Shown here: positions 1 through 64,000 of the stretch, in pieces
Layout of the letters: each line of letters opens with the position of its first letter
Position numbering within the stretch: the stretch's first letter is position 1
Origin: Escherichia phage EcWhh-1
Sequence record: MH791409.1
Reading direction: 5' to 3' (one strand)
Length of the DNA stretch: 64,000 nucleotides
Program-made: the position numbers and the translations under genes
The notes under the pieces: model-generated
Told to the model about the DNA's origin: nothing
The model's database searches: none
The model's input: only the letters and a program-made list of their open reading frames with translations

Positions 1-8
1 GCCCTTAA

Positions 9-170
9 TTAGTTGCTTGAATCGACTCTATAAACTTGACCACGGGTTTGGTAAACTTCGCCGTCCCATGTTTCAACTGTGATAGTAACGTACTCGGCAA
101 AAAGAGGACGTGTATCTGTCCAGAGATAACCATATTCACCTGTGACGAGCGTAACCCAGTACTTTCTCAT
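9..170 (-). CDS. hypothetical small protein, 53 aa
   Basis: Below ORF-track cutoff. ATG at 170 with AGGAG 5 nt upstream, TAA at 9-11. MRKYWVTLVTGEYGYLWTD... First gene downstream of gene 39. Confidence 0.45.
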   Translation of the reverse strand: MRKYWVTLVTGEYGYLWTDTRPLFAEYVTITVETWDGEVYQTRGQVYRVDSSN

Positions 171-184
171 AAAGTCTCCTTTTA

Positions 185-204
185 TACGGTACTCATGTAC
201 CGTA
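185..204 (-). other. perfect 8-bp hairpin just after gene 39 stop
   Basis: tacggtac-tcat-gtaccgta. No U-run follows on the minus strand, so this is an RNA stability or processing hairpin rather than a clear terminator. Confidence 0.4.
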
Positions 205-212
205 CGTATTTA

Positions 213-2033
213 TTATGACATCCAAGCCTTACGCAGCTGTGGGTCGTTTCCAAGGAGCATTTCGAACTGGTCTTTCCAATCTTCAGGTAATTGAACTACA
301 TCGAATTTAGGGTCTTGAATCATTCGACGGTATTCAGCCTTCTCAAGAGAACCGAGTCCTTTAATATAACGAATAGAATGCTTAGGTAGAGAGTCCTTAG
401 CTTTGGTATAACTAGGTACATCATAGAACCATTCCTGTTCTTTACCAACCTGAGCAATGATTACAGGAGTCTTACAGAAACGAATTCGTCCCTGTTCAAA
501 CAATTCCGGCCACTGACTAAAGAAAGCTAATAACGAAGGATAAATCGAACCAGTACCATCCACATCGGCGTCAGTCATGATAGCGATATTACGATAGTTG
601 GTTTTATCTGCAGGTTCACCAATAACCAGTCCAGTGATTGCACAGATATCAAACAATTCTTTGTTCTTCATGATATCGGCAGCAGTCATACCCCAGGTAT
701 TCATAACCTTTCCGCGTAACGGATAACCACCTTGGAGGTCTTTATTACGAACTTCAATGAAAGGACCCATTGCAGAATCACCTTCCGTAAGGAATAAAGT
801 CGTATCAGCATCTTTGCCATACATATTGGCTTTAATATGCTTATGGACCTTGGCTTTCAAAGCTTTCTTAGCAGCTTTTGTTTCGGCAGCCTTTTCAGCA
901 GCGAGCTTACGTGCTAATGCAGCCTCAATAATAGGCATCAACACAGCTTCATTAGCTAATATGGATTTAGCTAGTTTTTTAGAATCTAACTGAATATGCG
1001 AACGAATTTCACCATACGGCGATGTTAGACGTTCTTTAGTCTGGGAATCGAATCGCATATTTTTCATGCTTCGCACAAACATCAGCATCGTTAAACATTC
1101 TTTAATACGGGCTTTGGTTACTTCAATTTTAAACTTACGCTTAATTTGTGGGATAAGCTCGTCACAAATATCATCCATAACACATTCAACGTGGTGACCA
1201 CCGTTTTTAGTATGAATATTGTTCACGTACGTTAATTGTCGGAATCCATCAGGAGAGCGTCCTATAGATATCGAACAATTGTCCTGTTCTTGGATAATGC
1301 ACTCTTCGTCGAACTGTTTGGCGTATTTTTTAAACGACCCTTGGATTTTCTTACCATTAAATTTAAATTCAATATCAGGATAAATGACTGCTAAGGTTTG
1401 AAGTCGGTCAATGGTAATATCTTGATAAATTTTTTCAAATTGGTTCATTTCAAAGTGGCTAAAATCAGGTACAAATTCTACTTTGGTTCCATTAGTTTTA
1501 GATGGCTTTGATTTCCAAGAAACGTTTTCAGCGTTATTAGAGCAGTTAACAATAAGTTCAGATTTACCATCAGAAGTTGTGCCTGTAAACATCACAGAGA
1601 ATATATTTGTTAAACTGGAACCGACACCGTTTTGACCACCGGTAACACGTTCAGAGTCATCACCAAAGTTACCGCCTGCCTTGGTTTTTGTCCAAGCCGC
1701 GACGGGTCCTGGGATTTCTTCACCTTCAGGAGTAACCACTAGAGCTTGAGGAATACCACGGCCATTATCTTCTACAGTAACCTTATTAGAACTTAAATCA
1801 ATGCTTACTGAAATTTTGTTGGCAAACTTAAAATTAGTACGAATAGCTTCATCAACTGAGTTATCGATGATTTCATCAACTAATTTAAGAACACCCGCTA
1901 CATACCGTACTTTGGTAAACTCGCCGAAAAGAAATCGTTCATGGTCTTCAAATGATACACTTCCGATGTACATTCCAGGACGCTTAAGAACGTGTTCCTT
2001 ATCTGAAAGCATTTCAATTTTATTATCAATCAT
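213..2033 (-). CDS. 39: DNA topoisomerase II large subunit, uninterrupted gp39+gp60 type
   Basis: 606 aa. GHKL ATPase blocks (IIDNSVDEA, GQNGVGSS) and Toprim blocks (LTEGDSA, MTDADVDG). The C-terminal part, which T4 encodes as separate gp60, is in frame here. T4 synteny. Confidence 0.93.
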   Translation of the reverse strand: MIDNKIEMLSDKEHVLKRPGMYIGSVSFEDHERFLFGEFTKVRYVAGVLKLVDEIIDNSVDEAIRTNFKFANKISVSIDLSSNKVTVEDNGRGIPQALVVTPEGEEIPGPVAAWTKTKAGGNFGDDSERVTGGQNGVGSSLTNIFSVMFTGTTSDGKSELIVNCSNNAENVSWKSKPSKTNGTKVEFVPDFSHFEMNQFEKIYQDITIDRLQTLAVIYPDIEFKFNGKKIQGSFKKYAKQFDEECIIQEQDNCSISIGRSPDGFRQLTYVNNIHTKNGGHHVECVMDDICDELIPQIKRKFKIEVTKARIKECLTMLMFVRSMKNMRFDSQTKERLTSPYGEIRSHIQLDSKKLAKSILANEAVLMPIIEAALARKLAAEKAAETKAAKKALKAKVHKHIKANMYGKDADTTLFLTEGDSAMGPFIEVRNKDLQGGYPLRGKVMNTWGMTAADIMKNKELFDICAITGLVIGEPADKTNYRNIAIMTDADVDGTGSIYPSLLAFFSQWPELFEQGRIRFCKTPVIIAQVGKEQEWFYDVPSYTKAKDSLPKHSIRYIKGLGSLEKAEYRRMIQDPKFDVVQLPEDWKDQFEMLLGNDPQLRKAWMS

Positions 2034-2703
2034 TATGTTTTCTCTCGAATTGTTTTAAAATATTTTTATAGGACCCTTCAGGAAATCCACGTTTAATACT
2101 TTCTTTCATGAATTTAGCCAGTTTAGGTTTATCTAATTCTAACCATAAATCTTCTAAAGCGGATTCATATTCCCAAACAGGGCTTTTACGATTTTTAAGA
2201 CCGCATTTGATTAAGGCCTCGTCTGTATGTTTCTTACCAAAGAAAGGGTTGTTTTCTTTAGCCATTGCTTTGGAATGTTCAGGGCGTTTAATCCCATACA
2301 TAGGGTTAAGTTCACCTAATTTAAGGCCTGATTGGATTTTTATAGTTTCATGAGAATGATGTTTGTTAAAGAAAGGATTGTTTTCTTTACTAACGTCGGA
2401 GCCGAAAAATCCTTTAGGTGCTGCAGTTGCTCTATTAAAAAATAAATCAGATTTAGCCGCATTATTAAGGACTTGATACTTATACTCCGCTTTAGTAGCT
2501 TCTTCTCTTGTCTCGAATTCTTCAACTATCAAACTATCGAAAAGCTCAGGATGGGCAGCCAATTCAGACTTGTAAATCTCTTGGTACTTTTTAGATTTTA
2601 CGGAGCCGTGGTATCCGTTTAAATGTTTTTCTAGGCTAGTCGAACCTATATAAAATGGAGGTAATTTGTCTCCGGAATAAATCGTCAAGTAAACTATAAA
2701 CAT
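2026..2703 (-). CDS. GIY-YIG homing endonuclease (Seg-like, free-standing)
   Basis: 225 aa. N-terminal GIY-YIG (IVYLTIY...FYIGST). Repeated NNPFF(N/G)KKH and NPMYG NUMOD3-like repeats. Stop overlaps the gene 39 start by 8 nt. Confidence 0.8.
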   Translation of the reverse strand: MFIVYLTIYSGDKLPPFYIGSTSLEKHLNGYHGSVKSKKYQEIYKSELAAHPELFDSLIVEEFETREEATKAEYKYQVLNNAAKSDLFFNRATAAPKGFFGSDVSKENNPFFNKHHSHETIKIQSGLKLGELNPMYGIKRPEHSKAMAKENNPFFGKKHTDEALIKCGLKNRKSPVWEYESALEDLWLELDKPKLAKFMKESIKRGFPEGSYKNILKQFERKHND

Positions 2704-2726
2704 ACATCCTCCTTTAATTTATGAAG

Positions 2727-2756
2727 ATTATATCATGGCTTTATTGGAGCGTAAAC
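2727..2756 (-). promoter_or_regulatory. early-type promoter for the GIY-YIG gene
   Basis: Minus strand: GTTTAC (2756-2751), 18-nt spacer, TATAAT (2732-2727) preceded by TGa. AGGAGG SD before ATG 2703. Confidence 0.6.
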
Positions 2757-2777
2757 AAAAAAAGGGCCGAAGCCCTT
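2757..2777 (-). terminator. rho-independent terminator after lipoprotein gene
   Basis: Minus-strand RNA AAGGGC-UUCG-GCCCUU followed by a U7 run. Overlaps the stop codon at 2776-2778. Confidence 0.7.
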
Positions 2778-3036
2778 ATTCGAATCGAATAGTAGAGTTT
2801 TTAAACAGTAATCCTGAGCACACGGTACCCTTAACAGTTTTACCTGTAGGACCTACAGCAATGAATCCTGTACGTTGGAAGTCATCTTCAGAACATCCAA
2901 ACAAGCTATAACCTGTGATTTGGACCTGATCGAACCCGTTTGCATTCAAAACTTTAACAGCATTATCAGCATCAGTACAACCAACCAACGAAACTGCTAG
3001 TACAAGAGCCGCAATAGAACGATTAACATATTTCAT
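2776..3036 (-). CDS. predicted lipoprotein, 86 aa
   Basis: Signal peptide plus lipobox: MKYVNRSIAALVLAVSLVG|C. Confidence 0.6.
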   Translation of the reverse strand: MKYVNRSIAALVLAVSLVGCTDADNAVKVLNANGFDQVQITGYSLFGCSEDDFQRTGFIAVGPTGKTVKGTVCSGLLFKNSTIRFE

Positions 3037-3042
3037 AATTTC

Positions 3043-3219
3043 TCACTTAGTTAGCAGGTCATAGAACCCGCCGTTAACATGTTTAGGAGCTGAAACTAGC
3101 CGAACAGCCGGCCGATGGCAATCAGGGCAAACATCATTATCTCTTTCAGAGATTTTCTTGATTTTTTCGTATTCTTTTGCACAGTCTTCGGATTGGCATT
3201 TGTAATCATAAAGTGGCAT
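3043..3219 (-). CDS. FmdB-like CxxC...CxxC zinc-ribbon protein, 58 aa
   Basis: Below track cutoff. MPLYDYKCQSEDCAKEYEK...CPDCHRPAVRL. AAGGAA SD. ATG at 3219 follows the upstream stop (3221-3223). Confidence 0.55.
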   Translation of the reverse strand: MPLYDYKCQSEDCAKEYEKIKKISERDNDVCPDCHRPAVRLVSAPKHVNGGFYDLLTK

Positions 3220-3220
3220 A

Positions 3221-3658
3221 TTATTCCTTAAAGTGCGCTTTCAGCATCTGGTAAACAGTCCAGGCTTCAGAATTATTAGAGATAGTGATTTTAGTCAAAG
3301 GGAAATCACTCGGTTCAGATGGGGCTGCATCTTCAGACTGGTCTTCGTCTTCAGAAAAACCATCTTCGGCCCATTCGTCTTCACTGTCAACTACAACCAT
3401 TTCCGTAAAGAATTTACGCTCGCTTGGATATAAAACCATATCAATGTTATCACCATAAGCCAAGTCCACGTTCATCACATAACCTGCCGCTAATCTAACA
3501 GGGCAAAACCCTTCAGCATTGACAATAATATCGGCTAAGCTAGAATTATCAGGATTCCTAATATTATGGGCATTCAGCTTACGGAATTCAGCTTCTGCAG
3601 CGTCATCTTTAAAATAGTACCATTTACCTTTTTCAAATTCGAGTTCTTGATTAAGCAT
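3221..3658 (-). CDS. hypothetical acidic protein, 145 aa
   Basis: Start moved to ATG 3658 (GGAAGGAAAC SD; ATGCTTAA overlap with the upstream stop). Acidic tract SEDEWAEDGFSEDEDQSEDAAPSE. Confidence 0.55.
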   Translation of the reverse strand: MLNQELEFEKGKWYYFKDDAAEAEFRKLNAHNIRNPDNSSLADIIVNAEGFCPVRLAAGYVMNVDLAYGDNIDMVLYPSERKFFTEMVVVDSEDEWAEDGFSEDEDQSEDAAPSEPSDFPLTKITISNNSEAWTVYQMLKAHFKE

Positions 3659-3869
3659 TGTAAGTTTCCTTCCAGAAGTCGGTGCCTTCAGCAGTGATTT
3701 CACGGAACACTGCATAGATAGGGTTTTTATCACCTTGATTTTCGTATACATAAACCGACGATAAATGAGAAAACGTATCAGAATGTTCCTTTTGAACCAC
3801 GATTAAATCAGGGTTGAACAGAACATCTTCAAATTCTTCACGAGTCGAGTTCACAGTAACTTTAGCCAT
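3651..3869 (-). CDS. hypothetical protein, 72 aa
   Basis: Coding-strand ORF with GAGAGGAAAA SD and its own promoter-like element upstream. Confidence 0.5.
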   Translation of the reverse strand: MAKVTVNSTREEFEDVLFNPDLIVVQKEHSDTFSHLSSVYVYENQGDKNPIYAVFREITAEGTDFWKETYNA

Positions 3870-3900
3870 TTTATTTTCCTCTCATTTGTTGATAGGGTAA

Positions 3901-3930
3901 ATAGTATCACTACCCTACCGTATTGTATAC
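3901..3930 (-). promoter_or_regulatory. early-type promoter (weaker match)
   Basis: GTATAC (3930-3925), 18 nt, TACTAT (3906-3901), then the conserved ...CCCTATCAAC leader. Confidence 0.4.
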
Positions 3931-3943
3931 TATTTTTTAAACT

Positions 3944-4510
3944 TTATGCACGGTGAATGTTAGCATATTCAACAATAAAGCTTTCAGGAACAACCTTAAA
4001 GGTTCCAAGGAACACGATGTTATAGAGCTTAACGCCACCTTCAACCCACTGGTCTGTGATGTAACCAGACATGCTACTGGTTTCGTAAGTACCAAAAGGT
4101 TCGTCAACATATTTGAACGGTTTAGGAGTATTAAAACACACTCCTCGACCTAATTTCCATTTGAAATCAACGCCAACATGGGACTGGTCGATAGTTTCAA
4201 CGTCTTGAGCTACTACGCCACGGATATCATTGCTTTCACATACATACCCATCATGGGATTCAACTTCTTCAACTACAGGAGCGATGTACCCGGTAAATTC
4301 AGTCGATTCCAAGAATTTAGCACGCACATAACCGAATTGAGTTTCAGTCTGGCGATTTTTAGGAATGATACGAACTTTTACTTCATAATTTTCTTCACTG
4401 ACACCTTCTTTAAGTTGGATGCTAACAACTTCAACTAAACTGCCCGCAGCTTTTGAACGAGACTTTTTGGATACACGAACGATACTGCCGATATCGGAAA
4501 TAGTAATCAT
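3944..4510 (-). CDS. hypothetical protein, 188 aa (paralogue of 4584-5132)
   Basis: C-terminal block GYITDQWVEGGVKLYNIVFLGTFKVVPESF matches GWVTDQWIEDGVELLNVVHAGDFSIVPRSA of the neighbouring gene. Confidence 0.6.
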   Translation of the reverse strand: MITISDIGSIVRVSKKSRSKAAGSLVEVVSIQLKEGVSEENYEVKVRIIPKNRQTETQFGYVRAKFLESTEFTGYIAPVVEEVESHDGYVCESNDIRGVVAQDVETIDQSHVGVDFKWKLGRGVCFNTPKPFKYVDEPFGTYETSSMSGYITDQWVEGGVKLYNIVFLGTFKVVPESFIVEYANIHRA

Positions 4511-4552
4511 AATTTTTCTCTCTTGGTTAAAGGTTTATAATCCATGAGAGCC

Positions 4553-4581
4553 ATTATAACATGGCTCTCGATAAAGTAAAC
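4553..4581 (-). promoter_or_regulatory. early-type promoter
   Basis: GTTTAC (4581-4576), 17 nt, TATAAT (4558-4553) with an upstream TGt. Confidence 0.6.
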
Positions 4582-4583
4582 TA

Positions 4584-5132
4584 TTAATTCAATACGTTAA
4601 CCACTGCACTACGAGGTACTATGCTAAAATCACCAGCATGTACAACGTTCAGGAGTTCAACACCATCTTCAATCCACTGGTCTGTTACCCAACCACAGAT
4701 AGGATTATCAAAAGGACGACGGATAGCCACAGCAGCACACAACAGGTCGGTAGGGCCTTGTTCTTCAACTTCTTGGAACAGGATGAACTCATCTTCATAA
4801 ACCAGGTTTTTCTCTATTTTGTTATTATCTAACCGGCGACCGTGGATGACGTAAGATTTGTCAAACCACTCACTTTTGGCGAATTCTTCAACAATAAATT
4901 CGCCTTCGCCAAAAACATCAGTCAGAGTTTTATAACCAGAAATCAAGGCCTTAGTTTTAATTTCAGGTTCAACCAGTTTGTAGGTTTTGCCGATTTCGAT
5001 AGTCTGAGTAGTCATAGTGGTTTCCTTAATTTCCAGTGGTTTAACAGGGCATACATAAGTGCTTAAAACATCAAAATCAATCAGTTTAGCTGCCGGATTC
5101 GGGGTGTATTTAGGGTTGTAATTAAATTTCAT
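4584..5132 (-). CDS. hypothetical protein, 182 aa (paralogue of 3944-4510)
   Basis: ATGA overlap with the upstream stop at 5129-5132. An alternative start is ATG 5015 (AAGGAAAC SD, MTTQTIEIGK), which aligns with the paralogue's N-terminus MITISDIGS. Confidence 0.55.
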   Translation of the reverse strand: MKFNYNPKYTPNPAAKLIDFDVLSTYVCPVKPLEIKETTMTTQTIEIGKTYKLVEPEIKTKALISGYKTLTDVFGEGEFIVEEFAKSEWFDKSYVIHGRRLDNNKIEKNLVYEDEFILFQEVEEQGPTDLLCAAVAIRRPFDNPICGWVTDQWIEDGVELLNVVHAGDFSIVPRSAVVNVLN

Positions 5133-5638
5133 ATTGTTCTCAATTCAATAAAATCTACGAGTTCGGCATAGGATTTGCGGAACATTACTTGGCGGCCACC
5201 AATGACAACCTCATCTTCAGGTATTTCGTAAACAGCAAGATAGAATCCTTTAGAAGATAATTCTTTACGCTCTTCACGAGTGAACCAGCGCATCATATCA
5301 TACTCACTGGCAAAAGCAAAATGGTAGAGGTTAACAAACCAGCCTGGAATATAATCGTCGCAGCCTTCATAATCAGGTCGTTTCCACTTAGTTCTAATGG
5401 TTTTATTAGAATTTTCTACCAGCAACTTATCTTGACTTGGTAGTGGGATATTTTTATTAATGCTATGATGATGTCTAAAAATAGGTCTGTCTAAACCTAC
5501 TTCTAATAACCAGCCTTCACTCCATGAGTCTGTTGTACTTCTATACGGGGTCATTTGGGTACAGAGGTCTCGTCGTATTGTGATAGCGTTTCCATCATCT
5601 AAGATACTGAACGATGACTCAACTCGATAAATTTTCAT
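5129..5638 (-). CDS. hypothetical protein, 169 aa
   Basis: GAGGAG SD and an early promoter upstream. No domain recognised. Confidence 0.55.
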   Translation of the reverse strand: MKIYRVESSFSILDDGNAITIRRDLCTQMTPYRSTTDSWSEGWLLEVGLDRPIFRHHHSINKNIPLPSQDKLLVENSNKTIRTKWKRPDYEGCDDYIPGWFVNLYHFAFASEYDMMRWFTREERKELSSKGFYLAVYEIPEDEVVIGGRQVMFRKSYAELVDFIELRTI

Positions 5639-5665
5639 TTTGTTCTCCTCATGTTGATAGGGTAG

Positions 5666-5694
5666 ATAATATCATGTCATGAGGAGAAGTAAAC
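5666..5694 (-). promoter_or_regulatory. early-type promoter
   Basis: GTTTAC (5694-5689), 17 nt, TATTAT (5671-5666), leader ...CCCTATCAAC, GAGGAG SD. Confidence 0.6.
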
Positions 5695-5698
5695 ACTT

Positions 5699-6373
5699 TT
5701 ATCGATTTTTTACACTTAATGGGTCTGGATTCTCAGGAACATCTTCCAGGTTTAAAGCATATCGTTGGGCATATTTCAGCATCAAGATATCCTTAGCACA
5801 GTCATGGATAGAGTCATGGGCTACAAAGCCATTCAATGTTCCGTTAGGCAGAGGGCACATGCTTAATCCACGCGTCAGTGAATAGGCTTCAATGGCCGTG
5901 CGGATATCACGTTGGTTCCAGAATTTAACCGGTTCCAACTTAGTGGTATCGATTTCGTTCTCAGGAACACCTTCAGAACGATAAGCATCGCGAATAAGGT
6001 CCACTAAGATTGGAAAGTCAAAGGACATTCCGCGGCACCACATCTGCGATTTCCATTGGTCCACTTCGTTTTTACGGCAGTATTCCAGGAAATTACCAAT
6101 GCCGATAGAAGTACTCACATCAATTTCGGACGGAGCCAGGTTTTTACGTGCTTCGGGTCCTTGTTCTTTCCACCACTGCAATGTGCTTTTAGAGAACAGA
6201 CGTTTATCGCGTTGAGAAGCCAAATCGAATTTAATACGAAGGCCACGTTGAGTAAGCTCTTCAAACGATTCTACTACCTCTGGATTAGGGTCATAAGCAA
6301 TTACGGCGAGGTCGATAACTGCTGCATTTTGGGTAGTGGCAAAGGTTTCGAAGTCAATAATTATATCTTTCAT
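5699..6373 (-). CDS. dexA: exonuclease A (DEDDh 3'-5' exonuclease)
   Basis: 224 aa. Exo I IIDFET, Exo III HDSIHDCAKD. Lies immediately downstream of dda as in T4. Confidence 0.8.
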   Translation of the reverse strand: MKDIIIDFETFATTQNAAVIDLAVIAYDPNPEVVESFEELTQRGLRIKFDLASQRDKRLFSKSTLQWWKEQGPEARKNLAPSEIDVSTSIGIGNFLEYCRKNEVDQWKSQMWCRGMSFDFPILVDLIRDAYRSEGVPENEIDTTKLEPVKFWNQRDIRTAIEAYSLTRGLSMCPLPNGTLNGFVAHDSIHDCAKDILMLKYAQRYALNLEDVPENPDPLSVKNR

Positions 6374-6609
6374 TTAACGTACCTCATAAGGTCTCGGATT
6401 TGGCCAACAGTATAGTCTTCAATATAAACCGAAGAGATATTGTCGTCCATCAGTTTTTGCACTGCAATAAAATCACTTTCAATCTCTTTAAGTGAATGCA
6501 AGACCTTATGAGCCTTGCCACGGATATTTGTATCGTCTGGGTTGACCTTAATAATATATTCCGTCTCGAATTTCAACTTATAAAATTGGTCTTTAGTTAC
6601 TTTAATCAT
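6370..6609 (-). CDS. hypothetical protein, 79 aa
   Basis: Start moved to ATG 6609 (TGAGGAAAAT ATG right after the dda stop). 4-nt overlap with the dexA start. Confidence 0.5.
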   Translation of the reverse strand: MIKVTKDQFYKLKFETEYIIKVNPDDTNIRGKAHKVLHSLKEIESDFIAVQKLMDDNISSVYIEDYTVGQIRDLMRYVK

Positions 6610-6616
6610 ATTTTCC

Positions 6617-7948
6617 TCAAACATAATAGGCATCAGTACGAGCACGGGTAATACTAACATAAGCCAGCTGTGAAGCTAAATTGGCATCTGCCATGTGCAT
6701 GCACGGAGTATAGATGAAACTGTTTTGGACAGTAAGACCCTGTGATTTATGAACAGTGCTCACCGGAAGAGCTCGAACCTTAGTGAACATTCGCTTAGCT
6801 TTCCAGAAATCAGCCCACTTAGGTTTCTTACCAGTTCCACGCATAGCCTTGTACTCAGTAGCCACCTTAGCCAAGAAATAATGGAACTTCTCAACTGAAG
6901 CCTCATCAATAACTTTCAAGTGTTCTACATAGTACTCGTCATCCTCATCAACAGATTCAACCTGGAGGTCCCAGTAATTAATCATCTGGCGAGTGCCTAC
7001 ATCCTTGGCAGACAAGAACAATGAGGTGTGGTTCACATCTAAAATACGAACCATCTGGCCGTTATTAAAAATGGTTTCAGAGAATTTCTTACCGTCGTAT
7101 TCAAGTTCCTTAATAAAAGGCTCTTGCATCACGAGGATTTCGCCCTTGATATAAGGCGCATCGGTTTCATAAAGCTTTTTACGAATAATACTATTCAGTT
7201 TTTCAACTGATTTATTTGTATAAGCAAACATCCTATTCTCAAACAAGGCATCGGCATCTTTTACGATGGAAAAATAATTCATCATAAAATCTTTTAAAGC
7301 CGTTTGAGATTTAAAACCATGGACACCGTGACCTTCGAATATACAATCTCGGAACCATCCACCATTACGGATTTCAGTAGCAACCTCAATGATGGGAGCA
7401 TTACTACGCATTACTTCAGTAAGGTGCAGCTGTTTAATTTTAGGATGAGTAAAGAATGGAGACAACTGAGGGCTTCCATCACTTCCTGGTTCTACAGGTT
7501 GTAACTGTGCTCGGTCGCCAATCCCTAGTACAGTGCACCATGGTGGAACCGAAGCTTCGATAATCTTAAACAGCTTGCCGTCAATCATTGAGCCTTCGTC
7601 GACCACAAGAACATTACATTTGCTCAAGTCAGGAGCTTCACGTTGTTCAAAAATATCCTGGTCTTCGTATGTAGTCGGGTTAATCTTTAAGATTCGGTGG
7701 ATTGTCGATGCTTCTTGGCCTGCGAGTTTCGACAATACCTTCTTGGCCGCGTGTGTAGGTGCGGTCAAAATAACTCCGAGTTCGCCATTCTTGACTAAGT
7801 GGTCAAGGATAAATTTAGTAAGGGTCGTTTTACCTGTACCCGCAGGACCATTCAATGTAATCCATTCGCCCTTACGTCGTTTAATAGCTTCAATGATTTC
7901 TTTAAAGGCCGTCCGTTGCCCAATATTCAAGTCTTCAAATGTAATCAT
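6617..7948 (-). CDS. dda: Dda SF1B DNA helicase
   Basis: 443 aa. Near-colinear with T4 Dda as I recall it (INGPAGTGKTT Walker A, STIHRILKINP, SNAPIIEVATEIRNG, ALPVSTVHKSQG). Confidence 0.95.
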   Translation of the reverse strand: MITFEDLNIGQRTAFKEIIEAIKRRKGEWITLNGPAGTGKTTLTKFILDHLVKNGELGVILTAPTHAAKKVLSKLAGQEASTIHRILKINPTTYEDQDIFEQREAPDLSKCNVLVVDEGSMIDGKLFKIIEASVPPWCTVLGIGDRAQLQPVEPGSDGSPQLSPFFTHPKIKQLHLTEVMRSNAPIIEVATEIRNGGWFRDCIFEGHGVHGFKSQTALKDFMMNYFSIVKDADALFENRMFAYTNKSVEKLNSIIRKKLYETDAPYIKGEILVMQEPFIKELEYDGKKFSETIFNNGQMVRILDVNHTSLFLSAKDVGTRQMINYWDLQVESVDEDDEYYVEHLKVIDEASVEKFHYFLAKVATEYKAMRGTGKKPKWADFWKAKRMFTKVRALPVSTVHKSQGLTVQNSFIYTPCMHMADANLASQLAYVSITRARTDAYYV

Positions 7949-8244
7949 GCCAATTTTACTCGCTTAACATATAAAGTATCTAAAATCAATTTTAATTCTC
8001 GGGCCCGTTCTTTGGTAGGAAAAACTGTTTTAGTTTCCCACTTATCAAACCACCACTTTCTTGGCGTGCACACTGTTTCAAGGCGTCCAAGCCGAAGATA
8101 TCTTTTTGTTGAGATTTCATAAGCCTCTAAAGCAGTGTCAGCCCCAATCTTTGTCGAATACAAAGTCACTTCACCGGCATCTTCTAACGGAATTTCATAC
8201 CCGTCTTTGTCCTTGTGAACCAATACGTATGCATAGTACATCAC
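7945..8244 (-). CDS. hypothetical protein, 99 aa
   Basis: Coding-strand ORF with a 4-nt overlap onto the dda start. Occupies the dda.1 position. Confidence 0.5.
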   Translation of the reverse strand: MMYYAYVLVHKDKDGYEIPLEDAGEVTLYSTKIGADTALEAYEISTKRYLRLGRLETVCTPRKWWFDKWETKTVFPTKERARELKLILDTLYVKRVKLA

Positions 8245-8245
8245 G

Positions 8246-8995
8246 TTAACCTCTAATCAGTGAAAAAATTGAAGCATTCAGCGGAAGACCTTTTTTCAAC
8301 TTCAATTTGTCAATAAAAGAAAGGTGTTCTAAACGCTCCAGACCTTGAATAATTTTATCATACATATCGTAACGCGTTTCTGCTTCAGACAATTTAAACT
8401 TGACACGCCAGTCAGGTCCACCAATTAAAGATTTAAGACCTTTTTCCATAGTACCGATTGAAGCATTAGAACCGTGGATACGGGCCTTAACTGCGATAAC
8501 AGAAGGAGTCTTATCAGTAGCTCCTGATTTAATAAGGTCTTTAAGACGTTTTTCACGTTTTTTAAGACCTCTTTGGGTATCTTTTATATTTTTAACGATT
8601 TTACGGATTTTATAATAATTATCAGGGGTAACTTTAAAACTATTAGGCATTTTAGAACTACCTGAAATACGAACTGCTAAACGAGTCTGAGCACGTTTCA
8701 GTTCATCAAGGGACAAATCGGCACGTAAGCTGTTATACTTAACTTTAACTGGGATTACATTACCCTCAATATAGCCGATATCGTTGTTAAAACGTTCAAA
8801 TGAAATCTTATCATTAACTGAATTTTCATCAAAGTACTCGCCTGAATAAGCGCACACTTTTTGTTCGAGAAGTCTACGAACATATTTACTAGACAGATTG
8901 AAGTCCTTACCACGTTTATAAGCAGAAGCTTTGGTGTGTTTGCGGCGGTTGTAAACCTTTAACTCAAATTCATCGTTAGTTTTAATAGTAGGCAT
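8246..8995 (-). CDS. Srd-position protein, 249 aa (possible Srd homologue)
   Basis: The size and the slot between modA and dda match T4 srd. That assignment rests on synteny and size only. Central block CAYSGEYF...SFERFNNDIGYIEGNVIPV is noted. Confidence 0.4.
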   Translation of the reverse strand: MPTIKTNDEFELKVYNRRKHTKASAYKRGKDFNLSSKYVRRLLEQKVCAYSGEYFDENSVNDKISFERFNNDIGYIEGNVIPVKVKYNSLRADLSLDELKRAQTRLAVRISGSSKMPNSFKVTPDNYYKIRKIVKNIKDTQRGLKKREKRLKDLIKSGATDKTPSVIAVKARIHGSNASIGTMEKGLKSLIGGPDWRVKFKLSEAETRYDMYDKIIQGLERLEHLSFIDKLKLKKGLPLNASIFSLIRG

Positions 8996-9035
8996 GATAT
9001 TTTTCTCATCTTACGGACGATTAGTTGATAGGTCT

Positions 9036-9064
9036 ATAGTATCATGTTGCTTGATAAAGTAAAC
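9036..9064 (-). promoter_or_regulatory. early-type promoter
   Basis: GTTTAC (9064-9059), 17 nt, TACTAT (9041-9036), leader AGACCTATCAAC. Confidence 0.6.
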
Positions 9065-9068
9065 ACTT

Positions 9069-9096
9069 TTTTGCTTTAAATTTTCAACGGTATAAT
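9069..9096 (+). promoter_or_regulatory. consensus MotA-type middle promoter on the plus strand (antisense to modA)
   Basis: Plus strand: ttTTGCTTTA (9069-9078), 12 nt, TATAAT (9091-9096). It points into the 3' end of the minus-strand ART genes. No credible plus-strand ORF follows. Confidence 0.4.
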
Positions 9097-9133
9097 GAAT
9101 CAAGGACTTTGCCTTTCAATTAAACCGGGTGGT

Positions 9134-9748
9134 TCAGTAAGAAAGAACGGAAAGATTCCAAATGGTGTAATTATTCCATTTAGGATTTCTCTCAATAGAG
9201 TCTACGCGCAGCGTAGTTCCCGCAGGGAACATCATCTCATCTTCATCATTAATTAATTGTAAGTTTGCTACACGTGTAGATTCAGGAAATGCGCCTGGGA
9301 ACTCTTCAGGGGGCGCAGCACATAACATTTTAAAGATTTCTTCCTGATAATTGTACACAAATGGCGCATCATTAATACAAAAGATATTAAATGTGCCGTA
9401 GAAGTTATAAGATGCGAAATTCCTTGCTACGTTGAAGTCTTTAGAGAAGCTCATCACACGGTCGAATTCAATTACCGCACCCACACACATTGTGGACTCT
9501 AGATACTTCAGGGTCTTTTTAGATATACCGCGATAGAGCTTATCAGGCACTACAGAAGTCAGGTTCTTACGAATAATTTTGTTCAGAGTTTCCTGGATAG
9601 AATCAGGTTTATTTTCCATACACTGCCAGAGCGTGCTCTGTTCTAAATCAGAATACACCTCATCAATTTCTATCTGAGTATTCTCACGGAAATCATCGCA
9701 TTTGGCATTGTTGATAAATTCTGCTAATTTATGGCTTGGATATAACAT
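9134..9748 (-). CDS. modA: ModA/ModB-family ADP-ribosyltransferase
   Basis: 204 aa. R-S-E triad: LYRGIS, MSFSKD, NDEDEMMFPAG. The A versus B label comes from gene order only. Confidence 0.7.
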   Translation of the reverse strand: MLYPSHKLAEFINNAKCDDFRENTQIEIDEVYSDLEQSTLWQCMENKPDSIQETLNKIIRKNLTSVVPDKLYRGISKKTLKYLESTMCVGAVIEFDRVMSFSKDFNVARNFASYNFYGTFNIFCINDAPFVYNYQEEIFKMLCAAPPEEFPGAFPESTRVANLQLINDEDEMMFPAGTTLRVDSIERNPKWNNYTIWNLSVLSY

Positions 9749-9773
9749 ATTATTCTCCTCAGTTGATAGAAAG

Positions 9774-9803
9774 ATAGTAACATAAGCATCCTTGCCTGTA
9801 AAC
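9774..9803 (-). promoter_or_regulatory. early-type promoter
   Basis: GTTTAC (9803-9798), 18 nt, TACTAT (9779-9774), GAGGAG SD. Confidence 0.55.
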
Positions 9804-10372
9804 TAAAAATCTAACATTTTTAAATGAATTGTTTTATACTCGATTTCGTATGGATCCCTTTTGACGGTTTCGATTGCAACAATCTCAAATCGCGATAGAC
9901 TAGAGACCATGAACTCACATTCAGTTTCAACCATATCATAGAGGTCGATACGAGATTCATCTATTTCAAGCTCATCCACATTCCCTGCAAGAACAAGGTC
10001 GATAGCATGATTGTAGTAGTCGAAAATGAACGGTGCATTCCTGAGACTTAAAATGGTTTTGGTTCCATACTCCCATGCCCCTGCGAACTGACGAGCCTGA
10101 GAGTATTGTGTACTAAAAGAAGTAACTCGACCAGGAGACCATTGACACCCTACTGAAAGGAGCTCTAATTGCTCAAGTTCTCTGGTGGTAATCCCACGAT
10201 ACAACTCTACTGGAACCGCTGAAGTAACATGCTTGCGAACCAGTTTGTCGAGGTCGTAATGGAAGTTAGGGTCTTTTTTGGCGTCCAGACATTTCTCTAA
10301 CAACGCTTGTTCAGATTTTGAAAATTTAGAATTGATTCGGTCTTGATAAAGACATTTTTGTTCGATGTTCAT
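9803..10372 (-). CDS. modB: ModA/ModB-family ADP-ribosyltransferase
   Basis: 189 aa. LYRGIT, TSFSTQ, ETECEFMV (R-S-E). Paralogue of the adjacent gene. The label comes from gene order only. Confidence 0.7.
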   Translation of the reverse strand: MNIEQKCLYQDRINSKFSKSEQALLEKCLDAKKDPNFHYDLDKLVRKHVTSAVPVELYRGITTRELEQLELLSVGCQWSPGRVTSFSTQYSQARQFAGAWEYGTKTILSLRNAPFIFDYYNHAIDLVLAGNVDELEIDESRIDLYDMVETECEFMVSSLSRFEIVAIETVKRDPYEIEYKTIHLKMLDF

Positions 10373-10396
10373 ATGACCTCCAGTGATTTAGAGGTC

Positions 10397-10425
10397 ATTA
10401 TAACATGAAGGGAGGGGGTGTAAAC
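10397..10425 (-). promoter_or_regulatory. early-type promoter
   Basis: GTTTAC (10425-10420), 17 nt, TATAAT (10402-10397) with TGt. Confidence 0.6.
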
Positions 10426-10658
10426 TACTTAAACACACCAAGTGGGACGCCAAACACTGCAATGTCGGCAGCCATGCCTAATGAGGATTGGGTATATGAA
10501 GTATAGGAGCTTTTTGATTCATAAGAGCTTTTTGTTTCTGGCTTCTCAGCTTCAATCTTAGGAGCTTTTGCCTGAATATTTTTTTGCTCGGTTTCCTTAC
10601 GAGCTTGTTTACGGTCGATATCCAACGCCGATGTAGGTATATTAGTTAGCCAATTCAT
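10425..10658 (-). CDS. hypothetical protein, 77 aa, Ser/Tyr-rich with hydrophobic tail
   Basis: The track start is TTG. ATG 10658 is TAATG-coupled to the upstream stop. Contains KSSYESKSSYTSYTQSS, then AADIAVFGVPLGVF. Confidence 0.5.
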   Translation of the reverse strand: MNWLTNIPTSALDIDRKQARKETEQKNIQAKAPKIEAEKPETKSSYESKSSYTSYTQSSLGMAADIAVFGVPLGVFK

Positions 10659-10846
10659 TATTTTACCCAAGGGGCCCAAGGTGGAGGGTCTTGATAGTAA
10701 GAAGCTAGGTCACTAAGGACCTCTTTAGGCAACTTAAAACCGTGCTTCTGTATAATCATATCAAGTTCGTTGACAAGGTCAACAGGCGGCTCCTGAGTTG
10801 TTTCAGGCTCAGGGTCCGGAATGACAAACATATCAAATAAGTCCAT
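10658..10846 (-). CDS. hypothetical protein, 62 aa
   Basis: TAATG coupling to the upstream gene at 10846. Acidic and Pro-rich. Confidence 0.5.
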   Translation of the reverse strand: MDLFDMFVIPDPEPETTQEPPVDLVNELDMIIQKHGFKLPKEVLSDLASYYQDPPPWAPWVK

Positions 10847-11337
10847 TAGTAACCACCGATAGGACCATAACCATACATACGAGCTCGTAACTTAGCATCA
10901 CGAATAGCTTCTTCGGTCGGGGTAAAACGCAAACCAATATCAAAGTGTTTCCAAATCTGACATTCTACCTCCGTCAGGTCTTCGACGGTAGAAATCAGAT
11001 AAGTACGACCTTTAAGACGTTCAGTAGCCATTCTATCTCTATCTTTATAGAAAATATCCATTGTTCCATCGGCATACGGGTCTGCCGGGTAACGATAGCC
11101 TTTGATATGCAAGGCTTGAGCCACACTAAAAGGGCACCCCTCAGCGACATCAACATTTTTGTTATGGTAAGCCTTCATCAGAATATTTTCTGGCAGCTTA
11201 ATATCTTTTAATCTTGTTTCTAACTGGGTTATAGAATTCATACCATTGTCGACAAAGATAAGACACGCCGTAGCATCATAAGGACGCGTTTGGCCTGATG
11301 AATCACGTACATGGAATTCGAGTTCATAGACTTTCAT
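10846..11337 (-). CDS. hypothetical protein, 163 aa (T4 mrh-like size and position)
   Basis: Coding-strand ORF. Any name would rest on synteny and size only. Confidence 0.5.
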
Positions 11338-11491
11338 TATGTTTTCCTCTTTTTAGTTTACCTACTAAAGGACCATCCGGAATTTTATTTTCCTGGATGT
11401 ATTTCTCGTTTTCTTCCATCATTTTACTACCAATTTTAAGAAGCAAATCCATTGCCTCTTTAGTACGTGCTTCAGCTTCTTCAATAGTCAT
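11324..11491 (-). CDS. hypothetical small protein, 55 aa
   Basis: Below cutoff. ATGA overlap with the upstream stop (11488-11491). The 3' end overlaps the next start. [31 protein letters not shown]... Confidence 0.45.
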
Positions 11492-11688
11492 GATTTATCC
11501 CCATAGATATCACGCATAATCCTAAGGGCCTCGCGTTCTAATTTCTTTTCGCGTTCGTCACGGATGCCTTTAAGAATCCATTCCTCTGATTCACGTTTCA
11601 TTTCTGCATTAGCTTGGTCTAACCAACCGTCATCAAGATAATCACCGGGACGGTCTAGCCAATCTTTAAGCCATGATAAAGGTTTCAT
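11488..11688 (-). CDS. hypothetical protein, 66 aa
   Basis: TAATG coupling at 11688. Charged and helical. Confidence 0.5.
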
Positions 11689-12023
11689 TAATCACACGAG
11701 CCGGACGATGAGTCACAGCTTCCTGAGTCAGAATAAGACGAATCGCCGGTCCAAGAACTAACGGCAGCCGCTACTACAATAGGAGTGGTATCAATATAAT
11801 TTTGCCTTTGCGCTCGCTCGTCTTTTAATTTTTCTAAACGGGCTTTTAATTCGTCGGCATTTAAGCTCGAAGCGTGAGACCCAACATTGCCTGCTTTTTC
11901 AGGCTGACGGATAACTTCTTCCATCATACCGTCGCCTACATAAACATATTCCTTCGGGCCTGAGATAGGAACTACACCTTCGCCAGGAGTGGTCTTGAAA
12001 AAATTCTTAAGCCACTGAATCAT
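11688..12023 (-). CDS. hypothetical protein, 111 aa, Ser/Cys-rich C-terminus
   Basis: Tail VSSWTGDSSYSDSGSCDSSSGSCD. 4-nt overlap with the upstream gene. Confidence 0.5.
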   Translation of the reverse strand: MIQWLKNFFKTTPGEGVVPISGPKEYVYVGDGMMEEVIRQPEKAGNVGSHASSLNADELKARLEKLKDERAQRQNYIDTTPIVVAAAVSSWTGDSSYSDSGSCDSSSGSCD

Positions 12024-12229
12024 AGGAAACCTCGTTTAAATTCAACTTTATCAATATCATCAGTCTCGTGACGGATTTCGGCGTTAAATTCGATAGAACC
12101 GTCTTCATGCATCATAAATGAATGGACAATAACTTCGGTATACCAAGGAGTATAGAAATACTTTTTCAATACGTGATTAGCGATAATTTCATCCAAAGTT
12201 TTATTTGGTTTAATCCAACGATTTAACAT
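12020..12229 (-). CDS. hypothetical protein, 69 aa
   Basis: Start moved to ATG 12229 (GAGGAG SD). The longer track ORF would run through its own promoter. Confidence 0.5.
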   Translation of the reverse strand: MLNRWIKPNKTLDEIIANHVLKKYFYTPWYTEVIVHSFMMHEDGSIEFNAEIRHETDDIDKVEFKRGFL

Positions 12230-12255
12230 AGTGTTCTCCTCTATAAGATACATCT

Positions 12256-12285
12256 ATCTTAACATGGCCTACTCGTAAAGTAAAC
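12256..12285 (-). promoter_or_regulatory. early-type promoter (weak -10)
   Basis: GTTTAC (12285-12280), 18 nt, TAAGAT (12261-12256). Lies directly downstream of the soc terminator. Confidence 0.4.
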
Positions 12286-12295
12286 TACTAAAACG

Positions 12296-12319
12296 AAAAA
12301 AGGAACCCGAAGGTTCCTT
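12296..12319 (-). terminator. rho-independent terminator after soc
   Basis: AAGGAACC-UUCG-GGUUCCUU followed by a U-run on the minus strand. Confidence 0.75.
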
Positions 12320-12323
12320 ATAA

Positions 12324-12557
12324 TTAAACAATATCGGTAGGCGTAAACATCGCCGCGTTCTTAGTTCGCCAATCGGCTGCATCAGTCACTACAGTAGTAT
12401 AGGCTGCAACGGCCGAAGGGAAAGTCTGATAATGAGCATTAGCAATACGATGCTCATTTGAATAGATTTCAAACGGAACTGAAACCTCAGTACCTTTAAC
12501 TTCTTTACCTTCACCAGCTGGATGCGTAAAGGTTTTGATATTAACGAAACCACCCAT
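12324..12557 (-). CDS. soc: small outer capsid protein Soc
   Basis: 77 aa. GFVNIKTF...ANAHYQTFPS... matches T4 and RB69 Soc as I recall them. An exact late promoter lies upstream. Confidence 0.9.
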   Translation of the reverse strand: MGGFVNIKTFTHPAGEGKEVKGTEVSVPFEIYSNEHRIANAHYQTFPSAVAAYTTVVTDAADWRTKNAAMFTPTDIV

Positions 12558-12588
12558 AATTAACTCCTTTGTTGTTTAATTACAGGTG

Positions 12589-12596
12589 TATTTATA
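12589..12596 (-). promoter_or_regulatory. late promoter TATAAATA for soc
   Basis: Exact TATAAATA on the minus strand, 31 nt upstream of ATG 12557 and just after the gene 56 stop. Confidence 0.7.
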
Positions 12597-12598
12597 AC

Positions 12599-13120
12599 TT
12601 AATAACCTCGGTCTTGACGAGCAAAGTTCTCGGCATTTTTCAGGTAATACAGTTTAAAGATTTCTTCAGCGGTCAGTCCAAGACCCTGGAACATATTCAG
12701 AACAAAGTGCAGAATATCAATCATTTCGAATTTAATTTCGAGCTGGTCTTCAGGAGACAAATCGTTAATCAGGGTTTCACGACGTTCAGCATGTTGAGCT
12801 TTCCAAGGCTTCCATACTGCAGATGCATCTTTTTCACCATTGCTCATACCACCAAGAGAAGTCAGAAGTTCACGGAATTCGTCATCAATATAATCTTTCT
12901 GGTTGCGAAGCCAATCGACAACTTCACCCGCAGTGGCCAAATCATCAGGATGACGATTATATTCAGGCTTATCTTTAGCTAAACGAACCTGCAAAGATTT
13001 CTGCATATCAAGCATAACCTGCAGAGGGTCTTTATCTTCGTGAATCAGAGCATTAAAATAAGCTTCTTCAGCTTTATCGGCACCGGCAATCAGTTGAGAA
13101 CATTCATTAAAATGAGCCAT
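12599..13120 (-). CDS. 56: dCTPase-dUTPase (dCTP pyrophosphatase)
   Basis: Start at ATG 13120 (MAHFNE, AAGGAAA SD). Strongly similar to T4 gp56 (PLQVMLDMQ, IDDEFRELLTSLG, EIFKLYYLKNAENFARQDRGY). Confidence 0.93.
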   Translation of the reverse strand: MAHFNECSQLIAGADKAEEAYFNALIHEDKDPLQVMLDMQKSLQVRLAKDKPEYNRHPDDLATAGEVVDWLRNQKDYIDDEFRELLTSLGGMSNGEKDASAVWKPWKAQHAERRETLINDLSPEDQLEIKFEMIDILHFVLNMFQGLGLTAEEIFKLYYLKNAENFARQDRGY

Positions 13121-13161
13121 TATATTTTTCCTTATCAATTCATTTGTTAGTAAGTTAGATA

Positions 13162-13187
13162 ATTATAAACTGCTAGATTAAAGCGAA
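13162..13187 (-). promoter_or_regulatory. MotA-type middle promoter for gene 56
   Basis: ttCGCTTTA (13187-13179), 11 nt, TATAAT (13167-13162). Confidence 0.45.
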
Positions 13188-13214
13188 TAAATATTAATTT
13201 AACAGGAGGATAAC

Positions 13215-13415
13215 ATGGGTAGTATTTTTTACCAAATCTGGAAATTGGCTGAAAAGAAAGACAAGAAAATGATGTTAGGTTTTCTTGCGCTAGACGTATT
13301 CCTTTGGAATCTTTTAGTAGTTCCTGTAGCCGCTAGCCAAGGGGTAATTTTACCAGCGGTTACAATGGAACACGTATTAAGCATAATTGGATTCTTTAGC
13401 GGAGTTCCTGTCTAA
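13215..13415 (+). CDS. hypothetical membrane protein, 66 aa (only credible plus-strand gene)
   Basis: AGGAGG SD 5 nt before ATG 13215. Sits in the 56-61 intergenic gap. Hydrophobic (LGFLALDVFLWNLLVVPVAA). AATAAATA late-like box at 13186-13193. Confidence 0.5.
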   Translation: MGSIFYQIWKLAEKKDKKMMLGFLALDVFLWNLLVVPVAASQGVILPAVTMEHVLSIIGFFSGVPV

Positions 13416-14440
13416 ATTTTAGAATATTTTGAAAGCCTCATTTTTGCCATTAACCCTTGGGCTATATTAGCTTTCATATACGCCAATATATCATTTATAT
13501 CAGCTTTATCTTTCATAACCATATCATTTATATCTTTAGAAGGCCATGGAGCCTTGTCCCAGAATAGGACCCTTTCGCCGGCATCAACTAATCGTTGCAT
13601 ACGCTTAATTGTGTCAGGATGACGGGGTTCATTGTCCATTACCCAAGCACGAGTTTCTTTACATGGAACCATAGCCAAGTCCAACGACCCACCAGTAATT
13701 GCTATTGCATTAGGTACGAATAATGAATCAATAGGACCTTCCATTACCCACACCAATTGACGTTCGTCAACTGTATCCATTCCATATATTTTTGTAGCTT
13801 GGTCATGAGCTTTTATTGTAATATATTTTTGTGGAGCATCTTTACGCAAGGCTCGGCCCTGAAAACTTTCAATTTGTTTATTCTTATTGAAAATTGGAAT
13901 AACCAAACGTGGTTCAGGCATTTCTTTGGAATAGGTCCCCGGATTAACAGAATTCACCAATGCAGGCCATTCTTTAGTAAACCATAACCGATTCCATTTA
14001 TTTTCAGGAATGCACCGCAGAGTTACATACTTAATAATAGGATGGTCCTTAGGCATTCTATCTAATCGTTCACAGAAATTAAGCTTTTCGATGACAGGCA
14101 TCTTAGCTTTAATTTTTTCAGATATCTCCACCTTAGGTGCAGCTTGTCTCCCAAACGATTGCTCTTTATGTTTCTCAAGAATATATTCGCGATATAAATC
14201 AGGCTCATATTCGTATAGGTACTTCTTAATTCCTGCCGAATAATCACAGTTAAAACAGTGTAGCATTACAGAGCCGTCATTGGCCGGATAGGCCCAGAAT
14301 CGAGCTTTGTTCTCATCCTTTTGGGAGTCGCCACATACACGACAACGACAGTTTAATTTAAAATCACTACCAGTTACTTGTCTGAATTTAGGTTGGTAAT
14401 TCAAGGCACGTACAGCAAATTCTCTATCGACATATGACAT
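13412..14440 (-). CDS. 61: DNA primase
   Basis: 342 aa. N-terminal Zn ribbon CRCRVCGDS...CFNC and a Toprim core. Same length and synteny as T4 gp61. Confidence 0.93.
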   Translation of the reverse strand: MSYVDREFAVRALNYQPKFRQVTGSDFKLNCRCRVCGDSQKDENKARFWAYPANDGSVMLHCFNCDYSAGIKKYLYEYEPDLYREYILEKHKEQSFGRQAAPKVEISEKIKAKMPVIEKLNFCERLDRMPKDHPIIKYVTLRCIPENKWNRLWFTKEWPALVNSVNPGTYSKEMPEPRLVIPIFNKNKQIESFQGRALRKDAPQKYITIKAHDQATKIYGMDTVDERQLVWVMEGPIDSLFVPNAIAITGGSLDLAMVPCKETRAWVMDNEPRHPDTIKRMQRLVDAGERVLFWDKAPWPSKDINDMVMKDKADINDILAYMKANIAQGLMAKMRLSKYSKI

Positions 14441-14478
14441 TATTTTTCCTTGGGCTCTAAATTAATAGAGCCATTATA

Positions 14479-14640
14479 TCATTCGTTTTCGGATTTTTCT
14501 TTACGCTTTTTGGATGGGATTTGTTCAGGCCCTTTGTTGACGACTGCACCTGAGGTAGTTCCGGAGGCAATATTAGATGGGTTTCCACCTGCATCGCCTG
14601 CGACCATATCTTCGTTCATAACTTCTTTAAAAGATTTCAT
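14479..14640 (-). CDS. hypothetical small protein, 53 aa, late-promoter driven
   Basis: Below cutoff. Exact TATAAATA, then AGGAG, then ATG 14640. MKSFKEVMNEDMVAGDAGGNPSNIASGTTSGAVVNKGPEQIPSKKRKEKSENE. Confidence 0.5.
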   Translation of the reverse strand: MKSFKEVMNEDMVAGDAGGNPSNIASGTTSGAVVNKGPEQIPSKKRKEKSENE

Positions 14641-14653
14641 AGGCTCCTGGCCT

Positions 14654-14661
14654 TATTTATA
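14654..14661 (-). promoter_or_regulatory. late promoter TATAAATA
   Basis: Exact minus-strand TATAAATA overlapping the stop of the upstream ORF, 13 nt before ATG 14640. Confidence 0.55.
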
Positions 14662-14848
14662 TTACGAAAATAGCTTTGTCACCGTTGGCGTCAGTGACTT
14701 CGTACGTATCTTCGTGGTAAAGTGGGATAATCCAGGTCACACCATCATCAGCAATAACATGGATAGCTTCTTGGTCTTTTGATACGATTTCATATTCTTC
14801 GAACAACTCGAATACAGAAATCTTAGAGCCCGTACACATTGCACTCAT
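14657..14848 (-). CDS. hypothetical protein, 63 aa
   Basis: AAGGGAAC SD. Acidic. Confidence 0.5.
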   Translation of the reverse strand: MSAMCTGSKISVFELFEEYEIVSKDQEAIHVIADDGVTWIIPLYHEDTYEVTDANGDKAIFVI

Positions 14849-15044
14849 ATTGTTCCCTTCTTTTAATCAGTTGACGATGGGCCTTTTTAAGTTTACGAAG
14901 CTGGCGCTTAGTTGGCCGTGCAACATAAGCTTGAGTAGTTACTCGTCCAAAAACACCATACTTAGGTGAAGGAGAATCAATAAAGACTTCCCACTGGCAG
15001 GAGTAACCATATACCGCTTTAGAGAATTGAGTTAAAACAAACAT
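14823..15044 (-). CDS. RPTKRQ-motif small basic protein, 73 aa
   Basis: ARPTKRQLRKLKKAHR motif shared with 15866-16129 and 40002-40187. Confidence 0.55.
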   Translation of the reverse strand: MFVLTQFSKAVYGYSCQWEVFIDSPSPKYGVFGRVTTQAYVARPTKRQLRKLKKAHRQLIKRREQYECNVYGL

Positions 15045-15045
15045 A

Positions 15046-15486
15046 TCAACCTCGATTCATAAAGGCATTAAAAATCTGGTCGTCAATTGAATAAACCGGA
15101 GCTTCCAGAATTTTCAACAGGCTATTTTTGATATACTTGCTAGGGATATCCATATTAACGCAGTCGTTCAATTCATTGTCCGGGAGGATATCTTTAAATT
15201 CGAATCCTTCAAATTCAACCTTGTCAGGAAAACCATCAGCGAAAAAATAAACCAATTGGTGTATTGTATTGCGCGAAAATAATTTAGACTTAACAGCAAT
15301 AAGTTCTTGCCAGTGGTTTAATTCTCTATTAAGAAGTTTATGGGCAAATACAATCCTATCATCGCTATCAACAATAAAATAACCCAGGTATTGATGGTCG
15401 TCGCTCCAATACATTCTGTATGCCTGGGCATTTGGATTTTTACAACGAAGTTTTTTGATAACCAAATTTCTGTTAATCTTATTCAC
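15046..15486 (-). CDS. hypothetical protein, 146 aa
   Basis: GTG start at 15486 with a GAGGTG SD. Overlaps the sp stop by 8 nt. Confidence 0.5.
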   Translation of the reverse strand: MNKINRNLVIKKLRCKNPNAQAYRMYWSDDHQYLGYFIVDSDDRIVFAHKLLNRELNHWQELIAVKSKLFSRNTIHQLVYFFADGFPDKVEFEGFEFKDILPDNELNDCVNMDIPSKYIKNSLLKILEAPVYSIDDQIFNAFMNRG

Positions 15487-15772
15487 CTGTCACCTCTTTA
15501 ACGATATTTTTGTTATCGAAATTAGCATCACAGTACAGAACATAGTTATACTGCATAACACCGCTAGAAGCCAATTGGTCAGATACTTCTTTAACCATAT
15601 CAGGACGGTCACGTTTAGTGATGTTCATGATATCGGCATAAATCTGATGCTCAACTGCTTCTTGATCGGCAGTCATAGACCACTCACAAAGGTCTGCGTC
15701 ATAACCGGCCGTTACCGGAGCCGTGCCACATGATGCTACTGTAAGGATTGCTGCGATTAATAACTTTTTCAT
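15479..15772 (-). CDS. sp: Spackle periplasmic protein (superinfection exclusion / lysozyme inhibitor)
   Basis: Start at ATG 15772 (MKKLLIAAILTVASC). AGYDADLCEWSMTADQ...VMQYNYVLYCDANFDNKNI closely matches T4 Sp. Confidence 0.88.
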   Translation of the reverse strand: MKKLLIAAILTVASCGTAPVTAGYDADLCEWSMTADQEAVEHQIYADIMNITKRDRPDMVKEVSDQLASSGVMQYNYVLYCDANFDNKNIVKEVTGE

Positions 15773-15800
15773 TTTTAACTCCTCGTTAGTTGATAGGTCC

Positions 15801-15830
15801 ATAGTATCATTACCATAGACCATTGTAAAC
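15801..15830 (-). promoter_or_regulatory. early-type promoter
   Basis: GTTTAC (15830-15825), 18 nt, TACTAT (15806-15801). Confidence 0.55.
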
Positions 15831-15865
15831 ACTTATTTTACTTTAGCGTAATCTAAAGTTACTAA

Positions 15866-16129
15866 CTATGATTCCATTATCAGACGACGTTGACGACGGA
15901 GAACCTCACCGCCGACATAAGCACGAAAAGCTTTTTTGCACTGACGAATCTGGCGCTTAGTAGGACGAACAGTAAATTCGTAGAACTCTACAAAATCCAT
16001 TTCACCTTTAGTTTCCTGAGAAAGGACAAGTTCCCAGCGACTGTTAATACGATCTGCATAAATCTTATGCTTACCGAAAGACCGGTCCCAAAAGCCACTT
16101 TTAACAGGCTTCATAATTTGGATATTCAT
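15866..16129 (-). CDS. RPTKRQ-motif small basic protein, 87 aa
   Basis: Start at ATG 16129 (GAGGAA SD). VRPTKRQIRQCKKAFR motif. Confidence 0.55.
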   Translation of the reverse strand: MNIQIMKPVKSGFWDRSFGKHKIYADRINSRWELVLSQETKGEMDFVEFYEFTVRPTKRQIRQCKKAFRAYVGGEVLRRQRRLIMES

Positions 16130-16130
16130 T

Positions 16131-16271
16131 TTATTCCTCGTCTTCATGTTTATGAGCAATTTCTTCGAATTCACTGTCACAGTCTAAACAGGTTGCGTTG
16201 TCCCAAGCATCAAATACCGCTTGCTCTTCACAAACTGAACAGCCGCACACTACACATTCTACTTCTTCCAT
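16131..16271 (-). CDS. Cys-rich zinc-ribbon micro-protein, 46 aa
   Basis: Below cutoff. TAA-ATG junction with the dmd stop. GAGGAA SD. MEEVECVVCGCSVCEEQ...CLDCDSEF. Confidence 0.45.
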   Translation of the reverse strand: MEEVECVVCGCSVCEEQAVFDAWDNATCLDCDSEFEEIAHKHEDEE

Positions 16272-16478
16272 TTAGATTTCCTCAATGCGGGCATCATATT
16301 CAAAAACTTTATTGTCATTAACAAAGGCTTTCACCAGCGCATTATTCACTTCTGCATACTGCACCGTAACCCATTCAATCATATTTTGGTCACTAACATC
16401 CAGCGCAGTTTCTTTGGTAAACATATTACCATTTTCAAACCAACCAATAAACACTACGATCTCTTCTAATTTACGCAT
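16272..16478 (-). CDS. dmd: Dmd antitoxin (inhibitor of RnlA/LsoA RNases)
   Basis: Start at ATG 16478. VVFIGWFENGNMFTKE...VQYAEVNNALVKAFVNDNKV matches T4 Dmd. Lies just downstream of 41 as in T4. Confidence 0.85.
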   Translation of the reverse strand: MRKLEEIVVFIGWFENGNMFTKETALDVSDQNMIEWVTVQYAEVNNALVKAFVNDNKVFEYDARIEEI

Positions 16479-16479
16479 T

Positions 16480-16797
16480 TTAGATTTCCTCACAGAAGGC
16501 CCATTCAGCATGATAAACCGTGGCGCCTTTAGTATCATTTAAACAAACCACATCTACCGGAGCAATTACACGATAAAGACGAGGTTCTCCTCCCACTGAA
16601 CGAGCAGCTCGTCCAGCATAAATCTTAGCCAAACCGATATCTTCAGTAAAGAATACACGATTCAGGTTTTTCTTACGACCAGTTTCAGACAGAACTCCTG
16701 TTTCCTCAGGAGGACAAAGCATATTACCAATATTAGCCACACTACAACTTCCGTGATAATACACTTTATATTCTGCTTTACAGTCGATGGTTTTCAT
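16480..16797 (-). CDS. Arr-like (rifampin-ADP-ribosyltransferase-fold) protein, 105 aa
   Basis: The track start is TTG. ATG 16797 has a GGAG SD. By eye, the blocks YYHGS, RVFFTEDIGLAKIYA and RLYRVIAP align to Arr FYHGT, IYFS and YIYIVEP. Needs a profile search. Confidence 0.4.
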   Translation of the reverse strand: MKTIDCKAEYKVYYHGSCSVANIGNMLCPPEETGVLSETGRKKNLNRVFFTEDIGLAKIYAGRAARSVGGEPRLYRVIAPVDVVCLNDTKGATVYHAEWAFCEEI

Positions 16798-16821
16798 TTT
16801 GTTCTCCAAGTTGATAGGTCT

Positions 16822-16850
16822 ATAGTATCATGCCTATAGGAGATGTAAAC
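16822..16850 (-). promoter_or_regulatory. early-type promoter
   Basis: GTTTAC (16850-16845), 17 nt, TACTAT (16827-16822). Lies immediately downstream of the gene 41 terminator. Confidence 0.6.
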
Positions 16851-16856
16851 CCTTAA

Positions 16857-16881
16857 AACAAAAAAGGAGCCGAAGCTCCTT
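16857..16881 (-). terminator. rho-independent terminator after gene 41
   Basis: AAGGAGC-UUCG-GCUCCUU plus a U-run. The stem includes the TAA stop. Confidence 0.7.
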
Positions 16882-18310
16882 AAAATTTGATAGATGCTGC
16901 TAAATCGTCTAAATCACTTCTATTAACACGCGACTGGCGATTGACCTCTGCTTGGCGGTTCATTTCACCTGTAGCCTCACGAACAGTGTTCACTGGACCT
17001 GGGTTAAAATCGTCTTCAACTTCATACCAACGCTGGTTTCCTTTCTTAACACCAATCTTAAATTTGTTGTAGTAGCTCTTATCACCATAACGAGATTTAA
17101 GCTGCTTAACCATCTGCATACCCATCTGAGCAAACTCTTCTGTCTCGACCACACCTAACATGAAGTCTGCAGTATGTGCAATACCAAAGGATTCAGCGAT
17201 ATCAGCCATATCGATTTCGGCGGCAACGTTCGCACCACGAGTAGTCTGGGCTGCAGTCCACAACAATAATTTCTTCTCTACTGCAAGTCCACGTAGTTCT
17301 TCGGCAACCATCTTAATCAATCCATAACTGTTTTCAGAGAAAACTTTCGTACGGGATGAAGCACAGATAGCCAAGTAGTCGACGATAACGACCTGTGGGA
17401 CAAAGTTTTGTTTGAGCTTGTATTCGTTTAATAATGCACGGAATGTATCGGCATTAGCACCACCAGTAGGGTACTGTTTAATCTTTAAACGACCTAAAGT
17501 AGCAGTTGAACGCCACTTATCCATCTTAGCTTTATATTCAGGCCATGAGACGTGACCATCATCGATATCATCCAGTGATACATCCAGAAGGTTAGCATCG
17601 ATACGCTTAGCACATACTTCCTCTGCCATCTCCATAGAGATATAAAGAACATCATAACCGGATTGAAGGTAATCAGCAGCCAATGAACACAGTCCAAGAG
17701 ACTTACCTACGTTTGTTCCTGCCAACAATACGTTTTCAGTACCAAACTCTGCTCCACCCTTAGTAATCTTGTTCAGAATATTAAGACGGAATGGAACCTT
17801 ACGTGCTTTATCGGAATAACTTTTGAATCGTTCTTCATAGTCATCCATCCAGTCATGACCTAATTCGGAATCGAAACAAATCGATAATGCATCACGCATG
17901 ATATCTGGAATAGCACCAATACCTGGAAGTTTTCTATTTTGTTGCTCAACCGGAAGGTCGGCATTAGTTTGGATTTCAATGATTTTTGAAGTTGCATTAT
18001 ACATCGCTGCTTTCTGAACGTATTTCTCCGTTTCTTTAACCAACCATTCTTGGTCTTCGGGTCCAGCATTCAGTGAGCTTAAAAGCTCTTTAGCTCCTTG
18101 ATGTTCAACTTCTGAAAGCGTACTGTTATCTAATGCAATGCTCAATGCGTTCTTAGAAGGCACTGCATTATATTCATTGACGTGTTTTTTAATTTCTTTG
18201 AAAAGGGTCTTTGCAGGACCCTGGTCAAAATATGAATCATTCATATAAGGCCAGACCTTAGTGAAATAATCACTATTGCCTAGCAGTTGAGCCAAAATAG
18301 TTTCTACCAC
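16880..18310 (-). CDS. 41: replicative DnaB-like helicase
   Basis: Colinear with T4 gp41 (GVNVGKS-type Walker A: GTNVGKSLGLCSLAADY). There is no ATG. GTG 18310 gives MVETIL, aligning with T4 MVEIIL, with a GAGGTGG SD. The track start is GTG 18319. Confidence 0.93.
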   Translation of the reverse strand: MVETILAQLLGNSDYFTKVWPYMNDSYFDQGPAKTLFKEIKKHVNEYNAVPSKNALSIALDNSTLSEVEHQGAKELLSSLNAGPEDQEWLVKETEKYVQKAAMYNATSKIIEIQTNADLPVEQQNRKLPGIGAIPDIMRDALSICFDSELGHDWMDDYEERFKSYSDKARKVPFRLNILNKITKGGAEFGTENVLLAGTNVGKSLGLCSLAADYLQSGYDVLYISMEMAEEVCAKRIDANLLDVSLDDIDDGHVSWPEYKAKMDKWRSTATLGRLKIKQYPTGGANADTFRALLNEYKLKQNFVPQVVIVDYLAICASSRTKVFSENSYGLIKMVAEELRGLAVEKKLLLWTAAQTTRGANVAAEIDMADIAESFGIAHTADFMLGVVETEEFAQMGMQMVKQLKSRYGDKSYYNKFKIGVKKGNQRWYEVEDDFNPGPVNTVREATGEMNRQAEVNRQSRVNRSDLDDLAASIKF

Positions 18311-18633
18311 TTCCACCACCTCTTAGATTTAATTTTATCCAGTTCTTCTTGTATTTGCATTGTAACACATTTTTCTACATGAAGCGCTAGCTCTTCTTTT
18401 CGGTCTTCGGAAGGTGTTCCGAAATCAACCGACACTTTTCCATCTTTCTCAATAACAATATTCATCACATAAACGATGTGAGCAGTGCCATCGGGTAAAG
18501 TAAGCATAATTTCCTGCTTAACAGAACCCATTGACTTACGGATTATATCTAATGATTTCTCATAATAACGAGGGTCACTAGGACCCTCTTCGGTATCTTT
18601 AACAAAATTATCTAAATCAGATAAATCAGTCAT
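18304..18633 (-). CDS. 40: gp40-position protein (head vertex assembly chaperone slot), 109 aa
   Basis: Lies between uvsX and 41 as in T4. Overlaps both neighbours. Confidence 0.5.
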   Translation of the reverse strand: MTDLSDLDNFVKDTEEGPSDPRYYEKSLDIIRKSMGSVKQEIMLTLPDGTAHIVYVMNIVIEKDGKVSVDFGTPSEDRKEELALHVEKCVTMQIQEELDKIKSKRWWKW

Positions 18634-19807
18634 GGTCGCTCACAAAATTCATGTTTTCTAAATCGCTTTCGATGTCAGCAGCGCTTTGGGTATTTCCACC
18701 TAATTTAACAGAAACGTTCTTAGAGACACGAGAGTTAATAAGGTCGTTCACTGCATCGTCAACTTCTTTAATAGAATTAATTGCACCGAGCTTATACTTA
18801 TTCTCGATTGCTTCACGGAACGGAGCATGTTTAAACAGTGGTCCCCAGAACTCAACACAATCGGTAGCTTTAGCACGCCATGCTTTTTCTTCTTGAACCA
18901 TTTCACCTGTGGTTTCGTCAAGGAATGCACGATTATACCACCCAGCTTTAGGTTTCACGACAAAGCCGATATCAGTAGCCATTTCAAGCAATCCACTGAA
19001 TGGGTCGATACCGCCTTCAAAGTTAACGGTGATAGGGAACGTTGACTTCTCTTTAACCGTACGAGATTTCTCAGCCTTAAGTGTGAAGTCATAACCAGTG
19101 AGCTCAGTACCATCTTTAACCTGGCGTTTAGAGATAAAGAACACGGTAGAAGCAGAGTACAGAATACCAGTACCACCACCCATAATCTCTTTAGGATACA
19201 TTCCACCAATTTCCATAGCCGTGTGGTTAATTGCTACACAAGGGATATCCTTGATGGTCAGATAAGGTGTTACGATACGGAACAGAGATTTCAGTGACTT
19301 AGCACGAGTCATATCACCTACAACTTTCTCGTTCAAAGCATCTTCGGTTTCTTTCTTAGAAGCAGTGTTACCAATGGAGTCGATAAAGATAATAACCTTT
19401 TCGCCACGAGTAATTTCTTCTAACTGGTTGGTCATATCAACTTTAAGCTGTTCGACTGACTGGATTGGTGTATGAACCACACGTTCCAAATCAACACCCA
19501 TCGAACGGAAATAAGATTCTGAAGCACCGAACTCAGAGTCATAGAACAAGCAAATTGCGTCTGGATATTTCTTCATATATGCCGCAACCATAGTTAATCC
19601 AAACAACGTTTTAAAGTGTTTAGACGGTGCAGCAAAGATTGTCAAACCTGATTGTAAGCCTGCATTCAACGCACCACCCAATGCAATATTAAGCATAGGA
19701 ATACGAGTAGGAACTTCGTCACGACCATTAAACAATTTAGATTTGGTCAGGTCGGCAGTCATTTTAGAAGTAGAAGCTTTAATCAAACGGGATTTTAAAT
19801 CAGACAT
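18626..19807 (-). CDS. uvsX: UvsX RecA-like recombinase
   Basis: 393 aa. Walker A region AAPSKHFKT. T4 UvsX-like throughout. Synteny. Confidence 0.93.
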   Translation of the reverse strand: MSDLKSRLIKASTSKMTADLTKSKLFNGRDEVPTRIPMLNIALGGALNAGLQSGLTIFAAPSKHFKTLFGLTMVAAYMKKYPDAICLFYDSEFGASESYFRSMGVDLERVVHTPIQSVEQLKVDMTNQLEEITRGEKVIIFIDSIGNTASKKETEDALNEKVVGDMTRAKSLKSLFRIVTPYLTIKDIPCVAINHTAMEIGGMYPKEIMGGGTGILYSASTVFFISKRQVKDGTELTGYDFTLKAEKSRTVKEKSTFPITVNFEGGIDPFSGLLEMATDIGFVVKPKAGWYNRAFLDETTGEMVQEEKAWRAKATDCVEFWGPLFKHAPFREAIENKYKLGAINSIKEVDDAVNDLINSRVSKNVSVKLGGNTQSAADIESDLENMNFVSDHD

Positions 19808-19859
19808 TATATTTTTCCATAGGCATCATTATATTTTTCTCACGTTTTAAGATAGGGTA

Positions 19860-19887
19860 ATTATATCACTTCACAGCTACAGCATTA
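19860..19887 (-). promoter_or_regulatory. MotA-type middle promoter for uvsX
   Basis: taATGCTGTA (19887-19878), 12 nt, TATAAT (19865-19860). Confidence 0.5.
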
Positions 19888-20016
19888 CTTAATTCCTCGG
19901 TTGATAGCCTTATCGACTATCTTCCGAACTTCTCGTTTCTCGAGCCACACTAATAATAGCAAGCCTCCGAAAGAGAATAATAACAAACCTATAAAAAGCA
20001 ATAGAGGACCTAGCAT
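19885..20016 (-). CDS. single-pass membrane micro-protein, 43 aa
   Basis: Below cutoff. GAGGA SD. ATG 20016 overlaps the upstream stop by 7 nt. MLGPLLLFIGLLLFSFGGLLLLVWLEKREV... Confidence 0.45.
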   Translation of the reverse strand: MLGPLLLFIGLLLFSFGGLLLLVWLEKREVRKIVDKAINRGIK

Positions 20017-20903
20017 ACTACGTCCTCATAACGTGGCATTTCGTATTCAGAATGAATATTGGCACCGAAATAAATGAATTCAGCCAGACCAGGATGGAAT
20101 ACTAAACCTGGGTTCTCATGATAAATGATATGTGGTCTTGATTTCAGAATTTGATAATATTCAACCTTACTCGGTTTGAATTTAATAATCTCTACATCAG
20201 GACGATAGTCTTCGCGCTTAAATGAATCATTAGGGTCGGTGATATAAAGACGAGCACCTTCAGCGGCAGCTTGGTCTACAACTCTTTCGAATTGATAACA
20301 CTTATCCGAAATACGGAATGGATGGAAAATACCATCAATTTTAATAGGCGCTAGACCTTCAGAGTAACGCTCAATTACTGCAGGATTAATTACCTTTTGG
20401 TCTACAAAAATCTTATCAGAGGATGCACCTCGTGACATCAGGACGTCTTTCTGGCATTGATTCAAGACTGTAGTATAAAGTGAACGTTCAACTGAAGCCA
20501 CATCAATATCAATGAACTCGTCGATATAATAACGAGGAACTTCAGGGTCCATTGTGATATTAAAGTTGAATTGTACAGTATGAGCACCATCATAACCGGT
20601 GATATCGGTCACCAGTCCTGAGCAATCATAGTATTCGATTAGTGAATCGACTACAAACTCATTTTCAGACCAGAAATGTTTACGGGTTTCATAAGCATTT
20701 TCTTTATACCAAAGTGGTACGAAATTCAGTTCTGGGAATAATTCAATGCATTCTTTGATATCGCTCGAATTTCTAGGATAAGCCAGATAATCACCTGGAC
20801 GAGCACGATTTAAATGGAGTTGAAAATTACCGTCCTTAAGGACGGCATATTCACCTGTTTCGTAACTACGCATACTGAAAATAGGAACGATAAACAAACT
20901 CAT
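20010..20903 (-). CDS. orphan 297-aa protein in the beta-glucosyltransferase slot; candidate hmC glycosyltransferase
   Basis: ATGA-coupled to gene 42. Not alignable by eye to T4 beta-gt, except for a loose GT-B-like block IFHPFRISDKCYQFERVV versus T4 GGSFRSGQRESKMVEF. Confidence 0.35.
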   Translation of the reverse strand: MSLFIVPIFSMRSYETGEYAVLKDGNFQLHLNRARPGDYLAYPRNSSDIKECIELFPELNFVPLWYKENAYETRKHFWSENEFVVDSLIEYYDCSGLVTDITGYDGAHTVQFNFNITMDPEVPRYYIDEFIDIDVASVERSLYTTVLNQCQKDVLMSRGASSDKIFVDQKVINPAVIERYSEGLAPIKIDGIFHPFRISDKCYQFERVVDQAAAEGARLYITDPNDSFKREDYRPDVEIIKFKPSKVEYYQILKSRPHIIYHENPGLVFHPGLAEFIYFGANIHSEYEMPRYEDVVC

Positions 20904-21598
20904 TTCAGGAAACCTCGGACGTAGTCAAAATCACGTTCAAACACGTGTGCACTTACCATGGTGTGGGAATATGTACCTAAACCGACACCACACTGTTCAG
21001 CAATAAATGCCATCAGTTTACCCTGCAGATAGAAATCCAGCTGCATAACAACGGCGCAGTTTTGTGAACGCATATGAGTGTGTGCATACAGACGTCCATC
21101 ACGAATATAATATGTTACCGAATCGGTACACGGATATTCTAGGGATTCGTCAGAATCAAGGAGGGCTTGGTCTTGTTCTTGGAGAATTTGGAACACAACT
21201 CGTCTCGAGTTAGGCTTTTCTTTAAGCTCTTTAAGTAGGGCTGGGAGTTGGGCCACAATTCGAGGGCCATAGAAAGTGTTGAAGTTTGCAGGCAATACGT
21301 CACTTTTCGGCTTATCAATGAACTTAGCAACATTAGGGTATTCCTTAAATGCTTCGGCAGCGTCAGTACCACCAGAAATCATAAATTTCCAAAAGGATTC
21401 GGCATATTCATAACTAATACGATTGATACGTGGGTCGGTGAATTTATAGGTGCTTGCATCCAGTACTTCTACCGAAGCAGAACCAATTTCATAACAACGT
21501 CCGATACGAGAATCAACTGCAAACTGTGGAGCTTCCAGGATTTCTTCGTTCATTTGTTTAAATGCATTTTCAAAACTAACAGCGGTAATGTGTTTCAT
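20900..21598 (-). CDS. 42: thymidylate-synthase-family deoxypyrimidylate hydroxymethylase (divergent gp42)
   Basis: 232 aa. Conserved blocks: KPNSRR, YPCTDSVTYYIRDGRL, HMRSQN, SAHVF. Lies at the T4 gene 42 position, but is much more diverged from T4 gp42 than its neighbours are from their T4 counterparts. Confidence 0.7.
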   Translation of the reverse strand: MKHITAVSFENAFKQMNEEILEAPQFAVDSRIGRCYEIGSASVEVLDASTYKFTDPRINRISYEYAESFWKFMISGGTDAAEAFKEYPNVAKFIDKPKSDVLPANFNTFYGPRIVAQLPALLKELKEKPNSRRVVFQILQEQDQALLDSDESLEYPCTDSVTYYIRDGRLYAHTHMRSQNCAVVMQLDFYLQGKLMAFIAEQCGVGLGTYSHTMVSAHVFERDFDYVRGFLK

Positions 21599-22131
21599 TT
21601 ATTCACCTTATTTTCAATATATTCGTTCAGACGTTTTAATTCTACCATATCAACATTAAGCAAATTATTATGGCCGTCATGATTTAAGATTTTAAACACG
21701 TTTTCAAAACATGTTTCGTATTGCCGGATAGTTAGGTTGAACTCATCTTTGGTTAATTTAATAAGGTCGTCTTCGAAGTCTTCGTCTAATGGATTGCGAG
21801 TTAAAATAACCTCGATAACGTTAAATTCGGATTTAAACCCTTTCCAATCTTCCAGTTCTACATAAGGGTCCATTTCACCACGAAGGAATCCTGAGTAAAC
21901 AATATTACTTGGATAACCACGGTCAAGGATATAAACGAAATTAGGGTCTAAAAACTTATACAGAGTTTCAACTAAAGCCTTATCGTTATCAGTTCCTAAT
22001 GAAATACACTTGCCATTAATCTTTTTAGGAAAATCAATAAGGCGGTATTTCTTATTGGATAACAGATTTTTAATTAAAGTGGACTTCCCGGAATTATCCG
22101 GGCCGTCTATAACAATGATTTTTGGATTCAT
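21595..22131 (-). CDS. P-loop (thymidylate/dNMP kinase-like) kinase
   Basis: 178 aa. Walker A VIDGPDNSGKST, DRG motif. ATGA overlaps at both ends. Confidence 0.55.
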   Translation of the reverse strand: MNPKIIVIDGPDNSGKSTLIKNLLSNKKYRLIDFPKKINGKCISLGTDNDKALVETLYKFLDPNFVYILDRGYPSNIVYSGFLRGEMDPYVELEDWKGFKSEFNVIEVILTRNPLDEDFEDDLIKLTKDEFNLTIRQYETCFENVFKILNHDGHNNLLNVDMVELKRLNEYIENKVNK

Positions 22132-22511
22132 GGATGATAGGCCTTATAACTATCAAGAGTTCCTTCACGAACCATTTCTTTAAAGTGGTCAGGACGGATT
22201 GCTCGGTCATCGATGATAAAAGTATAACTCGGCTTATGCGTAAGCAGATTATGATATTTCAATCCAATCTTTTCAAGGTTCTTAACCAATGCAGGAACTA
22301 CTTCAACCAAGATTCGACCTGGGCCACATGAAGTCATGCCACGGGCAGTGAATAATGTAATCTCGTACCCTTCATCATAAAGCTTATTAATCATGGACAC
22401 CATTTCGGTGTCCGGTTTAAAGTTCTCATAATCACGGTCATGGTTCCAAATCGTGATTGTGTTATCGATATCAAAACATAAATGTGGCTTATTTTCTACT
22501 CGATGCGACAT
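22128..22511 (-). CDS. HAD-superfamily phosphatase
   Basis: Motif I FDIDNTIT, motif II LFTAR, motif III KPSYTFIIDDR. ATG 22511 is TAATG-coupled (alternative start ATG 22526). Confidence 0.6.
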   Translation of the reverse strand: MSHRVENKPHLCFDIDNTITIWNHDRDYENFKPDTEMVSMINKLYDEGYEITLFTARGMTSCGPGRILVEVVPALVKNLEKIGLKYHNLLTHKPSYTFIIDDRAIRPDHFKEMVREGTLDSYKAYHP

Positions 22512-24184
22512 TAAATTTTCTTCCATTGTTTGTGGAGTTCAGTAGAACCTGTAGGTTTATATTTTACACCAGTTTCCTGGTCAAGCAAAACCCACTTATC
22601 AGGACAACGAGTAATAATTTGAGCCGTGATAGGGTCACGAACTTCATCGACAAATTCACCAGTAATAAGCTTACGCTTATGAGGATGCCGCTTCAGCAGC
22701 ACACTCAGTTGATACAAACCGTTATAATAAGCACCCAGAGCTTTCAGAGGGTTATTCTTAAAGTAACCTGCCAGCGCCATCCAAATAACAGCAATCCAGA
22801 GCTTGTGCTTAAATGTGCACATAGGAATATCGTCTAAAGGCATAACCTTTTCGATATCAACGAATACACGAGTTCCGTTACGAGTTAATCCACCCCATAG
22901 AGGGTCTGAGTTAAATTTGTCATAGCCATCGATAGAATAAAGCACCTTAGCTTCATCATAAATCGCAGGGCCTTTAGAACTATTACCGAAATAACCACGT
23001 GGGTCGATGATTTTAATATCACCTTCGTCCGACAGCATAATATTACTGTAGTGCGGGTCGCCATGAATAAGTTGGTACGGTTCTTTATGTTCAGACAGAA
23101 TTTCTAGTGCATGGCGGAGAAGTTTTTCGGGGTCGCCTACTTTGAAATCGTTAACATAGGTAATGCCCTGTGGAGCAAAGCCTTCAATCAATCCGGCAAT
23201 AGAAGCATTACGAATAAGGACCTTGTCCAACACTTCTTTCTTAACATCGGAATACCATTGCTCATCGGACGGGTTATCGATAGTTCCACCGAATGAACGT
23301 AATGCACTAATGACCTTATAAACCATGAGGACTTTAGTTTCTTTGGACATAAACCGGTAGGCATCTGCCATGGTACGACCAAAGATACGTTCCATTTTAA
23401 TGAATTCGCCTGGAGAAAAGTCTACAATGCTAGGAACGAATTCAGAATCAATAGAATTATACCAATTGATTTCTTTAGATTGAATTTCTTTACCTAATTC
23501 GTTAGTTGGTACTTTAATAGCCAGATTCTCGGTGAACTCTAATTTATTAAATTCACGGTTAATTTCAGAATCTTCATGGGCCTTGGCAAGTTTCAATTTG
23601 TCACCGACATCAACTACAAAATCCAGTTTACGTTCAGTCAAATAGACCATTGAATCCAGGTTATCAGCAAGGTCTTCGCCATAATTAGAACGGTCGAAAC
23701 CTGTCCAATTGGCTACCTGATACAAACCAACTACACCGCCACCGGTACCAATTTCACGTAAGTACGGTTCTTCAAATGTAAAGCGACAGTCAGTTCCATA
23801 GGTATAACAATAGTCGTTACCCCATTCAACTTTATGACCGATAGGAATGATGTCACACCAGTTAAACAGGACATTATGGCCAATGATATCTTCGGCAATG
23901 CAATCGATAGCATGAGCTGAACCATTAGCAACATCAACGTTACGAATAGTGAATTTAGGCTTATCACCAGTAATCATGTTAATGGATTTAATATAGCCTT
24001 TAACGAGGTCGTTAAATTTGCTGTGAATAACCAGAATAATTTCATCTGATTGGTTACTATACAAATCATACAAATGTTTTAATACCGTATGTTGTTTGTA
24101 GTTAACCAATACCTTTGGGATTTCGTTAGTAATTGGATACAACCGTGAGCCAAGACCTGCGCCTAAAATAACAACCTTTTTCAT
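22511..24184 (-). CDS. bifunctional sugar-1-phosphate nucleotidyltransferase / APH-choline-kinase-like kinase
   Basis: Start at ATG 24184 (GAGGAA SD). N-terminal VILGAGLGSRLYPIT...PKVLV (GxGxRL NTase). C-terminal LIHGDPHYSNIM...IIDPRG (Brenner HGDxxxxN plus Dxx). Confidence 0.65.
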   Translation of the reverse strand: MKKVVILGAGLGSRLYPITNEIPKVLVNYKQHTVLKHLYDLYSNQSDEIILVIHSKFNDLVKGYIKSINMITGDKPKFTIRNVDVANGSAHAIDCIAEDIIGHNVLFNWCDIIPIGHKVEWGNDYCYTYGTDCRFTFEEPYLREIGTGGGVVGLYQVANWTGFDRSNYGEDLADNLDSMVYLTERKLDFVVDVGDKLKLAKAHEDSEINREFNKLEFTENLAIKVPTNELGKEIQSKEINWYNSIDSEFVPSIVDFSPGEFIKMERIFGRTMADAYRFMSKETKVLMVYKVISALRSFGGTIDNPSDEQWYSDVKKEVLDKVLIRNASIAGLIEGFAPQGITYVNDFKVGDPEKLLRHALEILSEHKEPYQLIHGDPHYSNIMLSDEGDIKIIDPRGYFGNSSKGPAIYDEAKVLYSIDGYDKFNSDPLWGGLTRNGTRVFVDIEKVMPLDDIPMCTFKHKLWIAVIWMALAGYFKNNPLKALGAYYNGLYQLSVLLKRHPHKRKLITGEFVDEVRDPITAQIITRCPDKWVLLDQETGVKYKPTGSTELHKQWKKI

Positions 24185-24244
24185 TATCTGTTCCTCAAGT
24201 GAATGTAGGTACATTATACACTATTTTTAATAAATTTCTATTGC

Positions 24245-24745
24245 TTAAATCTTATCTTTACCGTATTCCATGCACTGTTCTACTGCAGCAGGCACTTTGG
24301 TCTTAAGCTTGTTGATTTGTTTCTTATAATCACGAGCCTTATCGAAGCTCTCGGTTTCGAGCATTTCGTAATAACGAGCCTCGTGGACAGAAATCTGTAG
24401 ATTGATATGGTTTACACACATGGCATACAGTTTCTGCTTTTTGTACAAATCATCTTGGCGCTTCATTTCTGCCTGGTGTTTGGCTAGTACCGCTTCACGC
24501 TTAGACTCTTGTTCACGTTGGAATTCGATTTCCCTTTGAGCATATTTTGCACAGTTATTACCACATTGATTATTAGCTCGGGTGTACACAAGTCCAGAAC
24601 CGGCACGGAATTTCATTTCGCCGTCGAATTGTTTCTGTTCAGCTGCGATACGAGCTTTACCAACTTCATCAGCAGAAACTGCATCACCGTATTGGACTGC
24701 GCAACCTGATAGGAGCATACTCATTGCGATAATTAACTTTTTCAT
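24245..24745 (-). CDS. predicted lipoprotein, 166 aa
   Basis: MKKLIIAMSMLLSG|C lipobox. Coiled-coil-like, charged mature part. Confidence 0.6.
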   Translation of the reverse strand: MKKLIIAMSMLLSGCAVQYGDAVSADEVGKARIAAEQKQFDGEMKFRAGSGLVYTRANNQCGNNCAKYAQREIEFQREQESKREAVLAKHQAEMKRQDDLYKKQKLYAMCVNHINLQISVHEARYYEMLETESFDKARDYKKQINKLKTKVPAAVEQCMEYGKDKI

Positions 24746-24752
24746 AATATCC

Positions 24753-24890
24753 TCAATTAAAACAGTTATACTTAATTTGTGCTATAAGAATAATCCATCC
24801 CATGATTAATGTTGGAATCATTGGAGGAATTGCCACTGCCCAATAAACGGTAAAGGCAGCCATTATAAGAAATAAAATAATTATCTTCAT
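24753..24890 (-). CDS. membrane micro-protein, 45 aa
   Basis: Below cutoff. ATGA overlap with the imm stop. MKIIILFLIMAAFTVYWAVAIPPMIPTLIMGWIILIAQ... Confidence 0.45.
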   Translation of the reverse strand: MKIIILFLIMAAFTVYWAVAIPPMIPTLIMGWIILIAQIKYNCFN

Positions 24891-25123
24891 TGTTTAACGA
24901 TAATGATTTGTGCGTTTGATTTATGTTCAGCGACTATAGCCCAGATTAAAGCCACTACCCAACCAATCATCGTCCACCCTAACAGGAGATTAAGGAAGAA
25001 GATTCCGACATTGCTACGAGTGCCTCGCAGAAGGGCCAGAATCCATGGTAAAAAGTAACCAATGAACATAATAACCAGAGAACCGAATCCTAAAACACCA
25101 GCACTAACGATTAAAGCTTCCAT
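24887..25123 (-). CDS. imm: superinfection immunity protein Imm-like
   Basis: Start at ATG 25123 (GAGGAAAT SD). Two TM segments. LNLLLGWTMIGWVVALIWAI matches the Imm_superinfect signature. Lies at the T4 imm position. Confidence 0.7.
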   Translation of the reverse strand: MEALIVSAGVLGFGSLVIMFIGYFLPWILALLRGTRSNVGIFFLNLLLGWTMIGWVVALIWAIVAEHKSNAQIIIVKQ

Positions 25124-25154
25124 TGTAATTTCCTCTAAGTAGTTGATAGGAAGG

Positions 25155-25184
25155 ATACTACCACGTTCCTTGTGGTATGTAAAC
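25155..25184 (-). promoter_or_regulatory. early-type promoter
   Basis: GTTTAC (25184-25179), 18 nt, TAGTAT (25160-25155). Lies right after the gene 43 stop. Confidence 0.5.
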
Positions 25185-25186
25185 AC

Positions 25187-27898
25187 TTAAAAGTCGAACA
25201 TATCAAATAATGTTGCTTTTTTCTCGTAGTCGATTTTAGCAGACTCGGTAAAACCAGTTAGAGGCTTGATAAAGGTCTTTTGGAACAGTACGTTGTAGTC
25301 CATCCAACGGAGGACTTGGTCACGAATCTGAACTGGGAGTTCAATACCTGACGGCCATGCCATACAGGCTTCACCAAACGGGTTGCCTTCTTTAAGTGGC
25401 AGTACATATACCTTTTCACCGTCAACGATACGAGGCATAGTCAAATCACCAGCAGAAGCACGCATGTAAGCTAAGCAACCTTTGATGTGGTACGGGCATT
25501 TAGAACCAGGGAATCCGCCTTCATTATATTTCTCGATGTTGTTAGCACTGGATACTGCTGCAATGCTTACATAGTCCAGTTCGTTAAATTCCTTATTAAA
25601 CTGTTTGAAATATTCTTGCAAAGACGCCTCGCCTTCTTGAAGCATACGACGGATACATTCTTTCAGAGCTTTCTGAACAGCTTTAGGTGTACTTGATTTC
25701 TGAGTTTCGAGACCCATGATTTTCAAGTGTGGTTCGGCATAACGAGTGCCTTCCATGTCCCAAACGTTCAGTGCATAACGTTTCTTGCCTGTCCAGAATC
25801 CACCAAGACCTTTAGAACCAAGTGGAGGACCTGCGATAGCTTCTCGGTCCATGAACATCAAGTGTTGTTTGTTGTTCATGTATTCGCACATCTCACGGAA
25901 GCCTGCATCAATAGTCGGTTCCATACGTTCACGTGCAAATTTATCTAAGAAGTCGACCCAGTGGTTAGTGTCACGGAATTTATCTTCGCCTACTTTATTG
26001 ATGATTGCATCTGCCTTAACATAAATGGAGTCAGTATCACCATAGAGCACGAACTTCTGGTTTTCAGTCTTACACACGCTATTCAGATATTCGTTAACCT
26101 TACGTTCAATCCATTGGAGAGCCATTTGACCAAACAGTGTGATTGCAGTTGCGTTCCTGAGGTCGTAATAACGAAACCATACGTTACCAAGTGCACCATA
26201 AAGGGAGTTGATAAGCAACTTACGGTTAATCTGAGCAGTGTTACCTGCAACTTCGGTACGTTCAGCTCTGAACAACATTTCTTTTAAAGAAGAGGCCGAC
26301 AGTTTTTTAATCTGGGCTTTTATTTCATCAGAGAAGTCGAAACGGTAATCGATATCCAGTGGACTATCAACAGACAGATTAGGATTTTCCAATGCTTCTT
26401 TAATTAACTCGCCATTACGTTGGGCTGCAAGCATATAACCTTTATGTTCTTTACGTTGTAAGAACACCTTCGTGATTTCTGTAGGAATCACACCATCACG
26501 GTCTTTATAGTACATCATGCCGTTAGGAGAGCAACTGTAGGTGTCGCTAGGACGCGGAGCAGTTCCGGCAATATATTCATGTATCGGTGCGTTGGCGAAT
26601 GTGCCTGCGATGGTCTCTGGGCTTATATTCACTTGTCGAATGATACTCGGGTACAGAGATGTAAGGTCGAAACTCATTACATATTTGTACGCGTTAGGAA
26701 TAGGTTCCTTAACGAAAGCACCTGGATAAGGTTGAACCGCATGCGATTTGGCCTGAGGAATAACTTTACCCTGTTCTTTAAGGCTATTAAAGATAATAGC
26801 GTCCCAAGTCTTAATTGGACTGAACACCGACTGAATCTGCATCTTAGCATAATAACCCATGTCCAGACTAAGAAGAATGAACTGGCGTTTCATATCAATC
26901 TGCACAACACGATATACGTCGATAATGTTATAGGAAATATATCGTTGGTGGTTCGTCTCACGTAACTTGGAGATAGGACCATCATATTTCAACTTACCTA
27001 CTTTCAATTCATATTCAGAAACATAATCCAGAGAATAAGAAGGCTGGTTAGTAAAGCTGAATTTTTTATAAAGGTCGATATAATCCAGAACAGAGATACC
27101 GAACAGTGTAATAATTTCGCGAACACCGTACATATTCTCGATAACTTTAACACGAGTCTTACGATGTGGGCTTAATCGCTTAGCAGTGTTCTCACCAAAC
27201 AGATTTTTCAGACGGTTATAAACGTATGGCACGTCAAATGATTCAACGTTCCATCCAGTCAAAATCACAGGAGTTTTCTGTTGCCAGAAATTCAGATACT
27301 CAAGCATCATTTCTTCTTCAGAATTAAACGGAAGATAAACGATTTTGTCAATGATTTCTTGTGGAACTTCGTCACCACCTTCGTCTTGGAGTTTCTCAGC
27401 GATTTTAATCGACCACTCTTCGACCGTACCATAAGGTGAAACTAAAAGGTCAAATACATAGAATTTATCATCAATCGAGTCGTAGTGAGTAATGGCATCG
27501 ATAGGATGTTTAGCCTGGGCAGGTTCAGGGAATCCATCAGGGGATGTTACCTCGATGTCGAAGTTAGCAATACGAATCTTGGAAGAATCATACTTGATTT
27601 CTTTACGATAGGTATCAGACAAATAGGCTAATTTATAGTCGTCCATACCAAGGGCTTCGAGACCCATATCGTCCATGCGCTTCATCCACTGAGAAGCATC
27701 GCGCATTGAATCGAATTCTTTCTTAACACAACCCTTACCGTAGATGTCAATATATTTTACGGCTTGCTCTGGGTTAGCGTGCATAAACATTGTAGGCTTG
27801 TAAGGAACTTCACGACTACGTTCGTTACCATTTTTATCGATGTAACGTTCGAGAATATTATCACCGATTTGTTCGACTGTCAAATAGAATTCTTGCAT
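25187..27898 (-). CDS. 43: DNA polymerase (family B)
   Basis: Start at ATG 27898 (MQEFYLTVEQIGD, AAGGAA SD). Very close to RB69/T4 gp43 as recalled (FDIEV exo I, SLYPSII, YGDTDS). Confidence 0.97.
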   Translation of the reverse strand: MQEFYLTVEQIGDNILERYIDKNGNERSREVPYKPTMFMHANPEQAVKYIDIYGKGCVKKEFDSMRDASQWMKRMDDMGLEALGMDDYKLAYLSDTYRKEIKYDSSKIRIANFDIEVTSPDGFPEPAQAKHPIDAITHYDSIDDKFYVFDLLVSPYGTVEEWSIKIAEKLQDEGGDEVPQEIIDKIVYLPFNSEEEMMLEYLNFWQQKTPVILTGWNVESFDVPYVYNRLKNLFGENTAKRLSPHRKTRVKVIENMYGVREIITLFGISVLDYIDLYKKFSFTNQPSYSLDYVSEYELKVGKLKYDGPISKLRETNHQRYISYNIIDVYRVVQIDMKRQFILLSLDMGYYAKMQIQSVFSPIKTWDAIIFNSLKEQGKVIPQAKSHAVQPYPGAFVKEPIPNAYKYVMSFDLTSLYPSIIRQVNISPETIAGTFANAPIHEYIAGTAPRPSDTYSCSPNGMMYYKDRDGVIPTEITKVFLQRKEHKGYMLAAQRNGELIKEALENPNLSVDSPLDIDYRFDFSDEIKAQIKKLSASSLKEMLFRAERTEVAGNTAQINRKLLINSLYGALGNVWFRYYDLRNATAITLFGQMALQWIERKVNEYLNSVCKTENQKFVLYGDTDSIYVKADAIINKVGEDKFRDTNHWVDFLDKFARERMEPTIDAGFREMCEYMNNKQHLMFMDREAIAGPPLGSKGLGGFWTGKKRYALNVWDMEGTRYAEPHLKIMGLETQKSSTPKAVQKALKECIRRMLQEGEASLQEYFKQFNKEFNELDYVSIAAVSSANNIEKYNEGGFPGSKCPYHIKGCLAYMRASAGDLTMPRIVDGEKVYVLPLKEGNPFGEACMAWPSGIELPVQIRDQVLRWMDYNVLFQKTFIKPLTGFTESAKIDYEKKATLFDMFDF

Positions 27899-27956
27899 TT
27901 CATTTCCTTTATAGACGAGTGATTGTCTTTTGTTTGTTGATGAATCATTATACTCC

Positions 27957-27978
27957 AAAAAGGGACTTCGGTCCCTTT
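27957..27978 (-). other. 8-bp hairpin upstream of gene 43
   Basis: AAAGGGAC-CGAA-GUCCCUUU then UUGGAG-TATAAT (27952-27947). May be a weak terminator, a leader hairpin or a promoter context. Confidence 0.4.
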
Positions 27979-27980
27979 GC

Positions 27981-28196
27981 TTAAATTTCTATTGTCAAGC
28001 GTTTAATAGTCGGATTGCCATCTTCGTCTTTAGTTTTAATCATAGCCTGGAAGACTTGCTGACCTGGATGTAGTAACTTATGGAGGTCCTTTTGAAATTC
28101 TATTTGGAGCTCTTCGGAAAGGTCAAAAACAGTTTGAGTTGGTGAAAGCCCATACACCTCTTTAAGACGTTCGCACGTTTCAATTTCAAGAATCAT
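27981..28196 (-). CDS. hypothetical protein, 71 aa
   Basis: ATG 28196 lies 1 nt after the regA TAA. The track N-terminal extension overlaps regA. Confidence 0.5.
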   Translation of the reverse strand: MILEIETCERLKEVYGLSPTQTVFDLSEELQIEFQKDLHKLLHPGQQVFQAMIKTKDEDGNPTIKRLTIEI

Positions 28197-28197
28197 A

Positions 28198-28560
28198 TTA
28201 ATTACCAATCGTATACTTAGACAATAGTTCCCAGTCATTTTTCTGTTTAAAGGAAATGACACGGAAATTATTAGTAATTTCGAACAATTCAGAATCGTCT
28301 ACTATATCAATAAGTCCCCAATCCTTAAGAAGCTGGGCGATAGAATCACGACGTTGGTAGTCTTCACCATCGATATCTACCTGGCGGCCATCCATACGCA
28401 ACATCTCTTTAAAGTGGACAATATAATACCGTCCTTGCTTTTGCAAAATGTGACAGGATTGATATAGTTTCTTTTCTTTATTATTAGCGATACCCATACG
28501 AGTCAGGGTCTCTTTCACTTTCAAAAAGTCTTCAGGTTGTTTCAGAGTAATTTCAATCAT
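28198..28560 (-). CDS. regA: RegA translational repressor
   Basis: 120 aa. MIEITLKQPEDFLKVKETLTRMGIANN...FRVISFKQK is near-identical in pattern to T4 RegA. Confidence 0.95.
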   Translation of the reverse strand: MIEITLKQPEDFLKVKETLTRMGIANNKEKKLYQSCHILQKQGRYYIVHFKEMLRMDGRQVDIDGEDYQRRDSIAQLLKDWGLIDIVDDSELFEITNNFRVISFKQKNDWELLSKYTIGN

Positions 28561-28566
28561 TTTAAT

Positions 28567-29139
28567 TTACCATTCCAATGCTTTCTTTTTCAAGTCTTTT
28601 TGTTCTTTCACATTTTTAGTTACGGATTTCAGGAACTCGTCCGTAACCAACCCTTTCATCTTCTTAAGCATTGCTGGAAGATGGCCTTTAATTTTATAAG
28701 TCTCGAGATAACGATAAGCGTCATCATTATTAATTGAATGGTATTTCATCAATAAACGAGTAATAAAAACTACACTAACTTCATCATCATGGGCCTTAGC
28801 CCATTTACCAAATCTCTTACCCTTAGGAACGGCATGTAAAAGATAATTGAAGTGACTTTGGTCGTCAAGTTTAAGACAGTTAACCATCGCGGCTTGCATA
28901 ATACAATCTACGTGTTGGCTCAAACTATTATCTAGCCAAAATTGATTATAGTTTTCTGATTGAGCCAAGTTACGTTGTTTTTTACCGTATGTGATATCGT
29001 TCATAATGGCAAACAATTCGTTTTCAGCCTTTTCTTTAAATGAATCGGCTAAGGCTTGAATAGCAGCGTCGTTACGTTGTTTCCAAGCAACTTCATGTTC
29101 ATTCAGTTCAACGTCATCATCAAAAAGACTTATAGCCAT
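28567..29139 (-). CDS. 62: clamp loader small subunit
   Basis: 190 aa. T4 gp62-like (NEHEVAW, GLVTDEFLKSVTKNVKEQK). Confidence 0.92.
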   Translation of the reverse strand: MAISLFDDDVELNEHEVAWKQRNDAAIQALADSFKEKAENELFAIMNDITYGKKQRNLAQSENYNQFWLDNSLSQHVDCIMQAAMVNCLKLDDQSHFNYLLHAVPKGKRFGKWAKAHDDEVSVVFITRLLMKYHSINNDDAYRYLETYKIKGHLPAMLKKMKGLVTDEFLKSVTKNVKEQKDLKKKALEW

Positions 29140-30089
29140 TGGAGCTCCAGAGCAAGTTGGATAAACAGATAAGTCAGGTGAATTTCTGGGTTAGCAGCAA
29201 TACCATGGTATTGGTTATTTTCACCGACGATTTCATACATTCTAACAATGCTTGGTCCAGGCAATTTACCATAGAGTTCATTAGCCAATGTCATAATAAA
29301 GTTGGCATAATCATTGACATGACGTGGAGCTAATGCACGGAGTTCTTTAAAGTTTTTATCTTTCAGTGCAGCCACTACTTCATCAATAGGCGAATTGGTA
29401 TTCATTACAATACTCAAAATGCCTGTATCGATTTTACCACTTGAGGAATAACGGTCTAGTTGGTTAACTGTTTTACGGAAGTCAGGGAAGTTTTGTTTAA
29501 CCAAAGCAGCAATAACTTTAAGGTCTTCGACTTCGATATTTTCGTTTTTACAAATTGCTACGGCACGATGAATCATTTCTTTCATCATGGCTGTTTGGTC
29601 AGCTGGAGTGGCTTCACCAAATTTAATTACACGACAACGGGATTGAAGTGGACCGATGATACCATCAATATTGTTTGCTGTAATAATTACAGAACAGTTT
29701 GAGGAATAGGCCTCTAAGAATGAACGAAGGTGGCGTTGAGCTTCAGCAACACCAGCACGGTCGAATTCGTCAATAACAATTACCTTACGTTTACCTTCGA
29801 TAGATTTAGAAGATGCAAAACGAGTAAGTTCGTTACGAACGAAATCAATACGACAGTCGGAACCGTTAACAAACAACATGTCTGAATTTGTATCAGCACA
29901 CAATGCTTTAGCCACGGTAGTTTTACCTGTGCCTGGTGAAGCAGAGACTAGGATAATGTTAGGGATTAGGCCCTTATTAACAATGGCTTGGAGGGTTTCT
30001 TTATCATGTGCAGGCAGAATACACTCAGATAAAGTACCTGGACGATATTTCTGTTCGAACATGAATTCATTATTGTTTACTGTAAGCAT
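29130..30089 (-). CDS. 44: clamp loader large subunit (AAA+)
   Basis: 319 aa. EQKYRP, SPGTGKTT, VIVIDEFD, SRC. T4 gp44-like. Confidence 0.95.
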   Translation of the reverse strand: MLTVNNNEFMFEQKYRPGTLSECILPAHDKETLQAIVNKGLIPNIILVSASPGTGKTTVAKALCADTNSDMLFVNGSDCRIDFVRNELTRFASSKSIEGKRKVIVIDEFDRAGVAEAQRHLRSFLEAYSSNCSVIITANNIDGIIGPLQSRCRVIKFGEATPADQTAMMKEMIHRAVAICKNENIEVEDLKVIAALVKQNFPDFRKTVNQLDRYSSSGKIDTGILSIVMNTNSPIDEVVAALKDKNFKELRALAPRHVNDYANFIMTLANELYGKLPGPSIVRMYEIVGENNQYHGIAANPEIHLTYLFIQLALELQWL

Positions 30090-30126
30090 ATTAATTTCCT
30101 CAGGTTTGTTTTTACATTATACTCCA

Positions 30127-30145
30127 AGGGAGGAATTTCCTCCCT
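30127..30145 (-). other. hairpin between genes 45 and 44
   Basis: GGGAGGA-(AUU)-UCCUCCC, followed by TTGGAG-TATAAT (30121-30116). Same architecture as upstream of gene 43. Confidence 0.4.
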
Positions 30146-30150
30146 ATGCT

Positions 30151-30849
30151 TTAGAACGAGTGGCTTGAGCCTGCTTCCATAGCTAATACATAAGAAGCTT
30201 GTGTACCTTCAAACTTAGCTGCAAATCGAGCATCCTGACCTTCACCGCGCGCCCATAACAACACATGATAATCAGCAGGCATCATTTTCATATTGGTTTT
30301 GTTAATGATGAACTTAAAGTCAGGACCATCATGGTCGGCCACGACCAGAGAATACAATGGGCGAGTTAATTCTTTATCGTCGACTTGTTTATAACCGTTG
30401 ATAACAATTTTACCATCGTCTACAGTGATTGCAAATGTATCAATACTCAGACCAGAGGACACACGCATCAACTGTTGATAATCTTCGGCTTTCAGGTCGA
30501 AAATAACTTCGGCCACAGGGAACGGAATAGCTTTACTTGGGAATGCGATTGTGCTTGGGTCGGCAATAGGCCACTTAATTGTTGAACGTTGGTCTTTAAT
30601 AATTAATGTTGTTTGGTCTTCACTTACCGAAACTTCAGCACTTTCCGATACCAAAGACAGAATACTTAAGAAGCCATTCAAATCATAGATTGCTGCTTCG
30701 ATATCGAAGGTATCACTTACAGTAGCTTCACCATAACTTGCACCGGTAACAGATCGGGTCAGAATGGTGTTACCTGGTTTAAGCATAATGCCTGGGTTAA
30801 TACCAGAGAAGTTTTTAAGAATGTTCAGGGTTTCTTTAGAGAATTTCAT
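30151..30849 (-). CDS. 45: sliding clamp
   Basis: 232 aa. Colinear with T4 gp45 (AIYDLNGFL, IFINKTNMKM-type block). Confidence 0.95.
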   Translation of the reverse strand: MKFSKETLNILKNFSGINPGIMLKPGNTILTRSVTGASYGEATVSDTFDIEAAIYDLNGFLSILSLVSESAEVSVSEDQTTLIIKDQRSTIKWPIADPSTIAFPSKAIPFPVAEVIFDLKAEDYQQLMRVSSGLSIDTFAITVDDGKIVINGYKQVDDKELTRPLYSLVVADHDGPDFKFIINKTNMKMMPADYHVLLWARGEGQDARFAAKFEGTQASYVLAMEAGSSHSF

Positions 30850-30874
30850 AATGTTTCCTTATCAAGTCAAATTA

Positions 30875-31309
30875 TTAAGCAATTACGATCATTTGTTTAC
30901 GGATTGATTCAGGCAGAGATTCAATATACTCTGGAATCTTGGAAGCAATAATAGAACCGGCTTCAAGCAACTGCTCATCAGGGTCGACGCAATAATCATC
31001 TTCTAAACGTTCAGAACCGTCGCGGTCGATAACAAGTTTAGCACCTGCAGCCAAAGAATCTTTAAAGTGTTTACGCATGATTTCAATCCACTTATCAGAT
31101 ACATCATTATCGATGATACTGTACAGCATAAACTTGGTTTCTTGTGGAAGAGACTGCAGTCGGCGTGCAGAGTCGGTATCAATATTCAGTACCCATGATT
31201 TACGGATACGGTTCTGATTATGTGGGTTGGAATCAGTACGGATGGTTTTAACTTGGATATCTTTAACGGTAACGCCATTAGAAGTAGCAAACATAATATT
31301 TTCTCTCAT
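30875..31309 (-). CDS. rpbA: RpbA-position protein (RNA polymerase-binding protein slot)
   Basis: Lies between 45.2 and 45 as in T4. Alternative start ATG 31294. A consensus middle promoter lies upstream. Confidence 0.5.
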   Translation of the reverse strand: MRENIMFATSNGVTVKDIQVKTIRTDSNPHNQNRIRKSWVLNIDTDSARRLQSLPQETKFMLYSIIDNDVSDKWIEIMRKHFKDSLAAGAKLVIDRDGSERLEDDYCVDPDEQLLEAGSIIASKIPEYIESLPESIRKQMIVIA

Positions 31310-31324
31310 TTAGTTGGTAAATGT

Positions 31325-31350
31325 ATTATAAATCAATATTTTAAAGCAAT
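31325..31350 (-). promoter_or_regulatory. MotA-type middle promoter
   Basis: ATTGCTTTA (31350-31342), 11 nt, TATAAT (31330-31325). Confidence 0.6.
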
Positions 31351-31542
31351 TTAATCAAAGTACTCATAGACAAACCATGCTGGATTTCTATTTGACATGA
31401 TTGTAACATATTCTGACTTAAAAGCATTTTGGAGATAATCTTCAGTAACAAGATGTTCGTCTCCAGAGAAGTTGTTAACTAAAACATATCTCTTTATTTC
31501 TGGAACGGCCAACAAATGCTGGCCTGTTATAAAATCACTCAT
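31351..31542 (-). CDS. hypothetical protein, 63 aa (45.2 slot)
   Basis: 4-nt overlap with the gene 46 stop. Confidence 0.5.
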   Translation of the reverse strand: MSDFITGQHLLAVPEIKRYVLVNNFSGDEHLVTEDYLQNAFKSEYVTIMSNRNPAWFVYEYFD

Positions 31543-33221
31543 TCTAACACCGTGAATCGCCCAACTTTCTTCATTTGAAGATGTTGGCCATAAGCTTGTG
31601 GGTCATGGTCTCGGTGAGAGATAATGAACACGTTCGTATCCTCAAGGCTATTCAAGATGGTTGCAATGCTCTTAACGCCTTCAGAATCCGTGGCACTGTC
31701 AAATACCTCATCAAGAATCAGTGTGGATATATTAACACCTGATACCCTAGAAGCAATATCACGCCATGTAAAAAGTAGTGCGATATCAATACGTGCTTTC
31801 TCACCCTGTGAAAATGAAGCATAACTAAAGTCTTCACGTCCACGTGATTTAATCGTCTCATTGAATTCTTCGTCTAGGGTAAAGACGTAGTCCGCTTCCA
31901 TAATCTTCAAATAAGAATTAATCTGCTTATTAAAGATAGGAATGTATTTCTTAATAATGGAACCTTTAATACCTGTATCCTTCAACATTTCTGTCAGAAT
32001 TCCACGATGATATTTTTCCATTACCAAGGACGATTTGGTAGAGACGATTTTATCAAGCTCTGCTTGAAGCGCAGCAATCTCTTCGGCATTACTTACGAAC
32101 TCAGCTGCCGCTTGGTCAATTAATACCTTAACCTTTTTGGCTTTCTCTACAGCAGTAATGGCTTGCTGCTTATGAGTAGCTATCTGAGATTTAATAGCCA
32201 ACGCTTTATTGCGTTGTTCTGTTACTTGGTCTTTAATGAGCTTGAGCTCTTGGTATTGCTCATTAATCTTATCCAAAGATTTTTGAAGCTCAAAGTTTTT
32301 ATCCTTAATTTTAGTAAGGATATTACCATGCTCTTCTAACCCTTGCATACACGTAGGGCAGTGACCACCGGTTTCGTATAACTTAACCACCTTTGTAAAG
32401 GTTGCCATATCATTTTTGATTGCAAATCCTTTATTACTCAGGTCACTCATGGAATCGCTAGGGTCATCATCTACGATAACATTGAGTAATTCATCAGTCA
32501 GGGATTCTATGCTCGCCTTAGCAGTCCTGGCTTCTTTAACGAGCTCATCATACATTAATTGTAGACGGGCAGCGTTTTCGCCAGATAATTTACGTTGACG
32601 TTCTTCGTTGTCATTATAAATTTTAATTTGTTGGGTAATAGAATCTTGCTTAACGTCTATTACTTGGATTTGGCTATTAGTCTCACGAATCAAAGATTTG
32701 TTCAACTTATCCATATCCGCCAATACAGAAACCTCTAAGAGGTCTTCGACGAGTTTTCTTCTTGCAGGAGTGGATAGGCCCATAAAAGGGGTATATCCAG
32801 CTGTGCCGAGTACGACAATTTGTTTGAAGCTTGCATAGGACATTCCGATAAGCTGTTCAAATTCCGCTTGGAAGTCTTTACTGCTGGCAGATTCATCAAG
32901 ACGTTCACCGTCACAAGAGATTTCAAAAACGTTGGGTTTTTGCCCGCGTTTGATATAGTATTCTTTGCCATCATATTCCATCCACAGTTCGACCAAAAGG
33001 TCTTTCTTGTTACTTGAGTTAATCAACTGCCCTTTCTTAACATCACGAAAAGGCTTACCGAACAGAGCAAATGTTACAGCTTCAAGGAATGTTGATTTCC
33101 CTGCACCATTTTTACCAGTGACTAAGGTCTTTTGGACCTTATCAAGTTGGATTGTAATGGGCTGCTGCCCGACCGACATAATATTTTTATACGTTACTTT
33201 CTTTAACTTAAAAGTCTTCAT
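31539..33221 (-). CDS. 46: recombination endonuclease subunit (Rad50/SbcC-like)
   Basis: Start at ATG 33221 gives 560 aa, colinear with T4 gp46 (GKNGAGKST, FSQGEKARIDIALLF, LILDEVFD). Confidence 0.95.
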   Translation of the reverse strand: MKTFKLKKVTYKNIMSVGQQPITIQLDKVQKTLVTGKNGAGKSTFLEAVTFALFGKPFRDVKKGQLINSSNKKDLLVELWMEYDGKEYYIKRGQKPNVFEISCDGERLDESASSKDFQAEFEQLIGMSYASFKQIVVLGTAGYTPFMGLSTPARRKLVEDLLEVSVLADMDKLNKSLIRETNSQIQVIDVKQDSITQQIKIYNDNEERQRKLSGENAARLQLMYDELVKEARTAKASIESLTDELLNVIVDDDPSDSMSDLSNKGFAIKNDMATFTKVVKLYETGGHCPTCMQGLEEHGNILTKIKDKNFELQKSLDKINEQYQELKLIKDQVTEQRNKALAIKSQIATHKQQAITAVEKAKKVKVLIDQAAAEFVSNAEEIAALQAELDKIVSTKSSLVMEKYHRGILTEMLKDTGIKGSIIKKYIPIFNKQINSYLKIMEADYVFTLDEEFNETIKSRGREDFSYASFSQGEKARIDIALLFTWRDIASRVSGVNISTLILDEVFDSATDSEGVKSIATILNSLEDTNVFIISHRDHDPQAYGQHLQMKKVGRFTVLE

Positions 33222-33471
33222 CGTTATAAGCATCCTTGATGCATGATTCAGCCATATGAATTAATGTTTCTGGAGTATCATCTACCATTACATTAAAGCT
33301 AAATTCTACAGCCCAATCGGTAGCAACATAAACTTTAATAAGCTCGTTGGTATCGCGAGTGCTCACGGCTTCAAACCAGAACTTAATTGTACTAGGTTGA
33401 CCATCATCATCAATAACTATACAGTCGTGTTCCAGTTCAAGTCCCGATTTTTTGAATTCATCTAAAGTCAT
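33208..33471 (-). CDS. hypothetical protein, 87 aa (46.1 slot)
   Basis: ATGA overlap with the gene 47 stop. Confidence 0.5.
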   Translation of the reverse strand: MTLDEFKKSGLELEHDCIVIDDDGQPSTIKFWFEAVSTRDTNELIKVYVATDWAVEFSFNVMVDDTPETLIHMAESCIKDAYNDEDF

Positions 33472-34490
33472 CGTGTAACCTCATTATAAAGTTGTGCAGC
33501 CATAGTCTTAAGGGCTTTAACATCGGCTTCAGTGTGGCCATCAGGAAGGGCATCGATATAATCATACATCATATCCAAGAGGGATTTAACTTCGTCTTCC
33601 TCTTCAGAATCATCGATATCAACACTATTATCTACCTTAGACACAATACGTAAAGAGTGAACAACCTTTTCAAGCTCTGATTCGAACTTAGTAAGACCGT
33701 CATCGATTTTATCGACTATAACACGAACTGCGATATTTGTAAAATCTTTGTAATCGATAGTCTCGTTAGGATAATGAATCTTACGATGCCAACAGGTTTC
33801 ATTAATGATGAAATCCATTTTATGAGTTTCGGTATCGAAAATCCAGAAACCACGAGGGTCGTTCTCATCGCCTGCAGTAAGGGTCCATGGAGTACCAATG
33901 TACTTGACGTTTGCTGCATCAGAAATAGTGTGGAAGTGGCCTGACCAAACTTGCTTATACTTTTTAAGGAAATCAGGTTCTAAACCATGAGATTTCATTC
34001 CTTTATAGAAATAGAAACCATTTAATTCCCAATGTCCAATACAGAAATCTGCTGTGGTATTTTTGATATGGTCCATGATATCGGTCGTGTTTTCTTCACA
34101 CATCCATGGAATCAAATCAATTTCGGTGCTATCAAAGTTAACAGTAGTAGGTTTTTCAATAACCTTGATATGGTCATATTTACCCAGAACTTCAGAAGCT
34201 GCGTTCGGAGTCAATGTATTTTTGTAGTGGGCATCATGGTTCCCGACAACGGTATACATGGTGATGCCATTGGTTTTAAGCAAATCTGAAATATGCCGAG
34301 CAAATTCCATACACTTATGAGTAATTGCTTTACGAACGTCAAAGATATCACCATATTGAATCCACACGGTAATACCATTTGCTTTAGAATAATTGATAGC
34401 ATCTTTAATGCCGGACAATTGAATGTTTTGGACCCAAGGGTCGTCGTTCTTAACTCCAAGGTGCCAGTCACCTGTGTTTAATATTTTCAT
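33468..34490 (-). CDS. 47: recombination endonuclease subunit (Mre11/SbcD-like)
   Basis: Start at ATG 34490 (MKILNTGDWHLG). Phosphoesterase motifs GDIFD, GNHD, GHFH. Confidence 0.95.
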   Translation of the reverse strand: MKILNTGDWHLGVKNDDPWVQNIQLSGIKDAINYSKANGITVWIQYGDIFDVRKAITHKCMEFARHISDLLKTNGITMYTVVGNHDAHYKNTLTPNAASEVLGKYDHIKVIEKPTTVNFDSTEIDLIPWMCEENTTDIMDHIKNTTADFCIGHWELNGFYFYKGMKSHGLEPDFLKKYKQVWSGHFHTISDAANVKYIGTPWTLTAGDENDPRGFWIFDTETHKMDFIINETCWHRKIHYPNETIDYKDFTNIAVRVIVDKIDDGLTKFESELEKVVHSLRIVSKVDNSVDIDDSEEEDEVKSLLDMMYDYIDALPDGHTEADVKALKTMAAQLYNEVTR

Positions 34491-34630
34491 AAGCCGAGCA
34501 CCGTTATCGCAATGCAAAATAAAATTATTGAGATGAACCCATCAGGAGTAGAAAAGAATCCTATCCAACAGGCTCGTGTGAATGTGTAGAATGCCATGAA
34601 TAACACGACATATCCTAAAAGTAATTCCAT
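34487..34630 (-). CDS. membrane micro-protein, 47 aa
   Basis: Below cutoff. GAGGAG SD. ATGA overlap with the gene 47 start. MELLLGYVVLFMAFYTFTRACWIGFF... Confidence 0.5.
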   Translation of the reverse strand: MELLLGYVVLFMAFYTFTRACWIGFFSTPDGFISIILFCIAITVLGL

Positions 34631-34672
34631 ATGTTCTCCTCAGTTGGTTCATTTTATCATCCTAATATAAAG

Positions 34673-34696
34673 CAAAAAAGGAGCCTAAGCTCCTTT
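34673..34696 (-). terminator. rho-independent terminator
   Basis: AAGGAGC-UUAG-GCUCCUU plus a U6 run on the minus strand. Confidence 0.65.
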
Positions 34697-34858
34697 ACCA
34701 ATTAATACGCCATACAGAGGTTCATGAGAAGACCTGAACTTGATAGGCTTATAGGTAATAGTACCTTCATTTTCCGCTTTAATACGAGCAGCTTCAAATT
34801 TAAGTATCATCTCATTTTTGTCAGATTTAATCTTATCAAAATCCATCGAATTCGTCAT
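34685..34858 (-). CDS. hypothetical small protein, 57 aa
   Basis: Below cutoff. AAGAGG SD. MTNSMDFDKIKSDKNEMILKFEAARIKAENEG... The stop lies in the terminator stem. Confidence 0.4.
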   Translation of the reverse strand: MTNSMDFDKIKSDKNEMILKFEAARIKAENEGTITYKPIKFRSSHEPLYGVLIGKGA

Positions 34859-34946
34859 TCATAAAACCTCTTAAACTTTTTCGTATTCGTCATTCATAGC
34901 TTAAAAATCCGGATGTTCGTCTTTCATTAGCCACCTGTCCATGTTA

Positions 34947-35147
34947 TCATCGTTGCCACCACTTCTTAAGTTGATGTGAATCCACCCAAACCTTGGCTAC
35001 AGGCTCAATCCGAAAAATTTCATCGGAATACTGCCCAACCATTTTATATTCGGTTTCAGTCTGCTTAATACAAATATTACCGTATGAGCGAAGTCTGAAG
35101 GCGGCTCCAATAAGAAGCCTTTTAAAGGGTTTATTTACTAGCGCCAT
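34947..35147 (-). CDS. hypothetical protein, 66 aa
   Basis: Start moved to ATG 35147 (MALVNKPF), 17-nt overlap with the upstream gene. Weak SD. Confidence 0.4.
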   Translation of the reverse strand: MALVNKPFKRLLIGAAFRLRSYGNICIKQTETEYKMVGQYSDEIFRIEPVAKVWVDSHQLKKWWQR

Positions 35148-35442
35148 TGATAATTTCCCAAATCTGTTTACGCGTAGTTTCCCACATAACTCTAACGATT
35201 TCGTCAGTAGTCGGTTGACGGTAAATACCACGTAATTTAATTATAGCATATTTGTAAGCTTCGAAATTGTTTTCGAGAACAGCGCCCTGAGCATGTGTAT
35301 TAAGACGCTTAATTTCACGGGCATTCTTTTTAAGAATTTTGGCAGCTTGAGAAGCGGCTTCTTTAGCATTATTCTCTTCTAAACGCTTCTGGGCTTCTTC
35401 AATTTGCTCTTCGGTCAATTGAGAAATGTCGGTGCTTTGCAT
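35131..35442 (-). CDS. hypothetical protein, 103 aa
   Basis: Helical and charged. Tightly packed downstream of the gene 55 operon. Confidence 0.55.
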   Translation of the reverse strand: MQSTDISQLTEEQIEEAQKRLEENNAKEAASQAAKILKKNAREIKRLNTHAQGAVLENNFEAYKYAIIKLRGIYRQPTTDEIVRVMWETTRKQIWEIINGASK

Positions 35443-35443
35443 A

Positions 35444-35671
35444 TTAATCCTTGTAATTCAGTTTTATATAAAAATCTTCGTCGGTAACGTGATAGTTATA
35501 AGTTAATGTTCCTTTTTCAGCTTTAATTTCTACCGAATCAGGGTGTTTTGGGTCTATTACAATAGGAAGCTTGGCAATATCCTTAAGATACATTTTAAGA
35601 ACATAAGGAATTGCCGAATACTCTCCATCTACTTCTTCTAAAAGGCCTACCAGGTTAATCTTGAGTTCCAT
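35444..35671 (-). CDS. hypothetical protein, 75 aa
   Basis: The track start is TTG. The first ATG is 35671 ([10 protein letters not shown]), which overlaps the gene 55 end. Confidence 0.45.
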
Positions 35672-36212
35672 ATAAAAAATCCAGCTCACCAACTTTAGAT
35701 TCGGCGCTCTTATCAGACCCTGGCGCTTTAACTAAAGAGGTTTCATACTGAGTCATTTTGTCGTAAATATCCTGGATAAAAGTTTCATCTGCGATACCTA
35801 CCATGTCGTCGTCATTGGCGTCATAAACGTTATGGACGAAGTAGCTGTATTTCTTTGCCATTTCTTTACGTTCTTTCTTGATACGCTGAACAAAGGCATT
35901 AAAACAAGCCATAGTGATATATGCATGCGGGTTGTCGTATTTTGTTTCGTCGAAGTTATGAAGACCTTTAATAGAGGCTTCGATTCCATCAGCAATCATT
36001 TCTTGCTTCCAAGATTGGGTATATCCGGAGAAGTTGAAACGCTTAGAAAGGCCTTCAGCAATGAGCATAATAGCCAAGCCGATAACGTCGTTCTGACGAA
36101 CTATTTTATTAGGGTCGGTATTTTCTCGGAGTTCTGTTTTCCACTGGGTAATGGCTTTCAGAAGCTCCTTATTATTTACATAGTTATTTTTAGTCAGTTT
36201 AATTTCGGTCAT
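35655..36212 (-). CDS. 55: late sigma factor gp55
   Basis: 185 aa. NNKELL...[48 protein letters not shown] is near-identical to T4 gp55. Confidence 0.96.
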
Positions 36213-36243
36213 TGTTACCTCAGATAACTCAAATCATAGGTCT

Positions 36244-36278
36244 ATTATATCATAGTATTTGGAGACCCGTTTAAAGCA
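36244..36278 (-). promoter_or_regulatory. MotA-box promoter region upstream of gene 55
   Basis: gaTGCTTTA (36278-36272), 14 nt, TACTAT (36257-36252). An overlapping TATAAT lies at 36249-36244. Confidence 0.45.
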
Positions 36279-36542
36279 TCAACGGAGTAAGCAATAAGCC
36301 TGAAATACTGTTTCAAGGATTTGTATGAACTCGGGATAAGAAATTGTATCAGTACATCCATGTTCGGACATATATCCGCAAAATTCTTTAAAAAGTTCCG
36401 GATAATCCCGATGGTTGTATTTGGAAATATGAGACTTCCATACTAAAGAAGTCTCACCACAAACAAACTCAACATCCATACAGTTATCTATTAAGAAAAA
36501 TCCGAGACCTTCATAAGCGAGGGTGGTGGATATGGGTTTCAT
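36279..36542 (-). CDS. hypothetical protein, 87 aa
   Basis: Coding-strand ORF with a 4-nt overlap onto the upstream gene. Confidence 0.5.
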   Translation of the reverse strand: MKPISTTLAYEGLGFFLIDNCMDVEFVCGETSLVWKSHISKYNHRDYPELFKEFCGYMSEHGCTDTISYPEFIQILETVFQAYCLLR

Positions 36543-36805
36543 TGTAGGAATCGAGCTCCTTCTAATGCATCATCAAGATTATCAAACTCATCGACGTAAT
36601 CAATACCGCCAACTTCATCTTTAGCGTATAGCCAGTACCGTTTAAATTCATATTCGATAATAAAGTGGTCACCTTCAATCTGGAGAGCCCCATCACCATT
36701 AAATTGGACTGCATAACCTGTAAAGCGGACATCATTCAGGAGTTCTTCTTTCATAGCAATCATTTCCAAGTTTTTATCGTAATTAGAGAGTTTTATTTTA
36801 ATCAT
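36539..36805 (-). CDS. hypothetical protein, 88 aa
   Basis: Coding-strand ORF with overlapping neighbours. Confidence 0.5.
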   Translation of the reverse strand: MIKIKLSNYDKNLEMIAMKEELLNDVRFTGYAVQFNGDGALQIEGDHFIIEYEFKRYWLYAKDEVGGIDYVDEFDNLDDALEGARFLQ

Positions 36806-37046
36806 TTAAATAATCCTCAAATTCATTTAATGTCATGCCTTCGTCCCAAGCTATTTTAGGATCGGGCATTTTCATATAAGTGGTCTTAGAGCTTATAGGA
36901 AATATCCTGAAATCGCGATGACTTCCACTTAGCATATTAGCCGCTTTTATAATGGTTTCACTATTATTCATCATAGGGGTACGTTGGAAACCGGCTAAAG
37001 CTTTAAGGACTATTATAACCGATACATCTTCAGGCAAATTACTCAT
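36798..37046 (-). CDS. hypothetical protein, 82 aa
   Basis: Coding-strand ORF with overlapping neighbours. Confidence 0.5.
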   Translation of the reverse strand: MSNLPEDVSVIIVLKALAGFQRTPMMNNSETIIKAANMLSGSHRDFRIFPISSKTTYMKMPDPKIAWDEGMTLNEFEDYLND

Positions 37047-37372
37047 TTAGCTGCCTTAACAATTTTCAGGTCAACGAATTTTTTCTTACGTTGATTCTTC
37101 ATACGACGGATGGTTTTGTCTGTGATTTCACCTGGCTGCCAAGCTTTAGATTCGACACCAAAGGCGGCCACATCAAACTCGTCGAGAATATATTGAACCA
37201 GGATTTCACGAATACCGTTCTTACCAATTTTTTGGTCTTTAGAGTGCATGATTGGTAACAGTTCAGCAACCCATTGGTCAAGAACCTGAGGAGTTACAAA
37301 GCCAGTTTTCATCAGTTCATTAACTTTATCGAAAGCGAAAGAGTTCAGTACGTTTTTAATAGCTTGTGACAT
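37043..37372 (-). CDS. hypothetical protein, 109 aa
   Basis: GAGGAAATTATT-ATG leader and MSQAI N-terminus, both also found on gene 44090-44938. Confidence 0.55.
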   Translation of the reverse strand: MSQAIKNVLNSFAFDKVNELMKTGFVTPQVLDQWVAELLPIMHSKDQKIGKNGIREILVQYILDEFDVAAFGVESKAWQPGEITDKTIRRMKNQRKKKFVDLKIVKAAK

Positions 37373-37412
37373 AATAATTTCCTCAGTTTAAAAATTTATA
37401 ATCCGTAGGACC

Positions 37413-37442
37413 ATTATACTCTGGTCCCAAGAGTTTGTAAAC
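37413..37442 (-). promoter_or_regulatory. early-type promoter
   Basis: GTTTAC (37442-37437), 18 nt, TATAAT (37418-37413). A TATAAATT late-like box lies at 37400-37393. Confidence 0.55.
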
Positions 37443-37642
37443 TATTTTTGTGCTAATGCACCTTTCCAACCTTCATACATCATTGCGGCTGATATTAATA
37501 TTGCTCCTGCGCATTTTGAATATTTGTTATTCCAAAACCAGTTTAGAAAAACTTCGTCATCAATACCTTGAGCTATCATATTTTCAAAGAACTGACGACG
37601 GGCTTCAGCAATTCGTTGTGATAATTTAGATTCAGGATTCAT
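37442..37642 (-). CDS. hypothetical protein, 66 aa
   Basis: Coding-strand ORF with a C-terminal hydrophobic segment (CAGAILISAAMMYEGW). Confidence 0.5.
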   Translation of the reverse strand: MNPESKLSQRIAEARRQFFENMIAQGIDDEVFLNWFWNNKYSKCAGAILISAAMMYEGWKGALAQK

Positions 37643-37774
37643 TTAAATTTTCCAGTTGCCGTTTTCATCAATAAATTTAATCCAGTCATTTACTGACCAC
37701 TTAGTCGTATCGCCTTTTGGAGTAACATTTAAAGTGTATAATCCTTGTTTAAAAAGCATACGTTTGATATTCAT
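37643..37774 (-). CDS. hypothetical small protein, 43 aa
   Basis: Start moved to ATG 37774 (GAGGAAAAT SD just after the upstream TGA). MNIKRMLFKQGLYTLNV... Confidence 0.45.
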   Translation of the reverse strand: MNIKRMLFKQGLYTLNVTPKGDTTKWSVNDWIKFIDENGNWKI

Positions 37775-37781
37775 ATTTTCC

Positions 37782-38075
37782 TCAGCTGTAACGATAGCAT
37801 TCGTTTGATTTACGTTTTGCAACTCGATGAGAAGTATTGTAATCAGGTTCATCGTCGCTGTAAACATCTTTTTTCAGTTTTCTCACTTCTTTACGAAGTT
37901 GGCGGTTCATTTCATTCTTAACTTCAGAATCAACGCCGCTAAAGCGTTTCCATTTATCTGACCGGAAGATATTTTCATTCAAAGTTTCTTCCGATACGCC
38001 ATCAGGTGCTTTACGTCTAGCAATGCAATTAAAATCTCTAGATGGCAATTCTTTACGACGGATAGTTTTACCCAT
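37782..38075 (-). CDS. hypothetical basic protein, 97 aa
   Basis: Coding-strand ORF, Lys/Arg-rich. Confidence 0.5.
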   Translation of the reverse strand: MGKTIRRKELPSRDFNCIARRKAPDGVSEETLNENIFRSDKWKRFSGVDSEVKNEMNRQLRKEVRKLKKDVYSDDEPDYNTSHRVAKRKSNECYRYS

Positions 38076-38077
38076 AG

Positions 38078-38332
38078 TTACCTCAACAGTTTGTATCCAA
38101 TAAGGTTTTTAATGTACTGGATGTCTTTGATATCCAAATCCAACTTAAGGTCTTTCAGACGGTCGGCCAGGGTCAAAAAGGTTACATGCTTCCAATTCTT
38201 AACAGGACAGCAATAAGTCTTAGGACCATTTGCAATTTCAATATTCTTATCAGTGACGGTGAGAAAAATTAGGCGCTCATCATCCAGATTAAGGGTGATG
38301 ACATTTTTCATTGAATGCAATTTCAGGCTCAT
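38078..38332 (-). CDS. hypothetical protein, 84 aa
   Basis: Coding-strand ORF with an ATGA overlap onto the upstream micro-ORF. Confidence 0.5.
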   Translation of the reverse strand: MSLKLHSMKNVITLNLDDERLIFLTVTDKNIEIANGPKTYCCPVKNWKHVTFLTLADRLKDLKLDLDIKDIQYIKNLIGYKLLR

Positions 38333-38505
38333 AATTTAATTTCCTTAGCTATCGAACAAAATACACCACGGTCACAAATCATTTTAATATTAAGGTCAAT
38401 TATGGTATACCACACGTCTAGGCTAGATATTTCAGTTACTAGAACAGCTTTGCCGTTGATTGAATAATACTGGTTGACTTTAATTTCTTTATCTTGGATA
38501 GTCAT
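38329..38505 (-). CDS. hypothetical small protein, 58 aa
   Basis: Below cutoff. GAGGAG SD and an early promoter upstream. MTIQDKEIKVNQYYSINGKAVLV... Confidence 0.5.
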   Translation of the reverse strand: MTIQDKEIKVNQYYSINGKAVLVTEISSLDVWYTIIDLNIKMICDRGVFCSIAKEIKL

Positions 38506-38534
38506 AATGTTCTCCTCATGTGTTGATAGGATAG

Positions 38535-38563
38535 ACTATAACACGTGAGGAGAGGAAGTAAAC
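38535..38563 (-). promoter_or_regulatory. early-type promoter
   Basis: GTTTAC (38563-38558), 17 nt, TATAGT (38540-38535). Confidence 0.55.
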
Positions 38564-38564
38564 A

Positions 38565-38882
38565 CTAATCTTCAATTAAATCTCGGTCATAACCAAGTTC
38601 AATCAAAAGTGACTTAAAGGCAGGAATATTTTCTATTTTCTTATTATCGACAAATATGACAGGATAGCGTATCGCTAAGCTCTTGAAGCCGGCACGTTTG
38701 GCCAATGATACTATAAGAGGCTTGTCATATACCGCGCCTGACGGCGTCTGGTTAATCACAGGATAGAAAGTATGTGGGATAGAAAGGGAATTTAGGAGCG
38801 ATAGAACTGCAATGCACCCTGGACAGCGCATGACTGTCTCAGGGATACCGTAAATCTCAATTTTAGTTAACTTTTGGTCCAC
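38565..38882 (-). CDS. thioredoxin/glutaredoxin-fold protein (CPGC), NrdH-like slot
   Basis: IEIYGIPETVMRCPGC...YPVIFVDNKKI. Preferred start GTG 38882 (AAGGAG SD 9 nt upstream). Alternative start ATG 38930. Confidence 0.55.
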   Translation of the reverse strand: MDQKLTKIEIYGIPETVMRCPGCIAVLSLLNSLSIPHTFYPVINQTPSGAVYDKPLIVSLAKRAGFKSLAIRYPVIFVDNKKIENIPAFKSLLIELGYDRDLIED

Positions 38883-39159
38883 AGGAAATAACTCCTTGGT
38901 AGTCCCAAGTTTTGATAACTTCTTCGTCATTAGTGTTGTACGGAACGTAAACCTGTACAAGAAAACCTGTGTCATCGAAAGAGAAATAAACGGTTGGTTT
39001 GATTCCGTGAATCTCTGATAGAGCATAGATATCTTTAAGGTCTTCTTCCTTATCTTTAAAGAATTCGGGGTTCAGGTCACAGTCATGGAAGTACCAATCA
39101 TCACCGAACTTGTCCCATGCGGTCCAATTGGTAGCTACATATTCTTCAAAACGTTTCAT
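38863..39159 (-). CDS. hypothetical protein, 98 aa
   Basis: Coding-strand ORF with an ATGA overlap onto the upstream gene. Confidence 0.5.
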   Translation of the reverse strand: MKRFEEYVATNWTAWDKFGDDWYFHDCDLNPEFFKDKEEDLKDIYALSEIHGIKPTVYFSFDDTGFLVQVYVPYNTNDEEVIKTWDYQGVISCGPKVN

Positions 39160-39371
39160 TCTTTCACCTTCATCATTTTAGAAATAACACCATGAACAGA
39201 CTGGATTCGTTTTTCGAACTCAGACCCTTCAAGACCTTTTTCAGTACTCAGGGCACCGATAATAACAAACAGTAATCCAAACGGGATGACCAGGATTAAA
39301 AGGCACACGATAAACAAGGCAAATGTAATATTGGCCAGGATATCGGAAACAGCATTACGAAATTTGTTCAT
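39156..39371 (-). CDS. membrane protein, 71 aa
   Basis: ATG 39371 is TAATG-coupled. TM segment ITFALFIVCLLILVIPFGLLFVIIGAL. Confidence 0.5.
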   Translation of the reverse strand: MNKFRNAVSDILANITFALFIVCLLILVIPFGLLFVIIGALSTEKGLEGSEFEKRIQSVHGVISKMMKVKE

Positions 39372-39496
39372 TAAAGAACCCACATGTTAGTTACAACAAA
39401 TAACCATTGAGCAGGATACTCAACACCCATAATACGCACCGCATCGTTCAGAGATTCGGCTAAAGCATAAAATGTGTAGCCATAAAAATTAATCAT
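39371..39496 (-). CDS. hypothetical micro-protein, 41 aa
   Basis: Below cutoff. ATGA overlap with the gene 49 stop and TAATG coupling with the next start. Confidence 0.4.
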   Translation of the reverse strand: MINFYGYTFYALAESLNDAVRIMGVEYPAQWLFVVTNMWVL

Positions 39497-39966
39497 TTAA
39501 GCGATTTCCTCAGTTGTTTTTTAAACGAATCGACCATTTGTTTCTTAGTGGCAGATTCATTATAAGTCATTCCATGTGAAAGCATTTCAGCAATCATTTC
39601 TTCCTTACCCAACCTGCTGAACTCTTTGGTTTTATCAGGAACGAAATTAGGATGAATATTATTTTCAGTATAATCAGCTTTCAGATAGACCAGCAAATTC
39701 TCTAACCATTCGAGGTAGTCAACGTTTTGACCTTTAAGACCAGAACGGTTGAACTTATGCTTCATTTGTCCTTCTGCAGCATTGCACAGGTTACATAGTA
39801 AACCACGAACCTTACCGGCTTTTGGCCCGTTTAACTCGTGGTCGTGGTCAAGGTGGTTACTTTGAACATCAGGGTTTAATTCACGTTTACAAATCAAACA
39901 CTTACCACATTGTGCATCATAAAGTTTTTGTTTTTCTTCTTTGTATAATTTGCCGGTCAACAACAT
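39493..39966 (-). CDS. 49: endonuclease VII (Holliday junction resolvase)
   Basis: 157 aa. MLLTGKLYKEEKQK...HLDHDHELNGPKAGKVRGLLCNLCNAAEG is near-identical to T4 gp49. Confidence 0.96.
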   Translation of the reverse strand: MLLTGKLYKEEKQKLYDAQCGKCLICKRELNPDVQSNHLDHDHELNGPKAGKVRGLLCNLCNAAEGQMKHKFNRSGLKGQNVDYLEWLENLLVYLKADYTENNIHPNFVPDKTKEFSRLGKEEMIAEMLSHGMTYNESATKKQMVDSFKKQLRKSLK

Positions 39967-39971
39967 AATAA

Positions 39972-40003
39972 ACCCTTACCATTATTAGATAAGGGTATTT
40001 ATT
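39972..40003 (-). promoter_or_regulatory. gene 49 leader hairpin sequestering the SD, plus late-like box
   Basis: ACCCTTA (39978-39972 arm) pairs with TAAGGGT (39996-39990), which contains the SD. AATAAATA at 40003-39996 abuts the 5' arm. Confidence 0.45.
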
Positions 40004-40187
40004 ATTTTTCAAATGTACTATAGAACGAACGATGCAACCGTTTAAATTGACGAATCATCTTTTTGGTAGGGCGAGTATACAATCCTACACAGGTGGCCAT
40101 AAACTGGTCGGTAGGACTTCCTTTGATAAGAAGTTTCCAGACCTTACTGCCATCCAACTTTTCGGTATAGACTAATTTAGTTTTCAT
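40002..40187 (-). CDS. RPTKRQ-motif small basic protein, 61 aa
   Basis: TRPTKKMIRQFKRLHR motif. Third family member. Confidence 0.55.
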   Translation of the reverse strand: MKTKLVYTEKLDGSKVWKLLIKGSPTDQFMATCVGLYTRPTKKMIRQFKRLHRSFYSTFEK

Positions 40188-40360
40188 CAGAACGCCTTAT
40201 CAGCAAAGCGAAGTTGAGCTTCAAGCCAATGGATATAGTCGGCTGCAGCTTTAATCAAATCGGATTCTAGGTCAGGTAAAGAACCCGAATCCGACAACTC
40301 GTAAAGCGAATGTTCAATCAGACGGCCTTTGTGACGGCCAATTTCAATTTTGGTACTCAT
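40187..40360 (-). CDS. hypothetical small protein, 57 aa
   Basis: Below cutoff. GGAG SD. TGATG junction with the next gene. MSTKIEIGRHKGRLIEHSLYELSDSG... Confidence 0.45.
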   Translation of the reverse strand: MSTKIEIGRHKGRLIEHSLYELSDSGSLPDLESDLIKAAADYIHWLEAQLRFADKAF

Positions 40361-40523
40361 ATCCAAACTCCATATCGATTAAATCATTGTTTGAAGGTTC
40401 ATTATACTCTATTTCGGAATCGTTGTAAACCGGTTCCTCTGGCTCGGTAGTTTCCCACCGAGCGACATACCATGGCTTAACGGTCACACCACCAACTCGA
40501 TACTTCAAAATCGGGTTCACCAT
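40344..40523 (-). CDS. hypothetical acidic protein, start uncertain
   Basis: Only the C-terminal part (VKPWYVARWETTEPEEPVYNDSEIEYNEP...) is free of the overlap with 40477-40785. Candidate starts are ATG 40523 or an in-frame GTG about 11 nt before the upstream stop. Confidence 0.3.
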   Translation of the reverse strand: MVNPILKYRVGGVTVKPWYVARWETTEPEEPVYNDSEIEYNEPSNNDLIDMEFGYEYQN

Positions 40524-40785
40524 CTTCCCAGTACCAAGGGCCGACCGGGTGCCAATCGCCGTGTTCATCTTCTTCAAATTCTTCGGATTCAAGCCCAACG
40601 TATTGCCATTGGACCTCATAAGCGGTGCCACCAATTACAACAGTGTTCTCGCCATACGGGTGAGCTACAGCAAAGTCTATACCTTCTGCTTTAGCCAGCC
40701 AAACCATATATTCGTATAGTTTATATTCCAGGTCATCTTCGGTGCCATCACCTAGAAAAATGGTTTGTTCGTTTAATTCAATCAT
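40477..40785 (-). CDS. hypothetical acidic Trp-rich protein, 102 aa
   Basis: Coding-strand ORF with a 4-nt overlap onto the upstream gene. Confidence 0.55.
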   Translation of the reverse strand: MIELNEQTIFLGDGTEDDLEYKLYEYMVWLAKAEGIDFAVAHPYGENTVVIGGTAYEVQWQYVGLESEEFEEDEHGDWHPVGPWYWEDGEPDFEVSSWWCDR

Positions 40786-40970
40786 AATTCCACCATAAAT
40801 TCAAATAGCTGGTCACGTACACAAGTATCAGTCCAACCCCATTTGGTGGCTTCTTCTTTTAACCAATCCGGGAGATTTGCCAATACGGTTTCTTTACTAG
40901 GCGCAGGAGTATCAAACTCACTTGCAAACTCTCTTGCGCAGGTTCCATAAGCTATATCAAATTCGGTCAT
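40782..40970 (-). CDS. hypothetical protein, 62 aa
   Basis: Start moved to ATG 40970 (MTEFDIAYG), ATGA-coupled to the upstream micro-ORF. Confidence 0.5.
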   Translation of the reverse strand: MTEFDIAYGTCAREFASEFDTPAPSKETVLANLPDWLKEEATKWGWTDTCVRDQLFEFMVEL

Positions 40971-41134
40971 TTGAAGTTCCAGAATGAAGCACCAACCAGA
41001 AATAAAGGCCAACAAATCATAGACGTCAGCCACCAACAAAAGTCACCTGCACCGAAATCATCTAATTTAGCTAGGGTCTTAGCATAACCAATACCGATGA
41101 TAAGATACAAAATACCCAACAATAATTCAATCAT
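40967..41134 (-). CDS. membrane micro-protein, 55 aa
   Basis: Below cutoff. ATGA coupling at both ends (nrdC stop and next start). MIELLLGILYLIIGIGYAKT...WPLFLVGASFW. Confidence 0.5.
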   Translation of the reverse strand: MIELLLGILYLIIGIGYAKTLAKLDDFGAGDFCWWLTSMICWPLFLVGASFWNFK

Positions 41135-41394
41135 TTGAAATACGCTCGCAGTTGGTCAAAGCCACCAATAGAAGTTCCATCGGGAGCAAATACCTGTGGC
41201 ATAGTCAAACCTACCTGAGATTCACGTCCAAGAGCAGCCAGGAGTTCGGCAATCTTCTCATCATCAAATACACCTTTTTCCGGCATCACGTTAATGAATT
41301 CGTAAGGTTGTTTCTTAACATCAAGCAGACGTTTGGCATTATCACAGAAAACACAACGGTGAATATTTGAATCGTAACCATAAACTTTAAACAT
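41131..41394 (-). CDS. nrdC: T4-type thioredoxin/glutaredoxin
   Basis: 87 aa. MFKVYGYDSNIHRCVFCDNAKRLL...MPQVFAPDG..IGGFDQLR is near-identical to T4 NrdC. Confidence 0.95.
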   Translation of the reverse strand: MFKVYGYDSNIHRCVFCDNAKRLLDVKKQPYEFINVMPEKGVFDDEKIAELLAALGRESQVGLTMPQVFAPDGTSIGGFDQLRAYFK

Positions 41395-41395
41395 T

Positions 41396-41632
41396 TTAAA
41401 TTCCTAATATTTGTTTGAATGCTTCAGAACGGTCGAGTTCTGTTCCATATTTTTCCGTGTGCTCATTTTTTAAATCATACACATCAGATAGTATATTATT
41501 ATACGAACGAGTTAAAGCAGATTTTAAAACTGAATAACTGTCCGGAAATTTACCGTGCTCTTTATAATAAGCTAGAGTAAGTTCGCGGACTGCCTTATCG
41601 GCAGCCTCTACATATTCTTTACGCTTTGCCAT
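41396..41632 (-). CDS. hypothetical protein, 78 aa
   Basis: Start moved to ATG 41632 ([15 protein letters not shown]). Overlaps the upstream stop by 14 nt. Confidence 0.45.
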
Positions 41633-41930
41633 TTTCGTCTCGCTCAAATCGGTGTTTGCAATGGCGGCATTTATATCGAAGATTACTGGTTTGCCAATGG
41701 ACCAATTGAACCTGTTCTGTGCCACACTTAGGACAGTTAGGAACATTCTTAGAAGCTTGTTCTCGTCGTGCGACCATAGCCATTACAGCATCCCAATTAA
41801 CGGCATCACCATAATCATCACAACCATGAATTTTACCGACCAATTCAACTTCAACATCCTCGGCTTTAATAAATTTCAATAAACCGGTATTAGATGCTGA
41901 AGCAATATCTTCAGCTAAACGTTGTTTCAT
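41619..41930 (-). CDS. zinc-ribbon protein, 103 aa
   Basis: CPKCGTEQ...CRHCKHRF. 4-nt overlap with the upstream gene. Confidence 0.55.
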
Positions 41931-42937
41931 TTCAGCAGCTCCAGAGCCTGTTCAAGACGGTCTAAACGATTGGTAGACTCTTCCCAAAGTTTCTTGGCAG
42001 CGGTATATTGCCCGGTCAGTTTTTTGTTAATAGCCAAGGCATCTTTATACGCTTTTTCTAAGGCAACGATTTCCGGTAACTTGGATTTAGTAATTGGTGT
42101 ATGGGCCATGATAGGGCTGTTCAAGTCGTTAATCAAGTCTTCTAATGTAGCAGGCTCTTTATCAGTATTCACAATTTCCTCACATTTTTCTTGGTAAATT
42201 TCAGCGTCAGTTTTTGGAACGGTACATTTGATTTCGCGAACTGTTACTAAGACCTCATATCCTTTCCAGCCTAAGCGGTGTTTAACTTCTTGGGTCTCAT
42301 ATTTCTCTACTGTATCCATCAAAGCTAGGGCTTGTTCGATAGTATTCAAGGTATCGTAAGCAATATCTTGATACTTTACAACTTCCGCATCATCTTTAGG
42401 TTTCCTATTAGGTGACCAAATAACAGAAATAATAGCTTTTCCTTTATAACTATTTGTTTTAATCATGCAATTAGCCATCGGGTGAATAGTACGACAATCA
42501 CCGGAAACTATAGTTTTAGAGGCCGCTTTGAGAATTAATGCAGAGTTAGCCTTGAATTCGCTAACCCAACGTTGCGGAAATAAACTACTAGGGTCCATAC
42601 CTTTAATTTTGATATAACCTTTTATGGTATCACCAAACCATTTGTAGCTAACAACGTGGCTAGAACCCGGATATTTCTCTTTACCGAACTCAGAAAGGAT
42701 GTCCTTATTGACCAGTCGAGAAAGCAGTCGAGAACCTTTAAATGTATCTACGATATCAGGAATAAACAAACGACCCGCTATCTTTTCGATTTCAGCTTTG
42801 AAACAGCGCGATAATGCATCATCAATTTGGTCGACCCATTTATTGATATTAGAAACTATTACCACATATGGGGTTAATGGAGGGGTGTTGGCAGTGATAT
42901 ACGTAGTAAAGGCATTGATGTATTCAGTACGAGTCAT
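41927..42937 (-). CDS. hypothetical protein, 336 aa, C-terminal coiled coil
   Basis: Own early promoter. Tail ...[22 protein letters not shown]. Confidence 0.6.
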   Translation of the reverse strand: MTRTEYINAFTTYITANTPPLTPYVVIVSNINKWVDQIDDALSRCFKAEIEKIAGRLFIPDIVDTFKGSRLLSRLVNKDILSEFGKEKYPGSSHVVSYKWFGDTIKGYIKIKGMDPSSLFPQRWVSEFKANSALILKAASKTIVSGDCRTIHPMANCMIKTNSYKGKAIISVIWSPNRKPKDDAEVVKYQDIAYDTLNTIEQALALMDTVEKYETQEVKHRLGWKGYEVLVTVREIKCTVPKTDAEIYQEKCEEIVNTDKEPATLEDLINDLNSPIMAHTPITKSKLPEIVALEKAYKDALAINKKLTGQYTAAKKLWEESTNRLDRLEQALELLK

Positions 42938-42963
42938 GATATTCTCCTCAAGTTGATAGAAAG

Positions 42964-42993
42964 ATTATACTCCATCCATCCTTGGATGTAAAC
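42964..42993 (-). promoter_or_regulatory. early-type promoter
   Basis: GTTTAC (42993-42988), 18 nt, TATAAT (42969-42964). Confidence 0.55.
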
Positions 42994-42994
42994 A

Positions 42995-43870
42995 TTATTT
43001 TAGAGCTAATACTGCAGCGCGGAGCTTGTCACGCTGGAGTTCCATGTTCTTGATGCGAATCAATACGTCTTGGATACTCTTTTTCTCATCTTCGATCTGG
43101 CCGTTTAAACGGTGGATTGATTCCTGGAGATGGTCCTCATGATACTTCTCGATAGGTTTCATCGTAGGGTTAGTAACCACCATAGAATTATCAGGTGTAA
43201 TTTTCCAATGATACGGTTTGGAATTGAATGGACTCGGTACAGCCGTGGTTTTGAATTTGTCATAGGCTGCATACTGGCCTACACTGTCACATGATACTGC
43301 AGAGGTAGAGATACGTCGTTCCATTTGTGGGTCCTTTTGTTGGGATTGGTAAGGGGCATAAGACAAAAGATATTCGCGAGTTAGTTTAATTCTGATGTAT
43401 ACTGCATCAGCCAGCCCGGAACATTCTGCGTACTCGTCAGTAGTAACCTTATATGATTCTACAGCCTTAATACGAGCCATTGCTTCTCTGAATAAGGTTT
43501 CAAATGCTTCACGAAGGGCCTTATTACCTTTTGAGGTAGGACGGAAACGAACTTGAACACCATCATCCAAAATATTAATGACCAGGTTACGAGCTGTAAA
43601 ATTAATATTTTTGATATTGACAGGAACCGTAGAAATACGCCCTGCAGTAGCCAATAGGTCTTTGATATTAGCTCGTAATGTTGCACCAAACAGATGGGCC
43701 GGGCTACGGCAATAATCATTCAAAGAGCTGATGTAAGTTCCTTTACGGCCTACACCATAAGTATAATTACCATTACAAATATGACCAAAGTCAGCTAGGC
43801 GGTCAATAGCGATACGACGAGTCGTGTCATGGTCATAGATGGAATATTCTTTACGTGTTTTAATGTTCAT
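42995..43870 (-). CDS. hypothetical protein, 291 aa, C-terminal coiled coil
   Basis: ATG 43870 lies 1 nt after the upstream TAA (the track start lies further upstream, inside the neighbouring gene). Tail ...IKNMELQRDKLRAAVLALK. Confidence 0.55.
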   Translation of the reverse strand: MNIKTRKEYSIYDHDTTRRIAIDRLADFGHICNGNYTYGVGRKGTYISSLNDYCRSPAHLFGATLRANIKDLLATAGRISTVPVNIKNINFTARNLVINILDDGVQVRFRPTSKGNKALREAFETLFREAMARIKAVESYKVTTDEYAECSGLADAVYIRIKLTREYLLSYAPYQSQQKDPQMERRISTSAVSCDSVGQYAAYDKFKTTAVPSPFNSKPYHWKITPDNSMVVTNPTMKPIEKYHEDHLQESIHRLNGQIEDEKKSIQDVLIRIKNMELQRDKLRAAVLALK

Positions 43871-43871
43871 A

Positions 43872-44087
43872 TTAAAGTCCAAATAATTTTTCATAGAGTT
43901 TAGCAATAGGCCATAGAACTAGCATACATAGCCAGGCAAAGCAAAATACCGGCCATACGAATGTAATGAATACTGCATCATAGCTTGATTCAATTTCAAC
44001 CGGGTTCCATGCACCGGACTTATGAACAAATAATGCAGTAATAAATCCTATCACAAGATATCCAATAATAAAACTGATAATTTCCAT
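43872..44087 (-). CDS. membrane protein, 71 aa
   Basis: Two predicted TM segments (IISFIIGYLVIGFITALFV; FVWPVFCFAWLCMLVLWPI). Confidence 0.55.
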   Translation of the reverse strand: MEIISFIIGYLVIGFITALFVHKSGAWNPVEIESSYDAVFITFVWPVFCFAWLCMLVLWPIAKLYEKLFGL

Positions 44088-44089
44088 AA

Positions 44090-44938
44090 TTAATCCTTAA
44101 GAAGATTTAGGATATCGATATATTTTTGACGTTCAGCCTTAGCTTTAGCATTCAGACCAGAGAGTCGGAAAATCTCATCATCTTGTTGTTGGATTGTAAC
44201 ATTCAAGCAAGTAAGCAAATTGCTAAAATACTCAATCTGGGCTTGATGCTTCTCATTGCTGCGCACTGGCACAGGTTCCGGTTTAGGAGCTTGTTCTGAA
44301 GGCTCTTCAGTCAGGTCTTTAATTTGGTACAGTTTAATACGCTGACCCGCTCCAGTTTCGGCATCACCAAAACTAAGAACACCATGCCGTTCTAATTCAG
44401 ACAGGGCTAAGCGCAGGTGGAACTTCCAGTTGTCATATTGACAACCACTATAAGTGGAAACAATATACCCACCATGTTCAGGTATTTGACTTTTAATAAT
44501 ATTAAAGACAATCCAATCGCCTGAACCATTGGTCTTAAAGGTCATTTGTTTATCAAGACCTTTTGCAAGGCGAGCGCCAAGAGCCAGTAGACGCCGTTGG
44601 TTGGCATGAAGGTCTTGAACAACTTCGTCAAATGACATCGCCGGGATTAAACGACCATAAAGGTCGTAGCCTTTGTTATAATTTTTAAGAATAATTTTGG
44701 CATTAGCACGAGACAACATACCTGTTTTACGAAGAGTTTTCATGACTCGGTCTTCTAACGTAAACGAACCTTTAGTCTTGTCAAAGATTTTAGTGAAGTC
44801 ATCTTTAACAGTACAAACATTGAACTTGTCCCACATCATATATAGAACCCTTTCAACCACTTCATTAGAACTCGGAATAAAACCAAAATTAATAACTTTT
44901 TTAACTTCAGAACGAATTTGATTAATTGCCTGTGACAT
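44090..44938 (-). CDS. hypothetical protein, 282 aa, C-terminal coiled coil
   Basis: Shares its leader and MSQAI start with 37043-37372. Tail ...AKAERQKYIDILNLLKD. Confidence 0.6.
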   Translation of the reverse strand: MSQAINQIRSEVKKVINFGFIPSSNEVVERVLYMMWDKFNVCTVKDDFTKIFDKTKGSFTLEDRVMKTLRKTGMLSRANAKIILKNYNKGYDLYGRLIPAMSFDEVVQDLHANQRRLLALGARLAKGLDKQMTFKTNGSGDWIVFNIIKSQIPEHGGYIVSTYSGCQYDNWKFHLRLALSELERHGVLSFGDAETGAGQRIKLYQIKDLTEEPSEQAPKPEPVPVRSNEKHQAQIEYFSNLLTCLNVTIQQQDDEIFRLSGLNAKAKAERQKYIDILNLLKD

Positions 44939-44975
44939 AATAATTTCCTCAGTAAGTAATTAAGAACCTAGAACC

Positions 44976-45002
44976 ATTATACCATCCTTGGTATAAAGCG
45001 TT
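44976..45002 (-). promoter_or_regulatory. MotA-type middle promoter (variant box)
   Basis: aaCGCTTTA (45002-44994), 12 nt, TATAAT (44981-44976). Confidence 0.45.
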
Positions 45003-45526
45003 TATGCGAGAACCGTCTTTAAACGCTCTTCAAATTTCTGAAGCAGAGCTTGGCGTTCAGCTCGTTGTGATTTGTACTGCTCGATACGACCTGAAGTGAG
45101 GGCGTACTGTTCGTTTACTGATTCCCGCATGAATTCAGGAATCTCTTTACACGCTTTGATTTCGTCAAACTTATCAATAACCGCTTGTTCCTCGGCAATC
45201 AGATTATCGAAATAAGCGATATCAGATTTAACATTTGCCAGGTCGGATTCAGTAGGCATTAAACGTTTGTTACGTTCAGCTTGATAAGCTTGATTGTTTT
45301 CACGGCTCCAGTAAAGAATACGTTTTTTGTTAGTGTTTTTATAGAGCTCTACAATACCAACTGAATCGATGATAGCAATCCAGTTCCAACGGCTTTTGTA
45401 AATCTCTCCTCCAGATACGGTAATCTCATTACCACAAGCAACGTCGTTAAAGAACTTGCTTTGTTTTTCAGATTTGAAATTACCATTATTAAAATTAATC
45501 AGTGAAAAAATATCTTTAGCGTTCAT
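45002..45526 (-). CDS. hypothetical protein, 174 aa, C-terminal coiled coil
   Basis: Own early promoter. Tail ...RAERQALLQKFEERLKTVLA. Confidence 0.6.
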   Translation of the reverse strand: MNAKDIFSLINFNNGNFKSEKQSKFFNDVACGNEITVSGGEIYKSRWNWIAIIDSVGIVELYKNTNKKRILYWSRENNQAYQAERNKRLMPTESDLANVKSDIAYFDNLIAEEQAVIDKFDEIKACKEIPEFMRESVNEQYALTSGRIEQYKSQRAERQALLQKFEERLKTVLA

Positions 45527-45552
45527 GATAACCTCCAGTAGTTGATAGGTCT

Positions 45553-45581
45553 ATAGTATCATTTCTACTGGAGATGTAAAC
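45553..45581 (-). promoter_or_regulatory. early-type promoter
   Basis: GTTTAC (45581-45576), 17 nt, TACTAT (45558-45553), leader AGACCTATCAAC. Confidence 0.6.
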
Positions 45582-45583
45582 AA

Positions 45584-45925
45584 CTAATAGAAACTTTTTT
45601 CACCGGATTGACCACTAAACCAAGCGGATTGGGTGTTCTCTTTCCGTTGGTGTTTAATACGAATAAGGTATTCATTCCTGATGGCGCAGAGTTCACCTCG
45701 GAAGTCGCCTGCCAACTTTACCTGCTTACGGTCTAGATTTATTAAGGCCTGAGTCTTAGCGGCCAAGGCCAGTCTCTTGTAGTCTCCTTCTTCACAATCG
45801 GTTTTATAAACCTTTTCGGCGAATTTGTATTTAAATTCATTATCATAGTCCTCGACGGACTGTTTCATGGCATTAGAGTACTTCAACTCTGCTTTTATAA
45901 GGTCGTAACTAAATTGTTCGAACAT
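45584..45925 (-). CDS. hypothetical protein, 113 aa
   Basis: Coding-strand ORF. No domain recognised. Confidence 0.5.
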   Translation of the reverse strand: MFEQFSYDLIKAELKYSNAMKQSVEDYDNEFKYKFAEKVYKTDCEEGDYKRLALAAKTQALINLDRKQVKLAGDFRGELCAIRNEYLIRIKHQRKENTQSAWFSGQSGEKSFY

Positions 45926-45935
45926 AATTTCACCT

Positions 45936-46916
45936 TTATTTCAGAAGTGTAACTTCAGCGATTTCGTTCCAGTCATTTTTATCAGTGGCAATGAAGTCCG
46001 CCAGATAAAGAGCTGTACGTAATGATACGTTACGAAGACGAGATACATTAGCCTTCATCCATGCTAAAGCTTGATAAGTCTCAGCATCAGTCAGACCTCG
46101 ATTTTGCATCATATCAGTGGACAGGATAACGTCTTCAACACGAACCATAATCTCTTCGTTCGAGTGAACTCCGAGGTCTAAGTAAACTGAACGAGATACT
46201 AAAGCCTGGAGGTGTGGAGCAAGTTTAGTTCCACGCTCTAATTCACGGTCAATATCAACGTTGGTGATGAACACGATGGTGCCTTCGTATTCGAATTCTT
46301 TATCGATATTTTTATCATCGAGGTAAGAACTTGAAGTGCTCCAGCACACTTTACGTTTTTCACCAGTATCCAATGCTGCTTTTAACAGGTTCAGGATATC
46401 CATATCAGAGAATACATCAACATCATCGATAAGAAGAACACTATTAGGGCCGCGGTTATTCCAAAGCTGCTCGTAAAGACCGATTCCACTAATCTTTCCG
46501 TTGATTGATTTATATTCGATAGTTTCATTTTCGTGGGCATTTTGTAATGCTTTATCCAAAGAATACGTTTTACCAATACCTGCGGCACCAGAGATGATAA
46601 GGGAACGAATTTTACCATCGATGATTCCGTTGGTCATCATGTTCATTACTTTAAAACGTTTGTTGATGCGATGTTTCATTTCTTCAGCGGATTCAGTAAT
46701 CACTACAGGAGCTTCAGTACCTTCCATTTCAACGTCACATTTGAACACCCATACACCACGTTCAACACCATCAATCTGTACGAATACCTTGCCATCACCG
46801 AGGTGAGCTTCGGATTCATGAATTTTATTTGGGAACCAGGTTTTACCTGAACTCATGAACGTACCAGAGATTTCATTACCGCGATAGATACCTTTGTTGA
46901 TTTTGATAGTTAACAT
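45936..46916 (-). CDS. AAA+ ATPase
   Basis: Start at ATG 46916 (AAGGAG SD). Walker A IISGAAGIGKTYS, Walker B VLLIDDVD. Confidence 0.7.
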   Translation of the reverse strand: MLTIKINKGIYRGNEISGTFMSSGKTWFPNKIHESEAHLGDGKVFVQIDGVERGVWVFKCDVEMEGTEAPVVITESAEEMKHRINKRFKVMNMMTNGIIDGKIRSLIISGAAGIGKTYSLDKALQNAHENETIEYKSINGKISGIGLYEQLWNNRGPNSVLLIDDVDVFSDMDILNLLKAALDTGEKRKVCWSTSSSYLDDKNIDKEFEYEGTIVFITNVDIDRELERGTKLAPHLQALVSRSVYLDLGVHSNEEIMVRVEDVILSTDMMQNRGLTDAETYQALAWMKANVSRLRNVSLRTALYLADFIATDKNDWNEIAEVTLLK

Positions 46917-46951
46917 TTTATTCTCCTTCACTCAGTAGATTTGATAGGTCT

Positions 46952-46980
46952 ATAATAACATGTTTGAAATGGATGTACAC
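46952..46980 (-). promoter_or_regulatory. early-type promoter (GTGTAC variant)
   Basis: GTGTAC (46980-46975), 17 nt, TATTAT (46957-46952). About 40 nt are near-identical to the copy at 47264-47292. Confidence 0.5.
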
Positions 46981-46982
46981 AC

Positions 46983-47213
46983 TTATTTTGCAATAATTTC
47001 ACAGAAGCCATCTTTATAGCGGGCCCATGTTTCACCATTTACTGTATAAAGAGCAGCTTTACGACCATTAGGCATAACAACTTGTTTACCTTTGTTTTTA
47101 GTTACAGCTTCAATAATTTCGTATTCTTCGGCACGATCAGCTTTAAATGTATCTTCCAGAGCGATCAAGTTAGTAGTGTAAGAACCGTATTTGTAATTTT
47201 TGATAGCGTACAT
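46983..47213 (-). CDS. hypothetical protein, 76 aa
   Basis: Flanked by the two near-identical promoter copies. Confidence 0.55.
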   Translation of the reverse strand: MYAIKNYKYGSYTTNLIALEDTFKADRAEEYEIIEAVTKNKGKQVVMPNGRKAALYTVNGETWARYKDGFCEIIAK

Positions 47214-47263
47214 TTTTATATCTCCGTTTGGTTTAAGTTTTCAGCTCTTTAGCTGATAGGTCT

Positions 47264-47292
47264 ATAATAACATGTTTAAAGCAGATGTACAC
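47264..47292 (-). promoter_or_regulatory. early-type promoter (GTGTAC variant)
   Basis: GTGTAC (47292-47287), 17 nt, TATTAT (47269-47264). Confidence 0.5.
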
Positions 47293-47312
47293 TACTTTTT
47301 TGCACTAAACCC

Positions 47313-47334
47313 AAAAAAGGCCCGAAGGCCTTTT
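47313..47334 (-). terminator. rho-independent terminator
   Basis: AAAAGGCC-UUCG-GGCCUUUU plus a U-run. Abuts the TGA at 47336-47338. Confidence 0.7.
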
Positions 47335-47335
47335 A

Positions 47336-48346
47336 TCATTTATAATACGAGTTATGGTTTTCTAGGTAAACCTGCTCAACGAACTTGTCCCAGAACTTCA
47401 TATCTACCTTATCAGGCATACCGTTCTTAGCTGCCCAGATGGCATTGGTTTCGACTTCATCAACTATAGCTTCGAGCTCAGCCTGTACATCTTTAAAAGC
47501 ATGTAGCCCCTGTTTGATTTCAAGGATAAATGGTGCTGTTCGTAAAGGATATTGAAGGTCACCGGTCATATAGATTTCCTTCAACTGATATCCAGCACGA
47601 TAAGCATGGCTCAGAGCTTTCCAGTCAATACCTTCATTAGCTTCAGCCTTACGAGCACGTTCGCCATATTCTGCATCAAGTTTATTCAGAGATTGCTTAA
47701 GCTCGACCAATGACAGAGTAGTTTGGTACTTACGTCCGAGGACAGTATAGAACGTTTGAGGACCTGTTTTCTCGTGGTTATGAAATACCCATTCACAGAA
47801 CTCGTTTTCAGGGAGCCGGTGCTTAATATCTTCTACCTTAGTACGTCGTTGCTTAGTAGAACCATCTTCTTGATAATCAACCCACTGTTCAGGAATCTGG
47901 TTAACGATAGCCAGTACACCACGCAGAGCAGCCAGACGAGAACCCTTAACACCATATTTAGAAGCTTGCTTACGAACGTACCCTAAATAGGCTTTCATGT
48001 TGGTTGTATAGAACCGAGAACGATTGTCTTGGATAAATTTCCATACATCAGGTAAATCAGATTTAACCACCAGTTCAGGTGGAGTATGAATCATGTCCAG
48101 AGCAACTGTTTCGCCATCAGCCGCTAGTTTAAAGAAATATTTCAGGCTGTAAAGCTCGTGGTCGACATCATCTTTAGTGTTTTTGGAAGCAGTGTTATTC
48201 GTGTTCAGGTTGGTATGGTTCATAGCCGTACCTAACAGAATATCACGCGGATGCGGAACAAAGATTTCTTTAAAATCGACATCAGATTCCGGAGTACTTG
48301 TTCCATAAAGGTGGCTACCGAAGTAGCCTTTCATAACTGTTCTCAT
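47336..48346 (-). CDS. predicted nucleotidyltransferase (pol-beta superfamily, RlaP-like)
   Basis: 336 aa. GSHLYGTSTPESDVDF (G-S...D-x-D) signature. ATGA overlap with the upstream gene. Confidence 0.6.
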   Translation of the reverse strand: MRTVMKGYFGSHLYGTSTPESDVDFKEIFVPHPRDILLGTAMNHTNLNTNNTASKNTKDDVDHELYSLKYFFKLAADGETVALDMIHTPPELVVKSDLPDVWKFIQDNRSRFYTTNMKAYLGYVRKQASKYGVKGSRLAALRGVLAIVNQIPEQWVDYQEDGSTKQRRTKVEDIKHRLPENEFCEWVFHNHEKTGPQTFYTVLGRKYQTTLSLVELKQSLNKLDAEYGERARKAEANEGIDWKALSHAYRAGYQLKEIYMTGDLQYPLRTAPFILEIKQGLHAFKDVQAELEAIVDEVETNAIWAAKNGMPDKVDMKFWDKFVEQVYLENHNSYYK

Positions 48347-48795
48347 TCTTTATTCTCGAAGTGGATTACAGGGCAGACCTTAGATTTACGAGCTTTGATA
48401 TATTGGATGACAACGTTTTCTTTAGTTTCTCGGCCTTCACGCTCAGCTTGAATACGTTGCCATTCCTTTTCTTCTCTACGGGCATCATACCATGAGTGTA
48501 AATTCATCGCACCGAATGCCAAACCAATGGATAGCGCAATAATAAGAGATATTGCAACCAACCCTAAAACAAACCCGAGACTCAACAGAACAGGGGTACT
48601 TAATACAAAGAAATGCTCTAATACACCAGCACCTGCAACAGTTAATCCAAAAAGCGTACTACCTGCAACAACAGCACAAGCAAAACAAGCCCAAACCATT
48701 TTCCAGAAGTAAGCACACAAAGAGTGTGGTCGAGAATGGCGGTCATAAAAACGGTCGTGTAATTTAACGTGCCAAGAGTTTGTATTGATAATCAT
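48343..48795 (-). CDS. membrane protein, 150 aa
   Basis: Three hydrophobic segments (CAYFWKMVWACFACAVVAGSTLFGL...). Confidence 0.55.
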   Translation of the reverse strand: MIINTNSWHVKLHDRFYDRHSRPHSLCAYFWKMVWACFACAVVAGSTLFGLTVAGAGVLEHFFVLSTPVLLSLGFVLGLVAISLIIALSIGLAFGAMNLHSWYDARREEKEWQRIQAEREGRETKENVVIQYIKARKSKVCPVIHFENKE

Positions 48796-48804
48796 AATAT
48801 TTCC

Positions 48805-49365
48805 TTAAGAGTTCATAGTTGGGATAACAGAGTTCAGATAAGAGACTAAAGCTTTGAGCTCGTCCTTAGTAAATACCACTTCATTTTCACCGTCGTGTCT
48901 TTGGGTCAAGGATAGCAAATCACGACCCTGATGTTGATACACAGACAATTCGGTGTCATAATCCATTTCTTCTTCATCACCTTCAAAGGTTTCACTAGAA
49001 CGAATTACCGCATCTTGGCCAGGGACTTTCCATTCAACTTCTGGATGGCATTCTTCCTGGAACAGTTTAAAAATATATTTAAAGAAATTAGCAGAATCAC
49101 TAATGCTTAGACATTCCCCATCCGTTTCCAAATTAAACCCGTTGTCATGGTTATAAATCTGGGCCCACATATCATCGTTAATATTAAATACACCTCTAAA
49201 ACTACCATTAAGATATTGGTGTTTGTCCAAAACCTTTAAATCGTAAAGTGGTTTGATATCTTGGATAGTCAGTACGATTTTATCGTCTTCTTGTGAAAGC
49301 ACAATTGCATTATCAACTACTTCAGCGGTCAGGTCACCAAACAACCCAGATGTTTCAATAATCAT
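48805..49365 (-). CDS. hypothetical acidic protein, 186 aa
   Basis: C-terminal block VFTKDELKALVSYLNS, shared with 49562-49759 and 50066-50302. Confidence 0.55.
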   Translation of the reverse strand: MIIETSGLFGDLTAEVVDNAIVLSQEDDKIVLTIQDIKPLYDLKVLDKHQYLNGSFRGVFNINDDMWAQIYNHDNGFNLETDGECLSISDSANFFKYIFKLFQEECHPEVEWKVPGQDAVIRSSETFEGDEEEMDYDTELSVYQHQGRDLLSLTQRHDGENEVVFTKDELKALVSYLNSVIPTMNS

Positions 49366-49375
49366 TTTCCGTTCC

Positions 49376-49558
49376 TCATTTCACATTTTGTTTAATAAAA
49401 TTTAACAACTCTTTAAGAGCTTCATCTTCTTCTTTAGAAAGCCTGCTACATTCACTAGCTGGGTAATCATTGCAAAACGCAGTTTCAAATCTGGCCACTG
49501 CTCCAGCATATGACTCGATAAGCTCTTCAAGTTTTAAATGCTTTTCTTCGGTTTTCAT
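49376..49558 (-). CDS. hypothetical helical protein, 60 aa (paralogue of 49879-50061)
   Basis: FCNDYPASECSRL...ALKELLNFIKQ versus MCEGYSYSGIERCKRD...ALVDYLEELK. Confidence 0.5.
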   Translation of the reverse strand: MKTEEKHLKLEELIESYAGAVARFETAFCNDYPASECSRLSKEEDEALKELLNFIKQNVK

Positions 49559-49561
49559 AAA

Positions 49562-49759
49562 TCACCGGTTGTGTTTTAAAATACTATAAAGCTCTTCGAC
49601 CTGGCTTGCGTTCAGACAAATCATATCATTTTCTTGTTGGAGCGTAATTCCACCTTTTTCTTCCCAATCTTTAACAAAGATGTCATCGTCAGACTCTTCA
49701 ACATCGGCCAAAAGGACGATAATACCGTCTTCAGAATTACCACTCGGATCGTATAACAT
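49562..49759 (-). CDS. hypothetical acidic protein, 65 aa
   Basis: Start moved to ATG 49759 (GAGGAAA SD, TAATG coupling). MLYDPSGNSEDGIIVLLADVEESDDD... Confidence 0.5.
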   Translation of the reverse strand: MLYDPSGNSEDGIIVLLADVEESDDDIFVKDWEEKGGITLQQENDMICLNASQVEELYSILKHNR

Positions 49760-49854
49760 TACAGTTTCCTCGCTAACCATGAAAAGAATAAACCAATTAA
49801 AACAGGCCCTACAGCCATTGTTAGCCAAGCCCAAGGTTCAAGATAGTAAATCAT
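49759..49854 (-). CDS. possible membrane peptide, 31 aa
   Basis: MIYYLEPWAWLTMAVGPVLIGLFFSWLARKL. TAATG-coupled to the next gene. Very short, so tentative. Confidence 0.3.
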   Translation of the reverse strand: MIYYLEPWAWLTMAVGPVLIGLFFSWLARKL

Positions 49855-49878
49855 CTCATGCTCCTGTGCCATCAGCCA

Positions 49879-50061
49879 TTATGCTTTCAATTCTTCTAAA
49901 TAATCAACCAAAGCCTGTTTTGATTTAGCCAAATCTCGTTTACACCGTTCTATTCCAGAATATGAATAACCTTCACACATCTCAACCGCAAGGTCGTTAG
50001 AATCTCTTTCAATTTCAATAGCCAATTTAAGAATTTTTGCACACTGTTCAGTAGTTAACAT
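49879..50061 (-). CDS. hypothetical helical protein, 60 aa
   Basis: Paralogue of 49376-49558 (C-x2-Y-x4-6-C motif). Confidence 0.5.
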   Translation of the reverse strand: MLTTEQCAKILKLAIEIERDSNDLAVEMCEGYSYSGIERCKRDLAKSKQALVDYLEELKA

Positions 50062-50065
50062 AATA

Positions 50066-50302
50066 TCACCAGTATTTGTTGATAGTAGAAATTAATTCTT
50101 GGGCTTGGGCTGTATTCAGTTTACACCCACAACCCTTTAATGTGTCTTTAAGGAGCCACGGTTCCTTGAGCTCGTCCTTTTCCAGACGAATTCTGTATCC
50201 TCGATAATCGGCAAAGATACTTCGGTCGTCGAATATCTTAATCTCAAGGATACGACCATTGATTTCATATTCTAATGAAACCGTAGTACTTGTAAGTTTC
50301 AT
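50066..50302 (-). CDS. hypothetical protein, 78 aa
   Basis: C-terminal CKLNTAQAQELISTINKYW block shared with downstream paralogues. Confidence 0.5.
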   Translation of the reverse strand: MKLTSTTVSLEYEINGRILEIKIFDDRSIFADYRGYRIRLEKDELKEPWLLKDTLKGCGCKLNTAQAQELISTINKYW

Positions 50303-50315
50303 ACTGTTTTCCTCA

Positions 50316-50546
50316 TTAAATTTTTTCGAATAATGCTAAAGCTTTTTCGATAGCTACAGATTTAGTACCAATAACCATTTTAGGCTGGTATTGGAACTTA
50401 GTAGCTTCGTAAACTTCTAAACCGGTTACTTTACCATTTTGTTCGATAATAGCAAAGGTGGCGTTTTCAAAATCTTCAGCTTTAACTTTAAGTGCTTTAG
50501 AAGCTTTAGCGATATCGATAACTTTCAGGTTGGTGATGGTTTTCAT
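50316..50546 (-). CDS. hypothetical protein, 76 aa
   Basis: GAGGAG SD. First gene after an early promoter. Confidence 0.55.
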   Translation of the reverse strand: MKTITNLKVIDIAKASKALKVKAEDFENATFAIIEQNGKVTGLEVYEATKFQYQPKMVIGTKSVAIEKALALFEKI

Positions 50547-50574
50547 TTTGTTCTCCTCATTAGTTGGTAGGTCT

Positions 50575-50603
50575 ATAGTATCATGTTCCTAGAGGATGTA
50601 AAC
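50575..50603 (-). promoter_or_regulatory. early-type promoter
   Basis: GTTTAC (50603-50598), 17 nt, TACTAT (50580-50575). Confidence 0.6.
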
Positions 50604-50612
50604 ACCTAAACG

Positions 50613-50640
50613 AAAAAAGGTCCCACCGAAGTGAGACCTT
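50613..50640 (-). terminator. rho-independent terminator
   Basis: AAGGUCUCAC-UUCG-GUGGGACCUU (one mismatch) plus a U6 run. Confidence 0.65.
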
Positions 50641-50643
50641 TGA

Positions 50644-51027
50644 TTATTCTAACGTCAGCAAATACTTAGTCTGGTAAAAGACGCCAGTGATATCGTCCAA
50701 AGTCGACTGGATGGCCTTGGGAAGGGTGTCATAGATTTTATCAGTTGCTTTAAGAAGCTCATCAAGGAAATCTACAGGGTCCTTAGGCAAGTCTGAAGCA
50801 GACGGTAATGATGCTTTATATTCTTTGCCACTGAATCCAAGATATTGCTCACTAAATTGGTCCAGAGGTCCTTGAACTTCTACATAATAGAAGTCATACG
50901 CTTTGTGTCTTGCATAGCTTTTGGTTTCTAAATGGGCTGACTTAAAATAGGCTAAAGAAACCAGTAGCCAACCAATATAAGAATCCACTTCAGACCCTCG
51001 ACCGGGTACGAAATCATTGAATTTCAT
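50644..51027 (-). CDS. hypothetical protein, 127 aa
   Basis: Coding-strand ORF. No domain recognised. Confidence 0.55.
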   Translation of the reverse strand: MKFNDFVPGRGSEVDSYIGWLLVSLAYFKSAHLETKSYARHKAYDFYYVEVQGPLDQFSEQYLGFSGKEYKASLPSASDLPKDPVDFLDELLKATDKIYDTLPKAIQSTLDDITGVFYQTKYLLTLE

Positions 51028-51307
51028 CTTCTACCTTCATTAGTTTTGCATAACGCTCTCCGATGGCACGACCTTCAATTGAGCATGCTTCTATAGTCCG
51101 ACAACTTGAATTCTTCCAGGAAGCCGTAACATAGGCCCAATAGTCTTCGGAGGCCTTTACGCTTGGTCTACTCATTTGCGCATAAACAGGCATCGCACTA
51201 CTAGCAAACGCGTCCATCAATTTATCATTGGTATCATTTGCTAGTGAAACTGAAGGGCCTAAACATCCCGCCATAAGGATACAAGCCGCTGTACGGAAAA
51301 TATCCAT
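51014..51307 (-). CDS. predicted lipoprotein, 97 aa
   Basis: MDIFRTAACILMAG|C lipobox. Confidence 0.5.
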   Translation of the reverse strand: MDIFRTAACILMAGCLGPSVSLANDTNDKLMDAFASSAMPVYAQMSRPSVKASEDYWAYVTASWKNSSCRTIEACSIEGRAIGERYAKLMKVEDEIQ

Positions 51308-51399
51308 ACAAATGTCCTTTGTTGTTTTATACTATTTGCCTTTCGGCCTTAACCGATAGCGATTACCAAAAGCTAAAGCTCTACGGTTAGTATTATTAT

Positions 51400-51678
51400 T
51401 TATAGCTTTTTAAGCTTACGACAATAAGAATAGAACACGTCGTTAAAATTATATTCAACCCAATTCCTCTGTATAGGCGAGGTAATGGAAAGCATATAAT
51501 GCGCTTTAATTAAATCCATCCCATTTTTATTAGGACACTCTTTATTATTAGCATTATACGTCGCTGCTACAACCTCTATCTCTCTTTTGTAAGCCACATC
51601 ATCCATGATAGGCGAAAGAACAATATAAGAAATAGCCACAGCGAACGCTAGAATTAAAATCTTTGAATTTAGGTCCAT
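51400..51678 (-). CDS. membrane-anchored protein, 92 aa
   Basis: N-terminal TM segment ILILAFAVAISYIVLSPI. Confidence 0.5.
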   Translation of the reverse strand: MDLNSKILILAFAVAISYIVLSPIMDDVAYKREIEVVAATYNANNKECPNKNGMDLIKAHYMLSITSPIQRNWVEYNFNDVFYSYCRKLKKL

Positions 51679-51685
51679 AGTACCC

Positions 51686-52258
51686 TCAACTCGTTATTTC
51701 TATCCAGTGCTTCCTGCACAATGACACGTAAGAATCGTTGCCACCTATAGAAACTTGGGCTCCGTCCTTAATTGCGATACCATCTTGGATACGAGCCGTC
51801 ATAGTAGCTTTACGGCCGCAATGGCACACACCTTTGTACTCAACGAGTTTATCTGCCGTAGCGAGTAATTCAGCAGAGCCAGGAAACAGTTTACCCTGAA
51901 AATCAGTTCTTAGTCCATAGCACATAACTGGAACATTATAATTGTCTACTATCTTTGCCAGTTGTTTTATCTGTACAGGTTCTAAGAATTGTGCTTCATC
52001 CACAAACACACAGTGGATATCTTTTTGAGATTCAGCCCAACGATAGAACTCGTATAGGTCCATATCCGGAGTCACTGCATTAGCCTCTTGGCTAATCCCT
52101 ATACGAGATGAAATGCTATGGCTTGATTCTCTATTGTCTATCGCAGGCTTTAAAAGGAGTACGCCCATACCACGTTCTTTGTAGTTATGAGCGGCTGTTA
52201 GCAATGAAGCGGTCTTCCCGGAATTCATTGCTGCGTAGTGAAAATAAAGTTGGGCCAT
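51686..52258 (-). CDS. tk: thymidine kinase
   Basis: 190 aa. YAAMNSGKTASLL, VFVDEAQF, CHCGRKA...SLCRKHW. T4 Tk-like. Confidence 0.95.
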   Translation of the reverse strand: MAQLYFHYAAMNSGKTASLLTAAHNYKERGMGVLLLKPAIDNRESSHSISSRIGISQEANAVTPDMDLYEFYRWAESQKDIHCVFVDEAQFLEPVQIKQLAKIVDNYNVPVMCYGLRTDFQGKLFPGSAELLATADKLVEYKGVCHCGRKATMTARIQDGIAIKDGAQVSIGGNDSYVSLCRKHWIEITS

Positions 52259-52267
52259 ATTACCTTC

Positions 52268-52453
52268 TTAAAGACTATTTACATAAGCTATTAATTCATT
52301 TTCTTTCTCATCAAATCGATTGGCAAATTCTTCCTGGTGTTCGGCATCTATAGGGCCATATTCATCATAAAAAGAATTTGCTTCTGCATGCTCATCCAAA
52401 AGCTCATGGATAAGCTCAAATAATTTATCTTTCTGTTCTTTACTCAGACTCAT
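52268..52453 (-). CDS. hypothetical acidic protein, 61 aa
   Basis: Start moved to ATG 52453 (AAAGGTG SD, ATGA coupling). Confidence 0.5.
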   Translation of the reverse strand: MSLSKEQKDKLFELIHELLDEHAEANSFYDEYGPIDAEHQEEFANRFDEKENELIAYVNSL

Positions 52454-52662
52454 AACCATTGCACCTTTAAGCAATATTCTTCTACATGATGTTTACGTTT
52501 ATTTTTATCTATAAAAGTATATTCAACGTATTCACCGATATACCATTTATCGGTGTTGTGTTGACTTTTTATAGGGCATTTAGTTACTCGGGTTTCAGTC
52601 CAACGTCGAATAATTTCCGCTTTGTTTTTAGGGTCAAACGGATGTGGGTAATGGGCTTTCAT
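52450..52662 (-). CDS. hypothetical protein, 70 aa
   Basis: Coding-strand ORF that overlaps the macro-domain gene end. Confidence 0.5.
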   Translation of the reverse strand: MKAHYPHPFDPKNKAEIIRRWTETRVTKCPIKSQHNTDKWYIGEYVEYTFIDKNKRKHHVEEYCLKVQWL

Positions 52663-53101
52663 AATCTACCACCACTAAATTAATATCAGGAGTAAACAAA
52701 TTAATCAATTGATAAACCTTGTCCCAATCACCACCAGCAATACCACAACCGATACGAGGGATATAAATTCTTGGTTTAAACAAAAGACCCTTTGCGGTAC
52801 GGTTTAATTCTATCATACAGTTTACTAAAGCACCGTAATCAAGATTAGGACCTGGTTCGTATTGGGTGTATAAATTATAGCAAATTTGGCCCTTATTACC
52901 TGTGGCTTGAGTAAACGTGCCAAGTTTTTCCAAATGGCCTAAATAAGTGGTTTTATCGATAGCGAGAATAGGCGGATAAGCCTTAGCCAATTGTCCGGCT
53001 ACACCTGAACCCATTGTGTGGAAACAGTTGCACCCGTGCGCAACATTATTGCCTTGAAGAAACAGGGCGACGATATCGCCCTTAATATAATCAATAATCA
53101 T
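52634..53101 (-). CDS. macro-domain protein (ADP-ribose binding/hydrolase)
   Basis: 155 aa. GDIVALFLQGNNVAHGCNCFHTMGSGVAGQL and IPRIGCGIAGGDW motifs. Confidence 0.65.
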   Translation of the reverse strand: MIIDYIKGDIVALFLQGNNVAHGCNCFHTMGSGVAGQLAKAYPPILAIDKTTYLGHLEKLGTFTQATGNKGQICYNLYTQYEPGPNLDYGALVNCMIELNRTAKGLLFKPRIYIPRIGCGIAGGDWDKVYQLINLFTPDINLVVVDYESPLPTSV

Positions 53102-53454
53102 TTAGAGTTTAATCCTCGATTGTAAGAATCGACGAGTCTGTCTACCATAGACGCGCACATTTCTTTGTACTTTTTATCAGATGGAATACATTCAGTAACG
53201 TTTAGACGTTGCTCGTATCTTTTAGAAAGAGTTTTCTCTTTCATTCGGCGATGCTCTACGTCGTTCTGGCCATCTTTAAAAGCAGCTGTGATTTTTGAAC
53301 TGAATTCGATAACGCATTCAGTATTACTTGGATGACAATAATCTTTTGCTGTACGGGTAGCATACTCGACAATTGAATTATTGCTATCATCAACTTGTGA
53401 CGCTAATACTCCCGGAGCTATCAACATAAGCGCTATAGTCATCTGCTTAATCAT
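53098..53454 (-). CDS. secreted protein, 118 aa
   Basis: Signal peptide MIKQMTIALMLIAPGVLA|SQ. Confidence 0.5.
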   Translation of the reverse strand: MIKQMTIALMLIAPGVLASQVDDSNNSIVEYATRTAKDYCHPSNTECVIEFSSKITAAFKDGQNDVEHRRMKEKTLSKRYEQRLNVTECIPSDKKYKEMCASMVDRLVDSYNRGLNSK

Positions 53455-53994
53455 TTAATATACCGCCTCAAACATCTTTTTAGATTTTAGGTAATTGGCC
53501 TTTTCTAGAACTTCAGAAGCATATTTACTGCCTGCTTTGACGTTCCAGCCCGCATTATAAGAAGCAATCGCTTTTCTCAGGTCACCTTTGTGAACATCAA
53601 TCCAATAAGACAGTTCAATGTAGGCCCAAGAGGCACTGTTCTGTCGTTTTTGGACCATACGAATTATTTCTTTGTCTGACATCTTCCAACCTACCTGTTG
53701 AACACGACTTCTTAACGTAGGCAAGTAATTTTGGAACATGCCATAAGCATGGTGCTTATCTTTATTTAAACCTTGATTAATTCCGGCTGATGATTCCTGC
53801 CATAGTAATCCGGCCATGATATATCCTAATCCTTTTTGATTAGGGTTTTCTTTGAACTTTCCCGACTTTTGGTATTGTTCACCGAAAGCATACGCATAAT
53901 GTAAATTATCGAGTTGTTCATTACTGAAAGTAGGCTCTACGCTATAGGCAGACATACTAACTGTCAATAGTAAAGTGGCTAATACTTTTTTCAT
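53455..53994 (-). CDS. secreted lytic transglycosylase (SLT domain)
   Basis: Signal peptide MKKVLATLLLTVSMSAYS. SLT motifs WQESS, GMFQ, SYNAGW. Confidence 0.7.
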   Translation of the reverse strand: MKKVLATLLLTVSMSAYSVEPTFSNEQLDNLHYAYAFGEQYQKSGKFKENPNQKGLGYIMAGLLWQESSAGINQGLNKDKHHAYGMFQNYLPTLRSRVQQVGWKMSDKEIIRMVQKRQNSASWAYIELSYWIDVHKGDLRKAIASYNAGWNVKAGSKYASEVLEKANYLKSKKMFEAVY

Positions 53995-54006
53995 GAGACC
54001 TCATTA

Positions 54007-54465
54007 TTAAAGATAGATTACTTTCGTGCTGGTTTTACCTTCTAAACGTTTAGAGTTAACAAATGCCATACGACATTTTAATGAATATCCTTTATCAGGA
54101 TGTTTACGATCTACGGTCATACCCAACCATAAGGTTTTATCGGTAATCTCGAGACGCAGCGGACGATACACCTTACCTGGGACAATTTCGGATTCTACAT
54201 CAGGCAGAGGTTCCTGGATTAAGAATTCATGGATTTCTTTAACATGGTTATGGAGTTGCTTGAATAAAGCAAAAACGTATTTTTCGTCGATTTCACGTTG
54301 GATAGCACGGTCCAACAAATGATTGGAGTACTTAATAAAGAAGGCTGGGACTCCGCTCTTAATGGCGGCTTTTTTGATGGACGCATTCAGTTCACGGAAT
54401 TCGGTTTCAAACTGACGACGTAATTTGTTGCGGCGGATGAATACTTCTGAATTAATTTCTGACAT
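54007..54465 (-). CDS. regB: RegB endoribonuclease
   Basis: 152 aa. EVFIRRNKLRRQFE...HLLDRAIQREIDEKYVF matches T4 RegB. Confidence 0.93.
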   Translation of the reverse strand: MSEINSEVFIRRNKLRRQFETEFRELNASIKKAAIKSGVPAFFIKYSNHLLDRAIQREIDEKYVFALFKQLHNHVKEIHEFLIQEPLPDVESEIVPGKVYRPLRLEITDKTLWLGMTVDRKHPDKGYSLKCRMAFVNSKRLEGKTSTKVIYL

Positions 54466-54493
54466 TTTGTAATCTCCTGTAGTTGATAGGTTT

Positions 54494-54522
54494 ATAGTAT
54501 CATGTCTACAGGAGATGTAAAC
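54494..54522 (-). promoter_or_regulatory. early-type promoter
   Basis: GTTTAC (54522-54517), 17 nt, TACTAT (54499-54494). Confidence 0.6.
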
Positions 54523-54526
54523 TGCT

Positions 54527-54736
54527 TTATTCTTGGAATGGGGTAAGTTTTCCAGCAGCTGAACAAATTTCTACCAGTACAGGGTAAAACTCTTTCACTT
54601 GTTCAAGGCGTTGGGCTGCATACTGTACTTCGCCTTCTTCGAGACAAGCCATTTGGTCGTCAAGCAAGTATTTGTGGTAACCAGTACAGGCTTCACCGAT
54701 GATACGTTGGAAATCTTGCAAACTTTCAATTTTCAT
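54527..54736 (-). CDS. hypothetical protein, 69 aa
   Basis: Start moved to ATG 54736 (GAGGAAAAA SD, TGATG junction). Confidence 0.5.
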   Translation of the reverse strand: MKIESLQDFQRIIGEACTGYHKYLLDDQMACLEEGEVQYAAQRLEQVKEFYPVLVEICSAAGKLTPFQE

Positions 54737-55014
54737 CAGTATTTTTCCTCGGGTTGGAAAACGGAACGACATGCCCACATGCTTGCTTCTTTCAAGCGTT
54801 CGATTGCTGTACGAATCTGGGCTAGGCGTTCATGGGTGAGGTTGAATTCTTCATCACTCATTTTATCAACACCCGAGCATGTAAAGGCTTCAACATATTC
54901 TTCTTCCAAGGCTTTAAAGATTAACCCTAATCGAACTTCAGCATCTTTAATCGCGTTCACTTTACCGATTTTATCGTCGGTATGCGGCTTATAACCCTTA
55001 ATATCTTCAATCAT
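54736..55014 (-). CDS. hypothetical protein, 92 aa
   Basis: Coding-strand ORF with a 4-nt overlap onto the upstream gene. Confidence 0.5.
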   Translation of the reverse strand: MIEDIKGYKPHTDDKIGKVNAIKDAEVRLGLIFKALEEEYVEAFTCSGVDKMSDEEFNLTHERLAQIRTAIERLKEASMWACRSVFQPEEKY

Positions 55015-55229
55015 TTCGCTTCCTCATCAGATGCAATATCGTATTCAACTAAATGAATCCCATCATATCCACCACGAACAGAGATATATGTGCTAGGATA
55101 AACGGTTTCTTTACCGTTCCATTGTCCACCATTCCAACATTCCAAAAAGCCTTGTTCGCCCTGTTCGTGGAACCAGTCAACAAACATCTTCAGAGCTTCA
55201 TCAGAGCCTTCAATTGTCAATTTAGACAT
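55011..55229 (-). CDS. hypothetical protein, 72 aa
   Basis: Coding-strand ORF with overlapping neighbours. Confidence 0.5.
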   Translation of the reverse strand: MSKLTIEGSDEALKMFVDWFHEQGEQGFLECWNGGQWNGKETVYPSTYISVRGGYDGIHLVEYDIASDEEAK

Positions 55230-55518
55230 ATTTCTTCCAGTCAGAAATCATATAAATCTCTTGGTCATATGTCAAGAGACTACGAGTTATAATACCCTTA
55301 CAAGGCCCTGAGATGAACTCGAGGGTGAAGTAAGGAACCTGTTTCATTAATCGGATGCTCGGGGCATGACATCTAAAACGAGAGCCCTTAAAGGGCCCTG
55401 TCATGAATACATATTCTAATGGATAGAAATAAGCATACTCGAAATTTTTAGTAAGGTCCTCTCTTCGAACCTTACGTGAGAAATAACAGAACTCAAAAAG
55501 TTCTTCATCAGTCATCAT
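55222..55518 (-). CDS. hypothetical protein, 98 aa
   Basis: Start moved to ATG 55518 (ATGA overlap with the upstream stop, AGGA SD). Confidence 0.5.
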   Translation of the reverse strand: MMTDEELFEFCYFSRKVRREDLTKNFEYAYFYPLEYVFMTGPFKGSRFRCHAPSIRLMKQVPYFTLEFISGPCKGIITRSLLTYDQEIYMISDWKKYV

Positions 55519-56042
55519 TGCATTCCTATCACAAAGAACAGAGGCAAAGGCTTGTCGCCTTGACACATAAATTTATTAATCATTACCTGGTAAGCTTCAT
55601 AGAACTTATCCATCGCCGGAAGGCGCATCGGCTCTTCGATAATAATCAATAATCGAGTAACAGATAGTCCACGATACTTATGGAAATTGTCTTCATCAAG
55701 GAAACTGCGCACAGTATCATAGACAACAAAACCAGGACCTTCGACTTGGAGATGTGGTTGTGCCTTAGAAACCTGTTTTATTACATTACAAATTTCCCGC
55801 GAGCGATGCGAAGAACTTGACATAACAATCACATCATTACCTTTGGAAACCCAATCAGCTGCGAACTGAGCAAGGGCACTTGTTTTACCTGTTTGGCGTC
55901 CGCCGTCAAGTCGAAGAGTACCAAACTCTTGCATTCTTGAAGCTGGTTCATACCAGGTGTATTGGTCTGAGTCTAAACGTTCAATGGCGCGTTCAGCGAA
56001 GGCGTGCATTAAGGTTAGATAAATGGGAGTTAAAAATTTCAT
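55515..56042 (-). CDS. small P-loop NTPase, 175 aa
   Basis: Walker A GGRQTGKTSA, Walker B-like LLIIIEEP. Confidence 0.55.
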   Translation of the reverse strand: MKFLTPIYLTLMHAFAERAIERLDSDQYTWYEPASRMQEFGTLRLDGGRQTGKTSALAQFAADWVSKGNDVIVMSSSSHRSREICNVIKQVSKAQPHLQVEGPGFVVYDTVRSFLDEDNFHKYRGLSVTRLLIIIEEPMRLPAMDKFYEAYQVMINKFMCQGDKPLPLFFVIGMQ

Positions 56043-56203
56043 AGTAGTCTCTTAGCGGTGGGGCCGTTCCTTGGCACATTAAGTCGTCCATGTATCCGTA
56101 TGTAAACCCTTTACCGCACTTGGGCTCGACCTTATTACAGGTAGGGAAAGGCCCATCACTCAGAGGACGCAACGTTCATGAGGAGAGGGTCGGCTTGCCT
56201 TTA

Positions 56204-56503
56204 TTAGAAAGAACCAGAACCTTTAATTGTGTTCTGACGACCTTTATTTTCTAATTCAGAGTGGTCGATTTCATATGCTTGTGCTACGCCAAAGGCCTTT
56301 TTAACTTTAGCTAAAGAACCTTTAGATGTAACAATATTAAAAGTATTACCTTTGGTAAAATCAACCAAATCGACTTGTACACCCTGTTTACCAAGGCTTG
56401 CTACAATAGCGTCAACATATTCTTGGTCTAAAGTGCCTTGGACTCCAATTTGAAATGCTTTAGGGGCTTTGGCTTCTGTAATAAATTCTTGATAAGTTTT
56501 CAT
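56204..56503 (-). CDS. head internal protein with capsid-targeting sequence
   Basis: 99 aa. N-terminus MKTYQEFITE|A equals the T4 IP capsid-targeting and gp21-cleavage consensus. The remainder is unlike T4 IPII/IPIII. Confidence 0.7.
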   Translation of the reverse strand: MKTYQEFITEAKAPKAFQIGVQGTLDQEYVDAIVASLGKQGVQVDLVDFTKGNTFNIVTSKGSLAKVKKAFGVAQAYEIDHSELENKGRQNTIKGSGSF

Positions 56504-56527
56504 ATTATTCCTTAAGTTGATAGAAGT

Positions 56528-56557
56528 ATTCTATCACGGATTTAATTAAGCGTAAAT
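56528..56557 (-). promoter_or_regulatory. early-type promoter (inside denV 3' end)
   Basis: ATTTAC (56557-56552), 18 nt, TAGAAT (56533-56528). Confidence 0.4.
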
Positions 56558-56962
56558 AGCCTTACCATAATGTTTGTACCAGGTAGGGCGCTGTGCAATT
56601 TTTTCGTCTAAACGGGCTTGTGAAATAGCGATAGAAGCTTCGTGAGGAACATAATCACCACGGAATTCCTGAGGAATATCACTAATGTCCTGGACCGTAG
56701 TATCCTTGATATTAAAACCACGTTTTAAACATTCGGCTATAAGCTCAATTTGTCGCTTACGTAAAAATTCAAGCTTATCGTAAAAGAATGTAACATGGCC
56801 TGTGCCAAGGATAAAAGTAGGACTGATTTTAAAATCACGAACACGTTTACCGTTAGCAACATGCTTACGAACTGCACCGAAAACACGTGGTAATTCACGA
56901 TATTCAGCCATTAAGTGTTGGTCAGCCAATTCAGATACTAAGGTAAGGTTGATACGAGTCAT
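56546..56962 (-). CDS. denV: endonuclease V (pyrimidine-dimer DNA glycosylase)
   Basis: 138 aa. Essentially identical in pattern to T4 DenV ([28 protein letters not shown]...). Confidence 0.97.
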
Positions 56963-56990
56963 TTTTTAATCTCCTGTAGTTGATAGGTCT

Positions 56991-57019
56991 ATAGTATCAT
57001 GCCTACAGGAGAAGTAAAC
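56991..57019 (-). promoter_or_regulatory. early-type promoter
   Basis: GTTTAC (57019-57014), 17 nt, TACTAT (56996-56991). Confidence 0.6.
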
Positions 57020-57418
57020 TTATTTGTAAGTTTTCATCCAATTCTTAAACAAAGCTGCGACGTCTTTCTCTTTAACGTTCAATTTAACGTCCAGCATTTT
57101 GCCACCAGCGGCACGTGTCTGACGAATCTTAGCCGTACCGGTTTCGCCATTCCACTCAACATAATACTGTCCGGTGTTCATAGCGATACCATCGCCATAG
57201 TCTTCGTTCTTAGAAGTAGTGAATGCTAACTTCATGGTCTTAGAGACACGGGCCTGCATGCCTGTCTGCAGAGCGTTACGAACGCGAATAACCTGAGGAG
57301 TGGCCTGGGTAAGGTTCTCATTCAGTTCTTCAGTGAACTCTTCGGATTCAAACATCGCCAAAAGTTCTTTAGATGCAGGAATTACATTCTCTGCGATAAA
57401 TTCATTATAAGTTTTCAT
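57020..57418 (-). CDS. head internal protein with capsid-targeting sequence
   Basis: 132 aa. N-terminus [10 protein letters not shown]|N. Lies just downstream of e, as ipIII does in T4. Confidence 0.7.
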
Positions 57419-57899
57419 ATGCTTTCCAAGTACCTGTTTTAAATGTAGAAATCACGCGCTTAGCACGATTAGGAGTTTGTCTATACCAACGAGATTGAGC
57501 CAGGTTAACTGCCGCATCGTCCCAACGTTTCTGTTGGAGCATACGTAAAGAGTTAGTGAACCCTGCTACGCCTGCTTCACCCATTTGGAAGACCATGTTA
57601 ATTAAAGCACAACGACGAACTTCGTCCAGTACATCATAAACAGGTTTCAATTTAGGATTACGCAGAATAGCTCTACGAGCATTTTCAACCGATCGGTTAA
57701 AGAGTTGCTCAGCTTCAGCCATAGTAATACGACCGTTGCAAACTCGACCCATAAGCTTATCAAGTTCAGCGCGAGCAACATCTTTAGATGGGTTCTTGGT
57801 AATCAACTGGCCAATGCCAATAGTCCAATAACCTTCGGTGTCTTTATAAAGATTTAAATCAAGACCTTCGTCTTGACGTAACATATCAAAAATATCCAT
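57405..57899 (-). CDS. e: lysozyme (endolysin)
   Basis: 164 aa. [13 protein letters not shown]...[13 protein letters not shown]...matches T4 lysozyme, including catalytic E11, D20 and T26. Confidence 0.97.
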
Positions 57900-57900
57900 A

Positions 57901-57929
57901 ATACCTCCTGAGTATAGGAGGTATTTATA
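57901..57929 (-). promoter_or_regulatory. gene e late promoter plus SD-sequestering hairpin
   Basis: Exact TATAAATA (57929-57922) overlaps the 5' arm of the hairpin ATACCTCCT-ATACTC-AGGAGGTAT (57924-57901), whose 3' arm is the SD. Confidence 0.7.
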
Positions 57930-58379
57930 TCAAAAGAGCGAATCTAAAACCTTAAACATCGACGGACCCATGACATATTCCCATTGAGGACGTTTAATCA
58001 AGGCGAACGCATCGAATTCAGGAACCGTGCGACCATCAGGGAACGTATGGTAAGCGGTACATTTGCAATCCTTGAACTGCTCGTGTTCCACAGGCACAGT
58101 ATATAAGAACAGATGTAGATTCTTATTGCTTGAATATTTGAACTCACCTAGGTCTTTCAGGAACGCAGGATCGTATGCTGTGAATCCGATCTCTTCTTCG
58201 GTTTCACGCATTGCCGCTTGAATAGGCTCTTCGCCCGGTTCGACATGGCCTTTAGGAATGTCCCATTTATGACGCATGTTCTCTGGATTACGAGAGCCTG
58301 TTACACGACCCATAACTAGTTCTTTATCAACGGTCATGAATAAAATACCGGCAGATAATTCTTTCGCTTTCTTACTCAT
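57930..58379 (-). CDS. nudE: Nudix hydrolase
   Basis: Start at ATG 58379 (MSKKAKE). Nudix box GHVEPGEEPIQAAMRETEEEIG. Lies at the T4 e.1 position. Confidence 0.85.
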   Translation of the reverse strand: MSKKAKELSAGILFMTVDKELVMGRVTGSRNPENMRHKWDIPKGHVEPGEEPIQAAMRETEEEIGFTAYDPAFLKDLGEFKYSSNKNLHLFLYTVPVEHEQFKDCKCTAYHTFPDGRTVPEFDAFALIKRPQWEYVMGPSMFKVLDSLF

Positions 58380-58608
58380 CGTCTCGTTCCCATGATTGTT
58401 TAAAGATATCTCGTATAATAATTTCAACACATGTTTCTGTTGACGGACTTTCACTATCAGATATTTGGACCATATAATCAGAAATAGGTCGGAACATATC
58501 CAAGTCGCTTTCTAAATCTTCTTTGATTTTCTCTTCTGATGTTCCGGTGTCATAGGAATACAGATAAGAATCACATGACTCGGATTTAATATAAATTGCA
58601 ATACTCAT
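58372..58608 (-). CDS. hypothetical acidic protein, 78 aa
   Basis: ATGA overlap with the upstream gene. Confidence 0.5.
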   Translation of the reverse strand: MSIAIYIKSESCDSYLYSYDTGTSEEKIKEDLESDLDMFRPISDYMVQISDSESPSTETCVEIIIRDIFKQSWERDDE

Positions 58609-59192
58609 TTACGGCATTCCTCAATAAAGGAGTTCAATGTATTTTTCTTGGTGTTATCATCATATACCTTTTTAACTTTAGAAATACGAAAAGGTACTTC
58701 GATAACCGAGGTCCATAAAAATGACGCAATAAGACCTGAGATAGCCGCAGACATCGCTGAAGCAAATACACAAATAGGCAGGTCATTATCTGTTTTCAGG
58801 AAAAACCAAAGGAGTGGAAAAAATAATATTCCCATCCAAACATAGAACCTAGAACTCACTAATTTGTCATATTCGTCACTCCATGCACGAAAGCCGTATT
58901 TTTTGCTATAACAAATCAATGGGTCGGGTGTCTGTTCTTTGAGTGGTTCTGGTTGCCAACCGTTTACGATATAGCCCATTTTATATTCCTCAATTAAAAG
59001 CCGTTTCATTTCAGCAGTACAACCGGACCAATCTATCGTACTAGCTGGAATTCCTTCATCGCCATCATCAATATTTCGCCAAGACTTTTTAATAACCATA
59101 TTCTCACCACTTGGGATAATAATTCCAGCATTTTCCGACCGACGGATGAAGTTTGCATCAATACCCATACACCCAGGTTCATAAAGGGCCAT
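58605..59192 (-). CDS. membrane protein, 195 aa
   Basis: C-terminal half has 2-3 TM segments (FYVWMGILFFPLLWFFL; CVFASAMSAAISGLIASFLW). Confidence 0.55.
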   Translation of the reverse strand: MALYEPGCMGIDANFIRRSENAGIIIPSGENMVIKKSWRNIDDGDEGIPASTIDWSGCTAEMKRLLIEEYKMGYIVNGWQPEPLKEQTPDPLICYSKKYGFRAWSDEYDKLVSSRFYVWMGILFFPLLWFFLKTDNDLPICVFASAMSAAISGLIASFLWTSVIEVPFRISKVKKVYDDNTKKNTLNSFIEECRK

Positions 59193-59878
59193 TACCAGCC
59201 CTCCATAGGAAATTCCAGATAAACTTGAGCATTAACACGGATTTCATTAGTAATCTTTTTAACACGGTCGGTATTACGAGAGACACGACCAAACCAGCGC
59301 CAACCGTTACTTACTGCACGAGAACCTGTATGCCATGTCTGCCAATCAAACTGGAGTAACGTGCGGTCAGGGGCATCCCACTTGGTTAATTCATTAGACT
59401 CAATTTTTTCCAGAACTTCTTTATGCCACTGGCGATAGATAAGTTCGCCTTCAGGAATCTGGCTAAATTGTGCAGTTCCGGTTGCAAAATAAGTAGGACA
59501 CACATCAGCGTTAACAAGACCGAGAATATGTTCAGAATGGTAACGAGGATTATCATAATCAGGTTGCCCTGCGGTAATAAAGTGCTGGCCAACCGGAATA
59601 TCCGGACGCGGTACATCATCATGATGATAACCTGGGATAGCAGGGTACCAACCAGGCATCAGCATATGAACACGAGAATCAAATACAACCTGGTCGGTGT
59701 TCCAATCATCTGGTAGGTTCATGATGAAGCTGCGGGTAATAGGTCCGCCATTATCAAAAGCGAAGGCTAACGAGCTGTTGAAGAACATAGGTTCGTTTTT
59801 GATTTTATCATTAGAAATTTTACCAGCGAAACCGCCTACTGCACGAGCTTTAGAATTAAAAGTTTTTGGACCGTTCAT
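59192..59878 (-). CDS. putative Fe(II)/2-oxoglutarate dioxygenase-like protein
   Basis: 228 aa. HxD candidate YHHDD, distal H in QTWHTG, and an RVS (RxS) 15 residues later. This pattern reading needs a fold search. Confidence 0.4.
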   Translation of the reverse strand: MNGPKTFNSKARAVGGFAGKISNDKIKNEPMFFNSSLAFAFDNGGPITRSFIMNLPDDWNTDQVVFDSRVHMLMPGWYPAIPGYHHDDVPRPDIPVGQHFITAGQPDYDNPRYHSEHILGLVNADVCPTYFATGTAQFSQIPEGELIYRQWHKEVLEKIESNELTKWDAPDRTLLQFDWQTWHTGSRAVSNGWRWFGRVSRNTDRVKKITNEIRVNAQVYLEFPMEGW

Positions 59879-59892
59879 AATATTTTCCTCAC

Positions 59893-60105
59893 TTACTTTT
59901 TGTTGAAAAAGTACATTTTACCTTTAGGGGACAAGGATACACGAAGTGCATTACCAATACCAACTGAACATTTAACCAGGTCAGCAGATTTCAATTCACC
60001 AAATGCTTGACGAAGGTCTCCATCACGAGTGTTAACCATCAGGCATTTAGCACCAGCTGCACGAACTTCGTTTAACATGTTGATTGCTTGATTAGAAAGT
60101 TTCAT
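59893..60105 (-). CDS. hypothetical protein, 70 aa
   Basis: Start moved to ATG 60105 (GGAG SD). The longer track ORF runs through its own promoter. Confidence 0.5.
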   Translation of the reverse strand: MKLSNQAINMLNEVRAAGAKCLMVNTRDGDLRQAFGELKSADLVKCSVGIGNALRVSLSPKGKMYFFNKK

Positions 60106-60142
60106 TTTATTCTCCATTTCACTCTGTTGTTTTGATAGGTCT

Positions 60143-60171
60143 ATAGTATCACACCTATAGACCTTGTAAAC
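60143..60171 (-). promoter_or_regulatory. early-type promoter
   Basis: GTTTAC (60171-60166), 17 nt, TACTAT (60148-60143). Confidence 0.6.
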
Positions 60172-60183
60172 AATTTTATGCAA

Positions 60184-61143
60184 TTATTTTTCGAAAGGAC
60201 GAATTAAATGATGGTTATCTTGGAATCGTTTGATGTAGTCACTTTCACCTAAAGTCTTGTACATATTAACCACAGCTTGGTAGTTTTCCCATGCATAAGT
60301 GCGGAACCAACCTGAAGTGATTGAGGTACACACTTTCTCAAGAGCCATATAGAAACTTAATGATGGTGAAATATTGAAGTCATTAGGAACCTGTGAACGT
60401 TCTAGTGCCAGGACACAAGTTTCTTCATATACACCAGCCAGTTTAATAGCTTCAGGCAAAGCCTCGAACTTCTCACGAGAGGTCATGACTTCAGAACCTT
60501 CCTTCATATAAAAGGTATATGCAGGGCGCCCTGCCAATGCCACTGCTTCATGGATAGAGTCGTGGTCTAGCGTATAAATGGTATCGTTAAAGAACGATGA
60601 TTTGTTTACATCCAATTTAGGGTGCTTGTAGCTCAACGTTTCTTTTTGACGTTGCAGCATAATTTCCTGGAGTTCTTCGTTCAGGGTGATACCTTTATTA
60701 CGAAGGTATTTGATGTGGGACATAGTTTTCAGGAAGAAAGGATTATTCTTCAGGAAACGATGAGAGGTTTTGATAGCCAGACAGATATCAGGCGTGGCCC
60801 AATAAAAGCCTGTCATACGGTCCTTTTTAATATGATTTTCAGCATATTTTAGGAGACGATAACTTGAGGTGAAATCTTCGTCTTGAAGCTCACCGGTGAT
60901 TTCTCGTACGTTAGTCAGAGCACGAACGATATATGCTTCAAAATAGGTTTCTTTACCGTTGTACATGCATTTAAAAGCCTGGACATCAGGGTTATCCACA
61001 GGAACATGGGCGCCGAACATCCGAGCTTTAAAGTGGTTCCATGAGCCTTGGTCGGCAATGAAATCCCAATCAGAATTTTCGATATACTTACTTTCAATCA
61101 GACCAGCGTGGTGCAGTGCACGAGAACCAATAACTAACATCAT
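60184..61143 (-). CDS. hypothetical protein, 319 aa (possible pol-beta-like NTase N-terminus)
   Basis: N-terminal VIGSRAL...NSDWDFI loosely fits the G-S...D-x-D pattern. Otherwise unrecognised. Confidence 0.5.
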   Translation of the reverse strand: MMLVIGSRALHHAGLIESKYIENSDWDFIADQGSWNHFKARMFGAHVPVDNPDVQAFKCMYNGKETYFEAYIVRALTNVREITGELQDEDFTSSYRLLKYAENHIKKDRMTGFYWATPDICLAIKTSHRFLKNNPFFLKTMSHIKYLRNKGITLNEELQEIMLQRQKETLSYKHPKLDVNKSSFFNDTIYTLDHDSIHEAVALAGRPAYTFYMKEGSEVMTSREKFEALPEAIKLAGVYEETCVLALERSQVPNDFNISPSLSFYMALEKVCTSITSGWFRTYAWENYQAVVNMYKTLGESDYIKRFQDNHHLIRPFEK

Positions 61144-61156
61144 AATATTTTCCTCA

Positions 61157-61324
61157 TTAGTAGAGACGAGTTACTTCATATTTACCTAGTTCAGATTTTT
61201 TTGCTTCAACACGCGTGGCAGCGAGATTAGCGGCCTCTAGTGAAGAAAATTGAAGCACTTGTGAAGTATTCTGCCTTACGCCACCTTGTGGGTGAGTAAC
61301 AAAAACAATAAGAACATTATACAT
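61157..61324 (-). CDS. hypothetical small protein, 55 aa
   Basis: Below cutoff. GAGGAAAATATT-ATG leader identical to that of the next gene. MYNVLIVFVTHPQGGVRQNTSQ... Confidence 0.5.
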   Translation of the reverse strand: MYNVLIVFVTHPQGGVRQNTSQVLQFSSLEAANLAATRVEAKKSELGKYEVTRLY

Positions 61325-61345
61325 AATATTTTCCTCAGAGTAAAC

Positions 61346-61585
61346 TTAAATTTCGGCAACGTAAGTATTATGCAATTCCCACATATCATCGGAATTACTC
61401 TCAACGATAGGAATTATCTCATTAGAAATTTCTTCTGCATAAGGGTCATTGATACAGTGGGCATCTTCAAAACGAACACCGTAATCAGACTTCTTATAGG
61501 CAAAGCCATAAATCTTTTTAAACTTGGCACGAGTAATGCGTACCGGTTCATTAGACTTATCGGACATCGGAGCGTAATACCACAT
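61346..61585 (-). CDS. hypothetical protein, 79 aa
   Basis: GAGGAG SD. A promoter-like element lies upstream (TACTAT 61618-61613, ATGTAC 61642-61637). Confidence 0.5.
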   Translation of the reverse strand: MWYYAPMSDKSNEPVRITRAKFKKIYGFAYKKSDYGVRFEDAHCINDPYAEEISNEIIPIVESNSDDMWELHNTYVAEI

Positions 61586-61628
61586 ATGTTCTCCTCATGT
61601 TTGTGTAGGGTAATAGTAACACGTATTT

Positions 61629-61958
61629 TTAGAGTTGTACATCACTTCTGCAATATTCTAAAAATAATTTATCGTTGTCTACCGTATCCCAACGACGCCA
61701 AGATGGATTCCAGACCAGAGCGTTGTCACCACAATCATTGAGCTTAAAATGGTCGTAGTACATAGCTATACGTCTAGTTTCGTCACCAGAGAACCCCAGT
61801 ATAGGCTCACCATGGGTGTGATACATATGATGGTGCATTGAGAGGTCGCATTTGTAAAACATCTCACGTTTACCACGAACGAACAAGAAGGCTTGCCCAT
61901 TCATATAGAATTCTTTGTCTGTTTTCAAAAGATATTTGAATACCGAATCTTTATGCAT
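61629..61958 (-). CDS. hypothetical His-rich protein, 109 aa
   Basis: Start moved to ATG 61958 (AGGAGG SD). Confidence 0.5.
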   Translation of the reverse strand: MHKDSVFKYLLKTDKEFYMNGQAFLFVRGKREMFYKCDLSMHHHMYHTHGEPILGFSGDETRRIAMYYDHFKLNDCGDNALVWNPSWRRWDTVDNDKLFLEYCRSDVQL

Positions 61959-61988
61959 AAATCCTCCTACCACATCCATGTGGTTAAA

Positions 61989-62216
61989 TTATTTTCCTAA
62001 CGAAACACGAGTAGGTTTTTTACCAAAATAGTCTTCGTAAGAACCATCTAAACGACCTGCTTTAGACCGACAATACGAATCATACTTTTTGTAATAAGTC
62101 ATCTCAGTATTATAACGTGGGTGTCTATCGGCCATAATAATACTTAGTGGCCAACCTTTGGCATAATCGCGAAGACCGTTTATTTTACGAATGTATCGTT
62201 TTTTCAATTTTAGCAT
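61989..62216 (-). CDS. hypothetical basic protein, 75 aa
   Basis: Coding-strand ORF that overlaps the upstream family member by 7 nt. Confidence 0.5.
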   Translation of the reverse strand: MLKLKKRYIRKINGLRDYAKGWPLSIIMADRHPRYNTEMTYYKKYDSYCRSKAGRLDGSYEDYFGKKPTRVSLGK

Positions 62217-62434
62217 GAGCTTGGGTACCAGATTTCACCATCGGCACGAGCAACGAAGGTGCGACCAGCTTCTTCACCATAACAAGAGCTATTCAGCCAA
62301 TCTTCGAGACGAACTTCACCGTCATAATCGTCGAGCTCAACACCAAAATCCTGAGCAGAAGCCATATCTTTTACTTTCTTATACAGTGCAGCCAGTTCAA
62401 GTGCCGCTTTTTCTAATTCATTAATAGTAGTCAT
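62210..62434 (-). CDS. W-x-S-S-C C-terminal-motif family member 1 (74 aa)
   Basis: Start at ATG 62434 (TAA-GGTGATAAAA-ATG). Ends GEIWYPSSC*. Acidic. Confidence 0.6.
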   Translation of the reverse strand: MTTINELEKAALELAALYKKVKDMASAQDFGVELDDYDGEVRLEDWLNSSCYGEEAGRTFVARADGEIWYPSSC

Positions 62435-62444
62435 TTTTATCACC

Positions 62445-62654
62445 TTAGCAAGACATAGAGGAGCTAAACCAGAAACCTTCACCTTCAGGAATACCGTAAT
62501 CATCACGGACCCATTCGTAATCATCATATTCCGGACTAGAAGCTGGAATATATTCTTCGCCACCAGCGTGGAAGTGCTGACCTGTTTCGTCAGCCACGGA
62601 CTGGCCTTTACGTACTAATTCACGGATTTGTTTTTCAATTTCATCAATAGTCAT
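62445..62654 (-). CDS. W-x-S-S-S-x-x-C family member 2 (69 aa)
   Basis: Ends GFWFSSSMSC*. TAAGGAAATAAA-ATG junction. Confidence 0.6.
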   Translation of the reverse strand: MTIDEIEKQIRELVRKGQSVADETGQHFHAGGEEYIPASSPEYDDYEWVRDDYGIPEGEGFWFSSSMSC

Positions 62655-62663
62655 TTTATTTCC

Positions 62664-62861
62664 TTAGCATTCGTAAGAGGAGGACACCCAGGAGCCACCT
62701 GTAATTGTAATACAGCCATTGTAAATCGTGATATGACGGTCCAGATGGTTTTCACCATCGATATAGATATCAGCTTCTTCGCGTTCTTCTTTACAAATCT
62801 GGATAACGTTTTCAATAGCTGCGGCTGCAGTACGGATTGCACAATCTAGTTCACGAGACAT
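62664..62861 (-). CDS. W-x-S-S-S-x-x-C family member 3 (65 aa)
   Basis: Ends GSWVSSSYEC*. TAAGGAATTATT-ATG junction. Confidence 0.6.
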   Translation of the reverse strand: MSRELDCAIRTAAAAIENVIQICKEEREEADIYIDGENHLDRHITIYNGCITITGGSWVSSSYEC

Positions 62862-62870
62862 AATAATTCC

Positions 62871-63152
62871 TTAACATTCAGAAGAAGAGGACACCCAACC
62901 ACCATTTTCTAGGCTGGTAGTGTAATCATGTTGGTTTACAATAGCGTACTGAGCTTCACCGTATTCTTCCCAGTGGGCAAGGTCGGCTTTCAGGGCGCCA
63001 GGAGAATAATAGTCACCGCCCATACCGCGAGCAGGGTATATATTAAAATGAGTCTCATATTTGTTAGCAATTTCCTCAGCACGTCGAATAGCTTTATGGA
63101 TATCATTTACTGCTTTGGCCAGCTCTTTATTTTTACGGTAATCATTCATCAT
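62871..63152 (-). CDS. W-x-S-S-S-x-x-C family member 4 (93 aa)
   Basis: Ends GGWVSSSSEC*. TAAGGAAACACT-ATG junction. Confidence 0.6.
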   Translation of the reverse strand: MMNDYRKNKELAKAVNDIHKAIRRAEEIANKYETHFNIYPARGMGGDYYSPGALKADLAHWEEYGEAQYAIVNQHDYTTSLENGGWVSSSSEC

Positions 63153-63161
63153 AGTGTTTCC

Positions 63162-63452
63162 TTAGCACATTGCTGAAGAGGAGACCCAAGCACCAACTGT
63201 AACGACACCATTTTCAACTTCACCGCCGTTGTTTTCAATTTCATCTTTAAACCACTGGGAGCATTCATAACCGACAGGATAATATGTACGGCCTGAACCA
63301 TAATCACCGGTGCCGAATTGGATACCATACTTATCGGCAATAGCTTCGCATTCATGTTCGATGGCATCTACTTTATTCAGAAGAGCATAGATAGCCTTTT
63401 CTGCAGATTTCTCGTCATTGTGTTCTGGGATTTCAATTTCAATTTTATTCAT
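63162..63452 (-). CDS. W-x-S-S-S-x-x-C family member 5 (96 aa)
   Basis: Ends GAWVSSSAMC*. ATGA overlap with the upstream membrane-protein gene. Confidence 0.6.
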   Translation of the reverse strand: MNKIEIEIPEHNDEKSAEKAIYALLNKVDAIEHECEAIADKYGIQFGTGDYGSGRTYYPVGYECSQWFKDEIENNGGEVENGVVTVGAWVSSSAMC

Positions 63453-63802
63453 GATTTACATTCCTTAATAAAGGTTTCAAGGTCATTACGTTTAGTTTGT
63501 TTTACATACTCATTATAATTAGCCATCTCTAAAGCATATCTCTTACGGATGGGAGCATTCAAAGCATTTGTATGGCAAATATCATACACGAGAGGGATAA
63601 AATAGGCCACAACTGCTGGAGCGATTATCATATAGAAACCCATCTCAATAGGTGTGACTCCTTCGATTACAGCCATAACCACGGTCATTACCAGGCCAAT
63701 TAGGCCACCAAGCATGGCTGTAACAATCCCTAATAATAAATTGGCACCAATATCATATTCAGCCAATTGATAAACATGCGATGAAAGACTAGGCCGTTCC
63801 AT
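63449..63802 (-). CDS. membrane protein, 117 aa
   Basis: Start moved to ATG 63802 (AAAGAGG SD). Three TM segments. Confidence 0.5.
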   Translation of the reverse strand: MERPSLSSHVYQLAEYDIGANLLLGIVTAMLGGLIGLVMTVVMAVIEGVTPIEMGFYMIIAPAVVAYFIPLVYDICHTNALNAPIRKRYALEMANYNEYVKQTKRNDLETFIKECKS

Positions 63803-63989
63803 TTTGAACCTCTTTAGCGTATTCACGGCATTCAGCAATAAAGCGATTAAGCTTCCGTTGTTGTTTACGACTTTCTAATGTGTACTCAGCAGTTAAGATA
63901 CCAAGCTCGGCTTTATCATAATTTTTAATATCAGTGTAAGATGGTCGACGGTCGACCATTCCAAATACATCACCATTTTCTAAAGCCAC
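63789..63989 (-). CDS. hypothetical protein, possibly 5'-truncated by window edge
   Basis: The track start is GTG 63989. The frame stays open to the window end at 64000. Confidence 0.4.
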   Translation of the reverse strand: MALENGDVFGMVDRRPSYTDIKNYDKAELGILTAEYTLESRKQQRKLNRFIAECREYAKEVQNGTA

Positions 63990-64000
63990 ATAGCATACTA

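Follow-up and report, generated by a model that had tools for sequence, protein, structure and literature searches.

A divergent thymidylate kinase-fold protein encoded beside the dCMP 5-hydroxylase of a Dhakavirus may act on C5-modified dCMP

The window analyzed here, a stretch of 64,000 nucleotides from Escherichia phage EcWhh-1 (MH791409.1), belongs to a Dhakavirus, a T4-type phage resembling JS98 and UP19, and contains a P-loop kinase and a HAD phosphatase encoded side by side. We hold with middling confidence that the phosphatase carries out the AfhF-type step of sugar activation and that the kinase is a divergent NMP kinase of the thymidylate kinase (Tmk) fold serving the product of the neighboring thymidylate synthase (TS)-like enzyme. 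The best reading of the kinase is that it would be dedicated to C5-modified dCMP, namely 5-hydroxy-dCMP (5hodCMP). The cluster itself is the already published 5-hydroxycytosine (5hoC) arabinosylation module of phages RB69, DLP3, and HY126, and Dhakaviruses are named among the phages that carry it (Lee et al., NAR 2026; PMC13326640); the module and the job of the phosphatase were already known.

A coupled five-gene operon for arabinosylated 5-hydroxycytosine DNA

The genes for the AfhE-like enzyme, the HAD phosphatase, the kinase, the hydroxylase, and the arabinosyltransferase form a coupled operon that leads to arabinosylated 5-hydroxycytosine DNA. The relevant features, all on the minus strand, are the following:

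24213..24240, minus strand: weak match to a sigma-70-like promoter (TAGAAA-16-TATAAT), immediately preceding the block of five genes
22511..24184, minus strand: bifunctional enzyme, 557 aa, like AfhE and RB69 gp52:53 (CDS limits as in UP19)
22128..22511, minus strand: HAD phosphatase, 127 aa, orthologue of AfhF and RB69 gp51, predicted arabinofuranose-1,5-bisphosphate 5-phosphatase
21595..22131, minus strand: Tmk-fold P-loop kinase, 178 aa, orthologue of RB69 orf045 and DLP3 gp78 ("nucleotide kinase")
20900..21598, minus strand: thymidylate synthase homologue, 232 aa, 5-hydroxy-dCMP synthase (dCMP 5-hydroxylase), matching PDB 9IQU/9IQC
20010..20903, minus strand: predicted first DNA arabinosyltransferase, 297 aa, orthologue of RB69 gp46:47 (phrog_3891)
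12602..13120, minus strand: gp56 dCTPase, 100% identical to JS98 gp56

The stop codon of the 557-aa gene, whose open frame extends up to 24214, overlaps the Met start of the HAD gene as TAATG, and an alternative HAD start five codons earlier, at 22526, gives a 132-aa ORF. The HAD stop and kinase start share ATGA, as do the kinase stop and the start of the TS homologue, and both the kinase and the HAD protein are translationally coupled to their neighbors. In a promoter and terminator scan of the region, the total number of sites was not above that of shuffled sequence. Compared with phage IME08, dN/dS is 0.04 for the kinase and 0.03 for the HAD gene; compared with Klebsiella phage kv_tblp8, it is 0.10 and 0.06, respectively. 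The low values for the kinase (0.04–0.10) imply a functional gene under purifying selection, and, judging from dN/dS together with presence across phage records, both ORFs are real genes and not products of chance. The preliminary description had placed the two genes within 21595–22511, with a P-loop and a DRG motif in one and the full HAD motif set in the other, and all of this was borne out, both genes lying on the minus strand.

That description had also placed the pair directly upstream of a hydroxymethylase. The adjacency stands, but the neighbor is a flavin-dependent dCMP 5-hydroxylase. The 232-aa protein matches PDB 9IQU/9IQC with an E-value of 1.7e-126, as against 1.1e-5 for T4 gp42 (1B49), and has the L143E, D169N, and N177D signature. 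It is ~80% identical to crystallized and assayed flavin-dependent dCMP 5-hydroxylases, with 80% identity to RB69 gp48; 5-hydroxy-dCMP synthase activity has been demonstrated for RB69 gp48 and DLP3 gp80 (Lee et al., PMC13326640). The gp56 dCTPase supplies dCMP and removes dCTP. The 297-aa transferase shares 69% identity with RB69p047, and the role of the RB69-type enzyme as first arabinosyltransferase is a prediction of Lee et al. (PMC13326640).

The HAD phosphatase and the sugar branch

The HAD protein carries motif I (DIDNT, residues 19–23 in the 132-aa numbering), motif II (T60, in TAR), motif III (K98, in THKP), and motif IV (DD, 106–107). Over residues 7–132, it matches the crystallized Mosigvirus HAD protein (PDB 9IQW; E = 5e-54), with which the RB69p051-type protein of many Mosigviruses shares 100% identity; motif I reads DVDDC in 9IQW. 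Identity to RB69p051 is 61.6%. Further relatives are 1XPJ (E = 4.5e-12) and EcbF/BcbF (TIGR01689), the latter being the best NCBIfam match at 54.3 bits against a cut-off of 162. The protein also falls below the threshold of the HAD-IIIA/GmhB-type model (TIGR01662, 22.4 vs. 44.6 bits), and a Pfam search with it returned no match. AfhF, RB69 gp51, and DLP3 gp81 are of equal size, likewise directly follow an AfhE-like gene, and have HAD motifs I–IV in common with it. From the orthology to RB69 gp51 (62%) and the match to 9IQW, the protein is predicted to be an AfhF-type Mg-dependent phosphatase.

For HY126 AfhF, arabinofuranose-1,5-bisphosphate 5-phosphatase activity has been reported, within a route from arabinose-5-phosphate through arabinose-1,5-bisphosphate and arabinose-1-phosphate to UDP-Araf (He et al., 2026, as far as relayed by Lee et al., PMC13326640). 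In the same relayed account, the partner of the AfhF-type HAD protein is the nucleotidyltransferase/APH-kinase protein; pairing the phosphatase with the Tmk-like kinase is at odds with this. In the window, that partner is the 557-aa protein, which has an N-terminal sugar-1-phosphate nucleotidyltransferase (Pfam NTP_transferase, residues 13–110) and a C-terminal APH-type kinase (APH, 356–427), matches phrog_4098 (E = 1e-267), and is 43–48% identical to RB69p052/053. The bifunctional protein would phosphorylate C1 of host-made D-arabinose-5-phosphate, the HAD protein would then take off the 5-phosphate, and arabinofuranose-1-phosphate would be uridylylated to UDP-Araf by the nucleotidyltransferase domain at the N terminus of the bifunctional protein.

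The logic is that of the NDP-heptose pathway (GmhA, HldE or HddA–HddC, and GmhB), with an isomerase, an anomeric kinase, a HAD phosphatase for the distal phosphate, and a nucleotidyltransferase. The anomeric kinase here is the APH-fold domain of the 557-aa protein, whereas the heptose pathway uses a GHMP kinase and has no counterpart of the Tmk-like kinase. Of the comparison with HddA and GmhB proposed earlier, the GmhB half holds for the HAD protein as a functional likeness, although family thresholds are missed, and a Foldseek match of the phage HAD protein to GmhB has been reported (Lee et al., PMC13326640); the HddA half does not hold for the kinase.

Fold and family of the kinase

The kinase shows the Tmk fold, a P-loop of the type GxxxxGK[ST] with an acidic residue, and a DR motif. 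The P-loop, VIDGPDNSGKST, occupies residues 7–18, with GPDNSGKS at 10–17, and the DRG motif residues 70–72. Its AlphaFold model has a pLDDT of 95. The protein had been described as dNMP/thymidylate kinase-like, which is right for fold and motifs; it nevertheless scores under the Tmk cut-offs of both Pfam (PF02223, 15.6 vs. 27 bits) and NCBIfam (TIGR00041, 18.3 vs. 83.25 bits). Its "thymidylate kinase" annotation derives from phrog_761 (E = 1.5e-39). An exhaustive phmmer search of 1.84 billion proteins recovered only 62 matching cluster representatives and did not reach canonical Tmks. A family profile matches SPbeta YorR (1.3e-10) and, less strongly, Tmks (1e-7 to 1e-8). RB69p045 has a single match in the window, the kinase (37.9% identity over 169 aa, E = 4e-31; 38–40% over ~165 residues), and in JS98 the gene is annotated as "RB69 orf045c-like." Faster evolution of the kinase than of the rest of the module was considered and dropped, since divergence between Dhakavirus and RB69 is just as great for the AfhE-like protein (43–48% vs. 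40%); mosaic exchange is an equally likely account.

Among the 36 members of the family, G10, D12, G15, K16, D70, R71, N76, and D121 are invariant, and K36, S75, Y79, and R112 nearly so. With canonical Tmk and YorR (PDB 2AXP/3KB2), the kinase shares the fold, the P-loop with Asp, FP(K/E), DR, and a Ser and an aromatic residue after DR. The P-loop Asp corresponds to the 3'-OH-binding Asp of Tmk. By hhalign, D70-R71 aligns with the Tmk DR motif, and S75 and Y79 fall on the residues of the human enzyme that lie on the deoxyribose side, S101 and F105. In place of the LID of canonical Tmk and YorR there is a short acidic hairpin, [FY]xDDxIxL; Asn13 stands where a P-loop Arg would be expected, and both this Arg and an Arg-rich LID are absent from the family, which counts against the favored reading. 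R112 is probably the LID arginine of the kinase. In the base-binding helix, the HMMER alignment is offset by one column from that of hhalign, and in neither are the thymine-stacking Phe (human F72) and the O4-binding Arg (human R76) conserved in the 36-member family. An Arg-to-Asp switch, which would favor cytosine, was dropped as a candidate because of that one-column difference.

Distribution and genomic linkage

In a tblastn search of 50,697 phage records, the kinase was found in 343, the hydroxylase in 345, and the HAD protein (at 80% coverage or more) in 344. Counts by genus agree between kinase and hydroxylase for nine of the ten genera listed, Klebsiella being the exception (25 vs. 26), and among these records phages without a D169N-type hydroxylase gave no kinase match. 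The preliminary description had also considered a plain dTMP or dNMP kinase found in phages without the module; this was not seen in these records.

The kinase gene adjoins that of the D169N-type TS homologue with an ATGA overlap. Gene order varies: the Dhakavirus kinase gene is flanked by those for the HAD protein and the hydroxylase, the RB69 one comes last, after the transferase, and in Klebsiella phage kv_tblp8 kinase and hydroxylase have a U32-peptidase-like gene between them. A "nucleotide kinase" beside the 5hodCMP synthase is found as RB69 gp45, DLP3 gp78, and RL38J1_214 (Lee et al., PMC13326640; Nikulin et al., 2021, PMC8056088); in Rhizobium phage RL38J1, which uses a hexose, the Tmk-like kinase, likened by description, lies beside both a glycosyltransferase and the 5hodCMP synthase (Lee et al., PMC13326640). 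Two metagenomic cassettes (L013 and L017) carry, in this order, a flavodoxin-like reductase, a D169N TS homologue, an arabinosyltransferase, and the kinase, with neither AfhE nor HAD within 10 kb. On three non-T4 backbones (L005, L024, and L025), the kinase again adjoins a D169N TS homologue, and in two proteins (P0057 and P0068) it is fused in one polypeptide to a TS-like domain with the dCMP-type N177D. Adjacency of transferase and kinase is seen even on contigs under 2 kb (P0033, P0031, and P0017). Scanning viral contigs with single proteins (P0043, P0017, P0020, P0037, and P0035) gave no match. Thus, a small kinase family lies beside, or is fused to, dCMP-type TS homologues in very different phages. 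Such linkage and fusions, as genomic evidence, would tie the kinase to the nucleotide branch and not to that of the sugar.

Some family members also carry fused DNA-glycosylase-like domains, a possible sign of a role at the DNA level.

The substrate of the kinase

In the reaction that we favor, the kinase would phosphorylate 5-hydroxy-dCMP to 5-hydroxy-dCDP with ATP as the donor, and host Ndk would go on to provide the phage polymerase with the triphosphate. The reaction proposed for the kinase, on a C5-modified dCMP, is of the type that T4 gp1 performs; the kinase shows no homology to T4 gp1 (1DEK/1DEL). A gp1 orthologue is encoded elsewhere in Dhakavirus genomes (JS98 73517–74278; E = 5e-67 to the T4 gp1 structure 1DEK), and the Tmk-like kinase is a genuine extra beside it, in agreement with its earlier description as a second nucleotide kinase-like enzyme. 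The RB69 gp1-type kinase converts 5hodCMP to 5hodCDP in vitro and, with the hydroxylase, suffices to place 5hoC in E. coli DNA (Lee et al., PMC13326640). Since the gp1-type enzyme handles 5hodCMP, a second kinase is not strictly required, and in T4-like phages the two would work side by side and be partly redundant.

A different division of labor would leave 5hodCMP to gp1 and have the kinase phosphorylate a glycosylated mononucleotide, 5-O-arabinosyl-dCMP, the first arabinose being added before replication. This would explain the extra kinase that 5hoC phages always have although gp1 accepts 5hodCMP. In RB69 (gp45, gp46:47) and DLP3 (gp78, gp79), the kinase has the predicted first glycosyltransferase as its neighbor, a Tmk-like "nucleotide kinase," likened by description, is next to the transferase in RL38J1 (214, 215), and the adjacency recurs in cassettes L012–L017, L022, L025, and L027. 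Moreover, single transferases were inactive on 5hoC-DNA with UDP-Araf, and the published data do not distinguish first arabinosylation of the nucleotide from that of DNA (Lee et al., PMC13326640). However, the kinase::TS-like fusions tie the kinase to the TS product and not to a transferase, arabinoses 2 and 3 are added at the DNA level (Lee et al., PMC13326640), and a polymerase would have to accept a bulky dNTP. A Bas46 arabinosyltransferase deletion was recovered and was defense-sensitive, which makes the gene evidently dispensable for growth (Mahler et al., to the extent cited); sugar-free 5hoC was presumably incorporated in that mutant. The T-even precedent is post-replicative glycosylation, a rule that this reading, if true, would break by having the polymerase incorporate a glycosylated dNTP. 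We regard it as unlikely.

Slimmer still are the chances that the enzyme is a conventional kinase for dTMP, or for the canonical dNMPs broadly, and was kept because gp1 of 5hoC phages shifted towards 5hodCMP. The RB69 and DLP3 gp1 homologues have indeed diverged from T4 gp1 (Lee et al., PMC13326640), and thymidylate kinases are the best structural and profile matches of the kinase, in line with the phrog_761 annotation. Against this, it scores under the curated cut-offs, no canonical Tmk is among the 62 representatives, neither alignment shows conservation of the Arg and Phe with which Tmk contacts thymine, the kinase is missing from phages without the hydroxylase module in the 50,697 records, its TS fusion partners are of the dCMP type, and dTMP is already covered by host Tmk and phage gp1.

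We consider it improbable to a slightly greater degree that the kinase acts at the DNA level, for example to phosphorylate or recognize 5-hydroxypyrimidines there on the model of phage 5-hmU DNA kinases, or is a non-catalytic scaffold in a nucleotide-synthesis complex. Distant members (P0035, P0042, P0043, P0047, P0051, and P0062) carry MBD4-like HhH-GPD fusions, with MBD4 the closest solved structure of the fused domain (1e-9) and with invariant HhH (G-x-G-K-Y-x-x-D-S) and D-K-E-L motifs, and one (P0071) has a UDG-superfamily domain fused to it. Glycosylases of the MBD4/UDG type classically act on 5-hydroxycytosine and 5-hydroxyuracil. Yet the kinase of the window is one compact 178-aa NMP-kinase domain with no DNA-binding module, the Tmk-type mononucleotide-binding motifs (FPK, DR, S..Y) are conserved, and no published pathway step needs a phosphorylated base.

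A place in the sugar branch, by pentose phosphorylation or regeneration of uridine nucleotides for UDP-Araf, is highly improbable, even though the kinase directly follows the HAD and AfhE-like genes in the window with an ATGA overlap: AfhE and AfhF account for the whole route from arabinose-5-phosphate (He et al., 2026, in the part given by Lee et al., PMC13326640) and so already fill the sugar-kinase step that had been suggested for it, UDP from glycosyl transfer needs Ndk and not an NMP kinase, the kinase of RB69, L013, and L017 is apart from or without sugar genes and stays with hydroxylase and transferase, and its only matches are of the P-loop NMP-kinase type, with none to GHMP or sugar kinases. 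NDP-to-NTP supply, also proposed earlier, is unlikely as well, as NMP-kinase folds make no NTPs. The favored substrate remains 5-hydroxy-dCMP, at the strength stated at the outset.

Implications

For the window, the annotation should read hydroxylase instead of hydroxymethylase, and phosphatase instead of "phosphoheptose isomerase." Arabinosyl-5-hydroxycytosine shields many T4-like phages that are therapeutic candidates from restriction enzymes, glycosylase defenses, and CRISPR. The kinase is present in virtually every such phage and is the sole gene of the five-gene block for which the accessible literature assigns or predicts no role; Lee et al. (PMC13326640) label it only "nucleotide kinase," and biochemical or genetic data on any family member were not found in that literature. 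Knowing its substrate would complete the pathway and show if the first sugar goes onto the nucleotide or onto DNA, and would provide a marker gene family for phages with C5-modified cytosine in metagenomes.

Gene block and setting

Around the genes of interest, a 4.5-kb region shares 99.6% identity with Escherichia phage UP19 and 98% with JS98 and JS10, all members of Dhakavirus (Straboviridae, Tevenvirinae). The genes of interest all lie on the minus strand, bounded by DNA polymerase gp43 and UvsX:

12602-13120, dCTPase gp56, also in the window
18626-19807, UvsX, flanking the genes of interest on one side
20900-21598, minus, thymidylate synthase (TS) homologue, 232 aa
21595-22131, minus, Tmk-like kinase, 178 aa; P-loop VIDGPDNSGKST at residues 7-18, DRG at 70-72
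22128-22511, minus, HAD phosphatase, 127 aa from a Met whose ATG lies inside a TAATG overlap
22511-24184, minus, AfhE-like gene, 557 aa, directly upstream of the HAD gene
25187-27958, DNA polymerase gp43, flanking on the other side

The kinase and phosphatase genes of the preliminary description are confirmed at these positions, with their reading frames, P-loop, DRG and HAD motifs (I, DIDNT; II, T60; III, K98; IV, DD106-107) all found. ATGA overlaps occur at all three junctions (HAD/kinase, kinase/TS homologue and TS homologue/next gene), so that the genes make up a single translationally coupled block. Purifying selection on the kinase and HAD genes is strong: dN/dS is 0.04 (kinase) and 0.03 (HAD) against IME08, and the values for a Klebsiella phage are 0.10 and 0.06. 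Mechanical ORF calls leave the start codons ambiguous (22128-22526 for HAD and 22511-24214 for the AfhE-like gene); the HAD frame is also open from a start five codons earlier, and the longer version is annotated in JS98. Homology and stop/start overlap favor Met6 (22511) for HAD, whose ATG overlaps the upstream stop as TAATG and has a Shine-Dalgarno-like GGAAGA, and Met11 (24184) for the AfhE-like gene, in agreement with the UP19 annotation.

The TS homologue is a predicted dCMP hydroxylase

Public annotation of the gene at 20900-21598 varies between thymidylate synthase and dCMP hydroxymethylase. Its product matches PDB entries 9IQU, 9IQC and 9IR2, which are crystallized dCMP 5-hydroxylases, at E ~1e-126, is 80% identical to RB69 gp48 and matches T4 gp42 (1B49) weakly (E 1e-5). 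Aligned to E. coli ThyA, with the residue numbering of ThyA confirmed alongside, it carries C146, L143E, D169N and N177D. RB69 gp48 and DLP3 gp80 convert dCMP to 5-hydroxy-dCMP with O2 and flavin, the predictive hydroxylase signature is D169N (E. coli ThyA numbering) with N177D and L143E, and Dhakaviruses are listed among the genera with the syntenic cluster (Lee et al., NAR 2026, PMC13326640). The signature and the match to the crystallized enzymes thus replace the earlier reading of this neighbor as a hydroxymethylase. In metagenomic phages, flavin-reductase-type genes directly adjoin D169N TS homologues (L013:7771-8265, Flavodoxin_2; L005:11068-11613, FMN_red), which fits flavin-dependent hydroxylation; the Dhakavirus cluster has no such gene.

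The HAD phosphatase and the sugar branch

Among solved structures, the HAD protein comes closest to 9IQW ("capsule biosynthesis protein", E 5e-54) and next to V. cholerae 1XPJ (E 4.5e-12). Many Mosigviruses encode an RB69p051-type protein that is 100% identical to 9IQW in sequence, and RB69p051 is 61.6% identical to the window HAD. The public label "phosphoheptose isomerase", taken from PHROG phrog_1238, is wrong in kind, as the protein is a HAD phosphatase nearest the AfhF type. Its step is alike in logic to that of GmhB, although it falls short of the HAD-IIIA family threshold. As relayed for phage HY126 by Lee et al. (PMC13326640, citing He et al. 2026), the phosphatase AfhF depends on Mg and converts arabinofuranose-1,5-bisphosphate to arabinofuranose-1-phosphate, and AfhE is both an arabinose-5-P 1-kinase and a UDP-arabinose pyrophosphorylase. 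With these two enzymes the sugar branch needs no Tmk-like kinase. The 557-aa protein (43-48% identical to RB69 gp52:53) has Pfam domains NTP_transferase (residues 13-110) and APH (356-427), a predicted layout that matches the AfhE architecture exactly. With this architecture directly upstream, the kinase partner of HAD would be the upstream APH domain rather than the downstream Tmk-like protein. The proposed pairing of HAD with the Tmk-like kinase thus falls away, and a role for the latter in sugar phosphorylation or NDP-to-NTP supply is unlikely.

The kinase is additional to gp1 and specific to the module

JS98 has a genuine gp1 at 73517-74278 (E 5e-67 to T4 gp1), a position beyond the window, and tblastn finds no gp1 in the window itself; the kinase is therefore additional to gp1, as had been proposed. 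In tblastn searches of 50,697 phage records (hydroxylase at E<=1e-25, HAD at >=80% coverage), the kinase matches 343 records, the D169N-type hydroxylase 345 and HAD 344, the T4 gp42 hydroxymethylase being too distant (E ~1e-5) to fall among the 345. Counts for all three agree in Escherichia (176), Acinetobacter (57), Shigella (15), Serratia (9), Enterobacter (9), Proteus (7) and Yersinia (6) phages; Klebsiella phages have 25 for kinase and HAD and 26 for hydroxylase. These near-equal counts indicate that the kinase is absent from phages without a D169N-type hydroxylase, and so the refuting case set in the preliminary description, a plain dTMP or dNMP kinase orthologue in phages lacking the rest of the module, is not borne out. 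What survives of the preliminary interpretation is a dedicated, module-specific extra kinase; the hydroxymethylase, the pairing with HAD and the sugar or NDP roles do not.

Family and fold of the kinase

The kinase gives sub-threshold P-loop matches to Pfam Thymidylate_kin (15.6 bits, cut-off 27) and NCBIfam dTMP kinase (18.3 bits, cut-off 83), and matches phrog_761 ("thymidylate kinase") at E 1.5e-39. In an exhaustive phmmer search, only 62 of 1.84 billion cluster representatives come up at E<=1e-3, 34 of them at E<=1e-10. By its sequence, the kinase is a member of a small distinct family, separate from canonical Tmk. In the PDB, a profile built from 36 family sequences has SPbeta YorR as its first match (1.3e-10) and thymidylate kinases next (~1e-7); the AlphaFold model, at pLDDT 95, is of high confidence. 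Residues G10, D12, G15, K16, D70, R71, N76 and D121 are invariant, and K36, S75, V78, Y79, R112, D122, N132 and Y138 nearly so (numbered with Met1; positions were computed on the query without it and shifted by +1). In hhalign, D70-R71 falls on the Tmk DR motif, and human TMPK S101 and F105 pair with S75 and Y79. The P-loop Asp is presumably the counterpart of the residue that touches the 3'-OH in established Tmk structures. Features predicted to bind a deoxynucleoside monophosphate are kept, whereas the thymine-contacting Phe and Arg of Tmk are not conserved in the family in either of two alignments offset by one column. In place of the Arg-rich LID of Tmk, family members share an acidic hairpin, [FY]xDDxIxL.

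The kinase and the nucleotide branch

The kinase shifts position relative to the sugar genes, yet stays with the hydroxylase and first transferase. The order in RB69 is polymerase, API, AfhE, HAD, U32-like, hydroxylase, transferase, kinase, uvsX, and Klebsiella phage kv_tblp8 has AfhE, HAD, kinase, U32-like, hydroxylase, transferase; the Dhakavirus order resembles the latter minus the U32-like gene. Viral contigs L012-L017 have a cassette of hydroxylase (54-55% identity), transferase (39-40%) and kinase, preceded in L013 by a Flavodoxin_2-type reductase; in L013 and L017, the 10 kb to each side contain neither AfhE nor HAD. On unrelated backbones, the kinase again adjoins a D169N/N177D TS homologue, in L005 (TS, kinase fusion, FMN reductase, SIS isomerase, AfhE-like), L024 (TS, kinase fusion) and L025/L026 (TS, kinase fusion, GT4-like, radical SAM, PolA). 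In P0057 (L004:268-1251) and P0068 (L010:10001-10960), kinase and TS-like domain form one polypeptide, a Rosetta-stone argument for the product of the TS homologue as the substrate of the kinase. Since D169 is kept with N177D, this TS-like domain would be dCMP-type and is probably not a hydroxylase. A Tmk-like "nucleotide kinase", which may belong to the same family, adjoins the transferase and 5hodCMP synthase in Rhizobium phage RL38J1, a phage that attaches hexoses and not arabinose (Lee et al., PMC13326640).

Judged by fusions and synteny, the likely substrate is the nucleotide that the TS-like enzyme produces. From position, cassettes and fusions, we read the kinase as a predicted dedicated C5-modified-dCMP kinase, which would convert 5-hydroxy-dCMP to 5-hydroxy-dCDP. 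The main difficulty for this reading is that an RB69 gp1-type kinase already phosphorylates 5hodCMP in vitro and, with the hydroxylase, suffices for 5hoC in E. coli DNA (Lee et al., PMC13326640). The Tmk-like enzyme would then serve the hydroxylase as a partner of higher capacity or greater specificity, or else have a different role. The published data leave room for action on an arabinosylated nucleotide, as they cannot distinguish addition of the first arabinose to a mononucleotide from addition to DNA, and single transferases with UDP-Araf are inactive on 5hoC-DNA (Lee et al., PMC13326640).

Several distant family members of ~320 aa (P0035, P0042, P0043, P0047, P0051 and P0062) are fused to an MBD4-like HhH-GPD DNA-glycosylase domain (closest solved structure MBD4, E 1e-9) with invariant HhH G-x-G-K-Y-x-x-D-S and D-K-E-L motifs. 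Such fusions lie on non-T4 backbones, each adjoined by a D169N TS homologue (L005:10001-11074, L024:1446-2390 and L025:6205-7173). P0071 (L006:10001-11035) joins the kinase to a UDG-superfamily domain; a methyltransferase and a Gtf3-like glycosyltransferase come after it, and no TS homologue lies nearer than 10 kb. Beside the kinase::TS fusion of L010, 10967-12903 encodes two proteins, one of 335 aa whose N-terminus carries a GGGLAGL dinucleotide-binding motif and the other an NT5C-like HAD nucleotidase of 329 aa; ThyX follows. This may be another uncharacterized base-modification cassette.

The Dhakavirus module

Homologues of RB69 gp3 (second arabinosyltransferase), gp50 (U32-peptidase-like) and gp55 (arabinose-5-P isomerase) are all absent from the 64-kb window and from the first 90 kb of JS98, and the Dhakavirus module is a minimal five-gene version. 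Their absence suggests that arabinose-5-P presumably comes from host KdsD/GutQ and that the module possibly gives mono-arabinosylation only; a host flavin reductase is presumably used. Identity to Mosigvirus (RB69) is 80% for hydroxylase, 69% for transferase, 62% for HAD, 43-48% for AfhE-like and 40% for kinase, against 84-90% for the flanking polymerase and UvsX; such uneven divergence points to mosaic exchange among parts of the module. A 166-aa ORF (24245-24745, minus; JS98 orf43) lies between imm and the AfhE-like gene, at the site that holds the arabinose-5-P isomerase in RB69; it starts MKKLIIAMSMLLSGC, a lipoprotein signal with lipobox, and has no informative family match.

The JS98 annotation already names the two genes RB69 orf045c-like and orf051c-like, a 2021 comparative paper placed the RB69p045 "thymidylate kinase homologue" presumably in the modification pathway, and both genes were assigned to the cytosine-arabinosylation cluster (Lee et al. 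2026, PMC13326640). Everything at these coordinates is thus already described, and the finding is real but known.

Follow-up and report, generated by a model that had tools for sequence, protein, structure and literature searches.

Arabinosyl-5-hydroxycytosine has been shown in the virion DNA of phages RB69, DLP3, NP and others. Through this modification T4-like phages become resistant to restriction enzymes, and their sensitivity to other defence systems changes; such hypermodification bears on the choice and engineering of therapeutic phages. AfhE of phage HY126 is described as both a kinase for D-arabinose 5-phosphate and a pyrophosphorylase for UDP-D-arabinose, and AfhF as a Mg-dependent phosphatase (PMC13326640, citing experiments on HY126). 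The AfhE results (He et al. 2026) are given here as that citing paper relays them; there, the kinase and pyrophosphorylase activities are reported for HY126 AfhE only, and the phage phosphatase is matched to GmhB-type enzymes. 5-Hydroxy-dCMP synthase function has been shown for RB69 gp48 and DLP3 gp80, an arabinosyltransferase role has been proposed for proteins of the RB69 gp46:47 type, and the Dhakaviruses are among the genera listed with a syntenic arabinosylation cluster (PMC13326640). Counterparts of AfhE are RB69 ORF53_52c (gp52:53), DLP3 gp82 and Thanatos TH1_060. The Thanatos protein is essential for phage propagation and, when purified, did not convert xylose 1-phosphate to NDP-xylose, whichever NTP was supplied (PMC12838424), a negative result that is compatible with a narrow sugar specificity.

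We found that a 557-amino-acid protein of a JS98-like Dhakavirus is, as judged by sequence, the orthologue of AfhE and RB69 ORF53_52c. It is colinear with HY126 AfhE over its full length (43% identity, 59% positives, 557/562 aa, E = 2e-142), and residues 1-557 match positions 1-559 of 559 in phrog_4098 (E = 1e-267). Closer members of its branch are found in Marfavirus (80% identity) and Providencia phage PSTCR6 (71%); Thanatos TH1_060 is 43% identical. The protein is the second most diverged of its module relative to HY126, compared with 62-81% identity for three of the other four. A homologue is present in 367 phage records of the collection. The original prediction had called such a fusion unusual for a T-even phage, which is fair relative to T4 itself and, given those 367 records, does not hold otherwise. 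It had also recognized the two fused domains correctly, but the counterpart enzyme was already published, and the value of our analysis for this gene is a correct annotation.

The open reading frame predicted for the fusion is real, and its true start is ATG 24184. The longest form of this minus-strand frame, which ends at 22511, starts at 24214 and would encode 567 aa. We chose the shorter form because GAGGA precedes its ATG at Shine-Dalgarno distance (Table 1), the upstream ATG has no Shine-Dalgarno sequence, and the starts of homologues agree. HY126 AfhE begins with MKKAVILGAGL, and the near-identical gene of phage UP19 (99.8% nucleotide identity over the coding sequence) is annotated with the same start. 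The 567-aa start, which lies within a TATAAT, was rejected on the missing Shine-Dalgarno sequence and on the homologues, which begin at MKK. A scan for promoters and terminators from 19800 to 25300 gave site counts that were not above shuffled expectation; we therefore list a single site, which lies just upstream of the gene, as weak. In public records the gene is called 'hypothetical protein', and the name 'phosphoheptose isomerase' is given to its partner.

Table 1. Features of the AfhE orthologue and of the genes that follow it
Feature	Coordinates	Strand	Description and basis
AfhE orthologue, whole gene	22511..24184	-	557 aa + stop; open reading frame, homology to HY126 AfhE
Sugar-1-phosphate nucleotidyltransferase domain, N-terminal	23570..24184	-	about residues 1-205
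APH/choline-kinase-type kinase domain	22691..23569	-	about residues 206-498
C-terminal extension, small, beta-rich	22514..22690	-	~59 residues (499-557); predicted model and homologue alignments
Shine-Dalgarno GAGGA	24192..24196	-	8 nt upstream of ATG 24184; sequence read directly
Candidate sigma-70-like promoter TAGAAA-16-TATAAT	24213..24240	-	10/12, the region's best site; weak evidence
HAD-type phosphatase, orthologue of AfhF/RB69 gp51	22128..22511	-	127 aa; 62% to HY126 protein
P-loop nucleotide kinase, thymidylate-kinase-like, RB69 gp45 orthologue	21595..22131	-	178 aa; 38% to HY126 protein
Thymidylate-synthase homologue, 5-hydroxy-dCMP synthase	20900..21598	-	232 aa; 81% to HY126 protein
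DNA arabinosyltransferase candidate, RB69 gp46:47 orthologue	20010..20903	-	297 aa; 67% to HY126 protein

Sequence, profiles and fold all bear out the two domains, well past anything that chance would give. The motifs on which the prediction had drawn are present: KKVVILGAGLGSRLYPIT...PKVLV at residues 2-27 of the nucleotidyltransferase, and LIHGDPHYSNIM (residues 372-383) and IIDPRG (residues 392-397) in the kinase. Both domains scored above the curated gathering thresholds of Pfam. NTP_transferase (PF00483) reached 33.8 bits (cut-off 21.2) at residues 3-100, an alignment that covers only profile positions 1-97 of 245; the remainder of the domain was confirmed by fold. APH (PF01636) reached 25.5 bits (cut-off 23.2) at residues 346-417 (profile positions 140-212). 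An AlphaFold2 model of the 557-aa protein was confident, with a mean pLDDT of 91.7 and a pTM of 0.88. Foldseek matches agree with both assignments, and the nearest structural relatives in the fold comparison were AmgK/MurU and LicA/LicC. Foldseek against the PDB found no close relative, and a search for a solved structure of an AfhE-type protein gave only weak matches to the nucleotide-binding loop (LicC, HddC, RmlA).

The catalytic residues of both domains are conserved. The nucleotidyltransferase carries the GxGxRL...PK loop and metal-binding aspartates; G10, R14, K24, D111, D192 and D195 are among its residues that are invariant in 38 homologues. The kinase carries the beta3 lysine, the helix-C glutamate, and the Brenner motif with its downstream aspartate (HGDxxxxN and IDPRGYFG), and its residues invariant in the same 38 homologues include K224, E238, HGD376, N381 and D394. 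The C-terminal extension was modelled with lower confidence (pLDDT 72-87), with short strands between residues 503 and 556. It is found mainly in the closest members of the family, mostly from T4-like phages, and is conserved in HY126 AfhE; in bacterial and distant homologues the match stops at about residue 490-500.

The AfhE orthologue is the first gene of a five-gene operon, in a cluster flanked by DNA polymerase and uvsX; overlaps of 1-4 nt join the five genes. The start codon of the HAD phosphatase gene overlaps the stop codon of the AfhE orthologue (TAATG). The translation of the phosphatase gene contains FDIDNTIT, a DxDxT motif, and its match to the capsule biosynthesis phosphatase model TIGR01689 is partial (E = 1e-14). 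The nucleotide kinase gene, which overlaps the phosphatase gene by 4 nt, matches phrog_761, thymidylate kinase (E = 1.5e-39). Crystal structures of proteins nearly identical to the 5-hydroxy-dCMP synthase are available (PDB 9iqu, 9iqc and 9ir2; E = 1.7e-126), and the arabinosyltransferase candidate matches phrog_3891 (E = 1e-158).

We suggest, with a probability of about 80%, that the AfhE orthologue makes the activated sugar donor for arabinosylation of the phage DNA in five steps. The scheme joins the domain folds, conserved catalytic residues, orthology and operon context found here to substrates, a step order and a nucleotide taken from the literature on homologues. First, D-arabinose 5-phosphate would be drawn from the host isomerases KdsD and GutQ. 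The C-terminal APH-type kinase would then use ATP to phosphorylate C1, giving arabinofuranose 1,5-bisphosphate, and the HAD phosphatase from the next, translationally coupled gene would strip the 5-phosphate. The N-terminal RmlA/MurU-type nucleotidyltransferase would join arabinofuranose 1-phosphate and UTP to give UDP-D-arabinofuranose, the nucleotide being that of the homologues and not one read from the sequence. Finally, the 297-aa glycosyltransferase would move the sugar onto 5-hydroxycytosine in phage DNA. The 5-hydroxy-dCMP made by the thymidylate-synthase homologue would reach the triphosphate through the operon's nucleotide kinase.

We infer that the Dhakavirus enzyme acts as HY126 AfhE does, providing the donor with which 5-hydroxycytosine is arabinosylated. 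That the phage encodes the synthesis of an NDP-sugar, with arabinose 5-phosphate as a candidate substrate, had been anticipated, and it fits the published activities of a homologue with 43% identity, as PMC13326640 relays them. Direct passage of the sugar from kinase to transferase had been expected as well. The published scheme, as given in that paper, contradicts this: a separate HAD phosphatase (AfhF) acts between the two, so the two activities of the fusion are not consecutive.

The fused steps would be consecutive if the order were swapped, with the HAD enzyme dephosphorylating arabinose 5-phosphate to arabinose, the kinase making arabinose 1-phosphate and the transferase acting next. The enzymes closest in structure, AmgK/MurU and LicA/LicC, do act consecutively on unphosphorylated substrates, but the kinase-first scheme has its own parallel in the GmhA/HldE/GmhB heptose pathway. 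Free arabinose is, moreover, mostly pyranose, and a 5-phosphate would lock the furanose seen in the DNA adduct. The literature can be cited for both orders. Table 1 of PMC13326640 labels RB69 and DLP3 proteins 'dephosphorylates Araf5p to Ara' and 'phosphorylates Ara to Araf1p', whereas the text of that paper, where it cites the HY126 experiments, has the kinase first and the phosphatase second. We consider the swapped order unlikely.

We found no isomerase gene with the cluster. The RB69 arabinose-5-phosphate isomerase had no tblastn match with E < 0.1 in the 64-kb window (the whole stretch of DNA analysed) or in the whole UP19 genome, and at the same E value there was no match in either to the U32-like protein gp50 or to the second arabinosyltransferase gp3 of RB69. 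The isomerase was also absent from the Marfa locus, and from the sampled genomes of the Dhakavirus/Marfavirus branch; RB69, HY126 and DLP3 have one adjoining AfhE. A phage isomerase would appear to be an accessory and not a catalytic feature of the system. Because the Dhakavirus lineage lacks its own isomerase, the host probably supplies the arabinose 5-phosphate, which E. coli itself makes with KdsD and GutQ.

These absences could also mean that the Dhakavirus/Marfavirus branch uses another pentose, or a donor other than a UDP-sugar. Besides the isomerase, the branch lacks an RB69 gp3-type second transferase, and Dhakavirus also lacks RB69 gp50. The identity to AfhE is only 43%, compared with 81% for the base-hydroxylating enzyme; on the other hand, all family-invariant residues are kept, and identity to the HY126 counterparts is 62% for the phosphatase and 67% for the glycosyltransferase. 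A host that makes arabinose 5-phosphate also argues for the same sugar. Our literature search found no Dhakavirus biochemistry or DNA chemistry. The Thanatos authors interpret their adduct as deoxypentose (PMC12838424), but the Dhakaviruses are placed with the arabinosylating phages in PMC13326640. We regard a change of sugar or nucleotide as quite improbable, and arabinose with UTP as the preferred reading.

It is very improbable that the protein is a LicCA-type kinase for choline or another small alcohol joined to a cytidylyltransferase, with CDP-choline or some related donor as its product in place of a sugar nucleotide. The sequence match is weak (E = 0.001) and confined to the nucleotide-binding loop, the protein is orthologous to AfhE, its operon is shared with 5hodCMP synthase and a DNA glycosyltransferase, and its relatives are fused to or adjoin sugar-phosphate isomerase domains. 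Membership in the LicCA or LicA-LicC group was rejected, as we found neither closeness to LicC/LicA nor a lic-type context (choline transporter, phosphocholine transferase). That the protein is itself a DNA glycosyltransferase with a GT-A-like N-terminal domain, an earlier idea for RB69 ORF53 and Thanatos TH1_060 that the Thanatos authors left open (PMC12838424), is hardly credible and was rejected: the fold matches are nucleotidyltransferases with the GxGxRL/PK loop, the cluster has separate GT-B-type transferases, TH1_060 gave no xylose transfer to DNA in vitro (PMC12838424), and AfhE is reported, in the account relayed by PMC13326640, to be a pyrophosphorylase.

Relatives of the donor-making fusion are found in bacteria and metagenomes. 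Homologous fusions are present in hundreds of bacterial genomes, often adjoining isomerase and phosphatase genes, and an SIS gene like the RB69 isomerase adjoins the fusion in 42 of the 82 non-reference loci examined. Some metagenomic proteins (890-1011 aa) contain HAD, SIS, nucleotidyltransferase and kinase in one chain. These fusions and the adjoining SIS genes tie the four activities together independently of the phage operon. The HAD phosphatases of the bacteria and of the phage fall into different HAD subfamilies; tblastn found no link between the two, and BLASTP found no similarity between the phage phosphatase and the Robertmurraya neighbour. A general literature search, not aimed at this family, found no characterization of it.

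The probable dependence on a host isomerase, the four-activity metagenomic fusions and the bacterial homologues go beyond the published account, and the first of these and the bacterial family are the points to follow up. We offer one joint proposal about them, which is rather doubtful as a whole. The Dhakavirus/Marfavirus branch would be streamlined and wholly dependent on host KdsD/GutQ, and its sugar or nucleotide specificity could have shifted. The phage enzyme would have branched off from a large family of bacterial proteins in which a nucleotidyltransferase is fused to a kinase and has an SIS isomerase and a HAD phosphatase as partners, in some cases all in one polypeptide. A bacterial family with the same four activities points to the origin of the phage module and, if the proposal is true, could represent a route by which bacteria widely make an NDP-pentofuranose for glycans.

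Among known systems, MtnK (5-methylthioribose kinase), NahK, maltokinase and glucosamine kinase are single-domain enzymes with other substrates, and the likeness is at the level of fold only. LicA, LicC and LicCA differ in using choline and CTP, in having no phosphatase step and in having no link to DNA modification. AmgK (an anomeric MurNAc/GlcNAc kinase) and MurU (a MurNAc-1-phosphate uridylyltransferase) of Pseudomonas are separate proteins that catalyse consecutive steps on an unphosphorylated hexosamine; the similarity to MurU is remote (23.6 bits with the NCBIfam MurU model, cut-off 370). FKP of Bacteroides fragilis and AFKP80 of Leishmania are, like the phage protein, bifunctional salvage enzymes whose N-terminal part is a pyrophosphorylase and whose C-terminal part is an anomeric kinase, and AFKP80 makes an NDP-D-arabinose. 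In contrast to the phage protein, their kinase is of the GHMP type, their product is a GDP-linked pyranose and their steps are consecutive. The ADP-heptose pathway (GmhA-HldE-GmhB) follows the same logic as the proposed scheme: it begins with an SIS isomerase, an anomeric kinase then takes a sugar that already bears a distal phosphate, a HAD phosphatase strips that distal phosphate, and nucleotidyl transfer comes last. There too, kinase and transferase are fused, in HldE, although their steps are not consecutive. The heptose enzymes have unrelated folds, with a ribokinase-like kinase and a cytidylyltransferase-like transferase in HldE, and they act on a heptose to give an ADP-linked product. 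Compared with AfhE of HY126, the Dhakavirus protein belongs to a diverged branch and its nucleotide-kinase gene lies elsewhere in the cluster, but in both proteins the nucleotidyltransferase domain precedes the kinase domain, and the two are colinear over their full length, share the same invariant residues and have the same neighbours: an AfhF-type phosphatase, a 5hodCMP synthase, an arabinosyltransferase and a nucleotide kinase.

We found that the 557-aa protein is a genuine fusion of a nucleotidyltransferase and an APH/choline-kinase-type kinase, and the original prediction is supported. Its quoted motifs are all present (residues 2-27, 372-383 and 392-397), and the profile search and structure prediction proposed with it bore it out. 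Pfam NTP_transferase matched residues 3-100 (33.8 bits; cut-off 21.2) and Pfam APH matched residues 346-417 (25.5 bits; cut-off 23.2). An AlphaFold2 model built from a 38-sequence alignment was confident throughout (mean pLDDT 91.7, pTM 0.88), and Foldseek agreed with the domain assignment. Across the 38 aligned homologues, which share 30-81% identity with the query, invariant columns include G10, R14, L15, P23, K24, D111, D192, G194, D195 and K198 in the nucleotidyltransferase domain, and K224, E238, H374-G375-D376, N381 and D394-P-R-G-Y-F-G in the kinase domain. These include the catalytic sets of both superfamilies.

The longest form of the reading frame would begin at 24214 (567 aa). We rejected that ATG, which lies inside a TATAAT and lacks a ribosome-binding site. 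Three things favour the ATG at 24184: a GAGGA is found 8 nt before it, Escherichia phage UP19 has a 99.8% identical gene likewise annotated as 1674 nt, and the HY126 homologue begins MKKAVILGAGL.

Coordinates of the features discussed. L handles denote other genome pieces or loci, numbered separately from the window.
Feature	Location	Strand	Remarks
Fusion	22511-24184	-	'hypothetical protein' in most public records
C-terminal extension of fusion, ~59 residues (499-557)	22514-22690	-	short strands, pLDDT 72-87; kept in HY126 AfhE, matched by closest homologues only
127-aa HAD phosphatase	22128-22511	-	misleadingly called 'phosphoheptose isomerase' in RefSeq, PHROGs and UP19
232-aa 5-hydroxy-dCMP synthase	20900-21598	-	misleading public name 'thymidylate synthase'
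166-aa protein	24245-24745	-	polymerase-to-fusion interval; lipoprotein-like N-terminus MKKLIIAMSMLLSGC; phrog_1754 (unknown function)
45-aa ORF	24753-24890		RB69 gp54 homologue, 53% identity
Four-activity metagenomic fusion	L009 10001-12775		
SIS gene and fusion homologue, 315-kb contig JACCDQ012122952.1	L010 7297-9665		SIS gene directly upstream; homologue about 32% identical
Example bacterial or archaeal loci	L080 5977-8451		
	L084 6001-10720		
	L027 5986-8475		
	L069 6001-8099		

Earlier papers already describe this enzyme family, what it does and that Dhakaviruses carry it. In RB69, ORF053c and ORF052c proved to be a single gene; its 561-residue product has a proposed role in UDP-arabinose synthesis (Thomas et al. 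2018, PMC6024577). The DNA of RB69 and DLP3 carries arabinosylated 5-hydroxycytosine, not 5-hydroxymethylcytosine; 5-hydroxy-dCMP is the product of a thymidylate-synthase homologue, and Dhakaviruses are among the genera listed with the syntenic cluster (Lee et al. 2026, PMC13326640). The homologue in Shewanella phage Thanatos, TH1_060, is essential for propagation (PMC12838424).

The five operon proteins were compared with those of the RB69-like phage HY126 (PP658200.1). Divergence was uneven inside the one operon. The fusion was 43% identical to AfhE over its full length (E 2e-142) and the 178-aa P-loop kinase 38% identical to its counterpart, and the other three fell at 62-81%: 62% for the 127-aa HAD protein (AfhF), 67% for the 297-aa protein (arabinosyltransferase) and 81% for the 232-aa thymidylate-synthase homologue. 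The last also matches PDB 9iqu, 9iqc and 9ir2 (E 1.7e-126). The HAD protein carries a DxDxT motif (FDIDNTIT), and TIGR01689, a model for capsule-biosynthesis phosphatase, matches it in part. Homologues of the fusion occur in 367 phage records, nearly all matching at full length, and phrog_4098, labelled 'unknown function' in PHROGs, covers it end to end.

The fusion gene is 99.8% identical in DNA sequence to that of UP19 and 97-99% identical to those of IME281, JS98 and JS10, all Dhakavirus (Straboviridae, Tevenvirinae). The locus runs DNA polymerase, imm-like gene, 45-aa ORF, 166-aa predicted lipoprotein and fusion, followed by the 127-, 178-, 232- and 297-aa proteins and then uvsX. Between 24184 and 20010, neighbouring genes of the five share 1 nt (TAATG) or 4 nt (ATGA-type) where they meet head to tail, which indicates a single, translationally coupled operon. 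The nucleotide-kinase gene lies between phosphatase and synthase here, and next to uvsX in RB69 and HY126.

The lineage differences and the wider family are the only parts that may merit further work. In RB69, the polymerase-to-fusion interval is occupied by arabinose-5-phosphate isomerase and gp54. Neither the window nor the complete UP19 genome contained a homologue (tblastn, E < 0.1) of RB69 gp55 (the isomerase), gp50 or gp3 (a second arabinosyltransferase). The isomerase matched 276 phage records by tblastn, versus 367 for the fusion, and none of 60 sampled matches was a Dhakavirus. Klebsiella phage Marfa has a fusion with 80% identity, and there the gene directly follows DNA polymerase, with no isomerase between them. 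Because the Dhakavirus lineage lacks the isomerase, we infer that the Dhakavirus/Marfa branch takes arabinose 5-phosphate from host KdsD/GutQ. The single transferase gene predicts that the Dhakavirus base is probably mainly mono-arabinosyl.

Among 1.84 billion cluster representatives searched, 374 clusters held fusion homologues at E <= 1e-10, most matching residues about 3-495. Lengths of 890-1011 aa are seen in about 20 of the best 150 clusters, and in these the fusion lies in the C-terminal half. Pfam placed HAD and SIS domains N-terminal to the fusion in all three metagenomic proteins scanned from the 90%-cluster search (P0067, P0081 and P0093), each predicted to carry all four pathway activities in one chain. 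The genes around P0067 are of the GT25/GT11/GT2 glycosyltransferase type.

Scanning one prokaryotic genome per species gave at least 294 loci with full-length homologues (about 25-31% identity) in bacteria or archaea, including Lachnospiraceae, Gastranaerophilales, Akkermansia, Treponema and cyanobacteria. They keep the block IDPRGYFG...YD.AK.YY...YD.FN. In the bacterial and distant homologues listed, the match stops at about residue 490-500. An RB69-isomerase-like SIS gene adjoins the homologue in 42 of 82 non-reference loci; the thymidylate-synthase homologue, transferase and nucleotide kinase were found in none of the 82. Four loci were inspected by eye, and in each the cluster includes a small HAD phosphatase belonging to a subfamily other than that of the phage enzyme. 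These neighbours and the four-activity chains independently support a functional link among the four activities. The bacterial family probably serves a glycan nucleotide-sugar pathway, and our results suggest that the phage module derived from one. The contig L010 is jumbo-phage-like, with Fapy-type DNA glycosylase, UvrD-like helicase and gyrase/topoisomerase genes nearby, which suggests that the pathway also works in unrelated large phages.

The best-supported reading applies the published AfhE scheme to the Dhakavirus orthologue; substrate, nucleotide and order of steps are inferred for this phage. The kinase domain would phosphorylate C1 of arabinose 5-phosphate, the separate HAD phosphatase would then take off the 5-phosphate, the transferase domain would form UDP-arabinofuranose, and the operon glycosyltransferase would place the sugar on 5-hydroxycytosine in DNA. 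Alternatively, the phosphatase might act first and the kinase on free arabinose, the order in the older labelling in Table 1 of PMC13326640. [quoted passage not shown] A 5-phosphate would hold the sugar as a furanose, in agreement with the furanosyl adduct. On the kinase-first scheme, the phosphatase acts between kinase and transferase, so the fused activities would be steps one and three. NDP-sugar synthesis, as originally predicted, fits the published scheme and the orthology; direct passing from kinase to transferase does not.

ADP-heptose synthesis proceeds through GmhA isomerase, HldE kinase, GmhB phosphatase and HldE transferase. HldE likewise fuses a kinase and a transferase that catalyze non-consecutive steps, although its folds are unrelated to those of the phage enzyme.
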